Below are positions 1 through 64,000 of a stretch of DNA of 64,000 nt, piece by piece; position 1 is the stretch's first letter, and each line of letters opens with the position of its first letter. Source of the stretch: Candidatus Kaiserbacteria bacterium. Lineage in GTDB: Bacteria > Patescibacteriota > Minisyncoccia > Phycocordibacterales > Phycocordibacteraceae. The stretch is taken from NCBI GenBank assembly GCA_016182485.1, contig JACPGH010000003.1, forward strand, positions 6,331-70,330. Direction: 5' to 3'. Made by a program: the position numbers and the translations under genes. Under the pieces are notes generated by a model. It did no database searches. It saw nothing but the letters and a program-made list of their open reading frames with translations, and was not told the origin of the DNA.

Positions 1-1
1 G

Positions 2-295
2 CATCGGAGCGCCCTGCCGCCGTTCAAGGAGTTCTATCACGCCATCCCGACAAAAACCTGTCAGAGCGGAACCCGGGGGCGACTGGGGGTCTTCGAGATC
101 TTGCGCATGGAGAAGAAACTCGAAGAGGTCATCCTGAAAGAGCCGGTGGAAGAAAAAGTGTTCGCCACCGCCCGCGCAGGCGGTATGCTCACGATGCGGG
201 AAGATGCGATATTGAAGGGGCTCGCCGGGCAGATACCTTTTGAAGAGATCAATACTCTCGGGGGCGAGCTTTTCCCCGGAACGGACGAATCTTGA
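2..295 (+). CDS. pilB: Type IV pilus assembly ATPase PilB/GspE, C-terminal fragment (5' end outside window)
   Basis: Translation of frame 2 gives CQSGTRGRLGVFEILRM, the CxxCxxxGYxGRxGxFExL zinc-binding C-terminal motif of GspE/PilB ATPases, followed by a conserved C-terminal tail. It lies upstream of pilT/pilC. Confidence 0.75.
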   Translation, partial: HRSALPPFKEFYHAIPTKTCQSGTRGRLGVFEILRMEKKLEEVILKEPVEEKVFATARAGGMLTMREDAILKGLAGQIPFEEINTLGGELFPGTDES

Positions 296-323
296 CAGGG
301 ACTTATAGTATACTGAAAACGCA

Positions 324-722
324 ATGGCATATCGGATCTATCTGGTAGATGATGACCGGTTCCTAGTAGATTTGTACGCGGTGAAGTTCAAGAACGCCGG
401 GCATGATGTCTCCGCCTTCACCGGCGGAGAAGCTTTGCTCGCGGAATTGCGCAAGGGCTCAGTCCCAGACGCCATCCTGCTCGATCTAATCATGCCGGGC
501 ATAAACGGTTTTGAAGCGCTCGAAACCATACGGAAGGAAAAGCTTGCGCAGGGCGCGAAGATAATAGTCTTATCTAATCAAGGGCAGGATTCTGATATCG
601 AACGGGCGAAGCGTCTCGCGGTGGACGGCTATATTATCAAAGCATCCGCCATCCCGTCGGAGGTATTTGCCGAAACGCTTCGTACGATCGGCCAGGGCAC
701 CTCGGGCGGTCCGCAACTGTAA
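324..722 (+). CDS. CheY-like response regulator, receiver domain only
   Basis: 132 aa. The N-terminal DDD acidic pocket, a conserved Ser/Thr and a Lys fit the REC domain. Sits between pilB and pilT (PilH/PilG-like context). Confidence 0.8.
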   Translation: MAYRIYLVDDDRFLVDLYAVKFKNAGHDVSAFTGGEALLAELRKGSVPDAILLDLIMPGINGFEALETIRKEKLAQGAKIIVLSNQGQDSDIERAKRLAVDGYIIKASAIPSEVFAETLRTIGQGTSGGPQL

Positions 723-728
723 GGCACT

Positions 729-1790
729 ATGACCCCCGATAAACGTCTCGGAGAGCTGCTCGACCTCGTCATCAGGGAAGGAGGCTCGGACCTGCATATA
801 TATGCGGGCGGCCCGCCGACCATACGGGTCGCCGGCGTACTCATCCCGATCACGAAATACGAGCCGCTGGCGGCAGAAGACACCGAGGCGATGTTCAAGA
901 GCATCGTGCCCGAAGAGCGGTGGCAGACGTTCCTTAAGAACCAGAGCCTTGATCTCTCGTATTCGCACCGGGCGGACGCGCGCTTCCGCATCAACGGTTA
1001 CCGCGCGCAGGGTACGGTCGCTTTCGCCCTCCGGCTCATTCCGCACGCGATCCGGACGTTCGCGGAATTGAACCTTCCGTCGCTCCTCGAGGTGTTCACC
1101 CAGCGGAAGCAGGGGTTCTTTCTTGTGGTCGGGCCGGTAGGGCAGGGAAAGTCCACGACGCTTGCCGCCATGACAGACCGCATTAACGATTCGCGAGCTG
1201 CGCACATCCTTACCATCGAAGATCCGGTAGAATATATTTTCACTCCCAAGCGCTCCCTCATACATCAGCGCGAAGTCCATATCGATGTGCCTGATTTCGC
1301 GTCGGCTCTCCAAGCCGCGTTCCGCGAAGATGTCGACGTAATCATGGTTGGGGAGATGCGCGATTACGAGACCATCTCGATGGCCGTAACTGCAGCCGAG
1401 ACCGGACATCTCGTATTCTCCACGCTGCACACCAACAATGCCTCGCAAACCATAGATCGCATCATAGATATGTTCCCCGCCCAGCAGCAGGACCAAGTGC
1501 GCGTACAGCTCGCAGGTTCTCTCGCCGGCATCTTCTCGCAACGCCTCCTGCCGCGGGTCTCTGGAGGTCTTATTCCCGCCTTCGAGCTTCTCATCAATAA
1601 TAATGCGGTAAGCACGCTTATCCGCGAGAAGCAGACACACGAGCTAAATTCAGTAATACAGACCTCTTCTCAGGAAGGAATGGTAGATATGGATCGCATG
1701 CTCTCCGAACTCGTCCACAAGGGAGAGGTGACCGTCGAGCACGCATACGAGCATGCGATGGATCCGAAGACGTTCGAAAGATACCTGTGA
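729..1790 (+). CDS. pilT: Twitching motility / pilus retraction ATPase PilT
   Basis: Walker A GPVGQGKSTT, Asp box, and a PilT-type His box AIRQDPDVIMVGEMRD-like region. 353 aa. Confidence 0.9.
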   Translation: MTPDKRLGELLDLVIREGGSDLHIYAGGPPTIRVAGVLIPITKYEPLAAEDTEAMFKSIVPEERWQTFLKNQSLDLSYSHRADARFRINGYRAQGTVAFALRLIPHAIRTFAELNLPSLLEVFTQRKQGFFLVVGPVGQGKSTTLAAMTDRINDSRAAHILTIEDPVEYIFTPKRSLIHQREVHIDVPDFASALQAAFREDVDVIMVGEMRDYETISMAVTAAETGHLVFSTLHTNNASQTIDRIIDMFPAQQQDQVRVQLAGSLAGIFSQRLLPRVSGGLIPAFELLINNNAVSTLIREKQTHELNSVIQTSSQEGMVDMDRMLSELVHKGEVTVEHAYEHAMDPKTFERYL

Positions 1791-1818
1791 ACTAGGCACT
1801 AGGCACTAGGCACTAGGA
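1791..1818. repeat. 7-bp tandem repeat (ACTAGGC x ~4) leading into a CTAG-rich palindromic intergenic element (1791-1862)
   Basis: actaggcactaggcactaggcactagga read directly. Followed by tgctagca ... gcctagagcctagcgcc, an inverted arrangement. Confidence 0.8.
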
Positions 1819-1866
1819 TGCTAGCATGGAGAGGAATTTGCTAACGCCTAGAGCCTAGCGCCTAAC

Positions 1867-3072
1867 ATGCTATTTAACTACCACGCGATAGATCAGGACG
1901 GGCACGAGCGGGACGGGACTATCGAGGCGCCGGGACAAGATATCGCCGTCGCCGCGTTGCAGCGGCGGAGCCTGATAATCTCAGCCATTACGCCAGCCGA
2001 ACAGAAGTCGGGACTCTCGATGGAATTGCCGTTCATGAATCGGGTTTCGAACAAGGATATCGTCATCCTTTCGCGGCAGATCGCTACGTTGTTCGAAGCG
2101 CAAGTATCCGCGCTGCGCATCTTCCGCCTGCTTGCCGCCGAAGTCGATAATAAGTATCTCGCGAAGGTACTCTCTGGTGTGAGCGACGATCTGCAGGGCG
2201 GCAGCCCTATAAGCAAAGCCTTATCGCAGTATCCGAAGGCGTTCTCCTCTTTTTACGTCAATATGGTGCATGCCGGAGAAGAGTCCGGGAAACTATCCGA
2301 GACCTTCGTCTATCTTGCCGATTATCTCGACCGTTCTTATGAGATCACGAGCAAGGTCAGCAATGCCCTCATTTATCCCATTTTCATTGTGTCGACGTTC
2401 TTCGGAGTCATGATCCTTATGCTGACTCTCGTCATTCCGAAGATCAGCGCTATCCTCCTCGAATCCGGCCAAGAAATACCGTTTTATACGAAGATCGTAA
2501 TAGGCCTTTCCGACTTCTTCGTTCAATATGGGATATTCGTCTTTTTCGCACTGATAGCCGGGGGCGTTTACGTGTGGCAGCTCGGCAAGACTCCCAAGGG
2601 AAAGCTCGCTATGGACGGCCTCAAGCTCTCGGTCCCTTACCTGGGCAGCCTGTATTCCAAGTTTTATCTCGCCCGAATCGCGGACAATTTCTCCACGATG
2701 CTCCTCTCTGGCATTCCTGTGATCGAAGCCATCGAGATTACGGGTTCAGTCGTAGATAACTCCGTATACCAGGCAGTGCTAGAGGACGTGAAGAATGACG
2801 TGAAAGGGGGGGCCTCCATTTCGAACGCCCTAGGCGCGCACCCGGAGATCCCGAGCATCATGACCGCCATCATGCGGGTCGGGGAAGAAACCGGCGAACT
2901 GGGCAAAATACTCACTACCTTGGCCAAGTTCTATAACCGGGAAGTGAGCAATGCCGTAGACACACTCGTCGGGCTCATCGAGCCTCTGATGCTCGTCCTC
3001 CTCGGCGTCGGAGTAGGCACCCTCCTCGCGGCAGTATTGATGCCAATCTACAATCTCGCCAGCGCGTTCTAG
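1867..3072 (+). CDS. pilC: Type IV pilus inner-membrane platform protein PilC (GspF family)
   Basis: 401 aa with two GspF-like repeats and three TM segments. Conserved pilT-pilC order. Confidence 0.9.
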   Translation: MLFNYHAIDQDGHERDGTIEAPGQDIAVAALQRRSLIISAITPAEQKSGLSMELPFMNRVSNKDIVILSRQIATLFEAQVSALRIFRLLAAEVDNKYLAKVLSGVSDDLQGGSPISKALSQYPKAFSSFYVNMVHAGEESGKLSETFVYLADYLDRSYEITSKVSNALIYPIFIVSTFFGVMILMLTLVIPKISAILLESGQEIPFYTKIVIGLSDFFVQYGIFVFFALIAGGVYVWQLGKTPKGKLAMDGLKLSVPYLGSLYSKFYLARIADNFSTMLLSGIPVIEAIEITGSVVDNSVYQAVLEDVKNDVKGGASISNALGAHPEIPSIMTAIMRVGEETGELGKILTTLAKFYNREVSNAVDTLVGLIEPLMLVLLGVGVGTLLAAVLMPIYNLASAF

Positions 3073-3146
3073 TAGCTTATCCACAGCTGCTCAGCGCGGC
3101 GACATTCTATGGCGTACAATTTAGCCATTAGCCAATTATTATCATT

Positions 3147-3614
3147 ATGTACAAAAATCGTTCCCGAGGTCTTGTCCTGAGCTTGTCGAAGGGCTTCACC
3201 CTCATCGAATTACTCGTAGTCATCGCCATCATTGGCATTCTCTCGGCCGTTGTGCTCGCTTCCTTGAACACGGCGCGCTCGAGGGGCAATGATGCGGCGA
3301 TTCAGTCGGACTTATCAGCCGTTCGAGCCCAGGCTGAAATCTTCTACGGCACTGGCAACACGTATGGCACAGCTGGCGCGAGTTGCACCACCGCCGGCAG
3401 TCTATTCGCCGACGCGACAATAGCAAGAGCCATCACTGGCGCAGAGTCGGCCAACGGATCGGCGAGCGTAGTTTGTAACAATTCGACAACCGCGTATGCG
3501 ATCTCCTCGCCGCTCGCGTCGGATGTTTCCAAATTCTGGTGCATCGATTCGACCGGTTTCGCTGGGCAGCGCGCCACCGCCCTCGGCACCGCGACTGTGT
3601 GCCCTGCGAGCTAA
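3147..3614 (+). CDS. pilA: Type IV major pilin (prepilin, class III signal)
   Basis: N-terminal KG|FTLIELLVVIAIIGILSAV prepilin cleavage/methylation motif with Glu at +5. C-terminal Cys pair forms a disulfide loop. Confidence 0.8.
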   Translation: MYKNRSRGLVLSLSKGFTLIELLVVIAIIGILSAVVLASLNTARSRGNDAAIQSDLSAVRAQAEIFYGTGNTYGTAGASCTTAGSLFADATIARAITGAESANGSASVVCNNSTTAYAISSPLASDVSKFWCIDSTGFAGQRATALGTATVCPAS

Positions 3615-3637
3615 TAATTCTGCCTACCTCAATCTCT

Positions 3638-4084
3638 ATGAAAAAAGGCTTCACCCTCATCGAATTACTCGTAGTCATCGCCATCATTGGCATTCTCTCG
3701 GCCGTTGTGCTCGCTTCCTTGAACACGGCGCGCAACAAGGGGAGCGATGCGGCGATACAGGCCGACTTGAGTAGCGTGCGCTCGCAGGCGGCGATATACT
3801 TCAACGAGAACGGCAATTACGGAACGGTGACTGAAGCGACAACCGGCTGTACCGCTCCTAACACGTTCTTCGTGTTGGATACGACCGTGGCTACCCAAGT
3901 TGCCGCAGCAGAAAACGCCAATGGCACGACGCTCGGCGTTGTATGCAATACTGCCGCGAACGGAGAAGCCTATGCTGTTTCGGCCGCGCTCGTGGCTAAC
4001 TCCGGATCTTACTTCTGTATCGACAGTGCGGGCGTAGCGACGACTACTGCTACGGGGCTCGGTGCGAATACGACCTGCTCATAG
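3638..4084 (+). CDS. Type IV pilin paralog (second tandem major pilin)
   Basis: ATG at 3638 gives MKKGFTLIELLVVIAIIGILSAVVLASLNTAR.... About 90 nt of 5' coding sequence are nucleotide-identical to the upstream pilin (3195-3288 versus 3649-3742). The C-terminus is divergent and has a Cys pair. Confidence 0.8.
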   Translation: MKKGFTLIELLVVIAIIGILSAVVLASLNTARNKGSDAAIQADLSSVRSQAAIYFNENGNYGTVTEATTGCTAPNTFFVLDTTVATQVAAAENANGTTLGVVCNTAANGEAYAVSAALVANSGSYFCIDSAGVATTTATGLGANTTCS

Positions 4085-4144
4085 CTAGCTTATCAGGCTT
4101 TAGGCGCTAGGCTCTAGCATCCAACTGCTAGAGCCTAAAGCCTA
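4084..4144. repeat. CTAG-rich near-perfect palindrome (intergenic hairpin) downstream of the pilins
   Basis: aggctttaggcgctaggctctagca tccaac tgctagagcctaaagcctagtgcct. The arms are reverse complements with two mismatches. Same motif family as 1791-1862. Confidence 0.75.
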
Positions 4145-4927
4145 GTGCCTGGAGCCTTGTATTATTGGCTCATGACTCTTTTTTTCTTCGCGCTCGGGGC
4201 GGTCGTCGCGAGTTTTCTCGGCGTAGTCGTCGCGCGGCTCAATACCGGCCAGGGCTTCCTTTCCGGCCGTTCATGCTGCGACGCGTGCGGCGCTACCTTG
4301 CGCGCTTCTCACCTCGTACCCGTGGCGTCATATATCTGGCATGGCGGCAGGGCGGGTTGCTGTCGAACGCGGCTCTCGCTCCTCTCGCCGCTCTCGGAAA
4401 TTACGCTTGGGGGTCTTTACGCAGGAATGTATATCGTTCTCGGATTCCAGATGGCTTTGGCTTTTTTTCTTTTGTCTCTCGGATTGCTCGCGGCGCTCGT
4501 GCTCTACGACCTCGCGCACCAGATCCTGCCGTGGCCGCTTCTGCTCCCTTTCATCGCGGCGAGCGCCGCCGCTCGCTTGGCGCTCTCTCCTCACGGAGAA
4601 TGGGCTTACGCTTTCCTCTCTGCTTTTGCCGCCGCCGCAGTTCTGGCACTCATTCATGTGATTTCTCGGGGCAGAGCGATGGGCCTAGCCGATGCGCCGC
4701 TTGCGTTCGCTCTCGCACTTCTCGTCGGGCCCGGACTCGTGCTTGCCGGTTTCGTCTTTTCGTTCTGGATCGGCGCCGGTATCGGGATAATCCTGTTGTT
4801 CATGCGGCCTGCCGGCTCTAGAATGGGAGTTGAGGTGCCGTTCGCGCCATTTCTGGCAGCGGGCTTCCTCCTCGCCTTCTTTACACAATGGAATCCTTTC
4901 GCGTATCTCGCGGCTTCACTCTGGTAG
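4145..4927 (+). CDS. pilD: Prepilin peptidase / N-methyltransferase PilD (A24 family)
   Basis: N-terminal CDACGATL...GGRAGCCRTRLS tetracysteine zinc motif. Polytopic membrane protein with the catalytic Asp region. Confidence 0.85.
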   Translation: MPGALYYWLMTLFFFALGAVVASFLGVVVARLNTGQGFLSGRSCCDACGATLRASHLVPVASYIWHGGRAGCCRTRLSLLSPLSEITLGGLYAGMYIVLGFQMALAFFLLSLGLLAALVLYDLAHQILPWPLLLPFIAASAAARLALSPHGEWAYAFLSAFAAAAVLALIHVISRGRAMGLADAPLAFALALLVGPGLVLAGFVFSFWIGAGIGIILLFMRPAGSRMGVEVPFAPFLAAGFLLAFFTQWNPFAYLAASLW

Positions 4928-5613
4928 AGATGCTCGTCGTGCTCAGCATCATCGGGATCATTACTTCTGTCGCGGTTACCGGCCAGGCGGCATTCAATAG
5001 GTCATTCATACTATCAAATACCGCGTACGACATTGCGCTAACATTACGCTCGGCCGAAGCGTACGGACTGGGGAATCGCGCCATAGGCGATCGCAGCACC
5101 GGGTACGGGCTTAATTTCAATCGCTTGACACCTTCCGTCTTCACTCTTTTCGTCGATAGTTATCGGCCGGTCGGAAGCGAATCTTCCCAGCTCTGCCACC
5201 CGCTTCCGGCAAATGACCCGCGCGGCCCGGATGCTCGTCCGGGCAATTGCGCGTATGACGCAAGTCAAGGCGAAAGAAAAACGGCGTATACGCTCGGGAA
5301 TGGTATAACCATAAACAAATTCTGTGCAAATGACGGGAGTTGGAGATGTTCGACGGAGCTTCCATGTACTGAGATTTGGTTGGGAGGACGAAAAACTTGC
5401 GTAACGGTGCGCAACAGCCGTCTTTCATCGCTTGATATAATCTTTGCGCGGCCGGATACGCAGCCGTTCATGAGCGTTAACGGCTCGTATTCTAAGTCGT
5501 CTCCCGTGTCGCAAGCATGCCTTGAGATCGCATCTCCCCAAGGGAGTAGTCGGTATATTTACGTCTTCTCTTCCGGAGCCATTACGACAAACGCTCTCTC
5601 CTGTCCGCCATGA
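4888..5613 (+). CDS. Minor pilin / pseudopilin with prepilin N-terminus
   Basis: RGFTLVEMLVVLSIIGII motif. Overlaps the pilD 3' end by 40 nt in another frame. Confidence 0.6.
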   Translation: MESFRVSRGFTLVEMLVVLSIIGIITSVAVTGQAAFNRSFILSNTAYDIALTLRSAEAYGLGNRAIGDRSTGYGLNFNRLTPSVFTLFVDSYRPVGSESSQLCHPLPANDPRGPDARPGNCAYDASQGERKTAYTLGNGITINKFCANDGSWRCSTELPCTEIWLGGRKTCVTVRNSRLSSLDIIFARPDTQPFMSVNGSYSKSSPVSQACLEIASPQGSSRYIYVFSSGAITTNALSCPP

Positions 5614-6137
5614 TTTCACCAAATACGCGTCCGCGCGGCTACACGCTCATCGAACTCATTATCGCCGTCGGAATATTCGCGCTCGTTATGACGCTCGCCG
5701 GTGGAGCATATCTGATAGTAATTGGTGTAAATAGGCAAGTCCATGCCATGACCACAGGTATCAACAATCTTAGTTACGCGCTGGATACCATGGCGCGTAA
5801 TATACGCACGGGAACTGGTTACCGTTGCGGGAGCGGGAACTGTACTGACGGCCCCAGCTTCTCATTCACAGACCAGTCCGGCCGGTCCGTAACTTATTCG
5901 CTCAGCAATAACGCGATACAACAGAATGTGGATAGCGTGTCGAGCACGGTAACCGACCCGGCCATCACCATTTCGGCACTCAGATTTTATGCGTCAGGCA
6001 CCGGACGTACTGCTAACAGCGATTACACCCAGCCGTACGTTACTATTGTCATATCCGGCGAAATATCTACGGGACGCGGAGACCCGCTAGGTTTTTCGTT
6101 GGAAACTTCTGCCGCCATGCGCGGGACGGACATATGA
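5610..6137 (+). CDS. Minor pilin / pseudopilin
   Basis: RGYTLIELIIAVGIFALVM prepilin-type N-terminus. ATGA overlap with neighbouring genes. Confidence 0.6.
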   Translation: MISPNTRPRGYTLIELIIAVGIFALVMTLAGGAYLIVIGVNRQVHAMTTGINNLSYALDTMARNIRTGTGYRCGSGNCTDGPSFSFTDQSGRSVTYSLSNNAIQQNVDSVSSTVTDPAITISALRFYASGTGRTANSDYTQPYVTIVISGEISTGRGDPLGFSLETSAAMRGTDI

Positions 6138-6760
6138 AAAGCAGAAGACGGAAAGCAGTAAGCAATAAGCAGAAAAAACCGATCAGGCGGCGTTCGACTG
6201 CCTACTCATCCGGATTTACCCTCATTGAAACGATGGTTGCCGTGTCCATCCTGGCTCTTGCCATCGCCGGCCCCATGTATGTGGCCGGCCGTTCCATCGT
6301 ATACGCGCAGATCGCGCGGGATGAGCTTATCGCCGTCTCGCTCGCGCAGGAGGGGATCGAATTCGTACGCCGAATGCGTGATAACTCGTATCTTTTCGCG
6401 TACAGGCAGGGCGGCTCTACCGTTTCAGCTACTGCCTGGAATAACTTTACTTCCGGAGGCTCCCTTTACGGAACCAACCCCTCTATTTATGGATGCGCCC
6501 CTCCGGCTAAGTGCACGCTGGACCCCTTGGATACCGGATTACGGCAGTATTCTGAATCGGCCAACGTGCCGATGCTCTATCTGGATAGTAGCGGCAAATA
6601 TAACCAGCGTTTTATTGGCACCGCGACGCCTTTCAAACGGACGATACAGGCGACGGCCATCTCTCCTACCGATGAGCTCATCGTCTCTACTGTTTCGTGG
6701 ACTTTCCGCGGCACATCGTACACGGTAAGCGCGCGCGATCATTTGACGCCATGGCAATGA
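6134..6760 (+). CDS. Minor pilin / pseudopilin
   Basis: SGFTLIETMVAVSILALAIA prepilin-type N-terminus after a basic leader. Confidence 0.6.
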   Translation: MKSRRRKAVSNKQKKPIRRRSTAYSSGFTLIETMVAVSILALAIAGPMYVAGRSIVYAQIARDELIAVSLAQEGIEFVRRMRDNSYLFAYRQGGSTVSATAWNNFTSGGSLYGTNPSIYGCAPPAKCTLDPLDTGLRQYSESANVPMLYLDSSGKYNQRFIGTATPFKRTIQATAISPTDELIVSTVSWTFRGTSYTVSARDHLTPWQ

Positions 6761-7974
6761 GAAATTTCCAATTTCCAATTTCCGCTTTTCAAAGCCAGCG
6801 CGGCTTTGCTCTTCTCGTCTCCCTCGTCTTCATGTCGGTGATGCTTGCTTTCGGGCTTGCTTTGAGCACGCTCTCTTACAAGCAGCAGCAACTCGCGTCC
6901 TCCGCGGTACAGTCCCAGCACGCTTTTTACGCCGCGGACGCGGCGCTCGAGTGCGCCCTGTATGCCGACCAGCAGCAGAATCTCTTCGCCTATACGTCTG
7001 ATACTTCGGCGCCCGCTCCGGCTTTGGCCTGTGACAGCGCCCAGCTTATTTACGCCGAAAAATTAAGCCATAGCGAAGACCGGTGGGTGATCAAAGAAAG
7101 GCTCTCATTCGATTCGGATGCCCGATGCGCGGACGTCACTGCCTATAAGCCGGCGGGGAGCGGTACCACCTATCTCTTCGCGCAGGGATACAGCGCGTCC
7201 TGCGCGATCGTCGAGAATCCAGGGAACGCCCGTTTCACCGTCCGCGGCGTCAAGACGATCTACAGCTCCTTCGCCCCCAGGCCCTGTACGACTGAAACAT
7301 TCCCGTATACGGGGCAGGCGCAAACTTGGATGGTGCCGGAAGGCGTTACCTCCGTATCGATCGCCGCGCGCGGGGCGGTCGGTGGTTACGGGGAAGGCGG
7401 TAAGGGAGCGGAAGTTACTGGCATACTTTCGGTAACGCCTGGAGAAAGATTGGTAATTTATGTGGGAGGAAAGGCCGGATTTAACGGAGGAGGATATAGC
7501 GGCTTTTATAGCGGCGGCGGGGCCTCGGACGTGCGTCAGGGGGGAACGACGATCACCCCGATCGATTACCGAGTAATCGTGGCCGGGGGCGGGGGCGGAC
7601 CGGGCATGCGCGGTGAGGCCGGAGGCGCCAGCGAGCGCAATGGTCAAGCTGGAGACGATGCTCTCGACTGCGGGAACGGCGGCGGCGGCGGTACTCAAGA
7701 GGCCGGAGGGAGCGGAGGTCAAGCCGGTACCTGCGCAAATTTCGGACAACTTGGGAACGTGGGTTCTTTGGGACAAGGCGGGGACGGCGGTTTCTTCAGC
7801 GGCGGCGGCGGCGGCGGCTACTACGGCGGCGGCGGCGGTACGGCTATATCTAAAGGAGGTATTAAACATGCCGGCGGCGGCGGCGGCTCAAGCCTGGTGC
7901 CTCCCGGCGGCACAGTTATCACAAGCGCGGCGGGCGGCGATGGCGTAGTTACTATTTCAACGTGCGGCCAATAA
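6757..7974 (+). CDS. Pilin-like protein with C-terminal glycine-rich (Gly_rich-type) domain; possible pilus tip/adhesin
   Basis: ATGA overlap start at 6757. N-terminal hydrophobic pilin-like helix RGFALLVSLVFMSVMLAFGLAL. The C-terminal ~200 aa contain GGGGG/GGGAT/AGGGGG runs (GGYGEGGKG...IVAGGGGGPGM...GGGGGGYYGGGGG). Confidence 0.6.
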   Translation: MRNFQFPISAFQSQRGFALLVSLVFMSVMLAFGLALSTLSYKQQQLASSAVQSQHAFYAADAALECALYADQQQNLFAYTSDTSAPAPALACDSAQLIYAEKLSHSEDRWVIKERLSFDSDARCADVTAYKPAGSGTTYLFAQGYSASCAIVENPGNARFTVRGVKTIYSSFAPRPCTTETFPYTGQAQTWMVPEGVTSVSIAARGAVGGYGEGGKGAEVTGILSVTPGERLVIYVGGKAGFNGGGYSGFYSGGGASDVRQGGTTITPIDYRVIVAGGGGGPGMRGEAGGASERNGQAGDDALDCGNGGGGGTQEAGGSGGQAGTCANFGQLGNVGSLGQGGDGGFFSGGGGGGYYGGGGGTAISKGGIKHAGGGGGSSLVPPGGTVITSAAGGDGVVTISTCGQ

Positions 7975-8006
7975 TTGTGCTCGCGCCGCCTGTATTTTTG
8001 GCCTAG

Positions 8007-10055
<2,049 letters not shown>

Positions 10056-10142
10056 ACCGGCATTTTCCTTGTGCATTGCGTACTGTTTAAGTCAGACTTA
10101 AACAGTGAGACGAGAGTCGGCGCGTTGTGATAAAGTGCATTA

Positions 10143-10436
10143 ATGGCGACGAAAGAGGAGGTGAAGAAGCTGGCGGCGCTCGCGCGCATTTCTATAGCGG
10201 ACGAGGAGCTTGAGAAATTCACACAAGAGTTTGATGCCGTTATCGCGTATGTGGGGCAATTGGAATCTCTCAACCAGCCTCCAGCCTCCAGCCTCCAGCC
10301 TCAAGCCCTGCGCAACGTCCTGCGCGAGGACGGAGAGCCGACGGCTCCGGGTACGAATACGGAGAAACTCGTCGCGCAGTTTCCCGAGAGGGAAGGGAAC
10401 GCGCTCGTTGTAAAGCAAATAATCAGCCATGACTAA
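10143..10436 (+). CDS. gatC: Asp/Glu-tRNA amidotransferase subunit C
   Basis: 97 aa. The EEVKKLAALARISIADEELEKF N-terminus is typical of GatC. Directly upstream of gatA. Confidence 0.85.
   Translation: MATKEEVKKLAALARISIADEELEKFTQEFDAVIAYVGQLESLNQPPASSLQPQALRNVLREDGEPTAPGTNTEKLVAQFPEREGNALVVKQIISHD
10274..10301 (+). repeat. 7-bp tandem repeat (CCAGCCT x4, plus a degenerate fifth unit) inside the gatC coding sequence
   Basis: ccagcctccagcctccagcctccagcct caagccc read directly. Encodes QPPASSLQPQA. Confidence 0.85.
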
Positions 10437-10490
10437 GGCGAAGCGGAGCGCGACCGATTTTTGTGCTGCGGGCGGAGCCAACCCTCGTAT

Positions 10491-11951
10491 ATGAAAGCGC
10501 CGAATGAAATGACTATCGTTGAGGCGGCGTCCGGTTTGCGCGCGCGCGAATTCTCCGTGCGCGAGCTGTGGGATGCTTGTGCCGAAGCCGCCAAGACTAA
10601 GAATTCTGAACTCAATGCATTTCTTGAAATATTCGAAGCTGACGAGGCGGCGCTCAAGGCTGCGCAGAAGAAAATAGATGCAGGCGGTTCACCCAGCGGC
10701 AAATCAGATTTGCTGCTGGGCATTCCTATCGCGACAAAAGACAACATTTTGATAGAAGGGAAGACGGCGAGCGCGGGCTCGAAGATGCTGACAAATTATC
10801 GCGCCACCTACGACGCGGCCGTCATCGAGAAGCTCAAAGCCGCGGGAGCGCTCTTTCTCGGCCGTACGAACATGGATGAGTTCGCGATGGGTTCCTCGAC
10901 GGAACACTCGGCGTTCGGTCCAACGAAGAATCCGCATGACACTTCACGGGTACCGGGCGGTTCTTCCGGCGGCTCGGCGGCGGCCGTAGCGGCGCATATG
11001 ACCATCGCGGCGCTGGGCTCGGACACCGGCGGTTCTATCCGCCAGCCTGCCGCTCTAACGGGCCTTGTCGGATTGAAACCCACGTATGGCGCCGTCTCGC
11101 GCTCGGGGCTCATCGCCATGGGGTCTTCGCTCGACCAGATCGGCCCGCTCGCCAAATCGGTCGCCGACGCGCGTGCGCTCTATGAGGCGATCCGTGGGCG
11201 GGACCTTAATGACTCGCAAACCCTTCCGGAGGATCTCAATGCGCAAAAATCGACTAGCGGGAAGATGTCTGTAGGCGTGCCGTGGGGTCTGCTCGAGAAG
11301 GGCGTTGACGCATCAGTGCTCGAGCTATTTCGCCGTACGATAAGCGCTCTAGAATCGGCTGGGCATACGGTACGCGACATCTCGTTGCCGACGAGCGCCT
11401 ATGCGCTCGCGGCTTATTACGTCATCATGCCGGCCGAAGTATCGACCAATCTCGCGCGGCTCGACGGCATGCGCTATGGCCTCGCAAAGCGCGGAAAGAC
11501 CCTGCTCGACGATTATCTAATTTCTCGCACCGAAGGTTTCGGCCAAGAGGCCCGCCGCCGAATCCTGCTCGGCACGTTCGTGCTCTCAGCCGGTTATATC
11601 GACGCCTACTATCGCAAGGCGGATGCGGCGCGCGCGGTACTGCGGCGCGAATACGAAGAAGCTTTCCAGCAAGTCGACGTTATCGCTTTCCCGACGACCG
11701 CCGCCCCGGCTTTCCACTTCGGCGAGAAGAGTGACCCGCTCTCGATGTACCTCGAAGATATCTTTACGGTAACGGCCAATCTCACGGGCATGCCGGCCAT
11801 CTCTGTTCCGATGGGAACGGTTAGTCGTCCCTCGATTACGCTCGGGACAACTGGCAGTGTAAGTCTACCTGTTGGGATCCATTTCACCGCGCCGCCGCTT
11901 GCGGAAGCGCGGCTTTTTAAGGCGGGCGAACTCGTAGAACAAGTCCGCTAG
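10491..11951 (+). CDS. gatA: Glutamyl-tRNA(Gln) amidotransferase subunit A
   Basis: Amidase signature GGSSGGSAAAVAA and the Ser-cisSer-Lys region. About 487 aa. Start chosen at MKAPNEM (10491); MTIVEAAS (10515) is an alternative. Confidence 0.9.
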   Translation: MKAPNEMTIVEAASGLRAREFSVRELWDACAEAAKTKNSELNAFLEIFEADEAALKAAQKKIDAGGSPSGKSDLLLGIPIATKDNILIEGKTASAGSKMLTNYRATYDAAVIEKLKAAGALFLGRTNMDEFAMGSSTEHSAFGPTKNPHDTSRVPGGSSGGSAAAVAAHMTIAALGSDTGGSIRQPAALTGLVGLKPTYGAVSRSGLIAMGSSLDQIGPLAKSVADARALYEAIRGRDLNDSQTLPEDLNAQKSTSGKMSVGVPWGLLEKGVDASVLELFRRTISALESAGHTVRDISLPTSAYALAAYYVIMPAEVSTNLARLDGMRYGLAKRGKTLLDDYLISRTEGFGQEARRRILLGTFVLSAGYIDAYYRKADAARAVLRREYEEAFQQVDVIAFPTTAAPAFHFGEKSDPLSMYLEDIFTVTANLTGMPAISVPMGTVSRPSITLGTTGSVSLPVGIHFTAPPLAEARLFKAGELVEQVR

Positions 11952-11980
11952 TCGCGCTCCCCGTCCCGTATACTAGGCGC

Positions 11981-12553
11981 ATGCAGCCCTTTCAGCTGAA
12001 CGTAGAATACTGGTATCGCCTGCTCTACGAATGCCTGCGCGGTACCTGCTACGGTTCGGCGGACACTTTCACCGGGCTATTGATGAGATTATGGTTTTGG
12101 ATAGTAATTGTCGGATACCTGCTCTCGCTAATAGGACTCTTCGTTATAGTCTACGCTACGATGCGCTTATTCGAGCTCCGGAAGCGGGAAGAGGCGTATT
12201 ACACCGAGCTTATAGCTCCCCCAGGAGCGCGGGGTGCGGAGAACCCGCGCTGGCAGCACATCCAATCCCTCATGGAAAGCTCGGACCCGAGCCGCTGGCG
12301 CGAGGCGATCACCGAGGCGGATATCATGCTCGATGACCTGCTGACGCGTAAGGGATATACCGGCGCGAGCATAGGGGAGAAGCTGAAAAGCGCGGTCCGG
12401 TCCGAATTCCGCACGCTCGACGATGCGTGGGAGGCGCACAAGGTGCGCAATCAGATAGCGCATGAAGGTTCTGCTTTCGATCTCTCCGAGAACTTGGCGC
12501 GCCGCACCATCGCCCGCTACGAGAACGTCTTTCGCGAATTCGACGCGCTATAG
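11981..12553 (+). CDS. Hypothetical membrane-anchored protein with C-terminal R-x4-H (HEPN-like) motif
   Basis: One TM helix (LWFWIVIVGYLLSLIGLFVIVYA). The C-terminal region contains EAHKVRNQIAHEGS (R-N-Q-I-A-H). Confidence 0.5.
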   Translation: MQPFQLNVEYWYRLLYECLRGTCYGSADTFTGLLMRLWFWIVIVGYLLSLIGLFVIVYATMRLFELRKREEAYYTELIAPPGARGAENPRWQHIQSLMESSDPSRWREAITEADIMLDDLLTRKGYTGASIGEKLKSAVRSEFRTLDDAWEAHKVRNQIAHEGSAFDLSENLARRTIARYENVFREFDAL

Positions 12554-12555
12554 AA

Positions 12556-15264
12556 TCACGCGACCCGCGCGCGGAGAGCAGTCGCGGATGGTGTTTTCCT
12601 ATGCCTTTTTCGGTATGCGAGCTTCCTGAATTCCTCTACTATCACGATAGACGAGGCAATGGCTATGATCGCGAGCCATTCGGAGAAATCGAGCGGTACT
12701 GTACGGAGTATTTTCTGGAAGAAGGGCGTATAGACGGCCGCAAGCTGTAGTGCGACAACAGTCAGCGTAGCCATCACCAGGTAGGCATTGTTGAATGGAT
12801 TCGTCCGGAAGAGAGATGCGTGCGCGGAGCGGCAATTCCATGCGTTAAACCACTGGAAGACGGCGAGTGTCGTAAGGGAGAGCGTCCACCCCTTGGCGAG
12901 ATCCGCTCCGGCGTACCCGTCAAACAGGAAGAGGGTTCCGGCCATCATAGGGAGTGCCATGAACCCCATGCGCCAGAGCATCAACGAATCGATGAGGTAT
13001 CTTCCCGGCCGCTTGAAGGTTTTGAGCAGCAGGCCGCCGTCCTTCGGCTCCATCGCGAGCGCTACGACAAGAAATCCGTCGGTGATGAAGTTCAGCCAGA
13101 TTATCTGCGTCGCAAGGAGCGGCAGGGGATACCCGAGTAGGAGAGCTCCCGTTATCGTCGCGACTTCTCCCAAGCTCGTGGAAAAAAGGTAGAGAACCAC
13201 TTTTTTTATAGTCGCATATATGTTCCTCCCTTCCTCGATCGCGGATAAGATACTGCCGAAATTGTCGTCGAGCAGCACGATGTCCGCAGCCTCTTTCGCG
13301 ACCTCGGTCCCGATCTTGCCCATGGCTACTCCCAGGTCGGCAGCGACCAATGGCGGAGCGTCATTGACTCCGTCGCCGGTCATGGCCACTATCTCCCCGC
13401 GCTTTTTATATGCATTGATGATCCTCAATTTGTGCTCAGGCGTCACGCGAGCGAACACGGACGCCGTCGCGATACGGGCCGTCAGTTCCGCATCGGACAT
13501 TTCATCTATCTCCGATCCGGTCAAGAGCTCGTCCCCTTCTTTGGCGATGCCGGCTTCTTTTGCGATGGCGCGGGCGGTTAGCTCATGATCTCCCGTGATC
13601 ATAACGACCCGGACGCCTGCTAGAGCAGCCTTCTTCATCGCGTCCGCGACTTCCGGGCGTAGCTCGTCCAGCATGCCGAGGAATCCGACGAAAACGAGGC
13701 CGTGCATGGCCTCGGGCGCCAAAGGGCCGGTAAAACCCTCCCGCATGGCGAGCGCCACTACTCGAAGCCCGCCGGCCGACATCGTGGCAAGCATCTTCTG
13801 CGCGGATTCGCGCGCTTCTCTAGAGAACGTCTCGGGCGCGCCGGCGACAAGGGTCTTCGTAGAGAGCGCAAGCACCGCCTCGGGCGCGCCGCTTACTATA
13901 AGAGTGTTTCGCTCGGCCGCCTTGAAGACTACGGCGCGGTATTTAAGCTTATAATCGAAAGGAATTTCCGATACGAGCGGGGATTCGGAAAGCATCTCGC
14001 TCCTCTTGAATCCCGCTTTTTCTCCGAACACCTGTATTGCGGCTTCGGTCGGATCCCCGGCTATCCGCCATCTGTTTTCTTTCTCGGAGAAATACACGCG
14101 TCCGCTCGAGCCCAGGGTCGCCAGCTTCCCTAAAAGAAGCAGTTCCGGATGATTGGCGGCATTTATGACTGAGCCCGCGAGCGAGATCGCTCCTTTAGGC
14201 TCGTAACCGATCCCTCCTATCGAAAACAGCTTGCCGTCCGTCCAGACCTCGCTCACCGTGAGTTCGTTCTTCGTGATAGTCCCGGTCTTATCCACGGCGA
14301 TGACGCGCGCTTGGCCGAGCGCTTCCACCGCCTGCAGTTTTTTCACGAGCGCATTGCGCTTCGACATCCGCCAAACGCCGGTCGCCAGCACGAGCGTTAT
14401 AACGATGGGGAGGCCTTCGGGGATTATCGACACCGCGAGCGAGACGACCGTCGAGAATATAGTAACGACGCTCTCGCCCCGGGCGAGCCCGAGCGCGAAA
14501 AGAGCGCCGCTTATCGCGGCAACTACGACGATGATTACGCGAGAGAGATGGCGGATATTCGCCCTGAGCGGCATTTCCGTATCTATGGATGAGATCGTTC
14601 TCGCTATCGAGCCTATGGCCGTACCCAGGCCGGTTTCGACGACTACGGCTCGGCCGTTGCCCGCTACCACCGTGGTGCCCTTGAAAACCATGTTCCGCCG
14701 GTCGGCATCCGGCCCATCTGCCTCGGCCGCCTCGGCCGTTTTGTGCGCGGGGACGGATTCTCCCGTGAGGGCCGCTTCATCGGTCCTCAGATCATTTGAA
14801 ACTAGCACGCGGGCGTCCGCTGGCACTTTCTCGCCTTCCCGTAGGGAGAGAATATCGCCGCGCACGACCTCGCGGTCCGGAATGACCATCTCCGTCTCGT
14901 CTCGTACGACAGTGGCCGTCGTATTGACATACTGTTTCAAAGCGGACAGCGTATTCTGGGCCCGTCCCTCCTGAATAGAGCCGATGATCGCGTTGAATAG
15001 GAGGACGGCTAGTATGATAGCTCCGTCCGCTGTCTCTCCGAGGAGAAACACGGTGACGGCTGCGGCCAGCAGTATGTAAATGAGCGGACTCTTGAATTGC
15101 CGCAGGAATATTTCCGCGACGGTGTCCGGCTGCTTTTCCGGCAGGACGTTAGGCCCCTCGTCTTGCAAACGCCGGGCCGCTTCTTCGACGGAGAGTCCGG
15201 CCGCTTTCGCATGCAATAACTCGAAAATCATCGTCGGTTCTTCCGCACTCCAAGACCTACCCAT
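12556..15264 (-). CDS. P2-type cation-transporting ATPase (Ca2+/Mg2+ type)
   Basis: DKTGTIT phosphorylation motif, TGDGVNDAPPL hinge motif, Cation_ATPase_N-like N-terminus and 10 predicted TM segments. 902 aa. Confidence 0.9.
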   Translation of the reverse strand: MGRSWSAEEPTMIFELLHAKAAGLSVEEAARRLQDEGPNVLPEKQPDTVAEIFLRQFKSPLIYILLAAAVTVFLLGETADGAIILAVLLFNAIIGSIQEGRAQNTLSALKQYVNTTATVVRDETEMVIPDREVVRGDILSLREGEKVPADARVLVSNDLRTDEAALTGESVPAHKTAEAAEADGPDADRRNMVFKGTTVVAGNGRAVVVETGLGTAIGSIARTISSIDTEMPLRANIRHLSRVIIVVVAAISGALFALGLARGESVVTIFSTVVSLAVSIIPEGLPIVITLVLATGVWRMSKRNALVKKLQAVEALGQARVIAVDKTGTITKNELTVSEVWTDGKLFSIGGIGYEPKGAISLAGSVINAANHPELLLLGKLATLGSSGRVYFSEKENRWRIAGDPTEAAIQVFGEKAGFKRSEMLSESPLVSEIPFDYKLKYRAVVFKAAERNTLIVSGAPEAVLALSTKTLVAGAPETFSREARESAQKMLATMSAGGLRVVALAMREGFTGPLAPEAMHGLVFVGFLGMLDELRPEVADAMKKAALAGVRVVMITGDHELTARAIAKEAGIAKEGDELLTGSEIDEMSDAELTARIATASVFARVTPEHKLRIINAYKKRGEIVAMTGDGVNDAPPLVAADLGVAMGKIGTEVAKEAADIVLLDDNFGSILSAIEEGRNIYATIKKVVLYLFSTSLGEVATITGALLLGYPLPLLATQIIWLNFITDGFLVVALAMEPKDGGLLLKTFKRPGRYLIDSLMLWRMGFMALPMMAGTLFLFDGYAGADLAKGWTLSLTTLAVFQWFNAWNCRSAHASLFRTNPFNNAYLVMATLTVVALQLAAVYTPFFQKILRTVPLDFSEWLAIIAIASSIVIVEEFRKLAYRKRHRKTPSATALRARVA

Positions 15265-15320
15265 TCTCTTTAGAATACCATTCTCTCAATTTGCACGAAT
15301 ACGGGAGGTCCCGGTTGATG

Positions 15321-15348
15321 TTGCAAGCATGAGCAATTCGACTATACT
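15321..15348 (+). promoter_or_regulatory. Sigma70-type promoter for the tRNA (TTGCAA-N16-TATACT)
   Basis: -35 TTGCAA 15321-26 and -10 TATACT 15343-48. The predicted start site coincides with the tRNA 5' end. Confidence 0.55.
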
Positions 15349-15355
15349 TATACAC

Positions 15356-15428
15356 AGCGGGGTAGAGGAGTCTGGTACCTCGGGAGGCCCATAACCTCCA
15401 GGCGTCGGTTCAAATCCGACCCCCGCAA
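15356..15428 (+). tRNA. tRNA-Met (anticodon CAU), possibly initiator-like
   Basis: Hand-folded cloverleaf. Acceptor stem is 6 bp plus an A1·A72 mismatch, with U8. D-stem gagg/cctc with GG in the loop. Anticodon stem ggagg/cctcc, loop cccataa giving CAU. T-arm gtcgg-TTCAAAT-ccgac. A11:U24 and the 1:72 mismatch are initiator-like. C33 is unusual. Confidence 0.65.
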
Positions 15429-15521
15429 CAAATTTTCAGAGAAAATTTGTGGCGAGGCTCGCCATAGACTCGCCTACGGCGGTCAAGGCGGCCCGCAACT
15501 GAACAGTGCTAGAGTTAGTCT

Positions 15522-15794
15522 ATGTACTTCGCTTACATTTTGGTAAGCGAACTGGATAAGCGTACCTATGTCGGTTTCTCGGATAATGTTGAGCGACGAC
15601 TAACTCAGCACAATGCTGGGCAAGTCACAGCGACGAAGCATCGCCGTCCGCTCCGCATATTCCATCAAGAAGAGTTTCAAACATTGAAAGAAGCAAAAAC
15701 GCGAGAATTGTGGTGGAAAAGTGGCAGCGGACGAAACGAATTAAAGAAGCTTTTCGCATCTAAAAATTGTAACGCCAGCTGTGCCCGTCCGTAG
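15522..15794 (+). CDS. GIY-YIG nuclease superfamily small protein (YhbQ/UPF0213-like)
   Basis: FAYILVSELDKRTYVGFSDNVERRLTQHN is a GIY-YIG motif. Confidence 0.7.
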   Translation: MYFAYILVSELDKRTYVGFSDNVERRLTQHNAGQVTATKHRRPLRIFHQEEFQTLKEAKTRELWWKSGSGRNELKKLFASKNCNASCARP

Positions 15795-16000
15795 CCTTTG
15801 GCGGAGGAGGGGAACTAGTACCGTTCCCCGTCAAAGTCGATACTGTACCGGCGCCCCTGTTCGGCTAGAAAAGCGAGCAAAAACCACGAAAGTGGTTTTT
15901 GCGTTTTCAGCATATACAGCATATATCCCAGTTCGATTCCGACTCTCGTATTCGGCGATGTTTCGTGTCGTGATCACGCCCGAAATGACCCGATTTCGAG

Positions 16001-16064
16001 CATGGGGGTTGGAATCGAACCGGAGAAACTCACTGATTACAACAGTTCTTGATTTCCCGCCCTC
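16001..16064. repeat. tRNA-like / T-arm-containing structured element (GGAATCGAAC family), copy next to the IS end
   Basis: gggggttggaatcgaaccgg...actgattacaacagttcttgatttcccgccc. About 75% identical to 23640-23700. The reverse complement GGTTCGATTCC is a canonical tRNA T-loop, but no complete cloverleaf could be folded. Confidence 0.4.
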
Positions 16065-17060
16065 TCTAGGGAACGAGCGTTTTCTAACCAATAGCTTGGA
16101 AACGTTTTGATGATAACGCCTGTAACGGCGTGCACAACTGAAGGCCGAAGTGAAGCCGCCGACCGTTATAGTGCGGAAGGTACTTTGCTAGTGCCTTGTT
16201 GAGCGCTTCGACGGTTCGCGACACCCCGTCGAGACACTCTTCCTGCAAGGTACGGTTGAATCGCTCCAAATGCGCATTGTCGTTCGGCCGGCGCACGCGC
16301 GAATGCCTGTGCACGGAGAATACTCGATCGGTGAACCATTGCGCCCATTCGCTCCCATGGTCGCTTTGGAGCGTTTTAAAGCGAAACGGCGCTAGCCGTT
16401 GGGCCCGCTGCACGAACCGCAAGGCCATGACCGTATTTGCATGCGGATACGCCCGGGCATATGCCCAGCGGCTGAACACATCAATGAGCGTGAAGACATA
16501 CACTCGCTGGCCTTCCGGTGTGAGGAGATGGATCGTATCGACCTGCACCAAATCGCCCGGCTTCTCGACATCCGGGCGCATTAGTGGCGGATGATACCGT
16601 TTCCAAGGCGAGCGCTTCTTCAAGAGACCCAGGCGGTCGAGCGTGCGCTTGACCGTCGAAAGCGAGACCGCCATGCCGTCGTTGATGAGTTCCTGGTGTA
16701 CGACCTCCGCGCTCCGCTTGAGAAGGAGCCGCTTGTGGAAGATTTTCCATACGAGCTCGGCAGAAAGCGCCTTGGGGTGATGCTTTGGGCGCGAGGACAG
16801 CGTGGGGATCGGATGATTGCCGTATCGCTTCGCCTTAGCCATCCATTTCGTGATAGTGCCTGGAGACACGCCGATGTATCGGGCGACTTGCCGGATTCCC
16901 CAGCCTCGGCGTACGAGCTGCGTGGCATCCCGGCGGACTTTCGGAAGATACGGATTTACCGAACCGACCTCCGGGCGCGTGGATACCATTGGAAAGATAC
17001 AGTATGTTCCGCAATTGTATTTCGCGCTCTTCGAACAAGCCGACACTGTGGCTGCGTTTC
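16040..17060 (-). mobile_element. IS481-family insertion sequence (approximate boundaries)
   Basis: Contains a DDE (rve) transposase ORF. Adjacent to a 5'-truncated ABC-F gene. Terminal inverted repeats not resolved by eye. Confidence 0.5.
16084..16989 (-). CDS. IS481-family DDE transposase
   Basis: HTH N-terminus (VRRGWGIRQVARYIGVSPGTITKW), rve core with SDHGSEW, and HSRVRRPNDNAHLERFNRTLQEE. Start taken at the internal Met, because the upstream 76 codons are low-complexity. Confidence 0.8.
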   Translation of the reverse strand: MVSTRPEVGSVNPYLPKVRRDATQLVRRGWGIRQVARYIGVSPGTITKWMAKAKRYGNHPIPTLSSRPKHHPKALSAELVWKIFHKRLLLKRSAEVVHQELINDGMAVSLSTVKRTLDRLGLLKKRSPWKRYHPPLMRPDVEKPGDLVQVDTIHLLTPEGQRVYVFTLIDVFSRWAYARAYPHANTVMALRFVQRAQRLAPFRFKTLQSDHGSEWAQWFTDRVFSVHRHSRVRRPNDNAHLERFNRTLQEECLDGVSRTVEALNKALAKYLPHYNGRRLHFGLQLCTPLQALSSKRFQAIG

Positions 17061-18400
17061 TCGAAAATAGGAGCATCTCTTGGCCGCTCGTACAGGCATC
17101 ACTCAATCGGATCTTCGGTATCACAAATGTCACACAGGATAAAGAAATGCGGGCACTATCCGGAGGCGAGCTCGCCAAGCTGTTGATTGCGATAGCTGAT
17201 ACGGGCAATCCCGACATTCTCTTGCTTGATGAGCCAACTAATCATCTCGACGCCGAGGGATTGGAAGTATTGAAGAACTATCTTCTTACGTTTAATGGGG
17301 CATTCATTGTGGTATCCCATGACCCCTTATTCCTGGATCACGTCATATCTACCATTTGGGAGATTGACAGAGGGGCTATTGCTCGCTTTGGCGGCAACTA
17401 CTCGGAGTACCAGGAACAGAAGCGATTGATCGAGGAAGCTCGCGAACGCGATTTTGAAGCAGCAAAGAAAGATGTTAAGAAAGCGCGCAGAGCAATCGAA
17501 GCTCGCGAGACACGCGTAGCCCGTGCGAATCGAGCGGGGAAGCAGTCGAAGGCTGAACCGAGCCGAGATAAGTTTGCCGAAGGATTTTTCCGTGGTCAAT
17601 CTGAGAAGACGGCTGGGAAACTAAAGCGCCAACAGGACCAAATGATTGAGGATCGTCAGCTGCGTGTCTCGCAGTTACAAAAGCCAAAGCGGAAGACAAC
17701 GCACGTTGTTCTTGAAGCTGGCGCTGAACAGTCTAAGCGGATGCTCGTCAGTGTATCGAACGGCTCATTGAGTATAGAAGGTAGAAGTCTAGTGCGGGAC
17801 ATTGGACTGCGGATAGAATTTGGCGACCGCATTGTCTTCACTGGTAAGAATGGTTCGGGGAAGAGTCTTTTGGTTAAGGCACTTATGGGTATGCAGGGAC
17901 CGTTCTCGTTTGAGGGAGTAGTCAAGCGCGGCGAAAGTCTCAAGACGGTCTACATGGATCAGAAGTATCAATCTATCGATCCCGAACTATCCATTCTCGA
18001 TAATCTTCTGCAGGCAAATCCACATTTGGATGAGAACGCAGCAAGAAATCAGCTCGGCAAGTTCTTATTCGGTGCAGATTCGAGCGTCAAGAAGCAAGCC
18101 GGGACGCTCTCAGGCGGCGAAACCGCTTGTCTCGTTCTTGCTCAAGTGACGTCCTCGCCGATTGATCTGCTTGTGCTCGACGAACCTACGAACAATCTTG
18201 ATATTGAGGCGCTCGATATCATCGCCGATGCCCTTGGGGATTTCCCAGGTGCGCTGGTAGTCATATCGCATAACGTGCATTTTTTATCGAGACTCGAAAC
18301 TGAACGTGCGTACGTCATAACCGGAGAGAGATTGAAGGAGATGAGATTCTTGCCTGAGGACGAAGCCGAGTTTTATTCAGAGCTTGTTGCGGCAGAATAA
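17021..18400 (+). pseudogene. ABC-F family ATPase, 5'-truncated (NBD1 Walker A / Q-loop missing) at the IS junction
   Basis: Homology begins at the NBD1 signature LSGGE and Walker B ILLLDEPTNHLD. A linker and a complete NBD2 (GKNGSGKS, LSGGE, LLVLDEPTNNLD) follow. No Walker A for NBD1 is found upstream in any frame. Confidence 0.7.
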
Positions 18401-18402
18401 CC

Positions 18403-18544
18403 AAAAGACGGGCGCTGGAATCGAACTACGCTGCGCAAAGCAAAAAATGGGGACAGGAATCGAACTCCGAGCCTATTCTGACGATGTTCGTTATCTTATA
18501 CGACCGCGAGAGATAACGAACATCGGATTTGAATACTTTCCGCC
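18403..18544. repeat. 142-bp direct repeat, copy A (contains two GGAATCGAAC motifs and a 13-bp-stem hairpin)
   Basis: Near-identical to 22079-22220 (2 mismatches). Starts right after the stop codon of the preceding gene. Internal palindrome gatgttcgttatc-N16-gataacgaacatc. Confidence 0.85.
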
Positions 18545-18617
18545 CCGACAGGCTACCTGATTTTCTTAGCGGTACGCCTTAAAAAATAAAAGTACTCTTG
18601 TGGTGCATCACGCAGGC

Positions 18618-18647
18618 AAAAGCCGCTCTTTCGAGCGGTTTTTTTGC
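18618..18647. terminator. Rho-independent terminator (bidirectional-type)
   Basis: aaagccgctc-tttc-gagcggttttttt. A GC stem plus a T-run, with an A-run on the other side. Confidence 0.7.
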
Positions 18648-18660
18648 GTTTGGAGTGTAC

Positions 18661-19245
18661 CTATTCAGACAAATCTTCGAGTGGCTTAGTCACCTTGTTT
18701 CGGAGCTTATTTTCTGAAGTTAAGGAAAGCAGAATACTTAATCCATGATCGTCGGCATTATTCACCGCGTCGAACGTGGCCTGATCAGCGAAATATACAT
18801 TGACCCCATTTTCGATCATGGCATCAAGGGCTGATGCATAATGGGTTTCTGAGATGGGCGTCACAGGATCGCGGCTCGTCCATTCTTTTTCTCCCATGCC
18901 AAGGTTAGGGTCAAAGTTAAAGGCGTTGCTTGAAACCTCATACATGGTTCCTCCGTGGTCCCTTTTGAGGAAATCATCCCTGTTCATGCAAATGGTCACG
19001 TAAGGTACGTCGCTGAAATATCCTATTTGCATCCAACTGTCGTCGTGACCCTCTACCAAGAATATCGACGCGAGCTCCTTATTAGGAGTAGCAAAAATGA
19101 CAGCACCTTCATTCTCACCGCGGTTGCGGCCTTCTCGCGGAGTCAGCTCCTGCAGGTTCGGGGTCTGGGCTGCAATATAAAGAACAGGCGGCTTTTCTTT
19201 CTTTTCAATACTCTGCCATTCCCGATTTCCCTCGGGACCTTCCAT
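18661..19245 (-). CDS. Hypothetical protein
   Basis: ORF with good composition. Start placed at MEGPEGNREW to avoid overlapping the convergent beta-lactamase-like gene. No recognisable motifs. Confidence 0.4.
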   Translation of the reverse strand: MEGPEGNREWQSIEKKEKPPVLYIAAQTPNLQELTPREGRNRGENEGAVIFATPNKELASIFLVEGHDDSWMQIGYFSDVPYVTICMNRDDFLKRDHGGTMYEVSSNAFNFDPNLGMGEKEWTSRDPVTPISETHYASALDAMIENGVNVYFADQATFDAVNNADDHGLSILLSLTSENKLRNKVTKPLEDLSE

Positions 19246-19302
19246 ATTAGAAATATAGCACAGTACTGCCCACGCCTGTTCGCCTCGCAGGAGTATACTT
19301 TC

Positions 19303-20373
19303 ATGATGGAAGACAGGATTGCAGAAATTGCTGGAGCGGCGATAGAGGGGCATACGTTTCCGGGGTGCGTCGTGGGCGTAGTGCGGAAAGACGGCGAGCG
19401 ACTAATTCTGCCGTTTGGTCATTTCACATACGAACCAAGTTCTCCGGCGGTCAGGGCAAATTCTATGTATGACACAGCTTCCATTACAAAGTCCATTCCA
19501 ACCGGCAGTCTGTGTCTTCAAATGATCGACCAGGGAAAGCTTAAGGTTACGGACAAACTTATCGATTATGTTCCGGAATTCAATAATTCGGACCGAGAAA
19601 ATGTTCTCATAAAGCACCTGCTAACATATACCATCGACGGATACGGTCTCGCCTCGACTCTTGACGGTCGTGATACGATTCAAAGCAAAACCGCGGAGCA
19701 GCTATTGCATCTACTCCTCACTCACGATTTCGAGAAGCGTCCGGGCACTGTTTTCAAGTACACAAATATACCCGCCGCGCTTTTGGGTCTCGTGATCGAG
19801 CGGCTGACCGGAAAGACAATTGACGTGCTTGCCGACGAGCATTTCTTCGTGCCCTTAGGAATGAGCCGGAGCACTTTTTATCCCGAGAAGTTTCCAATTG
19901 AGGAAATACCGCCAACAGAAATAGACAGTTGGCGCGGAGAAGTTCGCGGCGCGGTGCACGATGAGAGCGCTTACATAGCTAAACGCGATGGCAAAATATT
20001 TGGTCACGCTGGCCTCTTCTCTACGGCCGGCGATATTCTTTCTTTTCTTGGAATGCTTCTCGACGGCGGGACCTTAAGTGGAAAGAGGTTCTTTTCAGAA
20101 GATATCATCCGACATATGGAAACCAATCAAATTCCGGAACTCAACGACTTCACTGGCCTGGGCTGGGAATTAAATCAACCGCGCTATATGGGCAAATACT
20201 GCGGCGAGCACACGTTCGGCAAAACCGGCTTTACGGGGACGCTATGTGTTGTTGACCGCCAGAAAGGGGTCGCGTACGCAATTCTTTCTAATCGTATTTA
20301 CCCGAAGCGAGCCAAGGACTCTTCGGCGATCAACGCCTTCCGAGCGGCCATAGGAGAAATTATCTTGTCGTAA
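19303..20373 (+). CDS. Serine beta-lactamase / PBP4-like (class C-type esterase) family protein
   Basis: S-x-x-K active-site motif (ASITKS) near the N-terminus and a YxN-like region. 356 aa. Start at MMEDRIAE. Confidence 0.75.
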   Translation: MMEDRIAEIAGAAIEGHTFPGCVVGVVRKDGERLILPFGHFTYEPSSPAVRANSMYDTASITKSIPTGSLCLQMIDQGKLKVTDKLIDYVPEFNNSDRENVLIKHLLTYTIDGYGLASTLDGRDTIQSKTAEQLLHLLLTHDFEKRPGTVFKYTNIPAALLGLVIERLTGKTIDVLADEHFFVPLGMSRSTFYPEKFPIEEIPPTEIDSWRGEVRGAVHDESAYIAKRDGKIFGHAGLFSTAGDILSFLGMLLDGGTLSGKRFFSEDIIRHMETNQIPELNDFTGLGWELNQPRYMGKYCGEHTFGKTGFTGTLCVVDRQKGVAYAILSNRIYPKRAKDSSAINAFRAAIGEIILS

Positions 20374-20471
20374 TCCTTAATAGCGCAAGAAAAAAGCCCT
20401 TAAATGCTAGTTCCCGTCCGGGCCGTCGTTTAATGGGGGCAGGAATACCAGACTCAAGCTATACTTAGCGC

Positions 20472-20855
20472 ATGAAAACTATCCTTATTGATGCCGTAGA
20501 TGCCTTCGTTATAGAAGGCGAGGGCATCTATAAGCCGCTTTACGATCTGCTTGAGAAGTACTCGAATCGAAAGATCATTCTTACGAACGCCAACGATGAA
20601 CAGATGGTCAAATTCGGCCTGAACGATATGCCCTATGAGGTTTTCACACTCAAGCACAATCCTGACAAACCAGACCCAGCCTACTTTAAAACCATGCTTG
20701 CGCATTTCGGCCTAAAACCAGGAGATGTCCTTTATTTTGAACACAACCCAGATGCGGTTAAGGGCGCAGAGTCAGTCGGTATCCTCTCCTATTACTACGA
20801 CAGCGAGAAAAAGGATGTCGGGACCCTTAAGGAATTCCTTGACGCGAACCTATGA
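20472..20855 (+). CDS. HAD-superfamily hydrolase-like small protein
   Basis: LIDAVDAF (motif I-like), and K / EHNPDA-like motifs. 127 aa. Confidence 0.5.
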   Translation: MKTILIDAVDAFVIEGEGIYKPLYDLLEKYSNRKIILTNANDEQMVKFGLNDMPYEVFTLKHNPDKPDPAYFKTMLAHFGLKPGDVLYFEHNPDAVKGAESVGILSYYYDSEKKDVGTLKEFLDANL

Positions 20856-21049
20856 CCATCTCGTACGACGATTTTGAGAAAGTAGATATCCGAGTCGGGA
20901 AGATACTTGAGGCACAGGATTTCCCAGAGGCGCGGAATCCAGCATTCATGCTGAAGATCGATTTCGGTAAGGAGATTGGTGTCAAAGTCTCGAGCGTGTG
21001 TCGAGATTGGCAGCAAACTACAGTAATCTATGAAGCTCAAAAACGATAA
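20852..21049 (+). pseudogene. Truncated paralog of the tRNA-binding-domain (CsaA/Trbp111-like) gene
   Basis: The first 48 codons are nearly identical at protein and DNA level to 24402-24545 (ISYDDFEKVDIRVGKILE.QDFPEARNPAF). The sequence then diverges and stops at 65 aa, versus 112 aa for the intact copy. Confidence 0.65.
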
Positions 21050-21323
21050 GTATAAAAAGGCGCGAGGAGGGTATTCTCGATTGTTGGATATCGCCTGTCA
21101 GAAATGTGGCATCTCCATTTGTGAGTACCAAAAAGACGGAGCAGGAAACTTGCGACGAATGTATGTCGACAGGATTATTGATCCTAAGATTTCTTTGGCC
21201 CGAAAAGACCTGACTTGTCCGAAACGACATTTGTTGGGAGTGAAGATAATTTACGAAAAAGAGAAAAGACCGGCGTTCAGGTTGTTTGTTGATTCGGTTA
21301 CAAAAAGGATTATTAAAATCTGA
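21030..21323 (+). CDS. Hypothetical small Cys-containing protein
   Basis: CQKCGISICEY...CPK suggests a zinc ribbon. Weak support. Confidence 0.3.
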   Translation: MKLKNDKYKKARGGYSRLLDIACQKCGISICEYQKDGAGNLRRMYVDRIIDPKISLARKDLTCPKRHLLGVKIIYEKEKRPAFRLFVDSVTKRIIKI

Positions 21324-21324
21324 G

Positions 21325-22077
21325 ATGGAAACAAACGGTAGTCTAATACAAACTTGCCAAAAATTGATTGATGCCTACAAAACAGGCAAGATTGGACAGA
21401 CTCGTATGCCGGAAGATTCGAATCCTGGGTTCGCTGAAGATAAATGGGATATGCGTCTCGCTTACTTCACTTTACCAATGGCACTCAACTATCAGCGGGA
21501 TAGCTATAAACTCTGGGAGGCAGCACTCGAGACTTTTCGTGATCCAGAAACGCACTTTGTGTTTGATATCGCAGAGGTTTCTTCAAGACGAGAAGAGGAA
21601 GTAAGAGCAGCGCTACTGAAACATAGACTTGCATTGCAGCCGAATAAACATATCCATACGTGGCGCATCATTGCCACGACCGTGAAGAATAATTGGGGCT
21701 CGTTCGATAATTTTATGAAGGCCACAGACGGAGATTTTCTTAAACTCAAGCAACTCGTCCAGTCTGATTTCAAGAAAGGATTCCCGTATCTTTCGGGACC
21801 GAAAATCTTCAATTACTGGTCGTTCATTATCAGCACGTACGGAGGAGTCAACCTCAAGAATAGATATCAGATTGATATCGCGCCGGACACCCACATTATT
21901 CAGTGCTCGGTGAAGCTTGGTGTCATCACGCAAGGTGAGGCCGAGAAACTGTCGAAAGAGAATATCTCGCAACGCTGGAGAGAGATTCTGAAGGGAAGCG
22001 GTATCGACCCGATAGATATGCATCCGCCTCTTTGGTTTTGGAGTAGAAACAATTTCATATTTGATCAGATTGGCTAA
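21325..22077 (+). CDS. HhH-GPD-like DNA glycosylase superfamily protein (weak)
   Basis: FPYLSGPKIFNYWSFII...IAPDTHIIQCSVKLGVI resembles the HhH-GPD helix-hairpin-helix and Asp loop. Start at METNGS. Confidence 0.4.
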   Translation: METNGSLIQTCQKLIDAYKTGKIGQTRMPEDSNPGFAEDKWDMRLAYFTLPMALNYQRDSYKLWEAALETFRDPETHFVFDIAEVSSRREEEVRAALLKHRLALQPNKHIHTWRIIATTVKNNWGSFDNFMKATDGDFLKLKQLVQSDFKKGFPYLSGPKIFNYWSFIISTYGGVNLKNRYQIDIAPDTHIIQCSVKLGVITQGEAEKLSKENISQRWREILKGSGIDPIDMHPPLWFWSRNNFIFDQIG

Positions 22078-22078
22078 T

Positions 22079-22220
22079 AAAAGACGGGCGCTGGAATCGA
22101 ACTACGCTGCGCAAAGCAAAAAATGGGGACAGGAATCGAACTCTGAGCCTATTCTGACGATGTTCGTTATCTTATACGACCGCGAGAGATAACAAACATC
22201 GGATTTGAATACTTTCCGCC
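22079..22220. repeat. 142-bp direct repeat, copy B
   Basis: See copy A. Two mismatches; the hairpin has a single arm mismatch. Confidence 0.85.
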
Positions 22221-22358
22221 GTCTGGTTGTAGAATGCCAGTTCATTTCGTCAGGGGTAGTATAGTACCGCCAGGCATCTGACTCCGTAAAGAGCACAAAA
22301 GTCGCGATGTACGTCGCGGCATTTGTGTTTGTCCAGGCACGCTATACTATGAATCATC

Positions 22359-22892
22359 ATGATCATCCATTTCATTACTGGAAGCAAGAACAAGCTCGCA
22401 GAAATGCAAGCGATTTTAGGCGATGTCGAGCAACTTGATATTGCTCTGCCAGAAATACAGGAAATAGACGCGCATAAGATAATCCGCGCCAAGCTGGAGG
22501 AAGCCCTCAAGCATAAAAAGGAAGCATTTATAGTAGAGGACACATCACTCTACTTCGACGCTCTCAACGGCCTCCCAGGCCCACTAATCAAGTGGTTTAT
22601 GAAGACTGTTGGTAATGATGGCCTCTTCAAAATGGCGGAATCCTTTGGGAACTACGGAGCTGAGGCGAAGACGATCATCGGCTATACCGATTGGTCTGGA
22701 GACATTCAATTCTTCGAAGGATCAGTGCGAGGCGCGATAGTCGCCCCACGAGGCGAGACTAATTTCGGCTGGGACCCCATCTTTCAGCCGGAAGGAAAAG
22801 ACAAGACTTTTGCCGAGCTAACGGCCGAAGAGAAGAATGCATTTAGCATGCGCAAGCTTGCCGCCGAGAAACTGAAAACACATTTATTATGA
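22359..22892 (+). CDS. rdgB: Non-canonical purine NTP pyrophosphatase (ITPase, RdgB/HAM1 family)
   Basis: ITGSKNKLAEM N-terminus; TSLYFDAL; FGWDPIFQPEG; EEKNAFSMR. Confidence 0.85.
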   Translation: MIIHFITGSKNKLAEMQAILGDVEQLDIALPEIQEIDAHKIIRAKLEEALKHKKEAFIVEDTSLYFDALNGLPGPLIKWFMKTVGNDGLFKMAESFGNYGAEAKTIIGYTDWSGDIQFFEGSVRGAIVAPRGETNFGWDPIFQPEGKDKTFAELTAEEKNAFSMRKLAAEKLKTHLL

Positions 22893-23311
22893 CTATTATG
22901 ACGGACTACTCAAAATTCTTGGTCAAAGAATATACACACTGGCTAGTGAATGTGCACGAGAACCAGGGATACCTTGGCAGATGCATTGTATGGTGCAGGC
23001 GCGAGGATGCGCTTGATCTAGCAGACGCAACTGAGGCAGAGCAAAAGGAACTCATTACCATCCTCGGCGAAATACGAGAAGCTACGAAGCGAGCATTCCA
23101 GGCAGACTGGTTCAACTATGCGTTTCTCGGCAACGGCACACGACATCTCCATGGGCATTTCATCCCGCGTTACTCATCATCGCGAATGTTTGAAGGGATG
23201 ACTTTCATCGACGACCGATGGGGTCATAACTACAGAACCAATCACGATTTCGTTACGCCGCCCGAAGTATTGGATGCGGTAAGGGAAAAATTGAAAGCCG
23301 AGCTACAATAA
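22889..23311 (+). CDS. HIT-family (histidine triad) hydrolase
   Basis: HLHGHFIPR histidine triad motif. Confidence 0.8.
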   Translation: MTIMTDYSKFLVKEYTHWLVNVHENQGYLGRCIVWCRREDALDLADATEAEQKELITILGEIREATKRAFQADWFNYAFLGNGTRHLHGHFIPRYSSSRMFEGMTFIDDRWGHNYRTNHDFVTPPEVLDAVREKLKAELQ

Positions 23312-23315
23312 ATTT

Positions 23316-23633
23316 ATGAGTCAACACAAAATTGTCGTCTATGTTCCTTTAACCAATACCGATTCCGTAAGGGAAGCTATTGGCACGGCTGGAGGCGGCA
23401 AACTAGGTAAGTATTCCTTTTGCAGCTTTTCAACGCGAGGCATTGGCAGATTTAAGCCTGAAGAAGGGGCGCATCCGCACATTGGGACAGTTGGAGAATT
23501 GGAACAGGTAGAAGAAGAACGAATCGAGGTCACTTGCGATTCTCGAGTTGTGGGGAATGTTCTTGCAGCGATCAAGCGGGTGCATCCATACGAAGAAGTC
23601 GCGATGGATGTATGGCAACTGGAGAGTTATTGA
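23316..23633 (+). CDS. Small conserved alpha/beta protein (PII/Nif3-insert-like, COG3323-type; uncertain)
   Basis: KIVVYVP...AIGTAGGG...HPYEE pattern. 105 aa. Confidence 0.45.
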   Translation: MSQHKIVVYVPLTNTDSVREAIGTAGGGKLGKYSFCSFSTRGIGRFKPEEGAHPHIGTVGELEQVEEERIEVTCDSRVVGNVLAAIKRVHPYEEVAMDVWQLESY

Positions 23634-23635
23634 TG

Positions 23636-23725
23636 GGGAGCGGAATCGAACTGGTGCAGTCTACTGTTTACACCAGTTCTTGAGTTCCCGTCCCGGTCGT
23701 GCAAGACGGGGGCAGGAACCCCCGT
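23636..23725. repeat. tRNA-like / T-arm-containing structured element (GGAATCGAAC family)
   Basis: ggggagcggaatcgaactggtg...actgtttacaccagttcttgagttcccgtccc followed by GC hairpins (cccgtc/gacggg; ggggg-caggaa-ccccc). The 3' part recurs at 20408-20447. Confidence 0.4.
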
Positions 23726-23775
23726 ACTTTACTGATTATCAGATTCAAAGCTATACTTGGTACAACAGACGGGTT

Positions 23776-24396
23776 ATGAAAAAGAAGACACAAATACTTA
23801 TCATTCATGGCGGAATGACCTTCAAAAACGAGAAGGATTATCTGCATTTCTTGAAGAACAGAGAAATTTCTCTTAAAAAGAAGGTAAGTTGGGCTGGTGA
23901 CTATCTGGATAAAGAATTAGGAAGAGGACTTGAGATCATCAGGCCGCGCATGCCACTACAGGACAATGCGAAGTATAGAGATTGGAAGATTCATTTTGAG
24001 CGACATCTCCCGCATCTAAGGAGTAATGCCATTTTAGTTGGATCTTCATTGGGTGGTATTTTTCTCGCGAGGTACCTATCTGAAAATAAGTTACCTAAAA
24101 AAGCGTTGTCGATATATTTAATATGCCCACCTTTTGACAATTCCGTAAAAGGGGAAGATTTAGTTGGTGGCTTTACGCTTAAGTCTGACCTCTCCTTGCT
24201 TAAGAAAAATTCCAAGAACCTGCATCTGCTTTTTTCAAAGGATGATGAAACCGTGCCGGTCTCTCACGCCAAAAAATATAGGGGAAAGCTGAAAGACGCG
24301 CATATTGTTGTCTACAAAAGCAAGAACGGACACTTCAAGATATCCACATTTCCGGAAATCATAAAAATGATCAAGGAAGATGTTAAAGGATCATAA
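23776..24396 (+). CDS. Alpha/beta-hydrolase (YdeN/RBBP9-like serine hydrolase)
   Basis: GSSLGG nucleophile elbow, Asp and His downstream. AT-rich relative to its surroundings. Start at MKKKTQ. Confidence 0.7.
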   Translation: MKKKTQILIIHGGMTFKNEKDYLHFLKNREISLKKKVSWAGDYLDKELGRGLEIIRPRMPLQDNAKYRDWKIHFERHLPHLRSNAILVGSSLGGIFLARYLSENKLPKKALSIYLICPPFDNSVKGEDLVGGFTLKSDLSLLKKNSKNLHLLFSKDDETVPVSHAKKYRGKLKDAHIVVYKSKNGHFKISTFPEIIKMIKEDVKGS

Positions 24397-24401
24397 ATCC
24401 T

Positions 24402-24740
24402 ATGATCTCATACGATGATTTTGAGAAAGTAGATATCCGAGTCGGGAAGATTCTCGAAGTGCAGGATTTTCCTGAAGCGCGGAATCCGGCATTCAAGCTG
24501 AAGATAGATTTCGGCCCTGAGATCGGCACGAAATTATCTAGCGTGCAGGCGGTAGACGCACACACCAAAGAAGAGCTACAGGGAATTCTAGTCTGCTGCG
24601 TAGTCAACTTCCCGCCAAAAAAGATAGGCCCATTCGAATCCGAAGTCCTTACGCTCGGGTTCAAGAATACGGCAGGTATCGGATGGGTGCTCATCACGCC
24701 CGCCAAAGCGAGTGTCGAGATTGGCAGTAAGTTGCAATAA
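24402..24740 (+). CDS. csaA: tRNA-binding domain protein (CsaA/Trbp111/MetG-C-like), intact copy
   Basis: 112 aa OB-fold tRNA-binding domain pattern (DIRVGKI...E). A truncated paralog lies at 20852. Confidence 0.75.
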   Translation: MISYDDFEKVDIRVGKILEVQDFPEARNPAFKLKIDFGPEIGTKLSSVQAVDAHTKEELQGILVCCVVNFPPKKIGPFESEVLTLGFKNTAGIGWVLITPAKASVEIGSKLQ

Positions 24741-24747
24741 ATCCAAT

Positions 24748-25317
24748 ATGGAAATCGGAATCTGGGGAGACAGCATTACCTACGGCGCGGGTGACACTAT
24801 GGCACTCGGATGGGTAGGGCGACTGCGAAAATTGCTTGAGAAGAACGAAGATATAAGTGTCTACAACTTTGGCGTGTGTGGAGATACGACTGACGATCTG
24901 GCCAAGCGCTTCCTGGTGGAGGCGGACTCTATTAAACCGAATGTCGTCATTTTCGCCATTGGAATAAACGACTCAAAATACTCCGTTGGTGAGACTGCAA
25001 GCGAGGTCCCACTCGAGAGCTACAAACAGAATATGCGAGAGCTCATAAAGCTCGCGAGAAAGTACACCGACAAAATTCATATCGTTGGGGCTACGAAAGT
25101 CGATGAAACTTCTATGCGGGAGAGCGGTACACGCTTTGTGAACGATACGATCCGGTCTTATAACAATTTCCTCAAAGAATTTTCTGAATCAGAAGGCCTA
25201 CTCTATGTAGATGTTTTCGATGCGCTTGATATACATACCGATTTAGATGATGGCCTGCATCCGAACGCACAGGGCTATGAGAAATTATTCAATATGATAC
25301 AAGAATTCGTAAAATGA
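24748..25317 (+). CDS. SGNH/GDSL hydrolase family protein
   Basis: IWGDSITYGAGD (GDS block I), block III GINDS, and the DxxH region. Confidence 0.75.
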   Translation: MEIGIWGDSITYGAGDTMALGWVGRLRKLLEKNEDISVYNFGVCGDTTDDLAKRFLVEADSIKPNVVIFAIGINDSKYSVGETASEVPLESYKQNMRELIKLARKYTDKIHIVGATKVDETSMRESGTRFVNDTIRSYNNFLKEFSESEGLLYVDVFDALDIHTDLDDGLHPNAQGYEKLFNMIQEFVK

Positions 25318-25346
25318 CGAGGGTCGGACATTAGTGCATAGCCCTA

Positions 25347-25375
25347 TTGACAGAAAAGATGGGGCATGCTATGAT
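25347..25375 (+). promoter_or_regulatory. Sigma70 consensus-like promoter for cspA (TTGACA-N17-TATGAT) with a long 5' UTR
   Basis: Read directly. About 95-nt leader before the cspA ATG, typical of cold-shock mRNAs. Confidence 0.6.
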
Positions 25376-25473
25376 GGATTTCGTCAACCAGCGGCTGAGC
25401 CAGAGAAGTGGGCTCGAGCTTCAATTCCAGCTTACTGCATTGATACATTAGTCCAACCAAAATTCAATTGCAC

Positions 25474-25677
25474 ATGCAAGAAGGAACCATCGCTCGCCTC
25501 ACTGATAAGGGCTTCGGCTTTATCAAGGTGGCGGGCCAGGAGAAGGACCTTTTCTTCCATTCCAATGAGCTCGTCGGCGTTTCGTTCGACTCGCTTCAGG
25601 AAGGGGACAAGGTGACCTTCGAAGTCGCCGACAGCCCGAAGGGCCCGAACGCGATTAAGGTCAGCAAGGCCGCGTAA
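25474..25677 (+). CDS. cspA: Cold-shock protein (CspA family)
   Basis: KGFGFI (RNP1) and LFFHSNE/VSFD (RNP2-like). 67 aa. Confidence 0.9.
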   Translation: MQEGTIARLTDKGFGFIKVAGQEKDLFFHSNELVGVSFDSLQEGDKVTFEVADSPKGPNAIKVSKAA

Positions 25678-25690
25678 GCTGCCGATCCGC

Positions 25691-25716
25691 AAAAAAGCGC
25701 CCACGGGCGCTTTTTT
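25691..25716 (+). terminator. Rho-independent terminator after cspA
   Basis: aaaaaagcgccc-acg-ggcgcttttttg. Confidence 0.8.
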
Positions 25717-27091
25717 GCATCATGGAAGGGGATGGAGACTTCTGTGGAGTAGCATCCGACCGTGTTATAATTTAAATCACGTGAATAGCAACGGTAAGCA
25801 GCACGGGTTGGATCGGTATGCATTCGAAAAGACCCGTTCAATTTTGAGATTATTCCGCAATGGAAGCAAGCGGGTTCCACAAGGCCGTACGCCAGGTAAG
25901 GTTAAAGTCGCCTTCATCCATGGCGAGAAACGGCTGGGTTCAGGCATTCGTACCGGTGCGGCGCAGATCAACCGGCTCATGGTAAGCGCACTTAATGAGC
26001 GCCGCGTGTTGGTGCGGAACTTCTATCCGCGCGTGCAGCTATTTGATACCCCCGCGCATATCAAAGGCATAGCGAATATTTTGTTCTTCTATTCTCTTCT
26101 GGAACACAAAAATGAGATGCTAAAGTACGATGTGATCCAAGGAACTACCTATACGCCGCTCCCGTTTCTTACGTTTGACGTGCCGGTCGTGTGCCATTTC
26201 GGGTCTACTGCCCGCGGTTATCTCGCTTCTACGCCGCGAACTTCCGAACTGCCGCCTCATGAACGGGCTGTTTACAAAGAATTCGTGCGGCTTGGCGTCA
26301 TTCCTGAATTTGATTATAAGACATTGCGTCCGATAGAAGACGTTGCCGACATCGAAGCTGTCGCCGCGCAACGCGCGGCAGCATGTGTCGCCACTTCTGC
26401 AAAAGTCAGGGATGAGCTTATCGCGGCAGGAGCACGTCCCGAGCGCATATGGCTCATCCACAATGCGATCGAGGATTATTGGTTCTATCCGCCGCGCGAA
26501 ACTGCGCCTCAGCAACCGCACCTCGTTTTCTTGGGGCGACTCGGTAATGACGTATTCACTCTTAAACTCAAGGGTCTTTCCAGGCTCGTTAATTTTTACA
26601 ACGCTTTTCCGGAGACGCCGAAAACTACCGTATGCATGACGACCAATCGCAAGCTAAAGGAATGGCTTCGCGTCGCGTTCCCCTTGCATTATATGTACGT
26701 CAATCTGCGAAAAGATCTTATCCCGGGAGCGCTGGCTCCATTGCGCGGAAGTATCTTATTCCTTTCTTCCCGATATGAAGGGTTTTCTCTCAGTCTGATA
26801 GAAGGCATGTCGCAGGGACTGGTTCCTGTTGCCTTCCCAGTTGGCGTAGCCGAGGAAATCATACGAGACGGAGAAAACGGCTTTCTGGTCTCATCTACGG
26901 AAGAAGCTATTGCGCGGACGGGATTACTACTGGCAGACGATGCGAGGCGCCTCGAAATGGCTAGGGCTGCCCAGCAAACCGCAGCGCAATTCAGGGCAGA
27001 ACGCATAGCTGAAGATCTGGAACGGCTCTATCTGGAACTAAAGCGAGAACGGCAAGAACAGCGCGATCGGATTCCATGTGAGGCGAACTGA
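25715..27091 (+). CDS. Glycosyltransferase family 1 (GT4-like); start uncertain
   Basis: C-terminal EGFSLSLIEGMSQGLVPVAFPVGVAEEIIRDGENGFLV matches the GT1 E-x7-E region. The true start is probably an internal or non-ATG codon near 25900. Confidence 0.7.
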   Translation: MHHGRGWRLLWSSIRPCYNLNHVNSNGKQHGLDRYAFEKTRSILRLFRNGSKRVPQGRTPGKVKVAFIHGEKRLGSGIRTGAAQINRLMVSALNERRVLVRNFYPRVQLFDTPAHIKGIANILFFYSLLEHKNEMLKYDVIQGTTYTPLPFLTFDVPVVCHFGSTARGYLASTPRTSELPPHERAVYKEFVRLGVIPEFDYKTLRPIEDVADIEAVAAQRAAACVATSAKVRDELIAAGARPERIWLIHNAIEDYWFYPPRETAPQQPHLVFLGRLGNDVFTLKLKGLSRLVNFYNAFPETPKTTVCMTTNRKLKEWLRVAFPLHYMYVNLRKDLIPGALAPLRGSILFLSSRYEGFSLSLIEGMSQGLVPVAFPVGVAEEIIRDGENGFLVSSTEEAIARTGLLLADDARRLEMARAAQQTAAQFRAERIAEDLERLYLELKRERQEQRDRIPCEAN

Positions 27092-27175
27092 TCGCATCTG
27101 CGACGCCGAATTGCGGGATCTCTGAGCGGCGCTCCCGTTAATGGAATCTCCCGGATAAACCATTACGCTTCTCCC

Positions 27176-28207
27176 ATGCGAATAGCGCAGATCGCGCCTT
27201 TGGCTGAACGGGTGCCGCCCAAGAAATACGGAGGGACCGAGCGAGTCATACATGCGCTTACGGAAGAACTGGTGCGGCGAGGGCATGACGTTACGCTATT
27301 CGCGAGCGGCGACTCATTAACATCGGCGAAGTTGCACTCGGTCTATCCGCGGGCCCTGCGCGAAGCGGGGGTGAAAGATATATACGGGATGAATAATTGG
27401 CTCCTGCTTTCTATCGGGGAGGCGTATGCGTCTGCCAGCGAATTCGACGTCATCCATGATCACTTGATGCCGCTCTCGCTCGCCACCGCCAATCTCTCTT
27501 CTGCTCCCGCGGTCGGTACGATACATGGCCCGATCACTCGCGACGTGCGCAGGTTAATGCAATCCCTGCGCAATCCCAATATTGTGACGATCTCGCAGGC
27601 GCAGCTTTTTGGTAGTGCCGATATAAATCACGCGGGAACGGTATACAACGGACTTCCTATGCAAGATTATCCTTGGAGCGCAGATGCGGACGAATATTTG
27701 CTTTTCGTCGGCCGCATTTCGATGGAGAAGGGCGTGCACAATGCCATCGAAGTGGCCGATCAGCTTGGTCTGCCCCTTATCATCGCCGCCAAGCTGGAGT
27801 CGGTCGATCGGCAGTACTACCGGCAATATGTCGAACCGCGCCTCTCCTCCCGCATTACGTGGGTGGGCGAAGTGGATGAACAGGAGCGCAATCGTCTCAT
27901 GAGCCGGGCGCGCTGTTTCTTGCATCCGGTCGAGTGGCGAGAACCCTTCGGGCTAACGCTTATAGAGGCTATGGCCTGCGGTTGTCCCGTAATCGCGTTC
28001 CGAAAAGGCTCTATCCCCGAGATCGTGAAAGACGGGGAAACCGGGTACGTCGTGGAAGATGTTGCTGAAATGGCGGCGGCGGCGGATACTATTGAAGCCA
28101 TTGATCGAAGTTACTGCCGAACGTATGCGCTCGAGAATTTCAGCGCGGCGCGGATGACTGACGGATACGAGGCGGTATATAGAAAAATTTTCGAGCAACA
28201 TGAATAA
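27176..28207 (+). CDS. Glycosyltransferase family 4
   Basis: MRIAQIAP...YGGTERVIHALTEELVRRGHDVTLF N-terminal GT4 domain. C-terminal EPFGLTLIEAMACGCPVIA...GETG. Confidence 0.85.
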   Translation: MRIAQIAPLAERVPPKKYGGTERVIHALTEELVRRGHDVTLFASGDSLTSAKLHSVYPRALREAGVKDIYGMNNWLLLSIGEAYASASEFDVIHDHLMPLSLATANLSSAPAVGTIHGPITRDVRRLMQSLRNPNIVTISQAQLFGSADINHAGTVYNGLPMQDYPWSADADEYLLFVGRISMEKGVHNAIEVADQLGLPLIIAAKLESVDRQYYRQYVEPRLSSRITWVGEVDEQERNRLMSRARCFLHPVEWREPFGLTLIEAMACGCPVIAFRKGSIPEIVKDGETGYVVEDVAEMAAAADTIEAIDRSYCRTYALENFSAARMTDGYEAVYRKIFEQHE

Positions 28208-29450
28208 AGACGAATTGTGGGCGCTCGGCATTGCAAGCATCAAGAGCCTCGAGACGGACTGGGGCGTTCTCGCCTCGGGGCGGGGCGAACTTTTCGGATG
28301 CGTTTTTGGCAGAGATTCGCTCATCACGAGCCTTTCGCTGCTCAAGGTTTACAGAAAGACTGGCGATGCGTACTTCCTACAGCTGGTCAACAAGGTGCTT
28401 ATGCGGCTCGCGGAGCTGCAAGGGCGCGCCATCAACATCGAGAACGGGGAAGAGCCGGGCAAATGCATCCATGAATTCCGGCTGGATAAGCACGAGCATC
28501 TCACTCAGGCGCTCGAGCCCTGGCACGTCTCTTCGGACGGCTCGATGCGCAATTACGATTCCGTAGACGCGACGCCGCTCTTCCTCATGGCGCTCTATGA
28601 GTATCTCTCTGTTGCGCCGCCCTCCGAGGATGCCGCCCCGCTTCTGCGGGCGGCGCACCGCGCGCTCGCCTGGCTTACGGAGCACGGGGATTCCAATCGA
28701 GACGGCTTCATAGATTATCGATTCCATCCCGACCGGAAACACGGAGGCCTGCGGGTGCAGAGCTGGATGGACAGCAGTGAATCGCTGTTCTTCGAGATTC
28801 AGGAAGAAAAACCCGCATACGCGATCGCTCCCGTCGAAGTCCAGGCATACGCCTATGTGGCGCTTCTCGAGTGGGCCGATTACTTCTCTAAGGAAGCCCC
28901 TACATTCTCCCGGGACCTCTTGATGCGGGCGGGCAATCTCAAGCGGCGCTTCAACTCCGCCTTCGTTTTGCCGCATGGAAAATCGTTAACGCTCGCATTC
29001 GCCGTGGACGGGAACGGAAGAAGGCTCACTAGCGCGCGTTCTAGCATGGCTCACGTTCTCTGGGCCGTCAGACGCTCGGGTCAATCTGCACCGGACGGTA
29101 TCCTGGATGCCTCGCTCGTGCCGAAGCTTGTCAAAAGACTTCTCTCGCCGGACCTCTACGTGCCTTCGGCGGGCATTCGTACCTTGAGCTCGCGTTCCAG
29201 GCGGTTTAATCCGGTGAGCTACCACAACGGCTCCATATGGCCGCACGATACGGAACTGTTCGCAGCAGGCCTGGAGAACTACGGGTATCGAGAAGATGCC
29301 GAGCGGGTGCGGGCGGGCCTTTTGCGCTCATATCGGCATTTCAAGACTCCCATAGAACTCTTCGGATACCGGCGCGGATTTCGGGAATACGAGGCGAGCT
29401 GCCGCGTACAGGCTTGGAGCGCTGCCGCAATCCTTTCGGGACTGGCCTGA
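28200..29450 (+). CDS. Amylo-alpha-1,6-glucosidase / glycogen-debranching-like (GDE_C, six-hairpin glycosidase)
   Basis: CVFGRDSLIT and the overall (alpha/alpha)6 pattern. 416 aa. Confidence 0.7.
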   Translation: MNKDELWALGIASIKSLETDWGVLASGRGELFGCVFGRDSLITSLSLLKVYRKTGDAYFLQLVNKVLMRLAELQGRAINIENGEEPGKCIHEFRLDKHEHLTQALEPWHVSSDGSMRNYDSVDATPLFLMALYEYLSVAPPSEDAAPLLRAAHRALAWLTEHGDSNRDGFIDYRFHPDRKHGGLRVQSWMDSSESLFFEIQEEKPAYAIAPVEVQAYAYVALLEWADYFSKEAPTFSRDLLMRAGNLKRRFNSAFVLPHGKSLTLAFAVDGNGRRLTSARSSMAHVLWAVRRSGQSAPDGILDASLVPKLVKRLLSPDLYVPSAGIRTLSSRSRRFNPVSYHNGSIWPHDTELFAAGLENYGYREDAERVRAGLLRSYRHFKTPIELFGYRRGFREYEASCRVQAWSAAAILSGLA

Positions 29451-29497
29451 AGCGGGAATTCACGCCAACTTTCCGGCTGGTCCGCCATGATGTACGC

Positions 29498-30331
29498 ATG
29501 TCGCGCGGCGAGGTGCGAATAGGGACGTCCGGGTGGATGTACAAAGATTGGGGTAAAGAATTCTATCCGTCCGGGATGAGGGAGGGTTTCCTGACGTATT
29601 TGGCAGGCGAATTCGACACGGTCGAGATAAACAATTCTTTCTACCATCTGCCGCTCATGAAGACCTTTTCGGCATGGAGGGCTCAAACTCCGGAGCATTT
29701 CCTGTTCGCCGTAAAATTATCGCGTTATATCACGCATAGGAATTTGCCGAGCGCGCGGCAGCCGCTTTTCCGCTTTCTCTCGCACGCGAAGCGGCTGGAG
29801 CATAAACTGGGGCCGATTCTGGTCCAACTCCCGCCCTGGAAGAAATTTTCCGAGGAATGGCTCGGCCGTTTCCTAACGGATGTACAGGCGGCTGCGCAGC
29901 GCGCGCGTATTTCTCCGAGATTCGCTCTTGAACCCAGGCACGCGAGCTGGCTTGAGAATATTGAAACCGTTCGCGAACGACTTCGAGAGGTAAACATAGC
30001 GCTCGCCCAGCACCAAACTGGGTTTGGTGCTGGGCTCGTCTTCCCGCATTCCGCAAAGATACCTTCCATTCCGCCGGACGAGGCAAACATAACCGCAGAT
30101 TTCGCCTATGTCCGTTTCCACGGCCCTTCCGAATTCGCCGCTTCCCGCTACGGGGAGAAGCGCTTAAAGCCGTGGGCGGAACGGATCAGCAAATGGCAGG
30201 AAAAGGGGGTTCAGATATTTTGCTATTTCAATAACGACGTGCATGGACATGCCGTCCATGACGCGCGCACGTTAAAGCAGCTTGTAGGCATCAGCGAGCC
30301 TCGCGCGAGAACTCTTTTTCAAGACGGGTAA
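29498..30331 (+). CDS. DUF72 (YecE-like) family protein
   Basis: IGTSGWMYKDW...FYP...VEINNSFY is the DUF72 N-terminal signature. Start at MSRGEV. Confidence 0.8.
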   Translation: MSRGEVRIGTSGWMYKDWGKEFYPSGMREGFLTYLAGEFDTVEINNSFYHLPLMKTFSAWRAQTPEHFLFAVKLSRYITHRNLPSARQPLFRFLSHAKRLEHKLGPILVQLPPWKKFSEEWLGRFLTDVQAAAQRARISPRFALEPRHASWLENIETVRERLREVNIALAQHQTGFGAGLVFPHSAKIPSIPPDEANITADFAYVRFHGPSEFAASRYGEKRLKPWAERISKWQEKGVQIFCYFNNDVHGHAVHDARTLKQLVGISEPRARTLFQDG

Positions 30332-32138
30332 CGGCCTCCTTAAGGTCCACGCTTTGTGCAAGCATCGGCCGCATCAGGTCGCCTTTCTTCTTGAGCCTTT
30401 CCAAAATCGTTTTGATATTGAACTTCTTTGGCTCGAGGCCCTTCTTCACCTCCCGCCACTCTAGTGGCGTGGAAACAGTCGCGCCGGCGAAAGGGCGCAG
30501 AGAGTAGGGAGCCGCGACGGTTTGCCCATAGCGGTTTTGCAGGTAGTCGAGATATATCTTGTCTTTGCGTTTCTTGGGCGAACGCTCGATGCTCGTTATG
30601 TCGGGCAGTTTACGATGCGCCAGCCGCATGATTAGTTCCGCAAAATCTTTCACCGCCTCATAGGGATACCGCCCGCCGAGCGGCACGAGGATATGCAGTC
30701 CTGTTTTGCCGCTCGTTTTGGGGTAGGAGCGCGCGCCGGCTTTCGCAAGTAGGCGGTTGATTTCGCCTGCGACCGCGATCACGTCCTCGAACGGACGTCC
30801 GTTCGGATCGATATCGAATATCATGAAATCCGGCTTCTCGAGATTCCCGACCCGCGAACTCCACGGGTTGATCTCGATACAGCCGAGATTCGCCATGTAG
30901 AGAAGAGTTTCTTTGTTGTTACAGACTAGATACTCGATCTTTTTCCGGTTCGTATCCGACCAGATCTTTACGCTCTGCGCGAAAGGCGGCACCGCGCCCG
31001 ATATGTCTTTCTGGAAAAAACTCTTGCCCTGCCAGCCGTTCGGATGGCGGTTCAGGTTTTCGGGCCGGCCTTTAAGATAAGGCAGGATGGTCTCGGCCAG
31101 GCGGTCGTAATACTCGATAAGGTCGCCTTTGGTGTAGCCTTCTTCCGGCCAAAAAACTTTATCAAGATTGCTGAAGTGCGGGCTTTTTACTTTTTCTGCC
31201 GCCTCATTCCTCGGGAATTCTCGCACCACTTCCTCGGGCTTTTTATCAATGCGAAGGCCGGCGTATACGGGATGGCGCATGTACCCCTCCGGCGTCCATT
31301 CTGAAAACGCGCTTTCGATTACATATTTCGGGTTCACCCAAGTGATCGGGGAGTTGATCGGCACGCGCTCTTTGAGAGGCGCTGTATTCCGGACTGTTTT
31401 CGACAATGTAGCGTGGAGCTCGGCGAGTTCGCGGTCGGTAAAGCCGCCTCCCGAATGGCCGATATACCTGAGCCGCCCGTTCTCGTATGCGCCGAGCACG
31501 AGAGCGCCTAAGTGCTTGCGCGAGCCGCGCGGCTTCGTGAAGCCGATAATGACGGCTTCCTGTGTATTGAGATTCTTTACTTTGAGCCAGTCCCCGCCGC
31601 GAACTCCCTCGCGATAGGGACTTTTCGGATCCTTAGCCACCATGCCCTCGAGCCCGTGCGCGCGCATGAGGTCGAAGAATTTCTTGCCGTGGTTTTCGGC
31701 GTGTTCGCTAAAAAGCAGGTGTGCGTCGTGCGGCAATATCTCGCGCAGGCGCTTCTTGCGCTCGGAGAGCGGCTTCTGGCGCAGGTCCTCTCCGTCAAAA
31801 TAGAGCAAATCGAATACCGCGTATTGGAGTGGGGAGGGCACATGCTCATAGTCTTGCAGCGCGTGAAAGTCCGGTCTGCCATCCTTAAGCGCGATGATTT
31901 CTCCATCGAGCACGCAAGTATGACGGATCTTCTTAAGGGCTCCCGCGATCGGCGCATACCGTTTTGAGAAATCAATGCCGTGGCGCGAGTAGAGCCGTAC
32001 GGAACCGGACTCGATCTCGGCAATGGCGCGGTAGCCGTCCCATTTCGTTTCGAAGTACCAGCCGTCTTTATCGAACGGCTCGCGAACCAGGGTCGCGAGC
32101 ATCGGGCGCACGCGCCGCGGCATTTGCGCGCGCGTCAT
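30291..32138 (-). CDS. ligD: ATP-dependent DNA ligase LigD, ligase + polymerase (PolDom) domains
   Basis: KWDGYR (KxDG) ligase motif in the N-terminal half; LigD primase-polymerase domain in the C-terminal half. Start at MTRAQMP, a 4-nt overlap with the upstream PE ORF. Confidence 0.85.
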   Translation of the reverse strand: MTRAQMPRRVRPMLATLVREPFDKDGWYFETKWDGYRAIAEIESGSVRLYSRHGIDFSKRYAPIAGALKKIRHTCVLDGEIIALKDGRPDFHALQDYEHVPSPLQYAVFDLLYFDGEDLRQKPLSERKKRLREILPHDAHLLFSEHAENHGKKFFDLMRAHGLEGMVAKDPKSPYREGVRGGDWLKVKNLNTQEAVIIGFTKPRGSRKHLGALVLGAYENGRLRYIGHSGGGFTDRELAELHATLSKTVRNTAPLKERVPINSPITWVNPKYVIESAFSEWTPEGYMRHPVYAGLRIDKKPEEVVREFPRNEAAEKVKSPHFSNLDKVFWPEEGYTKGDLIEYYDRLAETILPYLKGRPENLNRHPNGWQGKSFFQKDISGAVPPFAQSVKIWSDTNRKKIEYLVCNNKETLLYMANLGCIEINPWSSRVGNLEKPDFMIFDIDPNGRPFEDVIAVAGEINRLLAKAGARSYPKTSGKTGLHILVPLGGRYPYEAVKDFAELIMRLAHRKLPDITSIERSPKKRKDKIYLDYLQNRYGQTVAAPYSLRPFAGATVSTPLEWREVKKGLEPKKFNIKTILERLKKKGDLMRPMLAQSVDLKEAVTRLEKEFSREAR

Positions 32139-32722
32139 GGCCGCTTCGAGTCGCGCGGGAGCTTCTTGCCGGTCTTCACCGATTTCGTATCTTTTGTGAC
32201 GTCTTTCGCGCTCGCGTATTTGTCCTTTTCTTTGATCAAGAGCCAAGCATTGTCCTTCCCGCCCTTCTGATTTCGGATTTTCACGAGCGCGAAGCCGCCT
32301 TGGAGCTTTTTGCCGAGCAGGACGAATTTAAGCTCTCCTTCGCCGTACCCCTGTCTAAGCTTTTCGCGGCTCTCTTTCGGGTCGGCCGTTTCGCTCGAGG
32401 TATACAGCCCCTCGTCCCAGACTATGACGTCTCCCGCGCCGTACTCTCCCTCCGGAATGACGCCCTCGAAATCTTTGTATGAATACGGGTGGTCCTCGAC
32501 CTCCATCGCGAGCCGCTTGTCGGCCGGATTGAGCGACGGGCCTTTCGGCACGGCCCAGCTCTTCAGTACGCCGTCTAGCTCGAGGCGGAAATCGTAATGC
32601 AGGCGCGAAGCGTCGTGCTTCTGCACGACGAAATGAAGTGCTCCCGTCCGTGAAGCTTTTTGCGGTTTGGGTTCCGGTGTTTTAGAGAATTTGCGTTTCT
32701 TTTTATATTCAGCTAACGGCAT
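32135..32722 (-). CDS. LigD 3'-phosphoesterase (PE) domain protein, separate ORF
   Basis: HYDFRLE and SWAVPKG motifs of the LigD PE domain. Lys-rich C-terminal tail. Confidence 0.8.
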   Translation of the reverse strand: MPLAEYKKKRKFSKTPEPKPQKASRTGALHFVVQKHDASRLHYDFRLELDGVLKSWAVPKGPSLNPADKRLAMEVEDHPYSYKDFEGVIPEGEYGAGDVIVWDEGLYTSSETADPKESREKLRQGYGEGELKFVLLGKKLQGGFALVKIRNQKGGKDNAWLLIKEKDKYASAKDVTKDTKSVKTGKKLPRDSKRP

Positions 32723-32740
32723 GCTCCTATTTTAGTGGCC

Positions 32741-32768
32741 TTGACATGGTAAAGCAAGTGTGTATACT
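32741..32768 (+). promoter_or_regulatory. Sigma70 promoter (TTGACA-N16-TATACT) for the DGR target gene, divergent from ligD
   Basis: Read directly. AGAGGAG Shine-Dalgarno 8 nt before the ATG at 32843. Confidence 0.55.
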
Positions 32769-32842
32769 ATAAAAAGCTAATGAACGCGGTTCCCGTGTTC
32801 AGGGCAGCTATGTACTTTCGTGCTTTCAGAGGAGATGACGCC

Positions 32843-33475
32843 ATGGCGAAAGCTGTGTCCCCATCCGCAGTGAATCCCATTAGCATTGGGCAGGCCGCGA
32901 AGTTCCTCGACCTGCAGATGGCCGCGCTACGCAAGAGCGGCCTGCCGAGCGGACCAACGCAGCAGGTGCTCGAGAGCCAGGGCGCCGCTCTGGCCGACGA
33001 GTTCGTCACATTGGTCCGTAGGCGCGTCGAGGCAATCTCGGATCTAATCGTCCGCGTCGTCGCGAAGGTCGACCGCTCGCGCACGCCGCAGGAGGCACTC
33101 GACGCGACTGGTCGAACGCAGTACGTCGACCGCGGTGTCGCGAAGGCGATGCCGCGTGGCACGGGCGAGGGTGCCAAGACGGAATTTTTCGAGCTCGATC
33201 TCTCGCGGCGCGGCGGATGGATCAGCGACTCTGACCTCGACAAGGAGTACGCGCTCCGTGGCCTCGTCCCCGAGGATCCTTACTCGCTCGCGGCACAGAA
33301 CGAGGCTGATCCGGCCTTCGCCGACGAGCACCCCAACGCCACGCACTGGAAGGATGCGAATGGCAGTTGGTGTTACGCGGCGTTCTTCCTCTGGCGCGAT
33401 GAGCGCTACGTGCGCGTCCACCGCTGCGACAGCGACTGGCTCGACCGCTGGTGGTTCGCCGGTCGCCGCAAGTAG
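32843..33475 (+). CDS. DGR target (variable) protein with C-terminal VR
   Basis: The 3' ~100 nt (VR) pair with the downstream TR and differ almost only at TR adenines. The C-terminus ...LWRDERYVRVHRCDSDWLDRWWFAGRRK corresponds to TR-encoded ...LWNDERNLNVNRNDNDWNDNWWFAGRRN. Start could also be 32780 or 32810. Confidence 0.7.
   Translation: MAKAVSPSAVNPISIGQAAKFLDLQMAALRKSGLPSGPTQQVLESQGAALADEFVTLVRRRVEAISDLIVRVVAKVDRSRTPQEALDATGRTQYVDRGVAKAMPRGTGEGAKTEFFELDLSRRGGWISDSDLDKEYALRGLVPEDPYSLAAQNEADPAFADEHPNATHWKDANGSWCYAAFFLWRDERYVRVHRCDSDWLDRWWFAGRRK
33375..33472 (+). repeat. DGR variable repeat (VR)
   Basis: Aligns with 33792-33889. TR AAC codons correspond to VR TAC, CGC, CAC, TGC, AGC, CTC and CGC. 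There are 11 A-site substitutions and one non-A (C to G) change. An identical GC-rich 3' end ctggtggttcgccggtcgccgcaa (IMH-like) is followed by hairpins at 33480-33580. Confidence 0.8.
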
Positions 33476-33791
33476 TTCTAGGGACTCGATCCTCGGTTCT
33501 TTCAGAACCTTGGGATTGAGTCCTTGCATTCGGGCTCCGCATTGCCTCACGGCGTGCGGAGTCCTTTCGTTTTGATACAATCGATAACGGCGCTAGGCGA
33601 ATACGCGGGCGACCACGCGTCTCCCGCTGCCCGCGATCACGGTTTCGAGTAGCGTGGTGTATGTAGACCTTAAAAATTGAAGATACTTGGTGCGGACCTC
33701 TCTGGCATTATAATGCCGAATCAGATACAGCTCGGAGATCGGCAGAGGCCTTCAATGGGCAGTGGTACGGATGGAGGTCCGCACATTGCGA

Positions 33792-33889
33792 CGTTCAACC
33801 TCTGGAACGATGAGCGCAACCTGAACGTCAACCGCAACGACAACGACTGGAACGACAACTGGTGGTTCGCCGGTCGCCGCAACTCTTCA
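33792..33889 (+). repeat. DGR template repeat (TR)
   Basis: AAC-rich (8 AAC codons in the VR reading frame). The overlapping six-frame ORF 33677-33985 is incidental. Confidence 0.8.
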
Positions 33890-34303
33890 TTCCCCGGCCC
33901 CGCCCTCATGCGGGGCTTGGTTTTGTTTGGTCAATTGACCATTCCAGCCGCCGAGCATTCTGCCGACCTCCTCAAGCGGAATTGAGAGAGCGGCGTATCG
34001 CTTTGTCTCGAACGAATTTGTTTCCCAGAGCACCATAAGCAGCAGCTTGACGGTATCGAGCTTGCGGATGGCGAGCCGCACCCACGGTTGCTTCTCACTG
34101 CGCTGCAGGACTCCCGCGAATCCGGCGGCCTCGATAACGTCGATAAACAATGCATCAATGCGGTTGCCGAGCGTGTAGCGGTGGAGCTTCGGGAGTTTCT
34201 GATATTCGTACCAAAGCAGATATGCCGCCTTTAATTTCTGCAAAACCGGAAGAATCGTCGGGGGGGGGGGTTGCTCATGGAGTCTTGCATACGACAATAT
34301 CAT
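33887..34303 (-). CDS. avd: DGR accessory variability determinant (Avd)
   Basis: C-terminus EVGRMLGGWNGQ and the upstream helices match Bordetella phage bAvd (EVGRILGSWIAR..., LPKLHRYTLGNRID versus IPRKHGVAREMF). 139 aa. Contains a PPPP stretch encoded by the C11 run. Confidence 0.8.
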   Translation of the reverse strand: MILSYARLHEQPPPPTILPVLQKLKAAYLLWYEYQKLPKLHRYTLGNRIDALFIDVIEAAGFAGVLQRSEKQPWVRLAIRKLDTVKLLLMVLWETNSFETKRYAALSIPLEEVGRMLGGWNGQLTKQNQAPHEGGAGE

Positions 34304-34744
34304 TTCCGTCGAAAACCTGCTTGCCGCATGGCAGGAATTCGCGAAAGGGAAGCGCAAGAAAAGCGATGTGCAGGAATTCGGGCGATATTTGATGCAGAAT
34401 ATTTTGGAGCTACACCGCGACCTTGCGGCCGGCACCTTTAAACACGGCGGGTGCGGACGATTTCGTTATCCTTTCCGCTGAACGAACACAGCTGCTCGAG
34501 TCTCTACGATATATCGTAGTATTTCTCCGCGCCCGTCTGAAACTCACATTGCATCCCGATAAAGTCTCTGTCTAGAGAAGCGACGATTGCCTCATATCTA
34601 GGCATGCTTCGCCATGGCAATACGAACAAACTGCAACAAGTTCCACTCAATGCCGCTAGACTGCTTTCTCAAGCTTGCGGATCCTGCGCTCGTGATCGAA
34701 AATCCGATCCCTATCTCTATCGTGAGCGTCGGAAAGAGATGTGA
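34222..34744 (+). pseudogene. DGR reverse transcriptase remnant (N-terminal region only; frameshifted, multiple stops, 3' truncated)
   Basis: Frame-0 translation DNIISVENLLAAWQEFAKGKRKKSDVQEFGRYLMQNILELHRDLAAGTFKHG aligns with the bRT N-terminus (DQITTWENLWDAYRKTSHGKRRTWGYLEFKEYDLANLLALQAELKAGNYERG). RP..TH..A (motif 2) is recognisable further on. The ATG at 34222 is in frame only if the G tract were 12 nt. Stops at 34479, 34519, 34558 and 34742. No YxDD region anywhere downstream. Confidence 0.7.
34260..34270. repeat. G11 (C11) homopolymer tract at the divergent Avd / RT 5' ends
   Basis: cgtcgggggggggggttgc read directly. It lies within the Avd N-terminal codons and immediately upstream of the RT homology. 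Confidence 0.9.
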
Positions 34745-34760
34745 GTTCATCCTGAATGTC

Positions 34761-35006
34761 TTAAATCCTATTCTGAACCTTTCCTAACGTACGCTGCACG
34801 TCTCCGAGACGGACATCTATATTATCCATGCGATCATCCATCGCATTAAATCTCTGAGTTGTTCTTCCCTCGAAATTGTCAACGCGTTTCTCTACGGTAT
34901 CAAATCGCTTATCTACGGTATCAAACCGCTCATTCATTACCGCAAGCACTTCGCCGAGTGTCGGTTCGGGTATAGCAGCTTTTCTTATCCGCTTCATGTC
35001 TGCCAT
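34761..35006 (-). CDS. Small coiled-coil protein downstream of ku, containing a 21-bp tandem duplication
   Basis: MADMKRIRK...FDTVDKRFDTVEKRVDNFEGRTTQRFNAMDDRMDNIDVRLGDVQ. The DNA 34895-34936 is two 21-bp units with 2 mismatches. Confidence 0.45.
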   Translation of the reverse strand: MADMKRIRKAAIPEPTLGEVLAVMNERFDTVDKRFDTVEKRVDNFEGRTTQRFNAMDDRMDNIDVRLGDVQRTLGKVQNRI

Positions 35007-35037
35007 TGTATCACCCTCACCAAACGGATTGCGGGTG

Positions 35038-35832
35038 CTACCGCGTTCCGGAGTGGGCGGGGCGGCGCTCTTGCTCAAGGCTCTTGCGCAGGGCTTCCAT
35101 GAGATTCCGCATATCGGTCGGGACGGGAGCTTCTTCTTCGGATACCTTGATCGGCTTGCCTTTCGCCTTGCGGGCGATAACTTTCTTCAGATCGCCGGTA
35201 TAGGTGTCCTTATATTGGCTCGCGTCGAAATGTTCCTCGAGCTGCTTGATGAATGCGACGGTAAGGTCGAATTCTTTGCTTGAAAATTTAGTAGATTCGG
35301 GGATATGCAGGTCTGTAGGCTTGCGTAATTCCTCTTCGAATCGCAGGCGGATGAGCATGAGCGCCTTGCCCTCGGGCTTGAGCATGGCGATATGCTCGCG
35401 GTCTTTCAGAACGAACGTGCCTATGCCGACCTTTTTAGAACGCGCCAGCGCTTCGCGCAGGAGCACGTACGCTTTCTCGGCGCTCGGATCCGGCTCCAGA
35501 TAATACGGCTTTTCTATGAACCGGCTTTCTACCTCCTCCTCGTTCGCGAAGCTCTGCACGTCGATCGTCTTGGTCTTCTTGGGCGCCGCTTTCTCGAAAT
35601 CCTCATCGGTCAGTATCACATAATCGCCCTTCTGATATTCGTAGCCTTTTACGATATCTTCGGGTTTCACCTCCTCATTCGTCCCGCGACATACCTTGAG
35701 GTAGCTGATGGGGCAGTGCCCATGCTTGTCGAGCAGGCGGAACGAGAGCGCCCGCTCCTCGCTCGCGTTGTAAAGCTTTACGGGTATGGATACTAGGCCG
35801 AAAGTAAGCGCGCCTGACCAGATTGCTCTCAT
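35038..35832 (-). CDS. ku: Ku protein (NHEJ DNA end-binding)
   Basis: MRAIWSGALTFGLVSIPVKLY N-terminus and Ku core. Lys-rich C-terminal tail. 264 aa. Confidence 0.9.
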   Translation of the reverse strand: MRAIWSGALTFGLVSIPVKLYNASEERALSFRLLDKHGHCPISYLKVCRGTNEEVKPEDIVKGYEYQKGDYVILTDEDFEKAAPKKTKTIDVQSFANEEEVESRFIEKPYYLEPDPSAEKAYVLLREALARSKKVGIGTFVLKDREHIAMLKPEGKALMLIRLRFEEELRKPTDLHIPESTKFSSKEFDLTVAFIKQLEEHFDASQYKDTYTGDLKKVIARKAKGKPIKVSEEEAPVPTDMRNLMEALRKSLEQERRPAHSGTR

Positions 35833-35911
35833 ATAACTACTATGACCCGCCCCGAATGACGGTTCGATGAATCAGGATAAGTGGAACGTTTTCCACATGG
35901 TCATGGCCATA

Positions 35912-35993
35912 TATACCCCCCTCAGGGTATACTGGCCGTATACCATCTTTCGTATGGAAAAACTTTGACCAATACCCCCATAGGGTATATACT
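35912..35993 (+). promoter_or_regulatory. csoR promoter (TTGACC-N17-TATACT) with two CsoR-type operators (TATACCC-N6-GGGTATA and ATACCC-N5-GGGTAT)
   Basis: Operator 1 is tatacccccctcagggtata (35912-35931). Operator 2 is atacccccatagggtatat (35972-35990) and overlaps the -10 element. Confidence 0.6.
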
Positions 35994-36000
35994 TTGAGAC

Positions 36001-36273
36001 ATGGAATATATGCCCAAAACGGAGAAAGGGAAACTTGTGCGCCGGCTCAAGATTATCGAGGGGCAGGTGCGGGGGCTTGTCGCGATGATCGAACGGGACA
36101 CCTATTGCATCGACGTCATAACTCAGACTTCGGCGGTGAAGCAAGGACTTTCCACGGCAGAGGACCTGCTCATGAGGAATCACCTGAATAACTGCGTCCG
36201 GAACCAAATGTCGTCAGGGCAGGCGCTAAAAGCCGTTAGCGAGGTTATGAAGGTGTATAAATTGAAGAAATAG
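36001..36273 (+). CDS. csoR: Copper-sensing transcriptional repressor CsoR/RcnR family
   Basis: [33 protein letters not shown] with the conserved Cys and His ligand positions. 90 aa. Confidence 0.8.
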
Positions 36274-36280
36274 CACTTGC

Positions 36281-38845
36281 ATGAAAACACAAACATATAA
36301 GATCCACGGTATGCACTGCGCGAGCTGTGTGGCGGTCATCGAGCGCGTACTTGGCAGAACGGTCGGCGTCCGCTCCGCCTCCGTAAATTTCGCTGCCGAA
36401 TCCGCCCTAGTCGAATTCGATGAAAAGGCGGTTTCAGAGCCGCAACTTGCCGAAGCGGTCGCTTCCGCCGGCTATCATCTGATCACCGGCGCAACTGATG
36501 GACAAACTGATGGACACGTCGCGTCCATCAAAGCTGAAGGACACGACGTGTCTACAACCCGGACCATTTCAATCCAAGTGCTCGGTATGGATTCGCCGCA
36601 TTGCGCCATGGTCGTAGAGGGCGCGCTCAAGAATCTGCCCGGCATACGGAACTCCGAACTGGATTTCGCCAACCAGCGGGCGAAGATTTCTTTCGACTCC
36701 CCGTTGACCGCAGAGCAAATTTTCGCAGTGATCCGTGACGCCGGATACAAGCCCTTTCTTGAGGAGGGGAGGGCAGAAGACCTTTTGGACAGGGAGAAAG
36801 TCGAACGGGAACAAGAGGCGCGGATCATGAGGCGCAAGCTTGCGGTAGGGGGAATTCTGGCGGTGCTCGTATTTCTCGGCAGCTTCCCGCAATGGTTCCC
36901 GTTCATGCCCGAGATAGCAAGGAATCCCTGGACCCTGCTCCTCCTCACCGCCCCGATCCAGTTCTGGGTCGGTTCGCAATTCTATAACGGGCTCAAATTG
37001 CTGGTGAAATACCGGACGGCTGACATGAACACGCTGGTTGCCATCGGCACTCTCTCCGCATTTCTTTACAGCGCGGCAGTCACGGCCTTTCCAGACTTCT
37101 TCATGCGGGGCGGTATCGCGCCCGAGTTATACTTCGACACCTCGGCCATAATCATCGTTCTTATCCTCTTGGGAAAGTATTTTGAGATCCAGATGAAAGG
37201 CCGAGCTTCAGAAGCGATAAAGAAGCTCATCGGACTACAGCCGAAGACGGCTATAGTCCTTCGGGATGCAAAAGAAGTTGAGATACCCATCATCGAAGTC
37301 GTCCCTGGAGACAGAGTCATCGTCCGCCCCGGGGAGCGCATACCGGTAGACGGGAAGATTCTCGACGGAGAATCTGAAGTGGACGAGTCAATGCTCACCG
37401 GAGAATCTATGCCCGTTCATAAAAAGGCGGGGAGCATGGTCATCGGGAGCACGATAAACAAATTCGGTACCTTTAGCTTTGAGGCCGCCAAAGTCGGCAA
37501 GGACACCATTCTTGCGAGGATAATAAAGATGGTGGAAGAAGCTCAGGGCTCTAAAGCGCCGATCCAGCGGTTGGCGGACCTTATTTCCTCTTATTTCGTG
37601 CCGGCAGTTCTCGGTATTGCGATCGCCACCTTTGGCGTCTGGCTCTTTTTCGGCCCGGCACCAGCCTTCACGTTCGCTCTAGTTAATTTTGTAGCAGTTC
37701 TCATCATCGCCTGCCCGTGCGCGCTCGGCCTCGCCACGCCAATGGCTATCATGGTTTCTGCTGGCAGCGCCGCCGGGAAGGGGATACTGATAAAAGACGC
37801 GGCTTCGCTCGAGATCGCGAACAAAATCAACACGGTCGTCCTCGATAAGACAGGCACGCTCACGGTGGGGAAGCCGGAGTTGACCGATATCGTCGCCTGG
37901 AATAACGCGCAGCAGCCGGAGGTTCTTCACTATGCCGCGTCGCTCGAGCAGAGGTCGGAGCATCCGCTCGCGCAAGCCATTCTGCAATATGCCGCGAGCC
38001 TGGATCAGAAATCGTCGCATCCTTTGGATAGCGCGATCATCGCCGAAGGCGCAAAGGAGAAGCTCGCTCTCTACCGGCTGGAAGATTTTCAGGCTATTTC
38101 CGGTAAGGGTTTGCGCGGGTATTTGTTCGACGGTTCGCAGAAATATGAAGCGCATCTCGGTAACCGGAGCCTTATGGAAGATATAGGGCTTTCGACTGCG
38201 CCGTACGAAAAAACGATTGCCGATCTCGAGAGCCAGGGGAAGACCGTCATGATCCTCGCGGCAGAAAGAGAGATCAAGGGCGCGCTCGCGGTGGCGGATG
38301 TGCTGAAGAAAGAATCTGCCGCCGCAGTCCGAACGCTCAGGAAAAAAGGCATAGACGTCTGGATGCTTACGGGAGACAACGAGCGCACGGCTCGCGCTAT
38401 CGCGAAAGAAGCCGGAATAGAGAATGTAATGAGCGGCGTTCTCCCCGATCAGAAAGCGCTCAAAATACGCGAACTGCAGACGGCGGGGAATATCGTCGCG
38501 ATGGTGGGCGACGGCATAAATGATGCGCCGGCGCTCACGCAGGCGAATATCGGCATCGCCATGGGAGAAGGCACGGATATCGCGATGGAATCAGCGAACA
38601 TAACGCTTATGCGCGGGGACCTGAGGCTTATTCCGGAAGTGATCCAACTCTCGCAGCGGACTTTGCGGATAGTCAAGCAGAACCTGTTCTGGGCCTTCTT
38701 CTACAACATCGCGTTCATCCCCGTCGCGGCAGGAGTCTTATATCCGTTTTTCGGCCTCCTGCTCAATCCGATCTTCGCGGGCGCCGCCATGGCCGCGAGC
38801 AGCATCAGCGTAGTGCTCAATTCCCTGCGGCTTCGGAGTGTATAG
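36281..38845 (+). CDS. copA: Copper-translocating P1B-type ATPase
   Basis: Two HMA domains (GMHCASC and MDSPHCA), CPC motif (ACPCALG), [17 protein letters not shown]. 854 aa. Confidence 0.95.
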
Positions 38846-39037
38846 GTTCCGAAACATTTATGCCCGGAGCCGTTACAAGATATGCATCCCTATTTTCGAG
38901 CGGTCGCCTAAAAATAGGGATAATGCCGGGATTCACAGGGACCGTGTAGTTTATTGACGGCAGGGCATGATCCGTGGTATTCTGTTTTGCAGAAAGTTCG
39001 CACCCATAACAGCAAAAAAGGAGAAGGAGGGGAAGTC

Positions 39038-39505
39038 ATGACGGCCGAAAGACTCCTGTACCTCATTGGCTCAGTGCCGGTGCCTGCGCTTCCGGAGTTC
39101 GTCGCCGCGGAGAAGTTCCGAGTCGGTGAGACGACCGACGGCCTCACCGTCGGCTGGCTCGACGACAACTTCAAGAAGCACTTCCTCGGCAAGATCGAGG
39201 AAGCAGTCGAGGCGGCGGAGCTGCGCGTGCACGAGCTCATCAAGCCCTCGCGCGACCCGGCTCTTATCGCCGAGCTCGGCGGCGGGGACAAGGCCGAAAT
39301 CAGCCTCGGCCAGTTCTGGCACTTCCTCACGAAGGCTAACCGTGTCCGCTGGTGGGTCTGTTGGTACTGCGCCCACATCCGCGACCTGGACAGAGTGCTC
39401 TGGGTTGTGAGCGCGTCCTGGGGTGGCGTCGACCTTCGCGTCGCGGTCCGTTCGGTTGACAACCCGTTCAGGTTGGACGCGGGCCGCCGATTTCTCTCCC
39501 GCTGA
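39038..39505 (+). CDS. Hypothetical protein
   Basis: Strong AAGGAGAAGGAGG Shine-Dalgarno before the ATG at 39038. No recognisable domain. Confidence 0.45.
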   Translation: MTAERLLYLIGSVPVPALPEFVAAEKFRVGETTDGLTVGWLDDNFKKHFLGKIEEAVEAAELRVHELIKPSRDPALIAELGGGDKAEISLGQFWHFLTKANRVRWWVCWYCAHIRDLDRVLWVVSASWGGVDLRVAVRSVDNPFRLDAGRRFLSR

Positions 39506-39624
39506 TTCTGCAGCGCTCTGACATTTGACCCGCTGTACCTTGGGCTCTTTGAACCTTTGCGAAGCAATTCGCGGAGCGTAGGAGAGCCCATCTGTTTTGT
39601 ATAACGTGCTATACTAATGCCACG

Positions 39625-40017
39625 ATGGATTTAGCATCCAAAAAGTTTGTCGCGCCGCTCGCTCTCGCGGTATTTCTTTTCGCCGCGCTGTTCGGATTCG
39701 CGGCGATGGGGGCGCACATGCAAGAGGGCTGTTCATTAATAGTCTCGGGAGCGGCGCCGTGCCCGGAAAATATCGTGGCCGTCGCGGTGCACCACTTATC
39801 TGCGTACCAAACTTTCAGTCACGTGCCGCTCGATTTTGGCGTCCTCTTTTTATTGGAAATCCTCCTCTTCGCCGCATTTGCCGCGGCGGTGTTCAAAATA
39901 TCACCGCCTCTTGCCGCCGTCCCAGCATATTTTCCGCACGGGCCTCCGCAGTCTATCCTTTCCAGACAAAAACTCACGCGCTGGCTTTCTCTTCTCGAAC
40001 ATAGTCCTTCTTTTTAA
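39625..40017 (+). CDS. Hypothetical small membrane protein with C-x9-CP motif
   Basis: Signal/TM N-terminus, CSLIVSGAAPCPEN, then a second TM segment. Confidence 0.4.
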   Translation: MDLASKKFVAPLALAVFLFAALFGFAAMGAHMQEGCSLIVSGAAPCPENIVAVAVHHLSAYQTFSHVPLDFGVLFLLEILLFAAFAAAVFKISPPLAAVPAYFPHGPPQSILSRQKLTRWLSLLEHSPSF

Positions 40018-40075
40018 TCGCGAAGCTCGCCTCTCAGCGAGCGATTCCGGGCGCTTATTCGTTTCCTATCTATCT

Positions 40076-40582
40076 ATGAAAATAAGCCTCATCAGCATCG
40101 TTGCAGCGGTTCTGCTCGTACTCGTCGGGCTCTTCTTGTGGGGATACTCGGGCGGCGCGGCAGGCACATCCAACCCTTCTCTCTCCGGCGCAGAGAGCGC
40201 GCTCGTCGCGGCCGAGAAATCCTACGACTTCGGCACCATATCGATGAAGAATGGGAACGTCACGAAAGACTTCGTAATCACCAATCCTACGCAGGCAGAC
40301 CTTAAGGTAGCTTCAGTTAGCACTTCGTGCATGTGCACCAACGCGTACATCGTTAAACCGGACGGCAGCTTGAAGGGGCCCTTCGGCATGGCCGGCCATG
40401 GCGGATTCGTGCCGCCGGCAAATGAAGTGATCGAAGCGGGCGGCAGCCGTACGATCCGCGTCGTTTATGATCCGAACGCGCACGGACCGGCAGGCGTCGG
40501 GAAGATAGACCGGTTCGTGACCCTGGCGGATTCCGCCGGCAATACGCTAGACCTCGAGATACAGGCGCTCGTTACCCCATAG
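40076..40582 (+). CDS. DUF1573-domain membrane-anchored protein
   Basis: N-terminal TM anchor, YDFGTI...NGNVTKDFVITN...SCMCT pattern. Confidence 0.6.
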   Translation: MKISLISIVAAVLLVLVGLFLWGYSGGAAGTSNPSLSGAESALVAAEKSYDFGTISMKNGNVTKDFVITNPTQADLKVASVSTSCMCTNAYIVKPDGSLKGPFGMAGHGGFVPPANEVIEAGGSRTIRVVYDPNAHGPAGVGKIDRFVTLADSAGNTLDLEIQALVTP

Positions 40583-40584
40583 GC

Positions 40585-41367
40585 ATGAAACGGATATCCA
40601 TTATCGGAGGCGCCATCGCGCTCTTCATCCTCGCTGTACTTATCCTGAAATTGAACCCGACAACCTCGACGCTCATCTGGAATGCGAGCAACGGGGGCGC
40701 CTGGCTCTTACCGCTCGTTCTTGCGTCGGCCCTACTCGACAGCGTGCATCCTTGCTCGTTCTCGATCCTTCTCATCACGATCGCCTTCCTCTTCGGACTC
40801 CAGATGACGCGGGAAAAGATATTGCGTATCGGCGGCACGTATATAGCGGGCATATTTGCCGCGTACCTGCTTATCGGACTCGGTATTCTCCAGGTGCTGC
40901 ACTTATTCAATACGCCGCACTTCATGGGGAAGCTGGGGGCTCTGCTGCTCGTACTCTTCGGCGTGGTCAATCTTGTGAATCGGTTCTTCCCTAAGACGCC
41001 GATCAAGCTCTCCATCCCGCAAGCCGCGCATCGGCCTATGGCGCGCCTTATGGAGCAGACTTCATATGTTGCGGCATTCGGGCTCGGGGCGCTCGTCGGC
41101 ATCTGCCAATTCCCCTGCATGGGCGGTCCGTACCTCATGGTGATCGGGCTTCTGCGCGACAAGATGACTTATTTGGCGGGATTCTGGTATTTAGTCCTCT
41201 ATAACGCCATCCTTATCGTTCCACTCGCGCTCGTGCTGTGGTTCTCGGCGGATAAGGCGGTTGTGGATAAATTCCAAGCATGGAAGCGGGACAATCTCTC
41301 TCGCGTGCGGCTAATCGCCGGCATCGCGATGATAGGATTAGGGAGTCTGATTTTCTTCGTCGCATAG
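40585..41367 (+). CDS. ccdA: Cytochrome c-type biogenesis / thiol-disulfide transporter CcdA (DsbD_2 family)
   Basis: DSVHPCSF and QFPCMGGP, the two conserved Cys of CcdA. Six TM segments. Confidence 0.8.
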   Translation: MKRISIIGGAIALFILAVLILKLNPTTSTLIWNASNGGAWLLPLVLASALLDSVHPCSFSILLITIAFLFGLQMTREKILRIGGTYIAGIFAAYLLIGLGILQVLHLFNTPHFMGKLGALLLVLFGVVNLVNRFFPKTPIKLSIPQAAHRPMARLMEQTSYVAAFGLGALVGICQFPCMGGPYLMVIGLLRDKMTYLAGFWYLVLYNAILIVPLALVLWFSADKAVVDKFQAWKRDNLSRVRLIAGIAMIGLGSLIFFVA

Positions 41368-41371
41368 CAGT

Positions 41372-41806
41372 ATGGAAATCGTAATCGTCATCGCGTCGAT
41401 CCTTGCCATCGCGCTTCTCGCGTGGGCGGTGAATCGAATATCTTCGTTTCCGATCTGCCCAATATGCGCCGGAGTCGCAGGCACGTGGCTCGCGATGCTC
41501 GCCCTGCGTTTCGCCGGGTATGCTGTGCCGGTCACGCTCATGGCAATGCTCATTGGCGGTTCGGTGGTCGGCATCGCTTATCAGCTTGAAAGACGCGTAT
41601 CTAAGCCGCGTCTTTTCAAAGCGCTCGCCATCCCGGCCGGCTTCGTCGCGGGATATGGGATAGTTGCCGAAGAGTGGCTGCTCGCTTTCTTGGCCGGCCT
41701 GGCAGCTATTCTGATAACGGGAATTTTCCTGGAGAAATCGTCCTCGCCTGCGGCAAAAAAGAGAGGCCAACTGCTGCGCGAATTAGCGGATTGCTGTAAC
41801 GAGTAA
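41372..41806 (+). CDS. Membrane protein with CPIC motif (putative thiol-disulfide oxidoreductase-like)
   Basis: FPICPICAG between TM helices. Four TM segments. C-terminal CC. Confidence 0.45.
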   Translation: MEIVIVIASILAIALLAWAVNRISSFPICPICAGVAGTWLAMLALRFAGYAVPVTLMAMLIGGSVVGIAYQLERRVSKPRLFKALAIPAGFVAGYGIVAEEWLLAFLAGLAAILITGIFLEKSSSPAAKKRGQLLRELADCCNE

Positions 41807-41809
41807 TAT

Positions 41810-42700
41810 ATGCCCATAAAAAACTATTCAGGATTGTTCTCCGTACTCGCCGCAGGAGCGCTCATCGCTCTCGCGTTCCTCTGGTCGCCGCCGTCTTCTC
41901 CGAAGGCCGCCCCTTCTTCCGACCGGGCGGAATTAGCAGAAGTAGTGCTACCGACCGATGGCGTGACGTTGCCGGTTATCTGGGGCGAGATCGGCGCAAA
42001 GCTGGTTGAATCTGGCGCCATTGATCTCGAGAAGCTGAGAGCCCTCTACGAGAGCCGGGGCGGCTTTCCGGCAGAATATCAAAAGATGCTGGAGAAGAAT
42101 CACAGCGAGAAGGTCGTGATCACTTCTTGGAACGCCGGATACCTGCTCAATCTCCTCTGGGCGCTCGGATTGGCCAATGAGAATCCGATCCTCGAGGACA
42201 AGGACGAAATGATGAACCCGCGCTACGGAGGAGACGGACGTCCACCGGCAGCGGGCTTCGCTTCCACCGGCGGATGGTCTCTCGCGCGCGGGAATGTGAT
42301 GGACCATTACGGCAAACACAGGCTAATCTCGCTTACGACAGATCAGCAAATGCTTGTAGACCGCGTGTCGCGGAACATCTATCGGCCCTGCTGCGGCAAT
42401 TCGACGCACTTCCCGGACTGCAATCACGGCATGGCCATGCTGGGCTTACTCGAGCTTATGGCCTCGCAGGGGGTGAGCGAGGAGGAAATGTACCGGACTG
42501 CGCTTGCGGTAAATGCATACTGGTTTCCGGATACATACCTGACCATCGCGGCGTACTGGCGGGGAAAAGGCGTCGAATGGAAAGATGTCAGAGCGAAGGA
42601 GGTTCTCGGCGCAGCATTCTCGAGCGCCTCGGGGTACCGAAATATCGCAGCCCAAGTCGCTCCGCAGGGAGCGAGCGGCGGCGGCAGTTGTTCGAATTAA
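41810..42700 (+). CDS. Secreted/anchored Cys-rich protein (RPCCGNSTHFPDCNHG metal-binding-like motif)
   Basis: N-terminal signal-anchor, the Cys/His cluster, and a Gly/Ser C-terminal tail. Confidence 0.45.
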   Translation: MPIKNYSGLFSVLAAGALIALAFLWSPPSSPKAAPSSDRAELAEVVLPTDGVTLPVIWGEIGAKLVESGAIDLEKLRALYESRGGFPAEYQKMLEKNHSEKVVITSWNAGYLLNLLWALGLANENPILEDKDEMMNPRYGGDGRPPAAGFASTGGWSLARGNVMDHYGKHRLISLTTDQQMLVDRVSRNIYRPCCGNSTHFPDCNHGMAMLGLLELMASQGVSEEEMYRTALAVNAYWFPDTYLTIAAYWRGKGVEWKDVRAKEVLGAAFSSASGYRNIAAQVAPQGASGGGSCSN

Positions 42701-42727
42701 TGGAATTAACAGAGGACGCGAAATAAT

Positions 42728-42997
42728 ATGCAACTTATGATGTACGGACTCTATGACGGATACGGCGGATGGGGAATGATGGGCAATCCGCTCGGCTGGG
42801 CGGTCGGAGGCGTGATGATGCTAGTGTTCTGGGTCGTATTCATCGGACTTATCGTTTGGGCGGTGCGCGAGTTTTCCGGGCGCCATTATCGAAGGGATTC
42901 GCGCGATTCTTCCGCGCTCGAGATATTGAAAGAGCGCTATGCGCGCGGAGAGATAGACCGAGAAGAGTTCGAATCTAAGAAACGAGATTTGGCATAA
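42728..42997 (+). CDS. SHOCT-domain membrane protein
   Basis: TM helix plus C-terminal ALEILKERYARGEIDREEFESKKRDL (SHOCT). Confidence 0.7.
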   Translation: MQLMMYGLYDGYGGWGMMGNPLGWAVGGVMMLVFWVVFIGLIVWAVREFSGRHYRRDSRDSSALEILKERYARGEIDREEFESKKRDLA

Positions 42998-43008
42998 AAG
43001 CTGCTAAC

Positions 43009-43044
43009 GACGCGCGCCGCCCGAGAGGGCGGCGCGCGTCTTTT
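43009..43044 (+). terminator. Rho-independent terminator
   Basis: gacgcgcgccgccc-gaga-gggcggcgcgcgtc followed by tttt. Confidence 0.8.
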
Positions 43045-43058
43045 GTGCCAGACGTTGC

Positions 43059-43592
43059 TTAGAAGAATCCGAACAGGCGAGAGAAGAATTTGTTGATGTG
43101 GCCGAAGAAGTTTCCGCGCGCCTTCGTCGAAGTTGCATTCGGTGTGCTTTTTTCCAAGATTGCCGAAGCGGTTATCGAAGAGCCGTTCACAGTCCCCTGA
43201 ATGACCACTGCGTCCCCGACCGCTACATTTGAGAGAGTCGAGGTCGCGTTGTTCTTCACGATATTCGCGCCTGCCGCATTCACGCTGAAAGAAGCACCGC
43301 CTTTGTTCGTTATCGTGAACGTTGTCGAACTGACGGCTGTTACAGTACCGGCGACGATGGGCTGGCCGTTCCCGAAGGGAAGCGCGAATGCAGCTCGCTG
43401 CCCTCTGCCACGACCCCCGCGATCATCGTCATCGTCGTCATCATCATGCATCTTGATGAGCGTGGTCGAGGCCATGCCATGCCGGCCCTTCTCTTTTCTT
43501 CCGCCTTCATGCGCGAGCGCAGGGGCCGCGAGAAGGAGCGAACCCGTCATCGACCCGATGAGCAGAAGCGATAATGCGCGTGAATATTTCAT
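43059..43592 (-). CDS. Secreted protein with poly-Asp (D7) tract
   Basis: Signal peptide ending AAPALAHEGG. HDDDDDDDDRGGRGRG. Ser/Thr-rich beta-strand-like C-terminal domain. Confidence 0.55.
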   Translation of the reverse strand: MKYSRALSLLLIGSMTGSLLLAAPALAHEGGRKEKGRHGMASTTLIKMHDDDDDDDDRGGRGRGQRAAFALPFGNGQPIVAGTVTAVSSTTFTITNKGGASFSVNAAGANIVKNNATSTLSNVAVGDAVVIQGTVNGSSITASAILEKSTPNATSTKARGNFFGHINKFFSRLFGFF

Positions 43593-43652
43593 GTAGTTCT
43601 TAGTTACTGTGCTAATGGCCGGCTTCCCCTATATACGCACGCGAGGAAATAT

Positions 43653-44549
43653 TTATTTCCTGCCCGGGCCTCTTCCGCCGTTCCGCTCGTCATCGGCATC
43701 TTCCGTGTCGCTGCCGTTCTCGGCGTCTTTCTCGCCGCGTTCTTCTCCCCCCTCCCCTCTTTCGTGTTTTTTATTTTTGCCCTTTTGTGATTCCATATGA
43801 ATACCATACGCTCGTACAACCCCGCCTTCGTCATGGCCGCCGACATATACTTTCTCTCCGACTGAAAAAGCCTCCGGGGAGGCGCCGGCAGGCGGCACGA
43901 TGGTCCATGTCTCTTCCTGGGACGCTTCTTGAGTCATCCGGAGCATTGACGAAGCGGCAGACTCAAGCTCGTCACTCTCTTCAGGCTTTGAGGTCGGGCC
44001 GCTTTTGGAGATAGTGATGGTCGAGCTTCCGATCGAGGTGATTTCTCCGGAATACAAGCCTTGCTCGGGGCGAGGCGCGTCCAGTTCTCCGTAAAGCGGA
44101 GTTAATGCGGGGAGCTGGCCCGTATTGGCCGCTCTGAATATGGAATAGTGGAGCGGCGTAACGTCGAGCAGCGCGCTGCCAGCGAGGCCGACGAAAAGAA
44201 CTGCTCCGAATACACGAAGGACAGGGAATCGGTAGGCGGAGGTGAATCGGCGGACAAGGAATTCGAGCGCGACGATAAGGAGGAGAAAGAGAATAAGAGA
44301 TGTCCATGGAAAGAGAGAGAGGAAGGCTTGCAGGCCTTGGGTGCCGAACAGAAGCAAATACTGCGCCCCGCTTGTTTTCACGCTGAAGAAAGCGAAGGAC
44401 AGGGCGAGGAGGGAGGCGGCAAGCACGAGCGCTGCAGAGATGCCGATAAGGATTCTTTGCAGCATGAACGAACTCCGCGGGCGCATCTTGATCTCTCCCG
44501 CGCGGATCTTCTCGAGCACGTTCTTACGGATGTCAGGTTGGTTCGACAT
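43653..44549 (-). CDS. Putative anti-sigma factor / membrane protein co-transcribed with the ECF sigma
   Basis: Overlaps the sigma-factor 3' end. Multiple TM helices. Acidic, Gly-rich C-terminal tail. Confidence 0.5.
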   Translation of the reverse strand: MSNQPDIRKNVLEKIRAGEIKMRPRSSFMLQRILIGISAALVLAASLLALSFAFFSVKTSGAQYLLLFGTQGLQAFLSLFPWTSLILFLLLIVALEFLVRRFTSAYRFPVLRVFGAVLFVGLAGSALLDVTPLHYSIFRAANTGQLPALTPLYGELDAPRPEQGLYSGEITSIGSSTITISKSGPTSKPEESDELESAASSMLRMTQEASQEETWTIVPPAGASPEAFSVGEKVYVGGHDEGGVVRAYGIHMESQKGKNKKHERGEGGEERGEKDAENGSDTEDADDERNGGRGPGRK

Positions 44550-45093
44550 GTTTTTTTAATGCTTCTCGCGCGCGCTTGAGGCGAATGCCCACCGTGCCGA
44601 TCGGCACGCGGAGCACTTCGGCAATCTCCTGGTATGAAAGGTCTTCCAGATAATACAAGATGAGAACTTCTCGATATAGCGCGGAAAGTTTCGCGAGACC
44701 GCGCTCTATCCGCGTGCGGATCTCTTCGCGCTCCTCGTCCTCGGCCGGGTCGAGCTTGTGCGAGGCGAGGGCGGGGAAAAGGTCCAGGTCGACAGTGATG
44801 AACGGCAGGCGGCTGCGCTCCCGCAGAGAGTTCACGAACATATTGTGCGCGATGCGGTAAATCCAGGGCGAAAAAGGCCGTTTAGGGTCGTAACTCTGGA
44901 TGTTTTGATAAGTTTTGATGAAAACTTCCTGCACCGCATCTTCGATCGGCGCATGTTCATAGAGAAATTTCCGCCCATAGCGAAGCAGCTTGTTCTGGAA
45001 CCTCTCCATTAGTACGCCGAAGGCCGCTTCGTTATTTCTCTGTACCAAGGCGGCCAGCTCCTCATCGGTCTTTTGGGCAAGCGCATCCTCCAT
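44533..45093 (-). CDS. RNA polymerase ECF-type sigma factor (sigma-70 family)
   Basis: Region 2 (FQ...VFIKTYQNIQSYD), region 4 HTH (LSYQEIAEVLRVPIGTVGIRLKRAR). Confidence 0.85.
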   Translation of the reverse strand: MEDALAQKTDEELAALVQRNNEAAFGVLMERFQNKLLRYGRKFLYEHAPIEDAVQEVFIKTYQNIQSYDPKRPFSPWIYRIAHNMFVNSLRERSRLPFITVDLDLFPALASHKLDPAEDEEREEIRTRIERGLAKLSALYREVLILYYLEDLSYQEIAEVLRVPIGTVGIRLKRAREALKKHVEPT

Positions 45094-45134
45094 GCCGCCC
45101 TAAGTATACGCTTGAATTTAGGACATCGGATGTC

Positions 45135-46142
45135 CTAAGATTGCGGGACCAAGTTTGCCGGAGAACCGGCGGCAAACTGCCGGATATTATCGATGCTGGT
45201 ATTTAGGATCCGCTCGACGGCCTCGGTCGTGTTGAAAGCGACATGCGGCGTGACGATGACCCGCGGATGCTCGATGAGGTAATGATTCGCAAGTGCGATC
45301 GCGAGTTCTTCTGCGCGCGGATGCGGCGCCGTGAGAAGCGCCGCTTCGTCCGCCATGTCGCCTTCTTCTTCGAGTACGTCGAGCGCCGCGCCCGCGAGCG
45401 ATTCACTTTTTAATGCTTCAATCAGCGCGGCCGTCTCGATAACCGCTCCCCGGGCCGTATTAATCAAGAAGGACCCCTTTTTCAGGGTGCCAATATTTTC
45501 GCGATTGAGCAGGTGGTGCGTGTGCTCGTTATACGGCACATGAATGGTCACGATATCGGAGGCGGCGAGCAGTTCCGGAAGCGAAACGTATGAGAATCCG
45601 AGTTTTTGCGCGAGCTCGGCGTTGGGGAAGGCGTCATAGCCGAGGACCTTCGTAGAGAAGCCTTGTGCCATGCGAATGACGTGCGCGCCGATGTGGCCGG
45701 TGCCAATAACGCCGAGTGTTTTGCCGGCGAGGTCGAAACCGCGGAGGCCAGTGGTGGAGAATGCGCCTGCACGCACGCGTTCGTCCGCATCGATTATGCG
45801 ACGCGAAAGCGCGAGCAGGAGCGCGAATGTGAATTCGGCGACCGTGTTCTCGCCGTAGTAGGGGACGTTGGCGATTGCGATTCCGCGCGGTTTCGCGGCG
45901 GCAAGATCGATATGATCAAAGCCTGTGGAGCGCGTCGCGATCAGCTTCAGGGCAGGGAAGCGCGCCATCTCCGCCTCGCCGATCTTAGCTTCGATAAATA
46001 CGCAAAGCGCTTCTGCTTCCGGATCGGCCAGATCCGGGAAGTCGCTCAAAGGGCCATTATGAAAAACTATATCGTGGTCCGCAAGTTTCTCGCGAGCCAA
46101 CTTCTCTTCCCACTCCTCCCCGGCGAAATAATGTATTTTCAT
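45135..46142 (-). CDS. D-isomer-specific 2-hydroxyacid dehydrogenase family (D-lactate/glycerate dehydrogenase-like)
   Basis: NAD-binding GVIGTGHIGAHV; catalytic R..E..H region. Confidence 0.9.
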   Translation of the reverse strand: MKIHYFAGEEWEEKLAREKLADHDIVFHNGPLSDFPDLADPEAEALCVFIEAKIGEAEMARFPALKLIATRSTGFDHIDLAAAKPRGIAIANVPYYGENTVAEFTFALLLALSRRIIDADERVRAGAFSTTGLRGFDLAGKTLGVIGTGHIGAHVIRMAQGFSTKVLGYDAFPNAELAQKLGFSYVSLPELLAASDIVTIHVPYNEHTHHLLNRENIGTLKKGSFLINTARGAVIETAALIEALKSESLAGAALDVLEEEGDMADEAALLTAPHPRAEELAIALANHYLIEHPRVIVTPHVAFNTTEAVERILNTSIDNIRQFAAGSPANLVPQS

Positions 46143-46571
46143 AAATGTATTTTACCTTATGCAAATAGAGACCGCTTCGGTGAGCCTACGGGCGGGGAGC
46201 GGTTGAGGTCCGCGAATCATTCCAAGGCGCTGGACAGATTGACTTATTCGACTATACTATAGATGTAGATCTTTCGGCACCGAGGTCTACAAGACAGTTG
46301 CTCTTTGAGTGCAGCAAAAGCAGCTTCTGTCAGGCTGCAGTTCTATAGGGAATTTGATCTTCGATCAGCTTCCCCGTGTTGGCCCGACTTACAAGTGCCT
46401 TTTGGCCGCCACACGTTAATAATGTCGGATGCTCTTTCCAGACGTCACGATTCTTTCCTCATATTCTTCCTCTTCCCATCCTTCCTGCTCTTTCTTTCCT
46501 TTCCGCCCGTGACGTCGCCGCCGAGCCCCATGGCTCGGTTTCGCGTTTTATCTCTTGTCCACATCTGCATA

Positions 46572-47252
46572 ATGAAAGTCGTTATTCCCACAAAACTGCA
46601 AGCTTTATACGACCGTATCGACGCGTGCGAACGATGCCAGGCCGAAGGGAATGCATTGCGGCACGTGCTCGGCGGCGGGAAATTTCATAAACCGAAATTC
46701 TTTTTCCTTTTCATCAATCCAACGCACAAAAACCGCTCTTCAAATGCCGATTACGCCGGAGAGCGAAGGTATCCTTTCGTCGGCGTCCGGCATTTATATA
46801 AAGGCCTCGCCGAAGGCGGTTTTATCGACCGCGCATTGATGGCGGATATATACGAGCGCGGCTGGCAAGTCGCGGACGAGCACCGGATAGAAGAGAGCTT
46901 GCGCCGCCACGACGTATACATAAGCAACTTCGTGAAATGCGCGCAGCCGAATCCTAAAAATCCCAAGCGCTCGATCATGCGAGCCGATCTGCCGCTATTG
47001 GCCGAGGAGCTCTCGCTCGTGCGGCCGCAGTACGTCGTGACTTTCGGGTTGCCGCCGCTTGAATTATTGACGGGCAATACGCATCTTATGCGCGACATTC
47101 TGCGCACGGCCCGCATTTCGAAATATGCGCCGCTCATCTCGATCCCGCTGAATGGAAAACGATATGAAATTCTGCCTTGCTACTATCCTTTCGGCCACGG
47201 CAACGAGCCGAAGGCGCACAAGATCCTCACTTACATACGGGAGCATTTTTGA
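46572..47252 (+). CDS. Uracil-DNA glycosylase superfamily protein (family 4-like, divergent motif A)
   Basis: CERC, PFVG..G..L, and a C-terminal HPS-like region. The GEAPG motif is replaced by INPTHK. Start at MKVVIPT. Confidence 0.6.
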   Translation: MKVVIPTKLQALYDRIDACERCQAEGNALRHVLGGGKFHKPKFFFLFINPTHKNRSSNADYAGERRYPFVGVRHLYKGLAEGGFIDRALMADIYERGWQVADEHRIEESLRRHDVYISNFVKCAQPNPKNPKRSIMRADLPLLAEELSLVRPQYVVTFGLPPLELLTGNTHLMRDILRTARISKYAPLISIPLNGKRYEILPCYYPFGHGNEPKAHKILTYIREHF

Positions 47253-47275
47253 TAGCTGATGTTTATTACGAGAAA

Positions 47276-47313
47276 ACAGAGCCGCCTCGCCGAGAGCGGC
47301 GAGGCGGCTCTGT
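47276..47313. terminator. Strong GC hairpin (17-bp perfect stem) with a T-run on the minus-strand side
   Basis: acagagccgcctcgccg-aga-gcggcgaggcggctctgt. Confidence 0.6.
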
Positions 47314-47634
47314 GACGAGGCGGTCGGCGAAACCCGCTAAATGAAAGGAACTTCATGGCGAAGCAGGAATGGGCTGATGCCCGCGCACTCCTCTGAACAG
47401 TGCAATTTCCATGCTGGTTGCGAGCGGGGCTTCGCTTTCGGTTGGCAAGAACTTGCCGCGATGAATCAGGTCGCACATGAGCCGGTTTGCGACTGCCCAG
47501 TTTATGCACTCCGCTTTGCCAGAGTACGAACAGGATGGAGTGCCCGGGGGAGGATTGAGCGTGCAATTCTCGCATACTGGCAGGTGCATTGCCACCTCCT
47601 TCTGTTTTCAGAATAGAACAATCGGAGAGAAGTA

Positions 47635-48876
47635 TCAAATTCCAGCCGCCTCGCGTTCGATGGCGAGCAGGCGCTCGTATTTCTCGAGCCGCTCGCGTTG
47701 GCCCAAGCCGCCGGCCTTGAGGCCGTGGGCGCCGATGCCGTAGGCGAAGTCGGCGATGAATGTGTCTCGGGTCTCGCCCGAGCGGTGCGAGGCGACGGCC
47801 TCAAAGCCGGCGGCCCTCGTCTCGCGTACGGCGGCAAGCGCCTCTTTTATCGTGCCGATCTGATTCGGCTTGATAATCACGGCGCTGATCGCGCCTCGCG
47901 CAACAGCTGTCTTGATCCGCTCGGGGTTCGTCACCGTGAGATCGTCGCCAACAACTAGAGTATTCCCGAGGCTCACGGCGAGGCTGGCGAAATCTTCAAA
48001 CATATCTTCAGCGAACGGATCTTCGATCGAATGCATCGGAAACTCTGTGGCGATACGACGATATATCGCAGCAAGTTCTTCGGCTGAATAAGATTTGCCG
48101 AGCAATTCATAATGATCGTCGTGAAGCAGTTCGCTTGCCGCCGCGTCAAGAGCGAGAGAAACGTTCGAATGCCCTTGAATGAGCGCGGCGAGTATCTCAA
48201 ACGGCTCTTCGAGCGAGTCGAAAGTCGGCGAATAGCCGCCCTCGTCTCCCATTGGCGCCCCAGGTCCTAGCCGCTCTCCTAATTTCGCGAAAAGCTCCTG
48301 CGCGAGAGGAAAGGCCTCGCTCGTTTTTCCTTCGATAACGAGCATATATTCCTGGAAGGGCAGCTTGCCTGTCCCGAGCTTGTCGAGGGAGAAGTCGCCC
48401 GCCTTCGCCGAGGCTGCGGCGGGTGAGACATGTACGCCGCCGTTCAGTACGTTCACGAAGAGGCGCGGCGCCGCTGGTTTAGTCCCTGCGCGTTCCGCGA
48501 TAGCCTGCCAGAGAGGAACGTCAGCGAGCAACGCGAAAAGCCGCTCCCCGGCGATAGAGACGGCCAGTAGGGCATTCGCGCCCAGGCGCGCCTTGTTCGA
48601 CGTGCCGTCGAGTTCGATGAGGAAGGTATCCAGATCATCAAGTGTCGAGAAACGGCGCCCAACCGTCTCTCGCGCGATCTCGCCGTTCACGTTCTCGATG
48701 GCACGCGTGACGCTGCCATCCGGGTCGCGCAACTCGAAGGCCTCGTGGTTTCCAGTACTTTTACCAGAGGGAGCCGAAGCTGTCGCAGTGAATGTATTTG
48801 CGGAAAGCGATACCTCGACCGTCGGCTTCCCGCGCGAGTCGAGGACCTGCTTCGCTTCGAGGCGGTCAATGCGCAT
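47635..48876 (-). CDS. eno: Enolase
   Basis: MRIDRLEAKQVLDSRGKPTVEV N-terminus, enolase signature region. 413 aa. Confidence 0.95.
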   Translation of the reverse strand: MRIDRLEAKQVLDSRGKPTVEVSLSANTFTATASAPSGKSTGNHEAFELRDPDGSVTRAIENVNGEIARETVGRRFSTLDDLDTFLIELDGTSNKARLGANALLAVSIAGERLFALLADVPLWQAIAERAGTKPAAPRLFVNVLNGGVHVSPAAASAKAGDFSLDKLGTGKLPFQEYMLVIEGKTSEAFPLAQELFAKLGERLGPGAPMGDEGGYSPTFDSLEEPFEILAALIQGHSNVSLALDAAASELLHDDHYELLGKSYSAEELAAIYRRIATEFPMHSIEDPFAEDMFEDFASLAVSLGNTLVVGDDLTVTNPERIKTAVARGAISAVIIKPNQIGTIKEALAAVRETRAAGFEAVASHRSGETRDTFIADFAYGIGAHGLKAGGLGQRERLEKYERLLAIEREAAGI

Positions 48877-48877
48877 A

Positions 48878-51370
48878 CTAGCGATGTTCCGAAGTTAAAC
48901 TTCGGTAGTCGCTTCCGAAGTTTAACTTCGGAAGCGACTCTTCGATCTGCGCCACATGCTCGATGGTCTTCACGACCGAATCCGGGTTGAGGGACATGCT
49001 CTCGATCCCTTCGCGCACGAGGAATTCGGCGAAATCGGGCAAGTCGGACGGGCCTTGGCCGCAGATGCCTAGATACTTTTTGCGCGCCGAGCATTTCCGG
49101 ATTATCTGGCTGATAAGCGCGCGCACGGCCTCGTCATTCTCGTCGCCAATATGAGTGACTATGCCGGAATCGCGGTCGAGGCCGAGCGTGAGCTGGGTCA
49201 AGTCGTTAGAGCCGATCGACATGCCGTCGAAGAGGTCGAGAAATTCCTCCGCAAGGAGTATGTTCGACGGTATCTCGCACATCATGTAAACGGGCGTGGT
49301 CTTTTGTCCGCCTTTCGCGACTGATCTCGCGACCAGTCCGTTATCCGCCATGATAGCCAGGACTTCCTCCGCCTCTTTAATAGTACGGCAGAAGGGTATC
49401 ATCGATATCACGTTCGCGAGCCCCATCGCTTCGCGCACCTTCACGAGCGCGCGGCATTCGAGCTCGAAGGCCGCCTTGAACTTCGCGTCGTAATAGCGCG
49501 AGGCGCCGCGCCAGCCGATCATCGGATTCTCTTCCTTAGGCTCGTACGCCTCGCCGCCGAGAAGCGTGGCGTACTCGTTTGTTTTGAAATCGGAGAAGCG
49601 CACTATAACTGGGCGAGGCGCGAAGGCGGCTCCGATCTTCGCGATGCCGTAGGCCAGAGTGTCGACGTAGAAATCGACCGGATTCTTCCAGCCGGCGGCC
49701 CTCTTGGCTATCGCCTCGCGTAATTTTGCCGGCTGTTTGCGGTACGCGAGAACCGCGAGCGGATGTACGCCGATGGTGGAGGCGATAATGAATTCTTCTC
49801 GCGCGAGCCCTACTCCCGCGACCGGCAGGAAGGACTGTTCGAAGGCGATGTCCGGCGACGCGATGTTCACCATGATATGCGTGCGCGTTTTGGGAAGCGA
49901 GCCGATGCTATGTTCCCGCATGGCGATCTTCGCCTTGCCGGCGGTCACGATACCGGCGCTGCCGGTCGTATCGATCGTCACAAGCGTGCCGGTCTTAAGA
50001 ACGCGCGTCGCATTTCCCGCGCCCACTATCGCCGGGAGGCCGAGTTCACGCGAGACTATCGCCGCATGGCTAGTGCGTCCGCCGCGGTCGGTGATTATGG
50101 CGGCGGCCATTTTCATGATAGGTTCCCAGTCCGGATCGGTCATCGTCGTGACAAGAATCTCCCCCTGCTTGAATTCTTTTATCTGCTTCGTTGAAGCGAT
50201 AACGTGGACAGCGCCTGTCGCGGCCTTCGAGCCGACCGATATGCCGCGCACTAGTTCTTTGCCTGCGCCGCTCACCCTGTATTCGATGAATTTCGAGAAG
50301 TCGCGGCCGGCCTGCACGGTCTCCGGACGCGCCTGCACGATGTGGAGCTCGCCGGTCGTGCCATCCTTAGCCCATTCCATATCCATCGGCGTCCAGGTCT
50401 TTGCACGTTCGGAATAGTGTTCTTCGATAAGCGCGCCCCAGCGCGCTAATTCCTCGATCTCTTTCTCGGAAAGGACGAAGCTCGCCTGTTCAGCAGCGGA
50501 CGTCGACACTACCTTGGTCTGTTTCAATCCCTGTTGGCCCCGTAGGAAATCAGATTTCCTACGGGGTTTGCCCTCCGCATAAATCATTTTCCGCGTTTTC
50601 ACGCCTAAAGTTTTCCCGATGACTGGGCAGGGCACCTTGTCGATCTTCGACTTGAGTACCAAGTATTCGTCCGGAGTTACGCGGCCTTGGACGATCATCT
50701 CGCCCAGGCCCCACACTGCATTGATAAGAACGACGTCGCGGAAGCCGCTTTCGGTATCCACCGTGAACATGACGCCCGAGGCGCCCCGATCCGAGCGCAC
50801 CATCTTCTGCACGCCGACAGAGAGCGCGACTTTCGTATTCGCGAAGCCTTTATCCGCGCGGTAGGAGATCGCGCGGTCGGTGAAGAGGGAAGCCATCGCC
50901 CACACGGTCGCCCTCACCACCTCCTTTCCTCCGCGAATGCCGAGATACGTCTCGTGCTCGCCGGCGAAGGAGGCGCCCGGCAGGTCTTCGGCGGTCGCCG
51001 AGGACCGCACCGCCACGTCGACACTTCTACCGTATTCCTTCTCCATCTCGCCGTATGCTTCTAGGATGGCTTTCTCTAGATCGAGTGGCACCGCCGCCCC
51101 CCTAATTTTTTCCCGAATGAGTTTCCCGCGCCGCGCGAGTTCCGAAAGGTTTTTTGTATCGAGGCCGGCGAGCGTTTCTTCTATGAACGAGTCCAAGCCG
51201 GTGGTCTTGAGAAAATAGTAGTATGCATCGGCAGTCACGCAGAATCCTTGCGGCACGCGCACGCCCTTCGGCACGACCGCACGGATAAGTTCGCCGAGCG
51301 AAGCGTTCTTACCGCCGACCTGTTTGACATCGTCCATGCCGATGTCTTTCATCCACAGAATGTATTTCAT
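48878..51370 (-). CDS. ppsA: Phosphoenolpyruvate synthase-like PEP-utilising enzyme (PpsA/PPDK family)
   Basis: LVGGKNASLGEL ATP-grasp N-terminus, mobile His domain GGRTSHAAIVSRELGLPAIVG, C-terminal PEP-binding TIM barrel. 830 aa. Confidence 0.85.
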   Translation of the reverse strand: MKYILWMKDIGMDDVKQVGGKNASLGELIRAVVPKGVRVPQGFCVTADAYYYFLKTTGLDSFIEETLAGLDTKNLSELARRGKLIREKIRGAAVPLDLEKAILEAYGEMEKEYGRSVDVAVRSSATAEDLPGASFAGEHETYLGIRGGKEVVRATVWAMASLFTDRAISYRADKGFANTKVALSVGVQKMVRSDRGASGVMFTVDTESGFRDVVLINAVWGLGEMIVQGRVTPDEYLVLKSKIDKVPCPVIGKTLGVKTRKMIYAEGKPRRKSDFLRGQQGLKQTKVVSTSAAEQASFVLSEKEIEELARWGALIEEHYSERAKTWTPMDMEWAKDGTTGELHIVQARPETVQAGRDFSKFIEYRVSGAGKELVRGISVGSKAATGAVHVIASTKQIKEFKQGEILVTTMTDPDWEPIMKMAAAIITDRGGRTSHAAIVSRELGLPAIVGAGNATRVLKTGTLVTIDTTGSAGIVTAGKAKIAMREHSIGSLPKTRTHIMVNIASPDIAFEQSFLPVAGVGLAREEFIIASTIGVHPLAVLAYRKQPAKLREAIAKRAAGWKNPVDFYVDTLAYGIAKIGAAFAPRPVIVRFSDFKTNEYATLLGGEAYEPKEENPMIGWRGASRYYDAKFKAAFELECRALVKVREAMGLANVISMIPFCRTIKEAEEVLAIMADNGLVARSVAKGGQKTTPVYMMCEIPSNILLAEEFLDLFDGMSIGSNDLTQLTLGLDRDSGIVTHIGDENDEAVRALISQIIRKCSARKKYLGICGQGPSDLPDFAEFLVREGIESMSLNPDSVVKTIEHVAQIEESLPKLNFGSDYRSLTSEHR
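48893..48948. repeat. Nested palindromes inside the pps 3' end (ccgaagttaaacttcgg; agtcgcttccgaagtttaacttcggaagcgact)
   Basis: Read directly. Encodes the atypical C-terminal tail ...LPKLNFGSDYRSLTSEHR. Confidence 0.8.
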
Positions 51371-51376
51371 GTCCGG

Positions 51377-52678
51377 CTATTTCTTAAGCGCGATAATAAG
51401 GTCCGATACATTGGTTCCAGTATACTCGGTGATGAGCGCATCCCCGGTGCTCCGGAAGAAATCGTAGGAACGGTGGCCCTCTAAGTAGTCCGTTATGGAA
51501 AGTTTATTCTCCTCGGCGTGCGCGCGGGAGAGCGCGTCGCTTATAGCCCCTGCGGCATCGGTGTTGTCGTGTCCGTCGGAGGCGAAGGGAAGAAAGAGCT
51601 CTCCTTCCCGCATATCTCTCAGCGCGGCAAGCGCCATTTCCTGATTACGCCCTCCAGTGCCAGAAGAATTTCCGAGGGTTACAGTGCTCTCTCCCGCGAA
51701 GAGAAGGGCGCTCCCGGGAGGGGAATCATGTAGCTTCGCGCCGATCGCGCGCCCGATCTCGCGCGCTTCTCCGGAAAATCGGTCATCAGCTATGGCCGGC
51801 TGATATCCGCGATCCACTGCTTCTGCGCGCATAGCATCGAGAGCGCTCTGGCTGGTCAGGAAGAGGATATTCCGCACGCGCTCGAAGTACGTTTCTTCTT
51901 TGGGCGTCTCGAGAAGCTGAATATTCGATATACCGTAGGTATCCAAAACGTGTCGCGCGTCTTCAATTGTCGATGAATCGCGGATCGTGGGTCCGGACGC
52001 GATGAGACGCACGTCATCTCCCGGCACATCAGAGACGATGAATGAGAGGACCTCGGCCGGATAGGCGGCTTTCGCGAGTCCGCCGCCGCGGGCGCGTGAC
52101 AAGTGCTTGCGCACGGTATTGATCTCCGCTATCGTCGCACCTTTTTTTGTGAGCTCTTTGAAGATCGCGCTCTCTTCAAGACAGGTCATAGGAGCTTCGG
52201 TCCGGCACAAGAGCGTGGACCCGCCGCCCGAAATGAGCATCAGCACGATGTCGGACTCGCCGCGCTCTTCGAGGAATGCGAGTATGCGGTCGGTCGCGCG
52301 CTCGTTCGCTTCGCTCGGCAGGGGATGCGTGCCGACGTAGGGTTCTATCTTCCTGCTGCCGCCCCGATCGCGCGCAGAAACATCTAAGGCGACGCCTCCG
52401 GTCAGGCGGTCGCCAAGAATTTGCTCAATTGCAGCGGCCGCAGCGAACGCGCATTTGCCGATGCCGACGAAAAAGACATTCCGTCCCCGGATCGAATAGG
52501 CGGTATCCTTCTGTGAAGGTCTGACCTTCACAAGCAATTCGTCCTGCTCGATACGGAGATTGTGGGTGAGCGCGGCGCCGACGTCGAGCGCGGCGTAGCC
52601 GGCTTCCGCGATCGATAGCGCGTCGATGCGCAGATCGGAGAGCGCGAGCGCGTCAAAGTTCCGTATCACGCGGCTCAT
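51377..52678 (-). CDS. Glycerate 2-kinase (MOFRL family; DUF4147 + MOFRL domains)
   Basis: 433 aa. Overall match to GckA/TtuD-type glycerate kinases. Downstream of pps/eno. Confidence 0.75.
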   Translation of the reverse strand: MSRVIRNFDALALSDLRIDALSIAEAGYAALDVGAALTHNLRIEQDELLVKVRPSQKDTAYSIRGRNVFFVGIGKCAFAAAAAIEQILGDRLTGGVALDVSARDRGGSRKIEPYVGTHPLPSEANERATDRILAFLEERGESDIVLMLISGGGSTLLCRTEAPMTCLEESAIFKELTKKGATIAEINTVRKHLSRARGGGLAKAAYPAEVLSFIVSDVPGDDVRLIASGPTIRDSSTIEDARHVLDTYGISNIQLLETPKEETYFERVRNILFLTSQSALDAMRAEAVDRGYQPAIADDRFSGEAREIGRAIGAKLHDSPPGSALLFAGESTVTLGNSSGTGGRNQEMALAALRDMREGELFLPFASDGHDNTDAAGAISDALSRAHAEENKLSITDYLEGHRSYDFFRSTGDALITEYTGTNVSDLIIALKK

Positions 52679-53481
52679 CGTTTCGAAGAGCGGGCTTCGC
52701 GGGAGAAGAAAGGCCGGACGTAATAATCAAGTCCCCAGTATCCTGCGACTCGATGCGCGAGCATGACGGCGAGCGCGAGGACGAGCAGAACGGGATTGGT
52801 GCTTACCGTCCCGGCCAAGAGATAATTCATATTCATAAAGAAGCCGAAGAAGGCGGCGAGGCCGGTAAAGAGCCCGACCAAGAGCCCAACTCCGACTAGA
52901 AGCTCTCCGACCGCGACGATGTTTGACCATATCGTGGCGTTCGGCAAGACAACACCGCGCAAGAATTCCGCGTACCACCATGACACGTCCGGATGAGCCC
53001 CGCCTGTTTTCGCGAGCGCGCCTTTTACGAAGCCGGACACGGCCGCGCCTGCGCCCGGGCCGACCCATACGGGATTCATCACTTTCTCCCACCCCGCTAT
53101 GAGCCATTCGTAGCCGAGATAGAGCCGAACGAGAAGCCAGAGCGGCGCGCTTGCCGTGTCTGCCGTTAAAAAGCGCGTAACCGCGTAAGGTTTAGAAGTG
53201 TAGATCATGCTTATAGTGTAGAAGAAGAGGCCATTAAATAAAGCGGCCGCTGGGGAGTACTTCCTTATCAACAGTTGCGGATGGCCAACCTTGCGCAGTA
53301 GAATGGCGCCAGAAGTCAATCTTCGGCCTTGAGGAGGAACTGCGATCATATCCGTTATCGTAGTCCTCGTAGTGGTCTGGCAGTGGAAGGCGCAAGACCC
53401 AATGCACCGGTTCGATCGATCAATCGGATCGCCCCGTCTCTTCAAAGCGCGCAGGGTTCGGCGCTGGCGGCCGCAGAACAC
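52675..53481 (-). CDS. DoxX-family membrane protein (start probably internal)
   Basis: LRLYLGYEWLIAGWEKV is a DoxX motif. Four TM segments. The N-terminal ~90 codons of the ORF look non-coding. Confidence 0.55.
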   Translation of the reverse strand: MFCGRQRRTLRALKRRGDPIDRSNRCIGSCAFHCQTTTRTTITDMIAVPPQGRRLTSGAILLRKVGHPQLLIRKYSPAAALFNGLFFYTISMIYTSKPYAVTRFLTADTASAPLWLLVRLYLGYEWLIAGWEKVMNPVWVGPGAGAAVSGFVKGALAKTGGAHPDVSWWYAEFLRGVVLPNATIWSNIVAVGELLVGVGLLVGLFTGLAAFFGFFMNMNYLLAGTVSTNPVLLVLALAVMLAHRVAGYWGLDYYVRPFFSREARSSKR

Positions 53482-53650
53482 GCGGCGCCCCGTGCGCGTA
53501 TAGAGCGATTCAGGCTATGCGCGCACAGAGAGGAGGTGATCCAGTCTGATCCGGGCCGAAGCCTGGCCCGACCAGAGGGGAGGTGGTGTTCATTCGAGAG
53601 CCGTGGGGAAACCCGCGGCTCTGACATTTTTCACACCGGCGCTGCATAGT

Positions 53651-55231
53651 ATGGATTTATGTGTTATAGTCAGTTACGCAATGCAGCCCCGCCGCCTCTC
53701 TGCCGGAAAACAGAAATTCCTGCCGCACCGACCCCTTGTAGCGTCCTCCGCTTTTATTGCGAAGCTGCGCACGAACGAAAGCGCGGATTGGGCACGCGCA
53801 ACGGGAGCGGCCATACTCAGATATTTTAAGGATGCCTGCGCCCGCGTTCCGGCATACCGGCAATTCTTGAAAAGTCTCGGTGTCGAACCATCCTCGATCA
53901 AAACCGCTAAAGATATCGGGCGCATCCCGCCGATCACTAAAGAGAATTATTTGCGCGCGAATCCTTGGAACAAACTCTGCAGAGCCGGGACCCTCGCACA
54001 CGAATCTTTGGTTCTTACCGCTACGTCCGGCTCGACCGGCCAGCCTTTTTACATTCCGCGCACGGATGACATTCACGAGGCCTCGATGGTCTATCACCGG
54101 CTTTTTCTCGAACGCAGCGGCCTCGACCGCGCCAAGCCGACGCTCGTCATAGTCGGATTCGGCATGGGCGTATGGATCGGCGGCATTCTTACCTATGAAG
54201 CCTTTCGCCGCATCTCGCAGGGCGGCTGGCCGCTTACGCTCATTACGCCGGGCGTGAATAAGAAAGAGATCTTCGAAGCGCTGACGCATATCGCGTCCTC
54301 ATACGAGCAGATCATCCTGTGCGGATATCCTCCTTTCATAAAAGATGTGATCGACGAGGCCCCCGACCAAGGGATCGAGTGGAAGCGATGGGATATGCGC
54401 ATCGTTTGCGCCGCGGAAGCTTTCTCGGAGCATTTCCGCGAATATCTGATGCAAAAGACCGGCATGAAAGATCCGTTCCGCAGCGTTATGAATATTTACG
54501 GCAGCGCGGAGCTCGGCTCCATGGCGACCGAGACGCCTCTCTCGATACTGTTGCGCCGGCTGGCCGTGGCGAATGAAGCGCTCTATCGGAAGCTTTTCAG
54601 CGAGGCGCACCGTTTGCCGACCTTAGCACAGTTCATTCCCGACTTCATTTCGTTTGAAGCGGGGAAGGGCGGCGAAATATATGCGACCGGCGGCGCTGCT
54701 CTGCCCTTCATCAGATATGATATCGGCGATCAGGGCGGTGTTTTCACTTATCGGGACGCGGCGCGCGCGTGCGCGGACATTGGCATTGATCTCTCTGCCG
54801 AGACAAAGCGCGCAGGCATCAATGAGACGGTCATGGAACTCCCGTTCGTCTATCTTTATGAGCGCAAAGATCTCTCGACCAAACTGTACGGCGCGATAAT
54901 TTTCCCCGAGCATGTGAAGATCGGTCTACAGAATCCGGCACTGGAGAAATTCATCACCGGCCGCTTCACTATGACGACCGAGCATGATGCTCAACACAAC
55001 GAATATCTCGAAGTTAATGTCGAGCTCAAGCACGGCGTAAAGAACGGAGAGGCGATACGCGCGGCGCTTGTCGGGAGCGTTATGAAAAGCCTATGCGCCT
55101 CGAGCGGCGAATATAAAAACAATGTCACGAATATGGGAGAGCGCGTTGCGCCGCGCATCGTCTTCTGGCCGCACGAAGACCGGAAATATTTCCCGCCGGG
55201 CATCAAGCAGAAGTGGGTCATCCGCACATGA
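53651..55231 (+). CDS. Phenylacetate-CoA ligase-like (PaaK/CapK/F390-synthetase family) adenylate-forming enzyme
   Basis: TSGSTGQPF (AMP-binding P-loop), and YRTGD-like and C-terminal motifs of the PaaK family. Confidence 0.7.
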   Translation: MDLCVIVSYAMQPRRLSAGKQKFLPHRPLVASSAFIAKLRTNESADWARATGAAILRYFKDACARVPAYRQFLKSLGVEPSSIKTAKDIGRIPPITKENYLRANPWNKLCRAGTLAHESLVLTATSGSTGQPFYIPRTDDIHEASMVYHRLFLERSGLDRAKPTLVIVGFGMGVWIGGILTYEAFRRISQGGWPLTLITPGVNKKEIFEALTHIASSYEQIILCGYPPFIKDVIDEAPDQGIEWKRWDMRIVCAAEAFSEHFREYLMQKTGMKDPFRSVMNIYGSAELGSMATETPLSILLRRLAVANEALYRKLFSEAHRLPTLAQFIPDFISFEAGKGGEIYATGGAALPFIRYDIGDQGGVFTYRDAARACADIGIDLSAETKRAGINETVMELPFVYLYERKDLSTKLYGAIIFPEHVKIGLQNPALEKFITGRFTMTTEHDAQHNEYLEVNVELKHGVKNGEAIRAALVGSVMKSLCASSGEYKNNVTNMGERVAPRIVFWPHEDRKYFPPGIKQKWVIRT

Positions 55232-55261
55232 GTCTGCGAGCCGCATGCTAGCATATCGGTT

Positions 55262-56437
55262 ATGGAAAAATCTTTAAGCCTGCTGCGTCACAAGAAGATC
55301 GCGTCGAAGCCGTTACTGCTCGACCTGTCACTTCCCAAAGATCGAGATCGTTTTGAAACTCTGGTCGTTGAAGGAGAGGTCAGGCAAATCTCGGACGATT
55401 TCGAAGAAGAGCAGCGCGAGCTCTTCGGCATCCGGAATCCTTCACGCGTGTACGCTCCGGGGTTTGAAGAAGAATTCAAGAAATACTACAAATCGCTGTC
55501 GCAAGAGAAGCCCCTTTGGGAGCATGGCAGGTGGGCCTACTTTTCCTGGCGGTATCTCGCCGCGCACATCTTGCCTGAAGAGGAGTATCGTCTGGTCCGC
55601 ACGGCGCGTAATCAGAATCTTATTACCAAAGAAGAGCAGGAGAAGTTCTATAACGCGACTATAGGTATCGCGGGGCTCTCGGTCGGCTCTTCGGTCGCAT
55701 TCGCTATCGCGCTCGGCGGCGGCGGCAAGCGCATGAAGCTCGCCGATATGGACCGGTTGGCGCTTTCCAATACCAATCGTATTCTCGCCGGCGCCGACCG
55801 GCTCGGGATGCTGAAGGTAGAGATGGCCGCGCGCACGATCTACGAGATCAATCCGTATGCCGAGCTCGAGCTGCATCCGGAAGGTCTAACATCGGAAAAT
55901 ATCGAAGCTTTTTTCGAAGGACTTGATATCGTTGTGGACGAGATTGATAACTTGGCAGTGAAGTATCTTATCCGCGAGCAGGCAAAGAAGCGAAAGATTG
56001 CGGTCGTTATGGCCGCGGACAACGGTGACAACGCGGTCGTGGACGTCGAACGTTATGATCTTGACCCGCAGCCTGAGTTTTTCCACGGGCGCATGGGAGA
56101 GGTCTCCTACGAGATGCTCAAGGGACTCGATAAATTCGGCATCGGGAAGATGATCACCAAACACGTCGGACCGGAGAATGTCACGGAGCGCATGCAGCAG
56201 TCGCTCACCGAAATGGGGAAGACGATCGTCTCGTGGCCGCAGCTTGGCGGCGCCGCCATGGTAAACGGCGCGGCGGTCGCGTATTGCGTACGCAAAATTC
56301 TGAACAGGCAGCCGCTCGAATCGAACCGCGCGCTCGTCTCGCTCGATGAAAAGCTCGTGCCCGACTATCACGCGCCCGAGGCCGTCGCGCACCGGCAGCA
56401 AATCTCCGCGGATTTCGCAAGAGGTTTCGGGCTATGA
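55262..56437 (+). CDS. ThiF/MoeB/E1-like adenylyltransferase family protein with ~130-aa N-terminal extension
   Basis: IGIAGLSVGSSVA (Rossmann GxGxxG-like), ...VVDEIDN..., E1 fold pattern. Confidence 0.7.
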   Translation: MEKSLSLLRHKKIASKPLLLDLSLPKDRDRFETLVVEGEVRQISDDFEEEQRELFGIRNPSRVYAPGFEEEFKKYYKSLSQEKPLWEHGRWAYFSWRYLAAHILPEEEYRLVRTARNQNLITKEEQEKFYNATIGIAGLSVGSSVAFAIALGGGGKRMKLADMDRLALSNTNRILAGADRLGMLKVEMAARTIYEINPYAELELHPEGLTSENIEAFFEGLDIVVDEIDNLAVKYLIREQAKKRKIAVVMAADNGDNAVVDVERYDLDPQPEFFHGRMGEVSYEMLKGLDKFGIGKMITKHVGPENVTERMQQSLTEMGKTIVSWPQLGGAAMVNGAAVAYCVRKILNRQPLESNRALVSLDEKLVPDYHAPEAVAHRQQISADFARGFGL

Positions 56438-56469
56438 TTGGCTTTCAAGTCTATTCCCGTGGGGAACGA

Positions 56470-58283
56470 TGAGTACGGAATACATCATAAGAGACTTCTT
56501 GGAAGTCAGATCTGCTGGAGGCGCGAGTTTTAGTCCTGACGGTACGCGGGTTGCGTATCAGAGTAACGTTACTGGCACATCCCAAGTTTTTCTTGTGCCT
56601 GCTGAAGGAGGAGAGCCCGAACAGCTTACAGATTTTCAAGACTCAGTTTCTTTCGCGCGGTTCTCTCCGACTGAGGATGTGCTCATCTTTGGGAAGGCCG
56701 AAGGCGGCAACGAGCAGACGCAATTGTATTTGCTAGATCTCGCTACCCGGCAAATCACCGAAATCACCGCAAGGCCCAATGTAAGGCATGACTTTGGAGG
56801 ATGGTCCCGAGACGGGAAGAGCATATGTTTCGCTTCGAATGAAAGAAATGGGAAGGATTTCGACGTGTACGTCATGGATATTAATACGCTCGAAACGCGC
56901 TGCATCTTCGATGGGGGAGAATGGTGCGCCGCAGAAGGATTCTCTCCACAGGCCACATACGTAGTTGTACGGAAGAAGCATTCAAATTCGAATACGGACT
57001 TGTATCTTTGCCATCTTGAGACAGGCACTGTCGACCACATCACTCCGCATGATGGGAATGTATTTTACGCAGGATCGTTTTGGCTCCCCGATGAATCCGC
57101 TTTCTTTTTTGTGCAGGATCACGCTAGAGAATTCAAGGGTCTTGCTCGCTATTCGCTCGCTGAAAGGAAATCCCAATATGTCCTTTCTCCGGATTGGGAC
57201 GTCGAAGGTGTCGCCATAGATCGGATCGGCAAGAATATCGCTGTCACGGTAAACGAGGATGGATACGAACGGGTGACTATATATGACGCAATAAGATTCG
57301 AGCCTCGCCCGTATCATCTGCCCGCAGGCAATGTCTACCAGACCAGATTTTCTGAAAGCGGTTCGCAAATCGCGTTTAGTTTAGGCGACTCGCGCCGAAC
57401 GTCGGACGTATGGATACATAGCTTGGAAACAGGAGAATCACGTCAGCTCACGCATAGTCGCCAGGGCGTTCCGCCTGAAGCGATGGTTGAGCCAGAACTC
57501 ATCCGCTTCGCGTCTTTCGACGGGCTCCCAGTCCCAGCTTTCGTTTACAGGCCGAAGGGAATCAAGCCTGGAATGAAGGTTCCGGTGGTTATTAATATCC
57601 ATGGCGGTCCCGAAGAGCAGTATCAGCCGGCATATCACCCAGTGATGCAGTACCTGGTGCACAGCGGATATACGGTGATCGCGCCGAACGTGCGAGGCAG
57701 TTCGGGCTACGGGAAGTCATATATGGCGCTCGATGATGTGGAGAAACGTCTGGATTCGGTGAAGGATGTCATTGCGCTGCGGGAATATGTTACGGGCATA
57801 TCTGATATGGATACCAAGAAGATAGCCTTGTATGGAGCAAGCTACGGCGGATTTATGGTTCTCGCATGCATGGCGTTCTATCCGCGACTCTGGGCTGCGG
57901 GAGTGAATATAGTAGGCATCGTAAATTTTGTCACCTTCCTTGAGAACACGGCCGTATATCGCCGAGCCCTGCGGGAAGCCGAATACGGCTCGTTAGAAAA
58001 CGATAGGGAGCTTTTAAGAAAAATCTCTCCTATACACTCGATCGAGAAAATTGAAGTGCCATTATTATTAATACATGGCGAGAATGATCCGAGGGTCCCG
58101 CTTTCCGAGGCAAAGCAAGTGGTTGAAAGACTTAAGGAGGCTGGAAGGCACGTTGAATTGCTTACCTATCCGGATGAGGGGCACGGAATCGTTAAGCTCC
58201 AGAACAGGCTTGATGCGTATCCAAAGGCCGTCGAGTTCTTAAATAAGGCGCTGGCATATCAACCAAGCAATGAGACCAGATAG
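56470..58283 (+). CDS. S9 prolyl oligopeptidase family serine peptidase (beta-propeller + alpha/beta hydrolase)
   Basis: GASYGGFM nucleophile elbow, ...IHGENDPRV..., DEGH catalytic His. 604 aa from MSTEY. Confidence 0.85.
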
Positions 58284-58329
58284 GAATCATATCGAATCTC
58301 TACGTTTTCTTATCATGTAAGATTCACTC

Positions 58330-59415
58330 ATGATCCACGGCCTATCTTCTGAATTAGAACGAATCTTGGCAGCGGGGAATAGTGCGCCTTCAGGCGAGAA
58401 CTGCCAGCCATGGCGTTTTGTCGTGCGTCCAGGTCTTAGTGAAATTGAAATCCATCTTCTGCCCGAGCGCGACCAGTCGCCCTATAGCTGGGGCCAGCGC
58501 GCTTCCTATCTCGCGAACGGAGCGGCGATAGAGAATATGGCCATAGCCGCTTCAAGCGAAGGGTATCGAACCGAAGTGCGGTATTTCCCTCGGGAGGAGG
58601 ATGAATGGCACGTCGCAACGCTGGCGCTCGCAAAAGACCCGACCATTAAACCTGACGCGCTCGCTTCATTCATTGGGACGCGCGTCTCGAATCGGAAAGT
58701 GTACGAGAAGAAACCTCTCGCGCGCGAGGAGCGTGCGGCGTTTCTCGATGCAGCTGCGAACGGGTACGGTGAATTCGCGCTCACCGAGGCGCCTGCAGAC
58801 GTTGAGCGGCTCGGGCGCGTCGGCTCGACAAATGAAGAAGTGATGTTGGCGAATCATTTACTTCACAGCTTCTTCTTTAGTCACGTGAATTGGACCGAGG
58901 CAGAAGATAGGGAGAAAAAAGTCGGTTTTTATATAAAGACGCTCGAGTTGCCGCCGCCAGCGGAGGCGATGTTCAAACTTTTCAGGCATTGGACGATCAT
59001 GCGCATTTTCAATGCGCTCGGATTCAATCGCCTCGTAGCGAAACAAAATGCCGCGGTGAATGCCGCTGCCTCGGCGATGGGCGCTCTCATGCTTGCCGAG
59101 ACCGATCCGCTCGATTTCGTAAAGGCAGGCCGGACTATAGAGCGGCTGTGGCTCACCGCTACCGCTCTCGGACTCTCTCTTCAACCGCTCACTGGCATCC
59201 TCTTCTTTAAATTAAAGCTCGATGCGGGCGAACACGCCGTCTTCTCGCCAGTTCAGCAAAAGCGCATATCCGACGCGTACCAGGACGTTGCCCGTATATT
59301 CAGCGCAGATGGAAAGCACATCGCCTTTATGGTCCGCCTAGGCCGCGGGGCCGCACCCTCGGCTCAGGCAATCCGCTTCCCGCTCGCGGAAGTCGTAGAT
59401 ATTCCAAGTAAATGA
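58330..59415 (+). CDS. Tandem nitroreductase-fold protein (two nitroreductase-like halves)
   Basis: SGENCQPWRF in the first half and a second ...LQPLTG half. 361 aa, about twice a nitroreductase domain. Confidence 0.65.
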   Translation: MIHGLSSELERILAAGNSAPSGENCQPWRFVVRPGLSEIEIHLLPERDQSPYSWGQRASYLANGAAIENMAIAASSEGYRTEVRYFPREEDEWHVATLALAKDPTIKPDALASFIGTRVSNRKVYEKKPLAREERAAFLDAAANGYGEFALTEAPADVERLGRVGSTNEEVMLANHLLHSFFFSHVNWTEAEDREKKVGFYIKTLELPPPAEAMFKLFRHWTIMRIFNALGFNRLVAKQNAAVNAAASAMGALMLAETDPLDFVKAGRTIERLWLTATALGLSLQPLTGILFFKLKLDAGEHAVFSPVQQKRISDAYQDVARIFSADGKHIAFMVRLGRGAAPSAQAIRFPLAEVVDIPSK

Positions 59416-59416
59416 C

Positions 59417-60040
59417 GTGACAAATATTTTCCCTAAAATTAATATCAAATATAACCGATTCCTGGATCCGATCTTTATTTTCTACTGTCAGAACAACCCA
59501 GAACTAAAGGAGCGCGGATGGAATGACTGGAAACCACCAGAAGCACCGGTGGTGTTGGACCGAGTGGAGAAATACAAAGCCGAGTGGGCAAAGGACGGAG
59601 GCGAGATCATCAAGAATGTATGCACCGTGCTCGGGCTCAGTTTTCAACGAAATATCATTGACGTTCATATTGTCAGTGGCTCTTCTCGCGGATTTAGCGA
59701 ACCAATAATACTAAAGAGCGGTTTTTCGCCCAAGGAATTTGTAGATACGCTTGTCCACGAGCTAATACACGCTTTGCTTCAGGATAATATTGAACGGGTA
59801 CCTGTCCGGATCTTATCTGATCTGTTTCCAGACGAATCAACCCTGACGAGAAACCATATAATAACTCACGCTGTCCTCAAGCATGTCTATATCGATATTC
59901 TAAAAGATAAGTCGCGGTTGGCTGAAAATATAGAGAGGTCCTCAAACGCCGATTCGCCGAGCTACAATCGCGCATGGGAGATCGTAGACGAAAGAGGGTA
60001 TCTGCACTTAATTAACGAGTTTAGAAAAAAGTATCAGTAA
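59417..60040 (+). CDS. Hypothetical HExxH-motif protein (putative Zn-metallopeptidase), AT-rich
   Basis: VHELIHALLQDN. Confidence 0.4.
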   Translation: MTNIFPKINIKYNRFLDPIFIFYCQNNPELKERGWNDWKPPEAPVVLDRVEKYKAEWAKDGGEIIKNVCTVLGLSFQRNIIDVHIVSGSSRGFSEPIILKSGFSPKEFVDTLVHELIHALLQDNIERVPVRILSDLFPDESTLTRNHIITHAVLKHVYIDILKDKSRLAENIERSSNADSPSYNRAWEIVDERGYLHLINEFRKKYQ

Positions 60041-60749
60041 AATCGGTTTCTGCAATAGAAATGTCTTTCCGGTATACCGCGTTAAATATATTTTTGTTCT
60101 GCTCTCCCGAGAGTTTCCGATTCGTTCTTTTGTATAGTTCTTCGAATTTTGGCCTGCCGAATGTTGAGATCAAGTATGCAGCAAACGCTCCCGCAAGGCT
60201 GTAAAAATAAATCGCACGCTCATCACTCGTCTCCAACCAGGCTTCATGGCGCATGAAGGTCGCGATAGGGGGATATACATTCTTTTCCATACCTCCGCGA
60301 ACATATTCCATATGGGGTTTGCCATCCCACGCATGCCCAACCATCCACTCGGCCAATCCTTCTTGCAGGAATCCTATGGAAAGGCCCCAGGGCAATGATA
60401 GGAGATGCGTATCTTCGTGAGGTCCGATAACGCGATCTTTCTCGGTATACAGAGCATGGATCGAGAAATCTTCATAGATTGACTGCGCGAACCAGGGACT
60501 ACCCATAAGTTGTTCCTTAGTTCTTGAATCCGGGTAGAGGTAATAGAATATCTTTTTCTCAGGGGCGGCCAATCCGAGAAACTGGAGTATCTTACGAAAA
60601 TATTCCTCTTGGACAATGATGATCCGTTCGATTTCTTTTTCTGCAAGACTGTCTTTGAAAAAACAAAATCGATAATGTGTCGAATCCCGTGTTTCCCATG
60701 CCGCGTCCTTGAAGGCAGTGCTATAGCCAGGCAGGTGCTGTTTACCCAT
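60021..60749 (-). CDS. Hypothetical HExxH-like protein (HEDTH)
   Basis: GPHEDTHLLSLPWG. 242 aa. Confidence 0.35.
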   Translation of the reverse strand: MGKQHLPGYSTAFKDAAWETRDSTHYRFCFFKDSLAEKEIERIIIVQEEYFRKILQFLGLAAPEKKIFYYLYPDSRTKEQLMGSPWFAQSIYEDFSIHALYTEKDRVIGPHEDTHLLSLPWGLSIGFLQEGLAEWMVGHAWDGKPHMEYVRGGMEKNVYPPIATFMRHEAWLETSDERAIYFYSLAGAFAAYLISTFGRPKFEELYKRTNRKLSGEQNKNIFNAVYRKDISIAETDFTDTFF

Positions 60750-61254
60750 GACCCATTTTGGCCCCGATCTGCAAGGCCCGGCGCATTAGGTGGTCGCCGA
60801 TCTCGCCCCAGTCAAAATATCGCCTGTAATCCTGCGGGTCGATGAGTTTAACTTCGGTAATATCGCCGTCAGGGTCTTGCAGGAAGGGGCCGTAAGGTTC
60901 GACGAGGCAGACGGAACGCGTCTGCGAAACTACCCGGCCGGGCTCGAATATGTCCTGGAAGCCGATAAATCGCTGTTGCAGTACTCGCATATTGGTCTCT
61001 TCTTTTACTTCCCGCTCTACCGCGTCGCGCAGGAGCTCGCCCTCTTCAACGCCGCCACCGGGCAGCGTCCAATAATGTTTGCTCGGCGCGTACACGACTA
61101 CCATTTTGTCCTTGTGGAAGCAATAGGCATGCACGCCGCTGACTCTCCTATGACTTTCAATATCTTCTTCGTTCTCTATGTCTCGATAGATTACCTTTAG
61201 AACTTGGCCCGCCCGGTTTGTCAGTGTGGATTGTATCTCCATAACACTTATCAA
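60742..61254 (-). CDS. NUDIX hydrolase
   Basis: NUDIX box GGGVEEGELLRDAVEREVKEETNM. Confidence 0.8.
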   Translation of the reverse strand: MISVMEIQSTLTNRAGQVLKVIYRDIENEEDIESHRRVSGVHAYCFHKDKMVVVYAPSKHYWTLPGGGVEEGELLRDAVEREVKEETNMRVLQQRFIGFQDIFEPGRVVSQTRSVCLVEPYGPFLQDPDGDITEVKLIDPQDYRRYFDWGEIGDHLMRRALQIGAKMGHG

Positions 61255-61262
61255 TTAGTATC

Positions 61263-61889
61263 CTAATAGTTTTTTACTCCTATCGCCTTAGCTATCGTTT
61301 TTATGTCCGGGAACGACGATTCGTATGCCGGATCAACTGCCGCGACCGCGCTCGCAGGCGCCTTCTGCATCATTTTCTTGCCCGGGAAATAGCGCTCGAC
61401 GAGCAGGTCGACGAGGCGCTCCTTATGCCAGTGCGGAACACCGAAGGCCTTTATGTACGTATCTATTGCCATATGCACTATCTCGTGTGCGGCTACGGCG
61501 GCAGATTTTTCTATGTTCTCCGCCATACGCAGGACGATCAGCGAGCGAGCTGGGTTGTATCCTCCGCCGGTGCCGTACTTGGTAAGTACGATCTCATACG
61601 CGTCCTTCAGATCGAAGGACGACACTTTCTTCATCTCCGCGAATCCTGGCTGAAATGCTGGCCAAACTGCGAGCAGTTGCTGTGCGTAGGCGCTATATGC
61701 ATCTAAGTCGTACTCTTTCCGCACCGCATTCGCTACGTCTTCATCGGTAGAGTCTTTAGTCACGCCGGAGGGCAAGCGGATATTCTCTGCCGGATATCCC
61801 ATTTGCAGGTACCAATCGTACTTGCGGACGACCCCGCGTACGGTCGAAATCTCAGCCTCAAGTGAATGGTTGATGGTGGCCGTAATCAT
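61263..61889 (-). CDS. Hypothetical HExxH-motif protein (HEIVH)
   Basis: AAVAAHEIVHMAIDTY. 208 aa. Confidence 0.4.
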   Translation of the reverse strand: MITATINHSLEAEISTVRGVVRKYDWYLQMGYPAENIRLPSGVTKDSTDEDVANAVRKEYDLDAYSAYAQQLLAVWPAFQPGFAEMKKVSSFDLKDAYEIVLTKYGTGGGYNPARSLIVLRMAENIEKSAAVAAHEIVHMAIDTYIKAFGVPHWHKERLVDLLVERYFPGKKMMQKAPASAVAAVDPAYESSFPDIKTIAKAIGVKNY

Positions 61890-62048
61890 GCTGTAATCAG
61901 CTCGGCAATAATCCTATTATCGTAGCATCGTCTGAAGATCCTCCGCTAATTTATCATCCGTACAACCATCTTTGACACCTTACTTAATATAAGGTACTGT
62001 CTCATTGGAAGAGTGGCACATTAAAGCAAGAAAAGAGGGGAAACTGAG

Positions 62049-63215
62049 ATGACAAGAAAGAAAGTTCTTAAACTACGGAGAGAGTGTTTTGGCGGAACTA
62101 TCTTCGATATCACTTCAGGCAGAAGGGCGTATGTAGACCGGACTGAGTTTGAGCGCATCAAGTGCCATCGTGGCCTAGACGCGCACCTGATGGCGGAACT
62201 CGGCATGAACGGGTCCATTGATGTCACGACGCCAGCATGGATACCGGACTTCAACTTCAGTGCACCTGATACGGTCTTCTTTGAAGTCACCCGAGCATGC
62301 AACTTGCGCTGTAGCCATTGCCTCAATGCGTCGGGAGTTCGGTCCATGGATGAACTGACTCAGAAACAGCGTTTGTCGATGATCGACGACCTCGCGGAAA
62401 CGGGTGTCCAAGAAATCAGGTTCACCGGTGGCGAGCCGATGATCCTCGATGGTCTCGGGGAATTGCTCGCACGCGCCACCGCTCTCAACCTGAGAACCTC
62501 CATGGGAACCAACGCTGTGCTGGCTACGGAGAAGAACGTTCACAGGTTTGCGCGATTCCTTCACATGGCTATCGTCAGTATAGATGGAATGGAAGATCGA
62601 CATGACTCGATCCGAGGGCGCGGAGCTTTCAGAAGGACGATGGCTGGAATGGAGAATTTCCTGTCATATAGCATCAAGGTCAGGGTGAATACCGTCATCA
62701 TGCGGTCAGGTATCCATGATACTGTCGCATTGGCGGAGCATCTCTACAACCGAGGCATCCCGCTCTTTGTCAGGAGGCTCGTGCCCTCAGGAAGGGCAAC
62801 CGACATGTTGAGCGAGGTGCTGAATAAGGAAGAATACGAGCAGGTCTGCGTCCAGTTGAAGCCCTACCTCGCGGATCCGAGAGGACTGACTCAGGGACAT
62901 TACCTGAATGAAAGAGCGCTGGAAACCAGGATACGTCTCCCATTCCGAAGAAGTAGCTGTAGCGCCGGTCATAGAGGAATGGTGACACTGCCGAACGGAA
63001 ATATGCAAACATGCGGCTTTCTCGGATCGCTTGGTGAACCATCGGTTGGGAAAGTACCGGACGAGTCTTTGGCGACCATATGGAAGAGGTTACTAGTCTC
63101 TAACCATATCGCATCGCTTGAAGATAATCTGGCCATCCATAACCAATACTCCACGGGCCCGTCCACGAACTGTCTCGCGATCGCGCTCTCGTCACGAATA
63201 TGTACGCCACCATAG
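62049..63215 (+). CDS. Radical SAM enzyme with C-terminal SPASM/twitch-like Cys cluster
   Basis: CNLRCSHC (CxxxCxxC), ...FTGGEP..., C-terminal CSAGHRG...C...C. About 90-aa N-terminal extension (possible RRE). Confidence 0.75.
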   Translation: MTRKKVLKLRRECFGGTIFDITSGRRAYVDRTEFERIKCHRGLDAHLMAELGMNGSIDVTTPAWIPDFNFSAPDTVFFEVTRACNLRCSHCLNASGVRSMDELTQKQRLSMIDDLAETGVQEIRFTGGEPMILDGLGELLARATALNLRTSMGTNAVLATEKNVHRFARFLHMAIVSIDGMEDRHDSIRGRGAFRRTMAGMENFLSYSIKVRVNTVIMRSGIHDTVALAEHLYNRGIPLFVRRLVPSGRATDMLSEVLNKEEYEQVCVQLKPYLADPRGLTQGHYLNERALETRIRLPFRRSSCSAGHRGMVTLPNGNMQTCGFLGSLGEPSVGKVPDESLATIWKRLLVSNHIASLEDNLAIHNQYSTGPSTNCLAIALSSRICTPP

Positions 63216-63226
63216 GAGAGTGAATC

Positions 63227-63766
63227 ATGATCGTCGGCCTAGTCGGCCTCCACGGCAGCGGCAAAAGTAACTTGTCGAGCCTTCTCGAGAAGGAATTCGG
63301 TTGGGTCACAGTAAATAAGCGAGTAATCCTGGAGAGGGTCTTCTCGAGAGACTTTCCGTCGCCAGAGAATCCCGAGTCAATCGACTGGTACCGCAGTATG
63401 TATAAATCATACGGCGTGTCGAGACTCATGGAACTTGTTCTCGGGGAGGTACCGAAAAATGCCAATGTGGTGCTTGACGCCATCCACAATCCCCGGGAGT
63501 GGTCAGTTGTCAAAAAAGAGTCTCCTTCTTCGATGCTTGTGGCTGTATTCTCGCCTCAGACCACTAGGGATACACGGAATAGCCCACAAGACGCATGCCT
63601 TGACCAAAAGAGGGTTTCTTATTGGCATGACGGCGATAGCGAGCTGGAAGCGTGTCTGCTATCAGAGGTCGAGTGGGCCTTCACTGGAGTTCACCCCACA
63701 GAGTTGCTACGGGCTGAATGTGCAGAGTTCATAAAGTTCCTCAAAGCCTCTGGATGTGTTCGTTGA
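63227..63766 (+). CDS. P-loop NTPase / small kinase-like protein
   Basis: Walker A GLHGSGKS at the N-terminus. Confidence 0.5.
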   Translation: MIVGLVGLHGSGKSNLSSLLEKEFGWVTVNKRVILERVFSRDFPSPENPESIDWYRSMYKSYGVSRLMELVLGEVPKNANVVLDAIHNPREWSVVKKESPSSMLVAVFSPQTTRDTRNSPQDACLDQKRVSYWHDGDSELEACLLSEVEWAFTGVHPTELLRAECAEFIKFLKASGCVR

Positions 63767-63822
63767 CCTCACAACTAACCCCTTGGTACACTATTGTACC
63801 AAGGGGTTCGCAATTTTTGTAC

Positions 63823-64000
63823 ATGCCTGGTACCCAAGAACAAGCTCGAGAACAAGTGAAGAAGGCTGGCGCGATAGTTCTGCGTCCTGATTATTCTGCG
63901 CAGATAGTCCTTGTATATAGGGCGAAAGAAAGGGACTGGTCCTTTCCAAAGGGACATGTTGAGGAAGGCGAGACTCCTTTGGCCGCTTGCCTGAGAGAAG
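63823..64000 (+). CDS. NUDIX hydrolase, N-terminal part (3' end outside window)
   Basis: RPDYSAQIVLVYRAKERDWSFPKGHVEEGETPLAACLRE is the start of a NUDIX box. Preceded by a perfect 12-bp-stem hairpin at 63786-63813. Confidence 0.6.
   Translation, partial: MPGTQEQAREQVKKAGAIVLRPDYSAQIVLVYRAKERDWSFPKGHVEEGETPLAACLRE

Follow-up and report, generated by a model that had tools for sequence, protein, structure and literature searches.

Simple-sequence contingency loci include poly-G tracts in genes of Campylobacter and Neisseria as well as tetranucleotide repeats in lic1 and mod of Haemophilus influenzae. At the hifA/hifB genes of H. influenzae a (TA)n repeat lies in overlapping divergent promoters and acts on transcription through promoter spacing. 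Mutagenesis itself can also be switched: tandem-repeat changes in mutL or mutS are reversible mutator switches that affect mutation genome-wide. Homopolymers are further involved in programmed slippage or frameshifting, as in the A-run of Thermus dnaX, in transposases of IS elements and in prfB, where one conserved offset is used and the runs usually consist of A/T. In the Bordetella model of DGRs, mutagenic retrohoming requires both Avd and the reverse transcriptase (RT). To our knowledge, little has been described on how DGR activity is regulated and how a cell ceases to mutate a target after obtaining a good variant, and we know of no contingency locus described in CPR bacteria.

We analysed a DGR in a stretch of 64,000 nucleotides from a Candidatus Kaiserbacteria bacterium, hereafter called the window. 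As in simple-sequence contingency loci, a non-triplet repeat is located just after a start codon, its length varies in identical strains, the phase is scrambled and the unit sizes of 1, 2, 4 and 7 nt are of the same kinds. Those loci act on surface antigens or methyltransferases, whereas here a DGR accessory protein and, in the subclade of the window, also the RT would be affected, the hosts are Patescibacteria and the system is known from sequence alone. As at hifA/hifB, one repeat between two divergent genes would control both, but it lies inside overlapping coding leaders and would act on the reading frame instead of promoter spacing. With Thermus dnaX, IS transposases and prfB it shares a homopolymer linking an upstream start codon with an ORF that follows in a different frame; unlike in these systems all three offsets occur and repeats other than homopolymers can substitute. 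Repeat-mediated reversible control of mutagenesis and second-order selection on evolvability would be common to the mutL/mutS switches and the repeat described here, which would however gate the mutagenesis of a single target gene and not of the whole genome. Compared with the DGR of Bordetella phage BPP-1 (avd-TR-brt; bRT-Avd complex in PDB 4DWL and 8UB7), the A-mutagenised pair of variable repeat (VR) and template repeat (TR), the four-helix-bundle Avd and, in relatives, the DGR-type RT are alike. Differences from BPP-1 are that avd of the window is inverted and overlaps RT head-to-head (architecture B3), that a slippery repeat lies in the avd leader and that RT of the window is a pseudogene.

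The components of the locus are listed in Table 1. The TR is located 411 nt downstream of the VR, and the differences between the two repeats fall, with one exception, on TR adenines (A-to-N), as is characteristic of DGRs. No further VR copies were detected within the 64-kb window, and the target ORF showed no match to a Pfam family. Independent contigs of the locus break at the TR/VR repeat. The hairpin and T run behind the TR could end the TR transcript ahead of antisense passage through avd. A search for sigma-70-like promoters in 33400-34800 found none, and no Rfam family matched at the avd/RT junction.

Table 1. Features of the DGR locus (positions refer to the window).
Feature	Position	Strand	Basis and remarks
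DGR target gene, 231 aa, VR at C-terminus	32780..33475	+	ORF; contains VR
Variable repeat (VR)	33377..33471	+	95-nt direct repeat with TR; mismatches: 16 at TR adenines, 1 elsewhere
Template repeat (TR), AAC-rich	33788..33882	+	Sole VR/TR pair in the window
GC-rich hairpin followed by T run, terminator-like	33896..33917	+	Directly 3' of TR; overlaps avd stop region of the opposite strand
avd ORF, long-leader form, 138 aa, MILSYARLHEQPPPPTILPVLQ...	33887..34303	-	Profile matches, homologues, predicted fold
RT-direction ATG upstream of the tract	34222..34224	+	Shares the frame of the RT N-terminus at G12 alone; the opposite strand holds the Ala-Tyr codons of avd
G11 (plus strand) / C11 (avd sense), slippage-prone homopolymer	34260..34270	.	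Run count; G12 in L005; homologous tract in 121/139 related junctions
Second avd ATG (MSNPPPP... form)	34276..34278	-	In frame with avd core only at G12; protein P0001 from G12 contig
RT fragment 1, residues 1-58 of 328-aa relative	34278..34451	+	tblastn; no in-frame start codon after the tract
RT fragment 2, residues 220-259, ADDFVILS...LHPDKVSV	34453..34572	+	tblastn; different frame; weak RVT_1 match
RT fragment 3, residues 298-316, EATIASYLGMLRHGNTNKL	34577..34633	+	tblastn; third frame

In the window avd, read from the reverse strand, separates TR from RT. This order, TR-(avd)-RT, corresponds to architecture B3 of Wu et al. 2018 and was found in 90% of the CPR set of that study (PMC5758913). 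We examined 80 of 417 GTDB relatives, all 80 contigs being derived from Patescibacteria-type MAGs, and nearly all of them carry avd and RT in divergent head-to-head orientation. The original prediction had regarded divergent avd and RT as unusual; in both sets it is the common arrangement. The decayed DGR of the window is flanked by NHEJ genes, namely ligD (30291-32722), consisting of a ligase and primase-polymerase ORF and a separate phosphoesterase-domain ORF, and ku (35038-35832). The two ORFs of ligD are in different frames and share 112 nt. Between the RT remnant and ku a coiled-coil ORF (34761-35078, minus strand) contains a 21-nt tandem duplicate with 81% identity (34879-34920). One relative, L006, carries an intact DGR whose RT directly adjoins the same csoR-like and heavy-metal genes as at the window locus, and for this reason the two loci appear to be orthologous; ku is absent there.

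The reverse-strand ORF was identified as avd from profiles, homologues and a structural model. Scores of 51.8 bits for NCBIfam NF033474 and 31 bits for Pfam PF22296 (bAvd) were obtained, both under the curated cut-offs; homologues numbered 1252, and PF22296 was present in 120/120 among the matches listed. The AlphaFold model (pLDDT 82.9) shows a four-helix bundle beginning at residue 18 (LPVL), preceded by 17 N-terminal residues predicted to be disordered. Foldseek matched the model to 2GSC, 2RLD and the Avd chains of 4DWL and 8UB7 (DGR RNP), with TM values of 0.70/0.86 against 4DWL. Since the leader is predicted to be disordered, alternative Avd leaders are plausible. The NF033474 model starts 3 residues past the PPPP motif of the leader, and an NCBI protein from Candidatus Kaiserbacteria, MBI2409619.1 (P0121, 118 aa), matches residues 22-138 of the window Avd and starts with MQKLK, the start residue corresponding to a TTG codon in the window.

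As the original prediction had pointed out, a G11 tract is placed at the start region of avd and RT. A run-length count showed that no other G/C homopolymer of the 64-kb window exceeds 7 nt, the next-longest being one G7 and all others 6 nt or shorter. The same G11 was assembled in six further samples (SRR12113424, -20, -22, -85, -83 and -84) and is genuine, not an assembly accident. One sample, SRR12113431, shows G12 and is otherwise identical to the six G11 samples across 1.18 kb. All seven other-sample contigs have a single SNP in common with respect to the window (34111 C>A).

The reading frames across the tract were computed for all three phases. From the ATG at 34303-34301 the minus strand reads ...CAT GAG CAA CCC CCC CCC CCG ACG... 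(HEQPPPPT), so that avd is in frame through the tract and encodes PPPP as predicted. The ATG at 34222 has an offset of 2 to the RT frame at G11 and of 0 at G12, which agrees with the prediction that it joins RT only with 12 Gs. At G11 the long-leader avd alone is in frame and the RT leader is out; at G12 both the RT leader and avd, the latter from its second ATG, are in frame; in the third phase neither is. The slipped-strand switch that had been proposed to toggle avd versus RT is upheld as a putative frame switch common to avd and, in the subclade of the window, the RT leader, with G12 as a natural variant, but not as an alternation between the two genes, because avd stays in frame at G12 from the second ATG. 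An ATG at -38 to -41 nt from the tract is kept in 9/10 inspected junctions of the window's group, L019 being different, and the RT-direction ATG has offset 0 to the RT frame in L005, L017 and L076. An alternative RT start in this subclade was rejected, as the RT frame contains no ATG, GTG or TTG from the upstream stop (34200-34202) to the conserved N-terminus. At 34277 a conserved ATG is present in a different frame from RT; it yields a short non-RT ORF only.

In the window itself, RT has been lost. A tblastn search with the intact 328-aa RT of L006 recovered just three fragments in three frames, with deletions of about 161 and 38 codons; ~60% of the coding sequence is lost. No other RT was found within the 64-kb window, where an intact DGR-type reverse transcriptase is absent, while avd, TR and VR are intact beside the RT remnant (34278-34633). 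Identical fragments were obtained from the other assemblies of the locus (L001-L003 and L005), which argues for a real pseudogene and against misassembly. Judging by these remains, RT of the window is a pseudogene and the element a decayed DGR. The putative tract switch in the window is a relic because RT has lost so much of its coding sequence, and its local biological consequence is small. The predicted toggling of the RT N-terminus is consequently without effect here, and no function can be claimed for it at this locus.

To place the tract in its wider context, 160 loci from among 417 GTDB and more than 564 metagenome relatives were anchored at two points, the avd core (LPVL...) and the N-terminus of RT, yielding 139 unique junctions from Patescibacteria. 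A run of G6-G13 was found between the anchors in 121 of these (87%), most often as G9 (36 junctions) or G10 (46), and always with G on the RT-sense strand. Relatives with the run share just 54-74% Avd identity with the window. The flanking DNA of the same loci served as control and contains only 6 G/C runs of at least 7 nt in 575 kb. Proline codons within the tract are CCC in 83% of cases compared with 19% in the avd core and RT ORFs, which points to selection on DNA beyond the protein; the homopolymer itself is, as far as codon usage tells, conserved at the DNA level and not merely as prolines. Seven junctions carry another repeat at the site of the tract, namely (CT)n, (CTGA)n, (CTGG)n, (GGCGGCT)n or (GATTGCT)n, and the substitutes are 13-78 nt long in genome and metagenome loci. 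None of the unit lengths at the junctions (1, 2, 4 and 7 nt) is divisible by 3. With similar flanks, L071, L161, L075, L080, L084, L069 and L087 have (CTGG)n, (GGCGGCT)n, (CTGA)n or (GATTGCT)n, or lack the repeat. The occurrence of different repeats at one site suggests rapid turnover or repeated origin. The remaining 11 junctions have no repeat or an interrupted one such as CCG CCG CCG, and five distant phage-type avd genes that we examined contain no such repeat. As only 2 close relatives were found among viral contigs, the clade is essentially cellular. A relative on an IMG/VR contig classed as viral, L176, carries (GA)19 directly before the avd core codons LLPLLQ at about nt 640-700.

In most loci RT has its own ATG past the tract, located exactly 13 nt after it in 30/45 typical loci. 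The avd ATG is antisense to a conserved His codon located at around codon eight of RT, which means that the genes overlap head-to-head and that the tract is part of the avd leader. The window's subclade, about 28 junctions recognizable by TCATGGA after the tract, lacks the downstream RT ATG, and its RT frame opens from an ATG upstream of the tract only. Here the tract belongs to both leaders and is read as Pro on the avd strand and as Gly on the RT strand. A role of the poly-G as Shine-Dalgarno sequence of RT was considered and rejected on account of the 13-nt spacing and of separate purine-rich stretches before the ATG. On the avd side, a start-codon scan of the loci revealed no conserved start codon downstream of the tract. 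At the first Leu of the avd core, TTG is used in 45% of loci only, with synonymous scatter in the others, and the position thus behaves as a synonymous site and not as a start codon. When codons from the tract to core codon 8 were scanned, some TTG or GTG was present in 82% of poly-G loci, and avd may be initiated internally at such codons independently of the tract. Many lineages have ATGs in two frames, and once in three, just upstream of the tract; in L148/L146 and clusters, ATGCATGG gives rise to MHGQQST- or MDNSL- leaders. Where ATGs lie in two frames, two of the three phases would still give Avd, with a different leader.

We then compared phase and length of the tract between loci. One or more open ATG leaders upstream of the tract are kept in 121/121 poly-G loci, while the phase is random: 45 of the 121 are in frame compared to 50.0 expected for random length modulo 3, and 63% of junctions are out of frame. 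The conserved avd ATG is distributed 19/31/16 over the three offsets in typical loci, and a tally of the listed distances gives 7:10:11 for the window's subclade, a single conserved offset as in programmed frameshifting or slippage thus being absent. In this subclade about 7 junctions have RT and avd in frame, 6 the long-leader avd only and about 15 neither. Tracts of G6-G8 are not in frame more often than longer ones. By contrast, junctions without a repeat are in frame in 11/11 cases (Fisher p = 4e-5), a control that is weaker than its p-value since only about 6-7 lineages are represented and part of the leader is protected against indels by overlapping RT codons. Loci with avd in the OFF phase are not decaying, as an intact RT ORF of at least 300 codons is about equally common with avd OFF (58/64 loci) and with avd ON (33/37 loci; p = 1).

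Differences in length are also seen between close relatives. Pairs with 100% identical 95-nt flanks differ in the tract only (11/12, 10/11 and 9/10), and near-identical pairs have lengths of 9/8, 11/6 and (CTGG)10/11. Together with G11 and G12 at the window locus, repeat number therefore varies in this pair and in five further pairs of otherwise identical or near-identical strains. Clusters of proteins with 90% identity contain several leader forms, each on multiple contigs, in front of near-identical avd cores. In a Uhrbacteria cluster, for example, we found MHGQQSTPPP (12 contigs), MDNSLPPPP (6), MHGQQSTPPPP (2), MDSYAWTTVYPPPP (1) and forms starting at the core (4 and 1). By these comparisons the tract is the fastest-changing character of the junction, and the genes behind the repeat appear to be under purifying selection.

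These observations form a pattern known from contingency loci: a non-triplet repeat follows the start codon (in the window, G11 separates the avd ATG from the avd core), it is retained even at synonymous positions and replaceable by other non-triplet repeats, its phase is random, its length varies in identical backgrounds and the genes are maintained. We consider it rather probable that the slippage-prone repeat in B3 DGRs of Patescibacteria is such a locus, making avd, and in the window's subclade also RT, phase-variable. A simple-sequence repeat, in our reading a hypermutable one, lies between the start codon of avd and its four-helix core at the head-to-head junction with RT, and it depends on the repeat length whether the core is joined in frame to an ATG on the upstream side. 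Because RT of the window's subclade lacks a start codon beyond the tract, the same length there also sets the RT frame relative to the ATG on the far side. Slipped-strand mispairing at replication would change the length by plus or minus one unit and thereby switch translation of Avd, in the subclade together with RT, reversibly on and off. Length heterogeneity within populations is deduced from differences between assemblies. As Avd and RT are both needed for retrohoming, targeted hypermutation would become a stochastic, heritable ON/OFF trait. The broader proposition, that DGR hypermutation is phase-variable across a large Patescibacteria clade and that the avd-leader repeat, shared with RT in one subclade, gates retrohoming reversibly, is in our estimate evenly balanced.

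Several other explanations of the tract were considered. Slippage could take place at the RNA level, either by RNA polymerase on the G/C run or by ribosomal +1/-1 shifts of tRNA-Pro on CCC-C, so that a small constant share of Avd (and RT) would be made in frame at any DNA length, with selection keeping the run long but not its phase. The random phase across genomes, the intact RT ORFs and the retention of the run at synonymous positions would all fit this mechanism, and long homopolymers are known to promote transcriptional slippage as CCC-C is known to promote +1 shifts. We nevertheless regard it as unlikely, because the 2-, 4- and 7-nt substitutes are classic substrates of DNA slippage and not known sites of RNA slippage or frameshifting, because classic programmed sites use one fixed offset where all three occur here, and because the DNA length demonstrably differs between near-identical genomes. 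Both levels are compatible with each other, and RNA slippage could contribute to DNA slippage or substitute for it. Less probable still is a tolerated mutational hot spot without regulatory role, in which the tract would be a Pro-rich linker or 5' leader, Avd would start downstream at TTG or GTG and frame variation would be neutral. Such a reading draws on the Pro-rich motif that persists without a homopolymer in some lineages (VPPPR, encoded by CCG CCG CCG), on the frequency of TTG and GTG codons early in the core and on the NCBI protein for the window Avd that starts at a TTG-encoded residue. It does not account for the preponderance of CCC in the tract against synonymous scatter elsewhere, for a run kept in most junctions at such low Avd identities, for its replacement by non-triplet repeats that do not encode PPP or for the open ATG leader present in every poly-G locus, and the low share of TTG at the first core Leu also speaks against it.

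The constant distance of 13 nt between the 3' end of the tract and the RT ATG in two thirds of the typical loci, as well as the invariable presence of G on the RT-sense strand, would be expected of a cis-acting nucleic-acid element serving RT or the DGR RNA, such as a 5'-UTR structure, a G-quadruplex, a ribosome-binding element or a promoter spacer, with incidental effects on the avd frame. We think this very improbable: unrelated repeats of 13-78 nt, and (GA)19 in the viral-contig relative, take the place of the tract, 13 nt is too distant for a Shine-Dalgarno sequence and in several loci the ATG is directly preceded by a purine-rich stretch of its own, no Rfam match was obtained, and the fixed spacing is accounted for by the overlap of two reading frames. 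Sequencing or assembly errors in genomes that are truly all in frame are the least credible explanation. Homopolymers of 10 nt or more do raise indel error rates, and a few loci may, by their record names, be long-read assemblies (MFD bins L011, L061 and L062). However, seven G11 assemblies from different samples are concordant, the share of out-of-frame junctions is far beyond any consensus error rate, and tetra- and heptanucleotide repeats behave alike.

Repeat-based phase variation and DGRs are each well known, and their combination is new as far as our literature search reached. The search, with Paul et al. 2017 (CPR DGRs) outside its scope, returned no link of DGR avd or RT to homopolymers, simple-sequence repeats, frameshifts or phase variation. 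For genome annotation it is of consequence that about two thirds of such avd genes look frameshifted or N-terminally truncated in assemblies, as do many RT genes of one subclade, so that pipelines will mis-call or drop them. If avd and RT are indeed phase-variable, lineages could diversify the target protein and then lock in a useful variant, which would provide a simple heritable way to stop mutating the target once a good variant has arisen. The repeat would then represent a mutable switch placed over a mutagenesis machine, and second-order selection would act on a targeted mutator.
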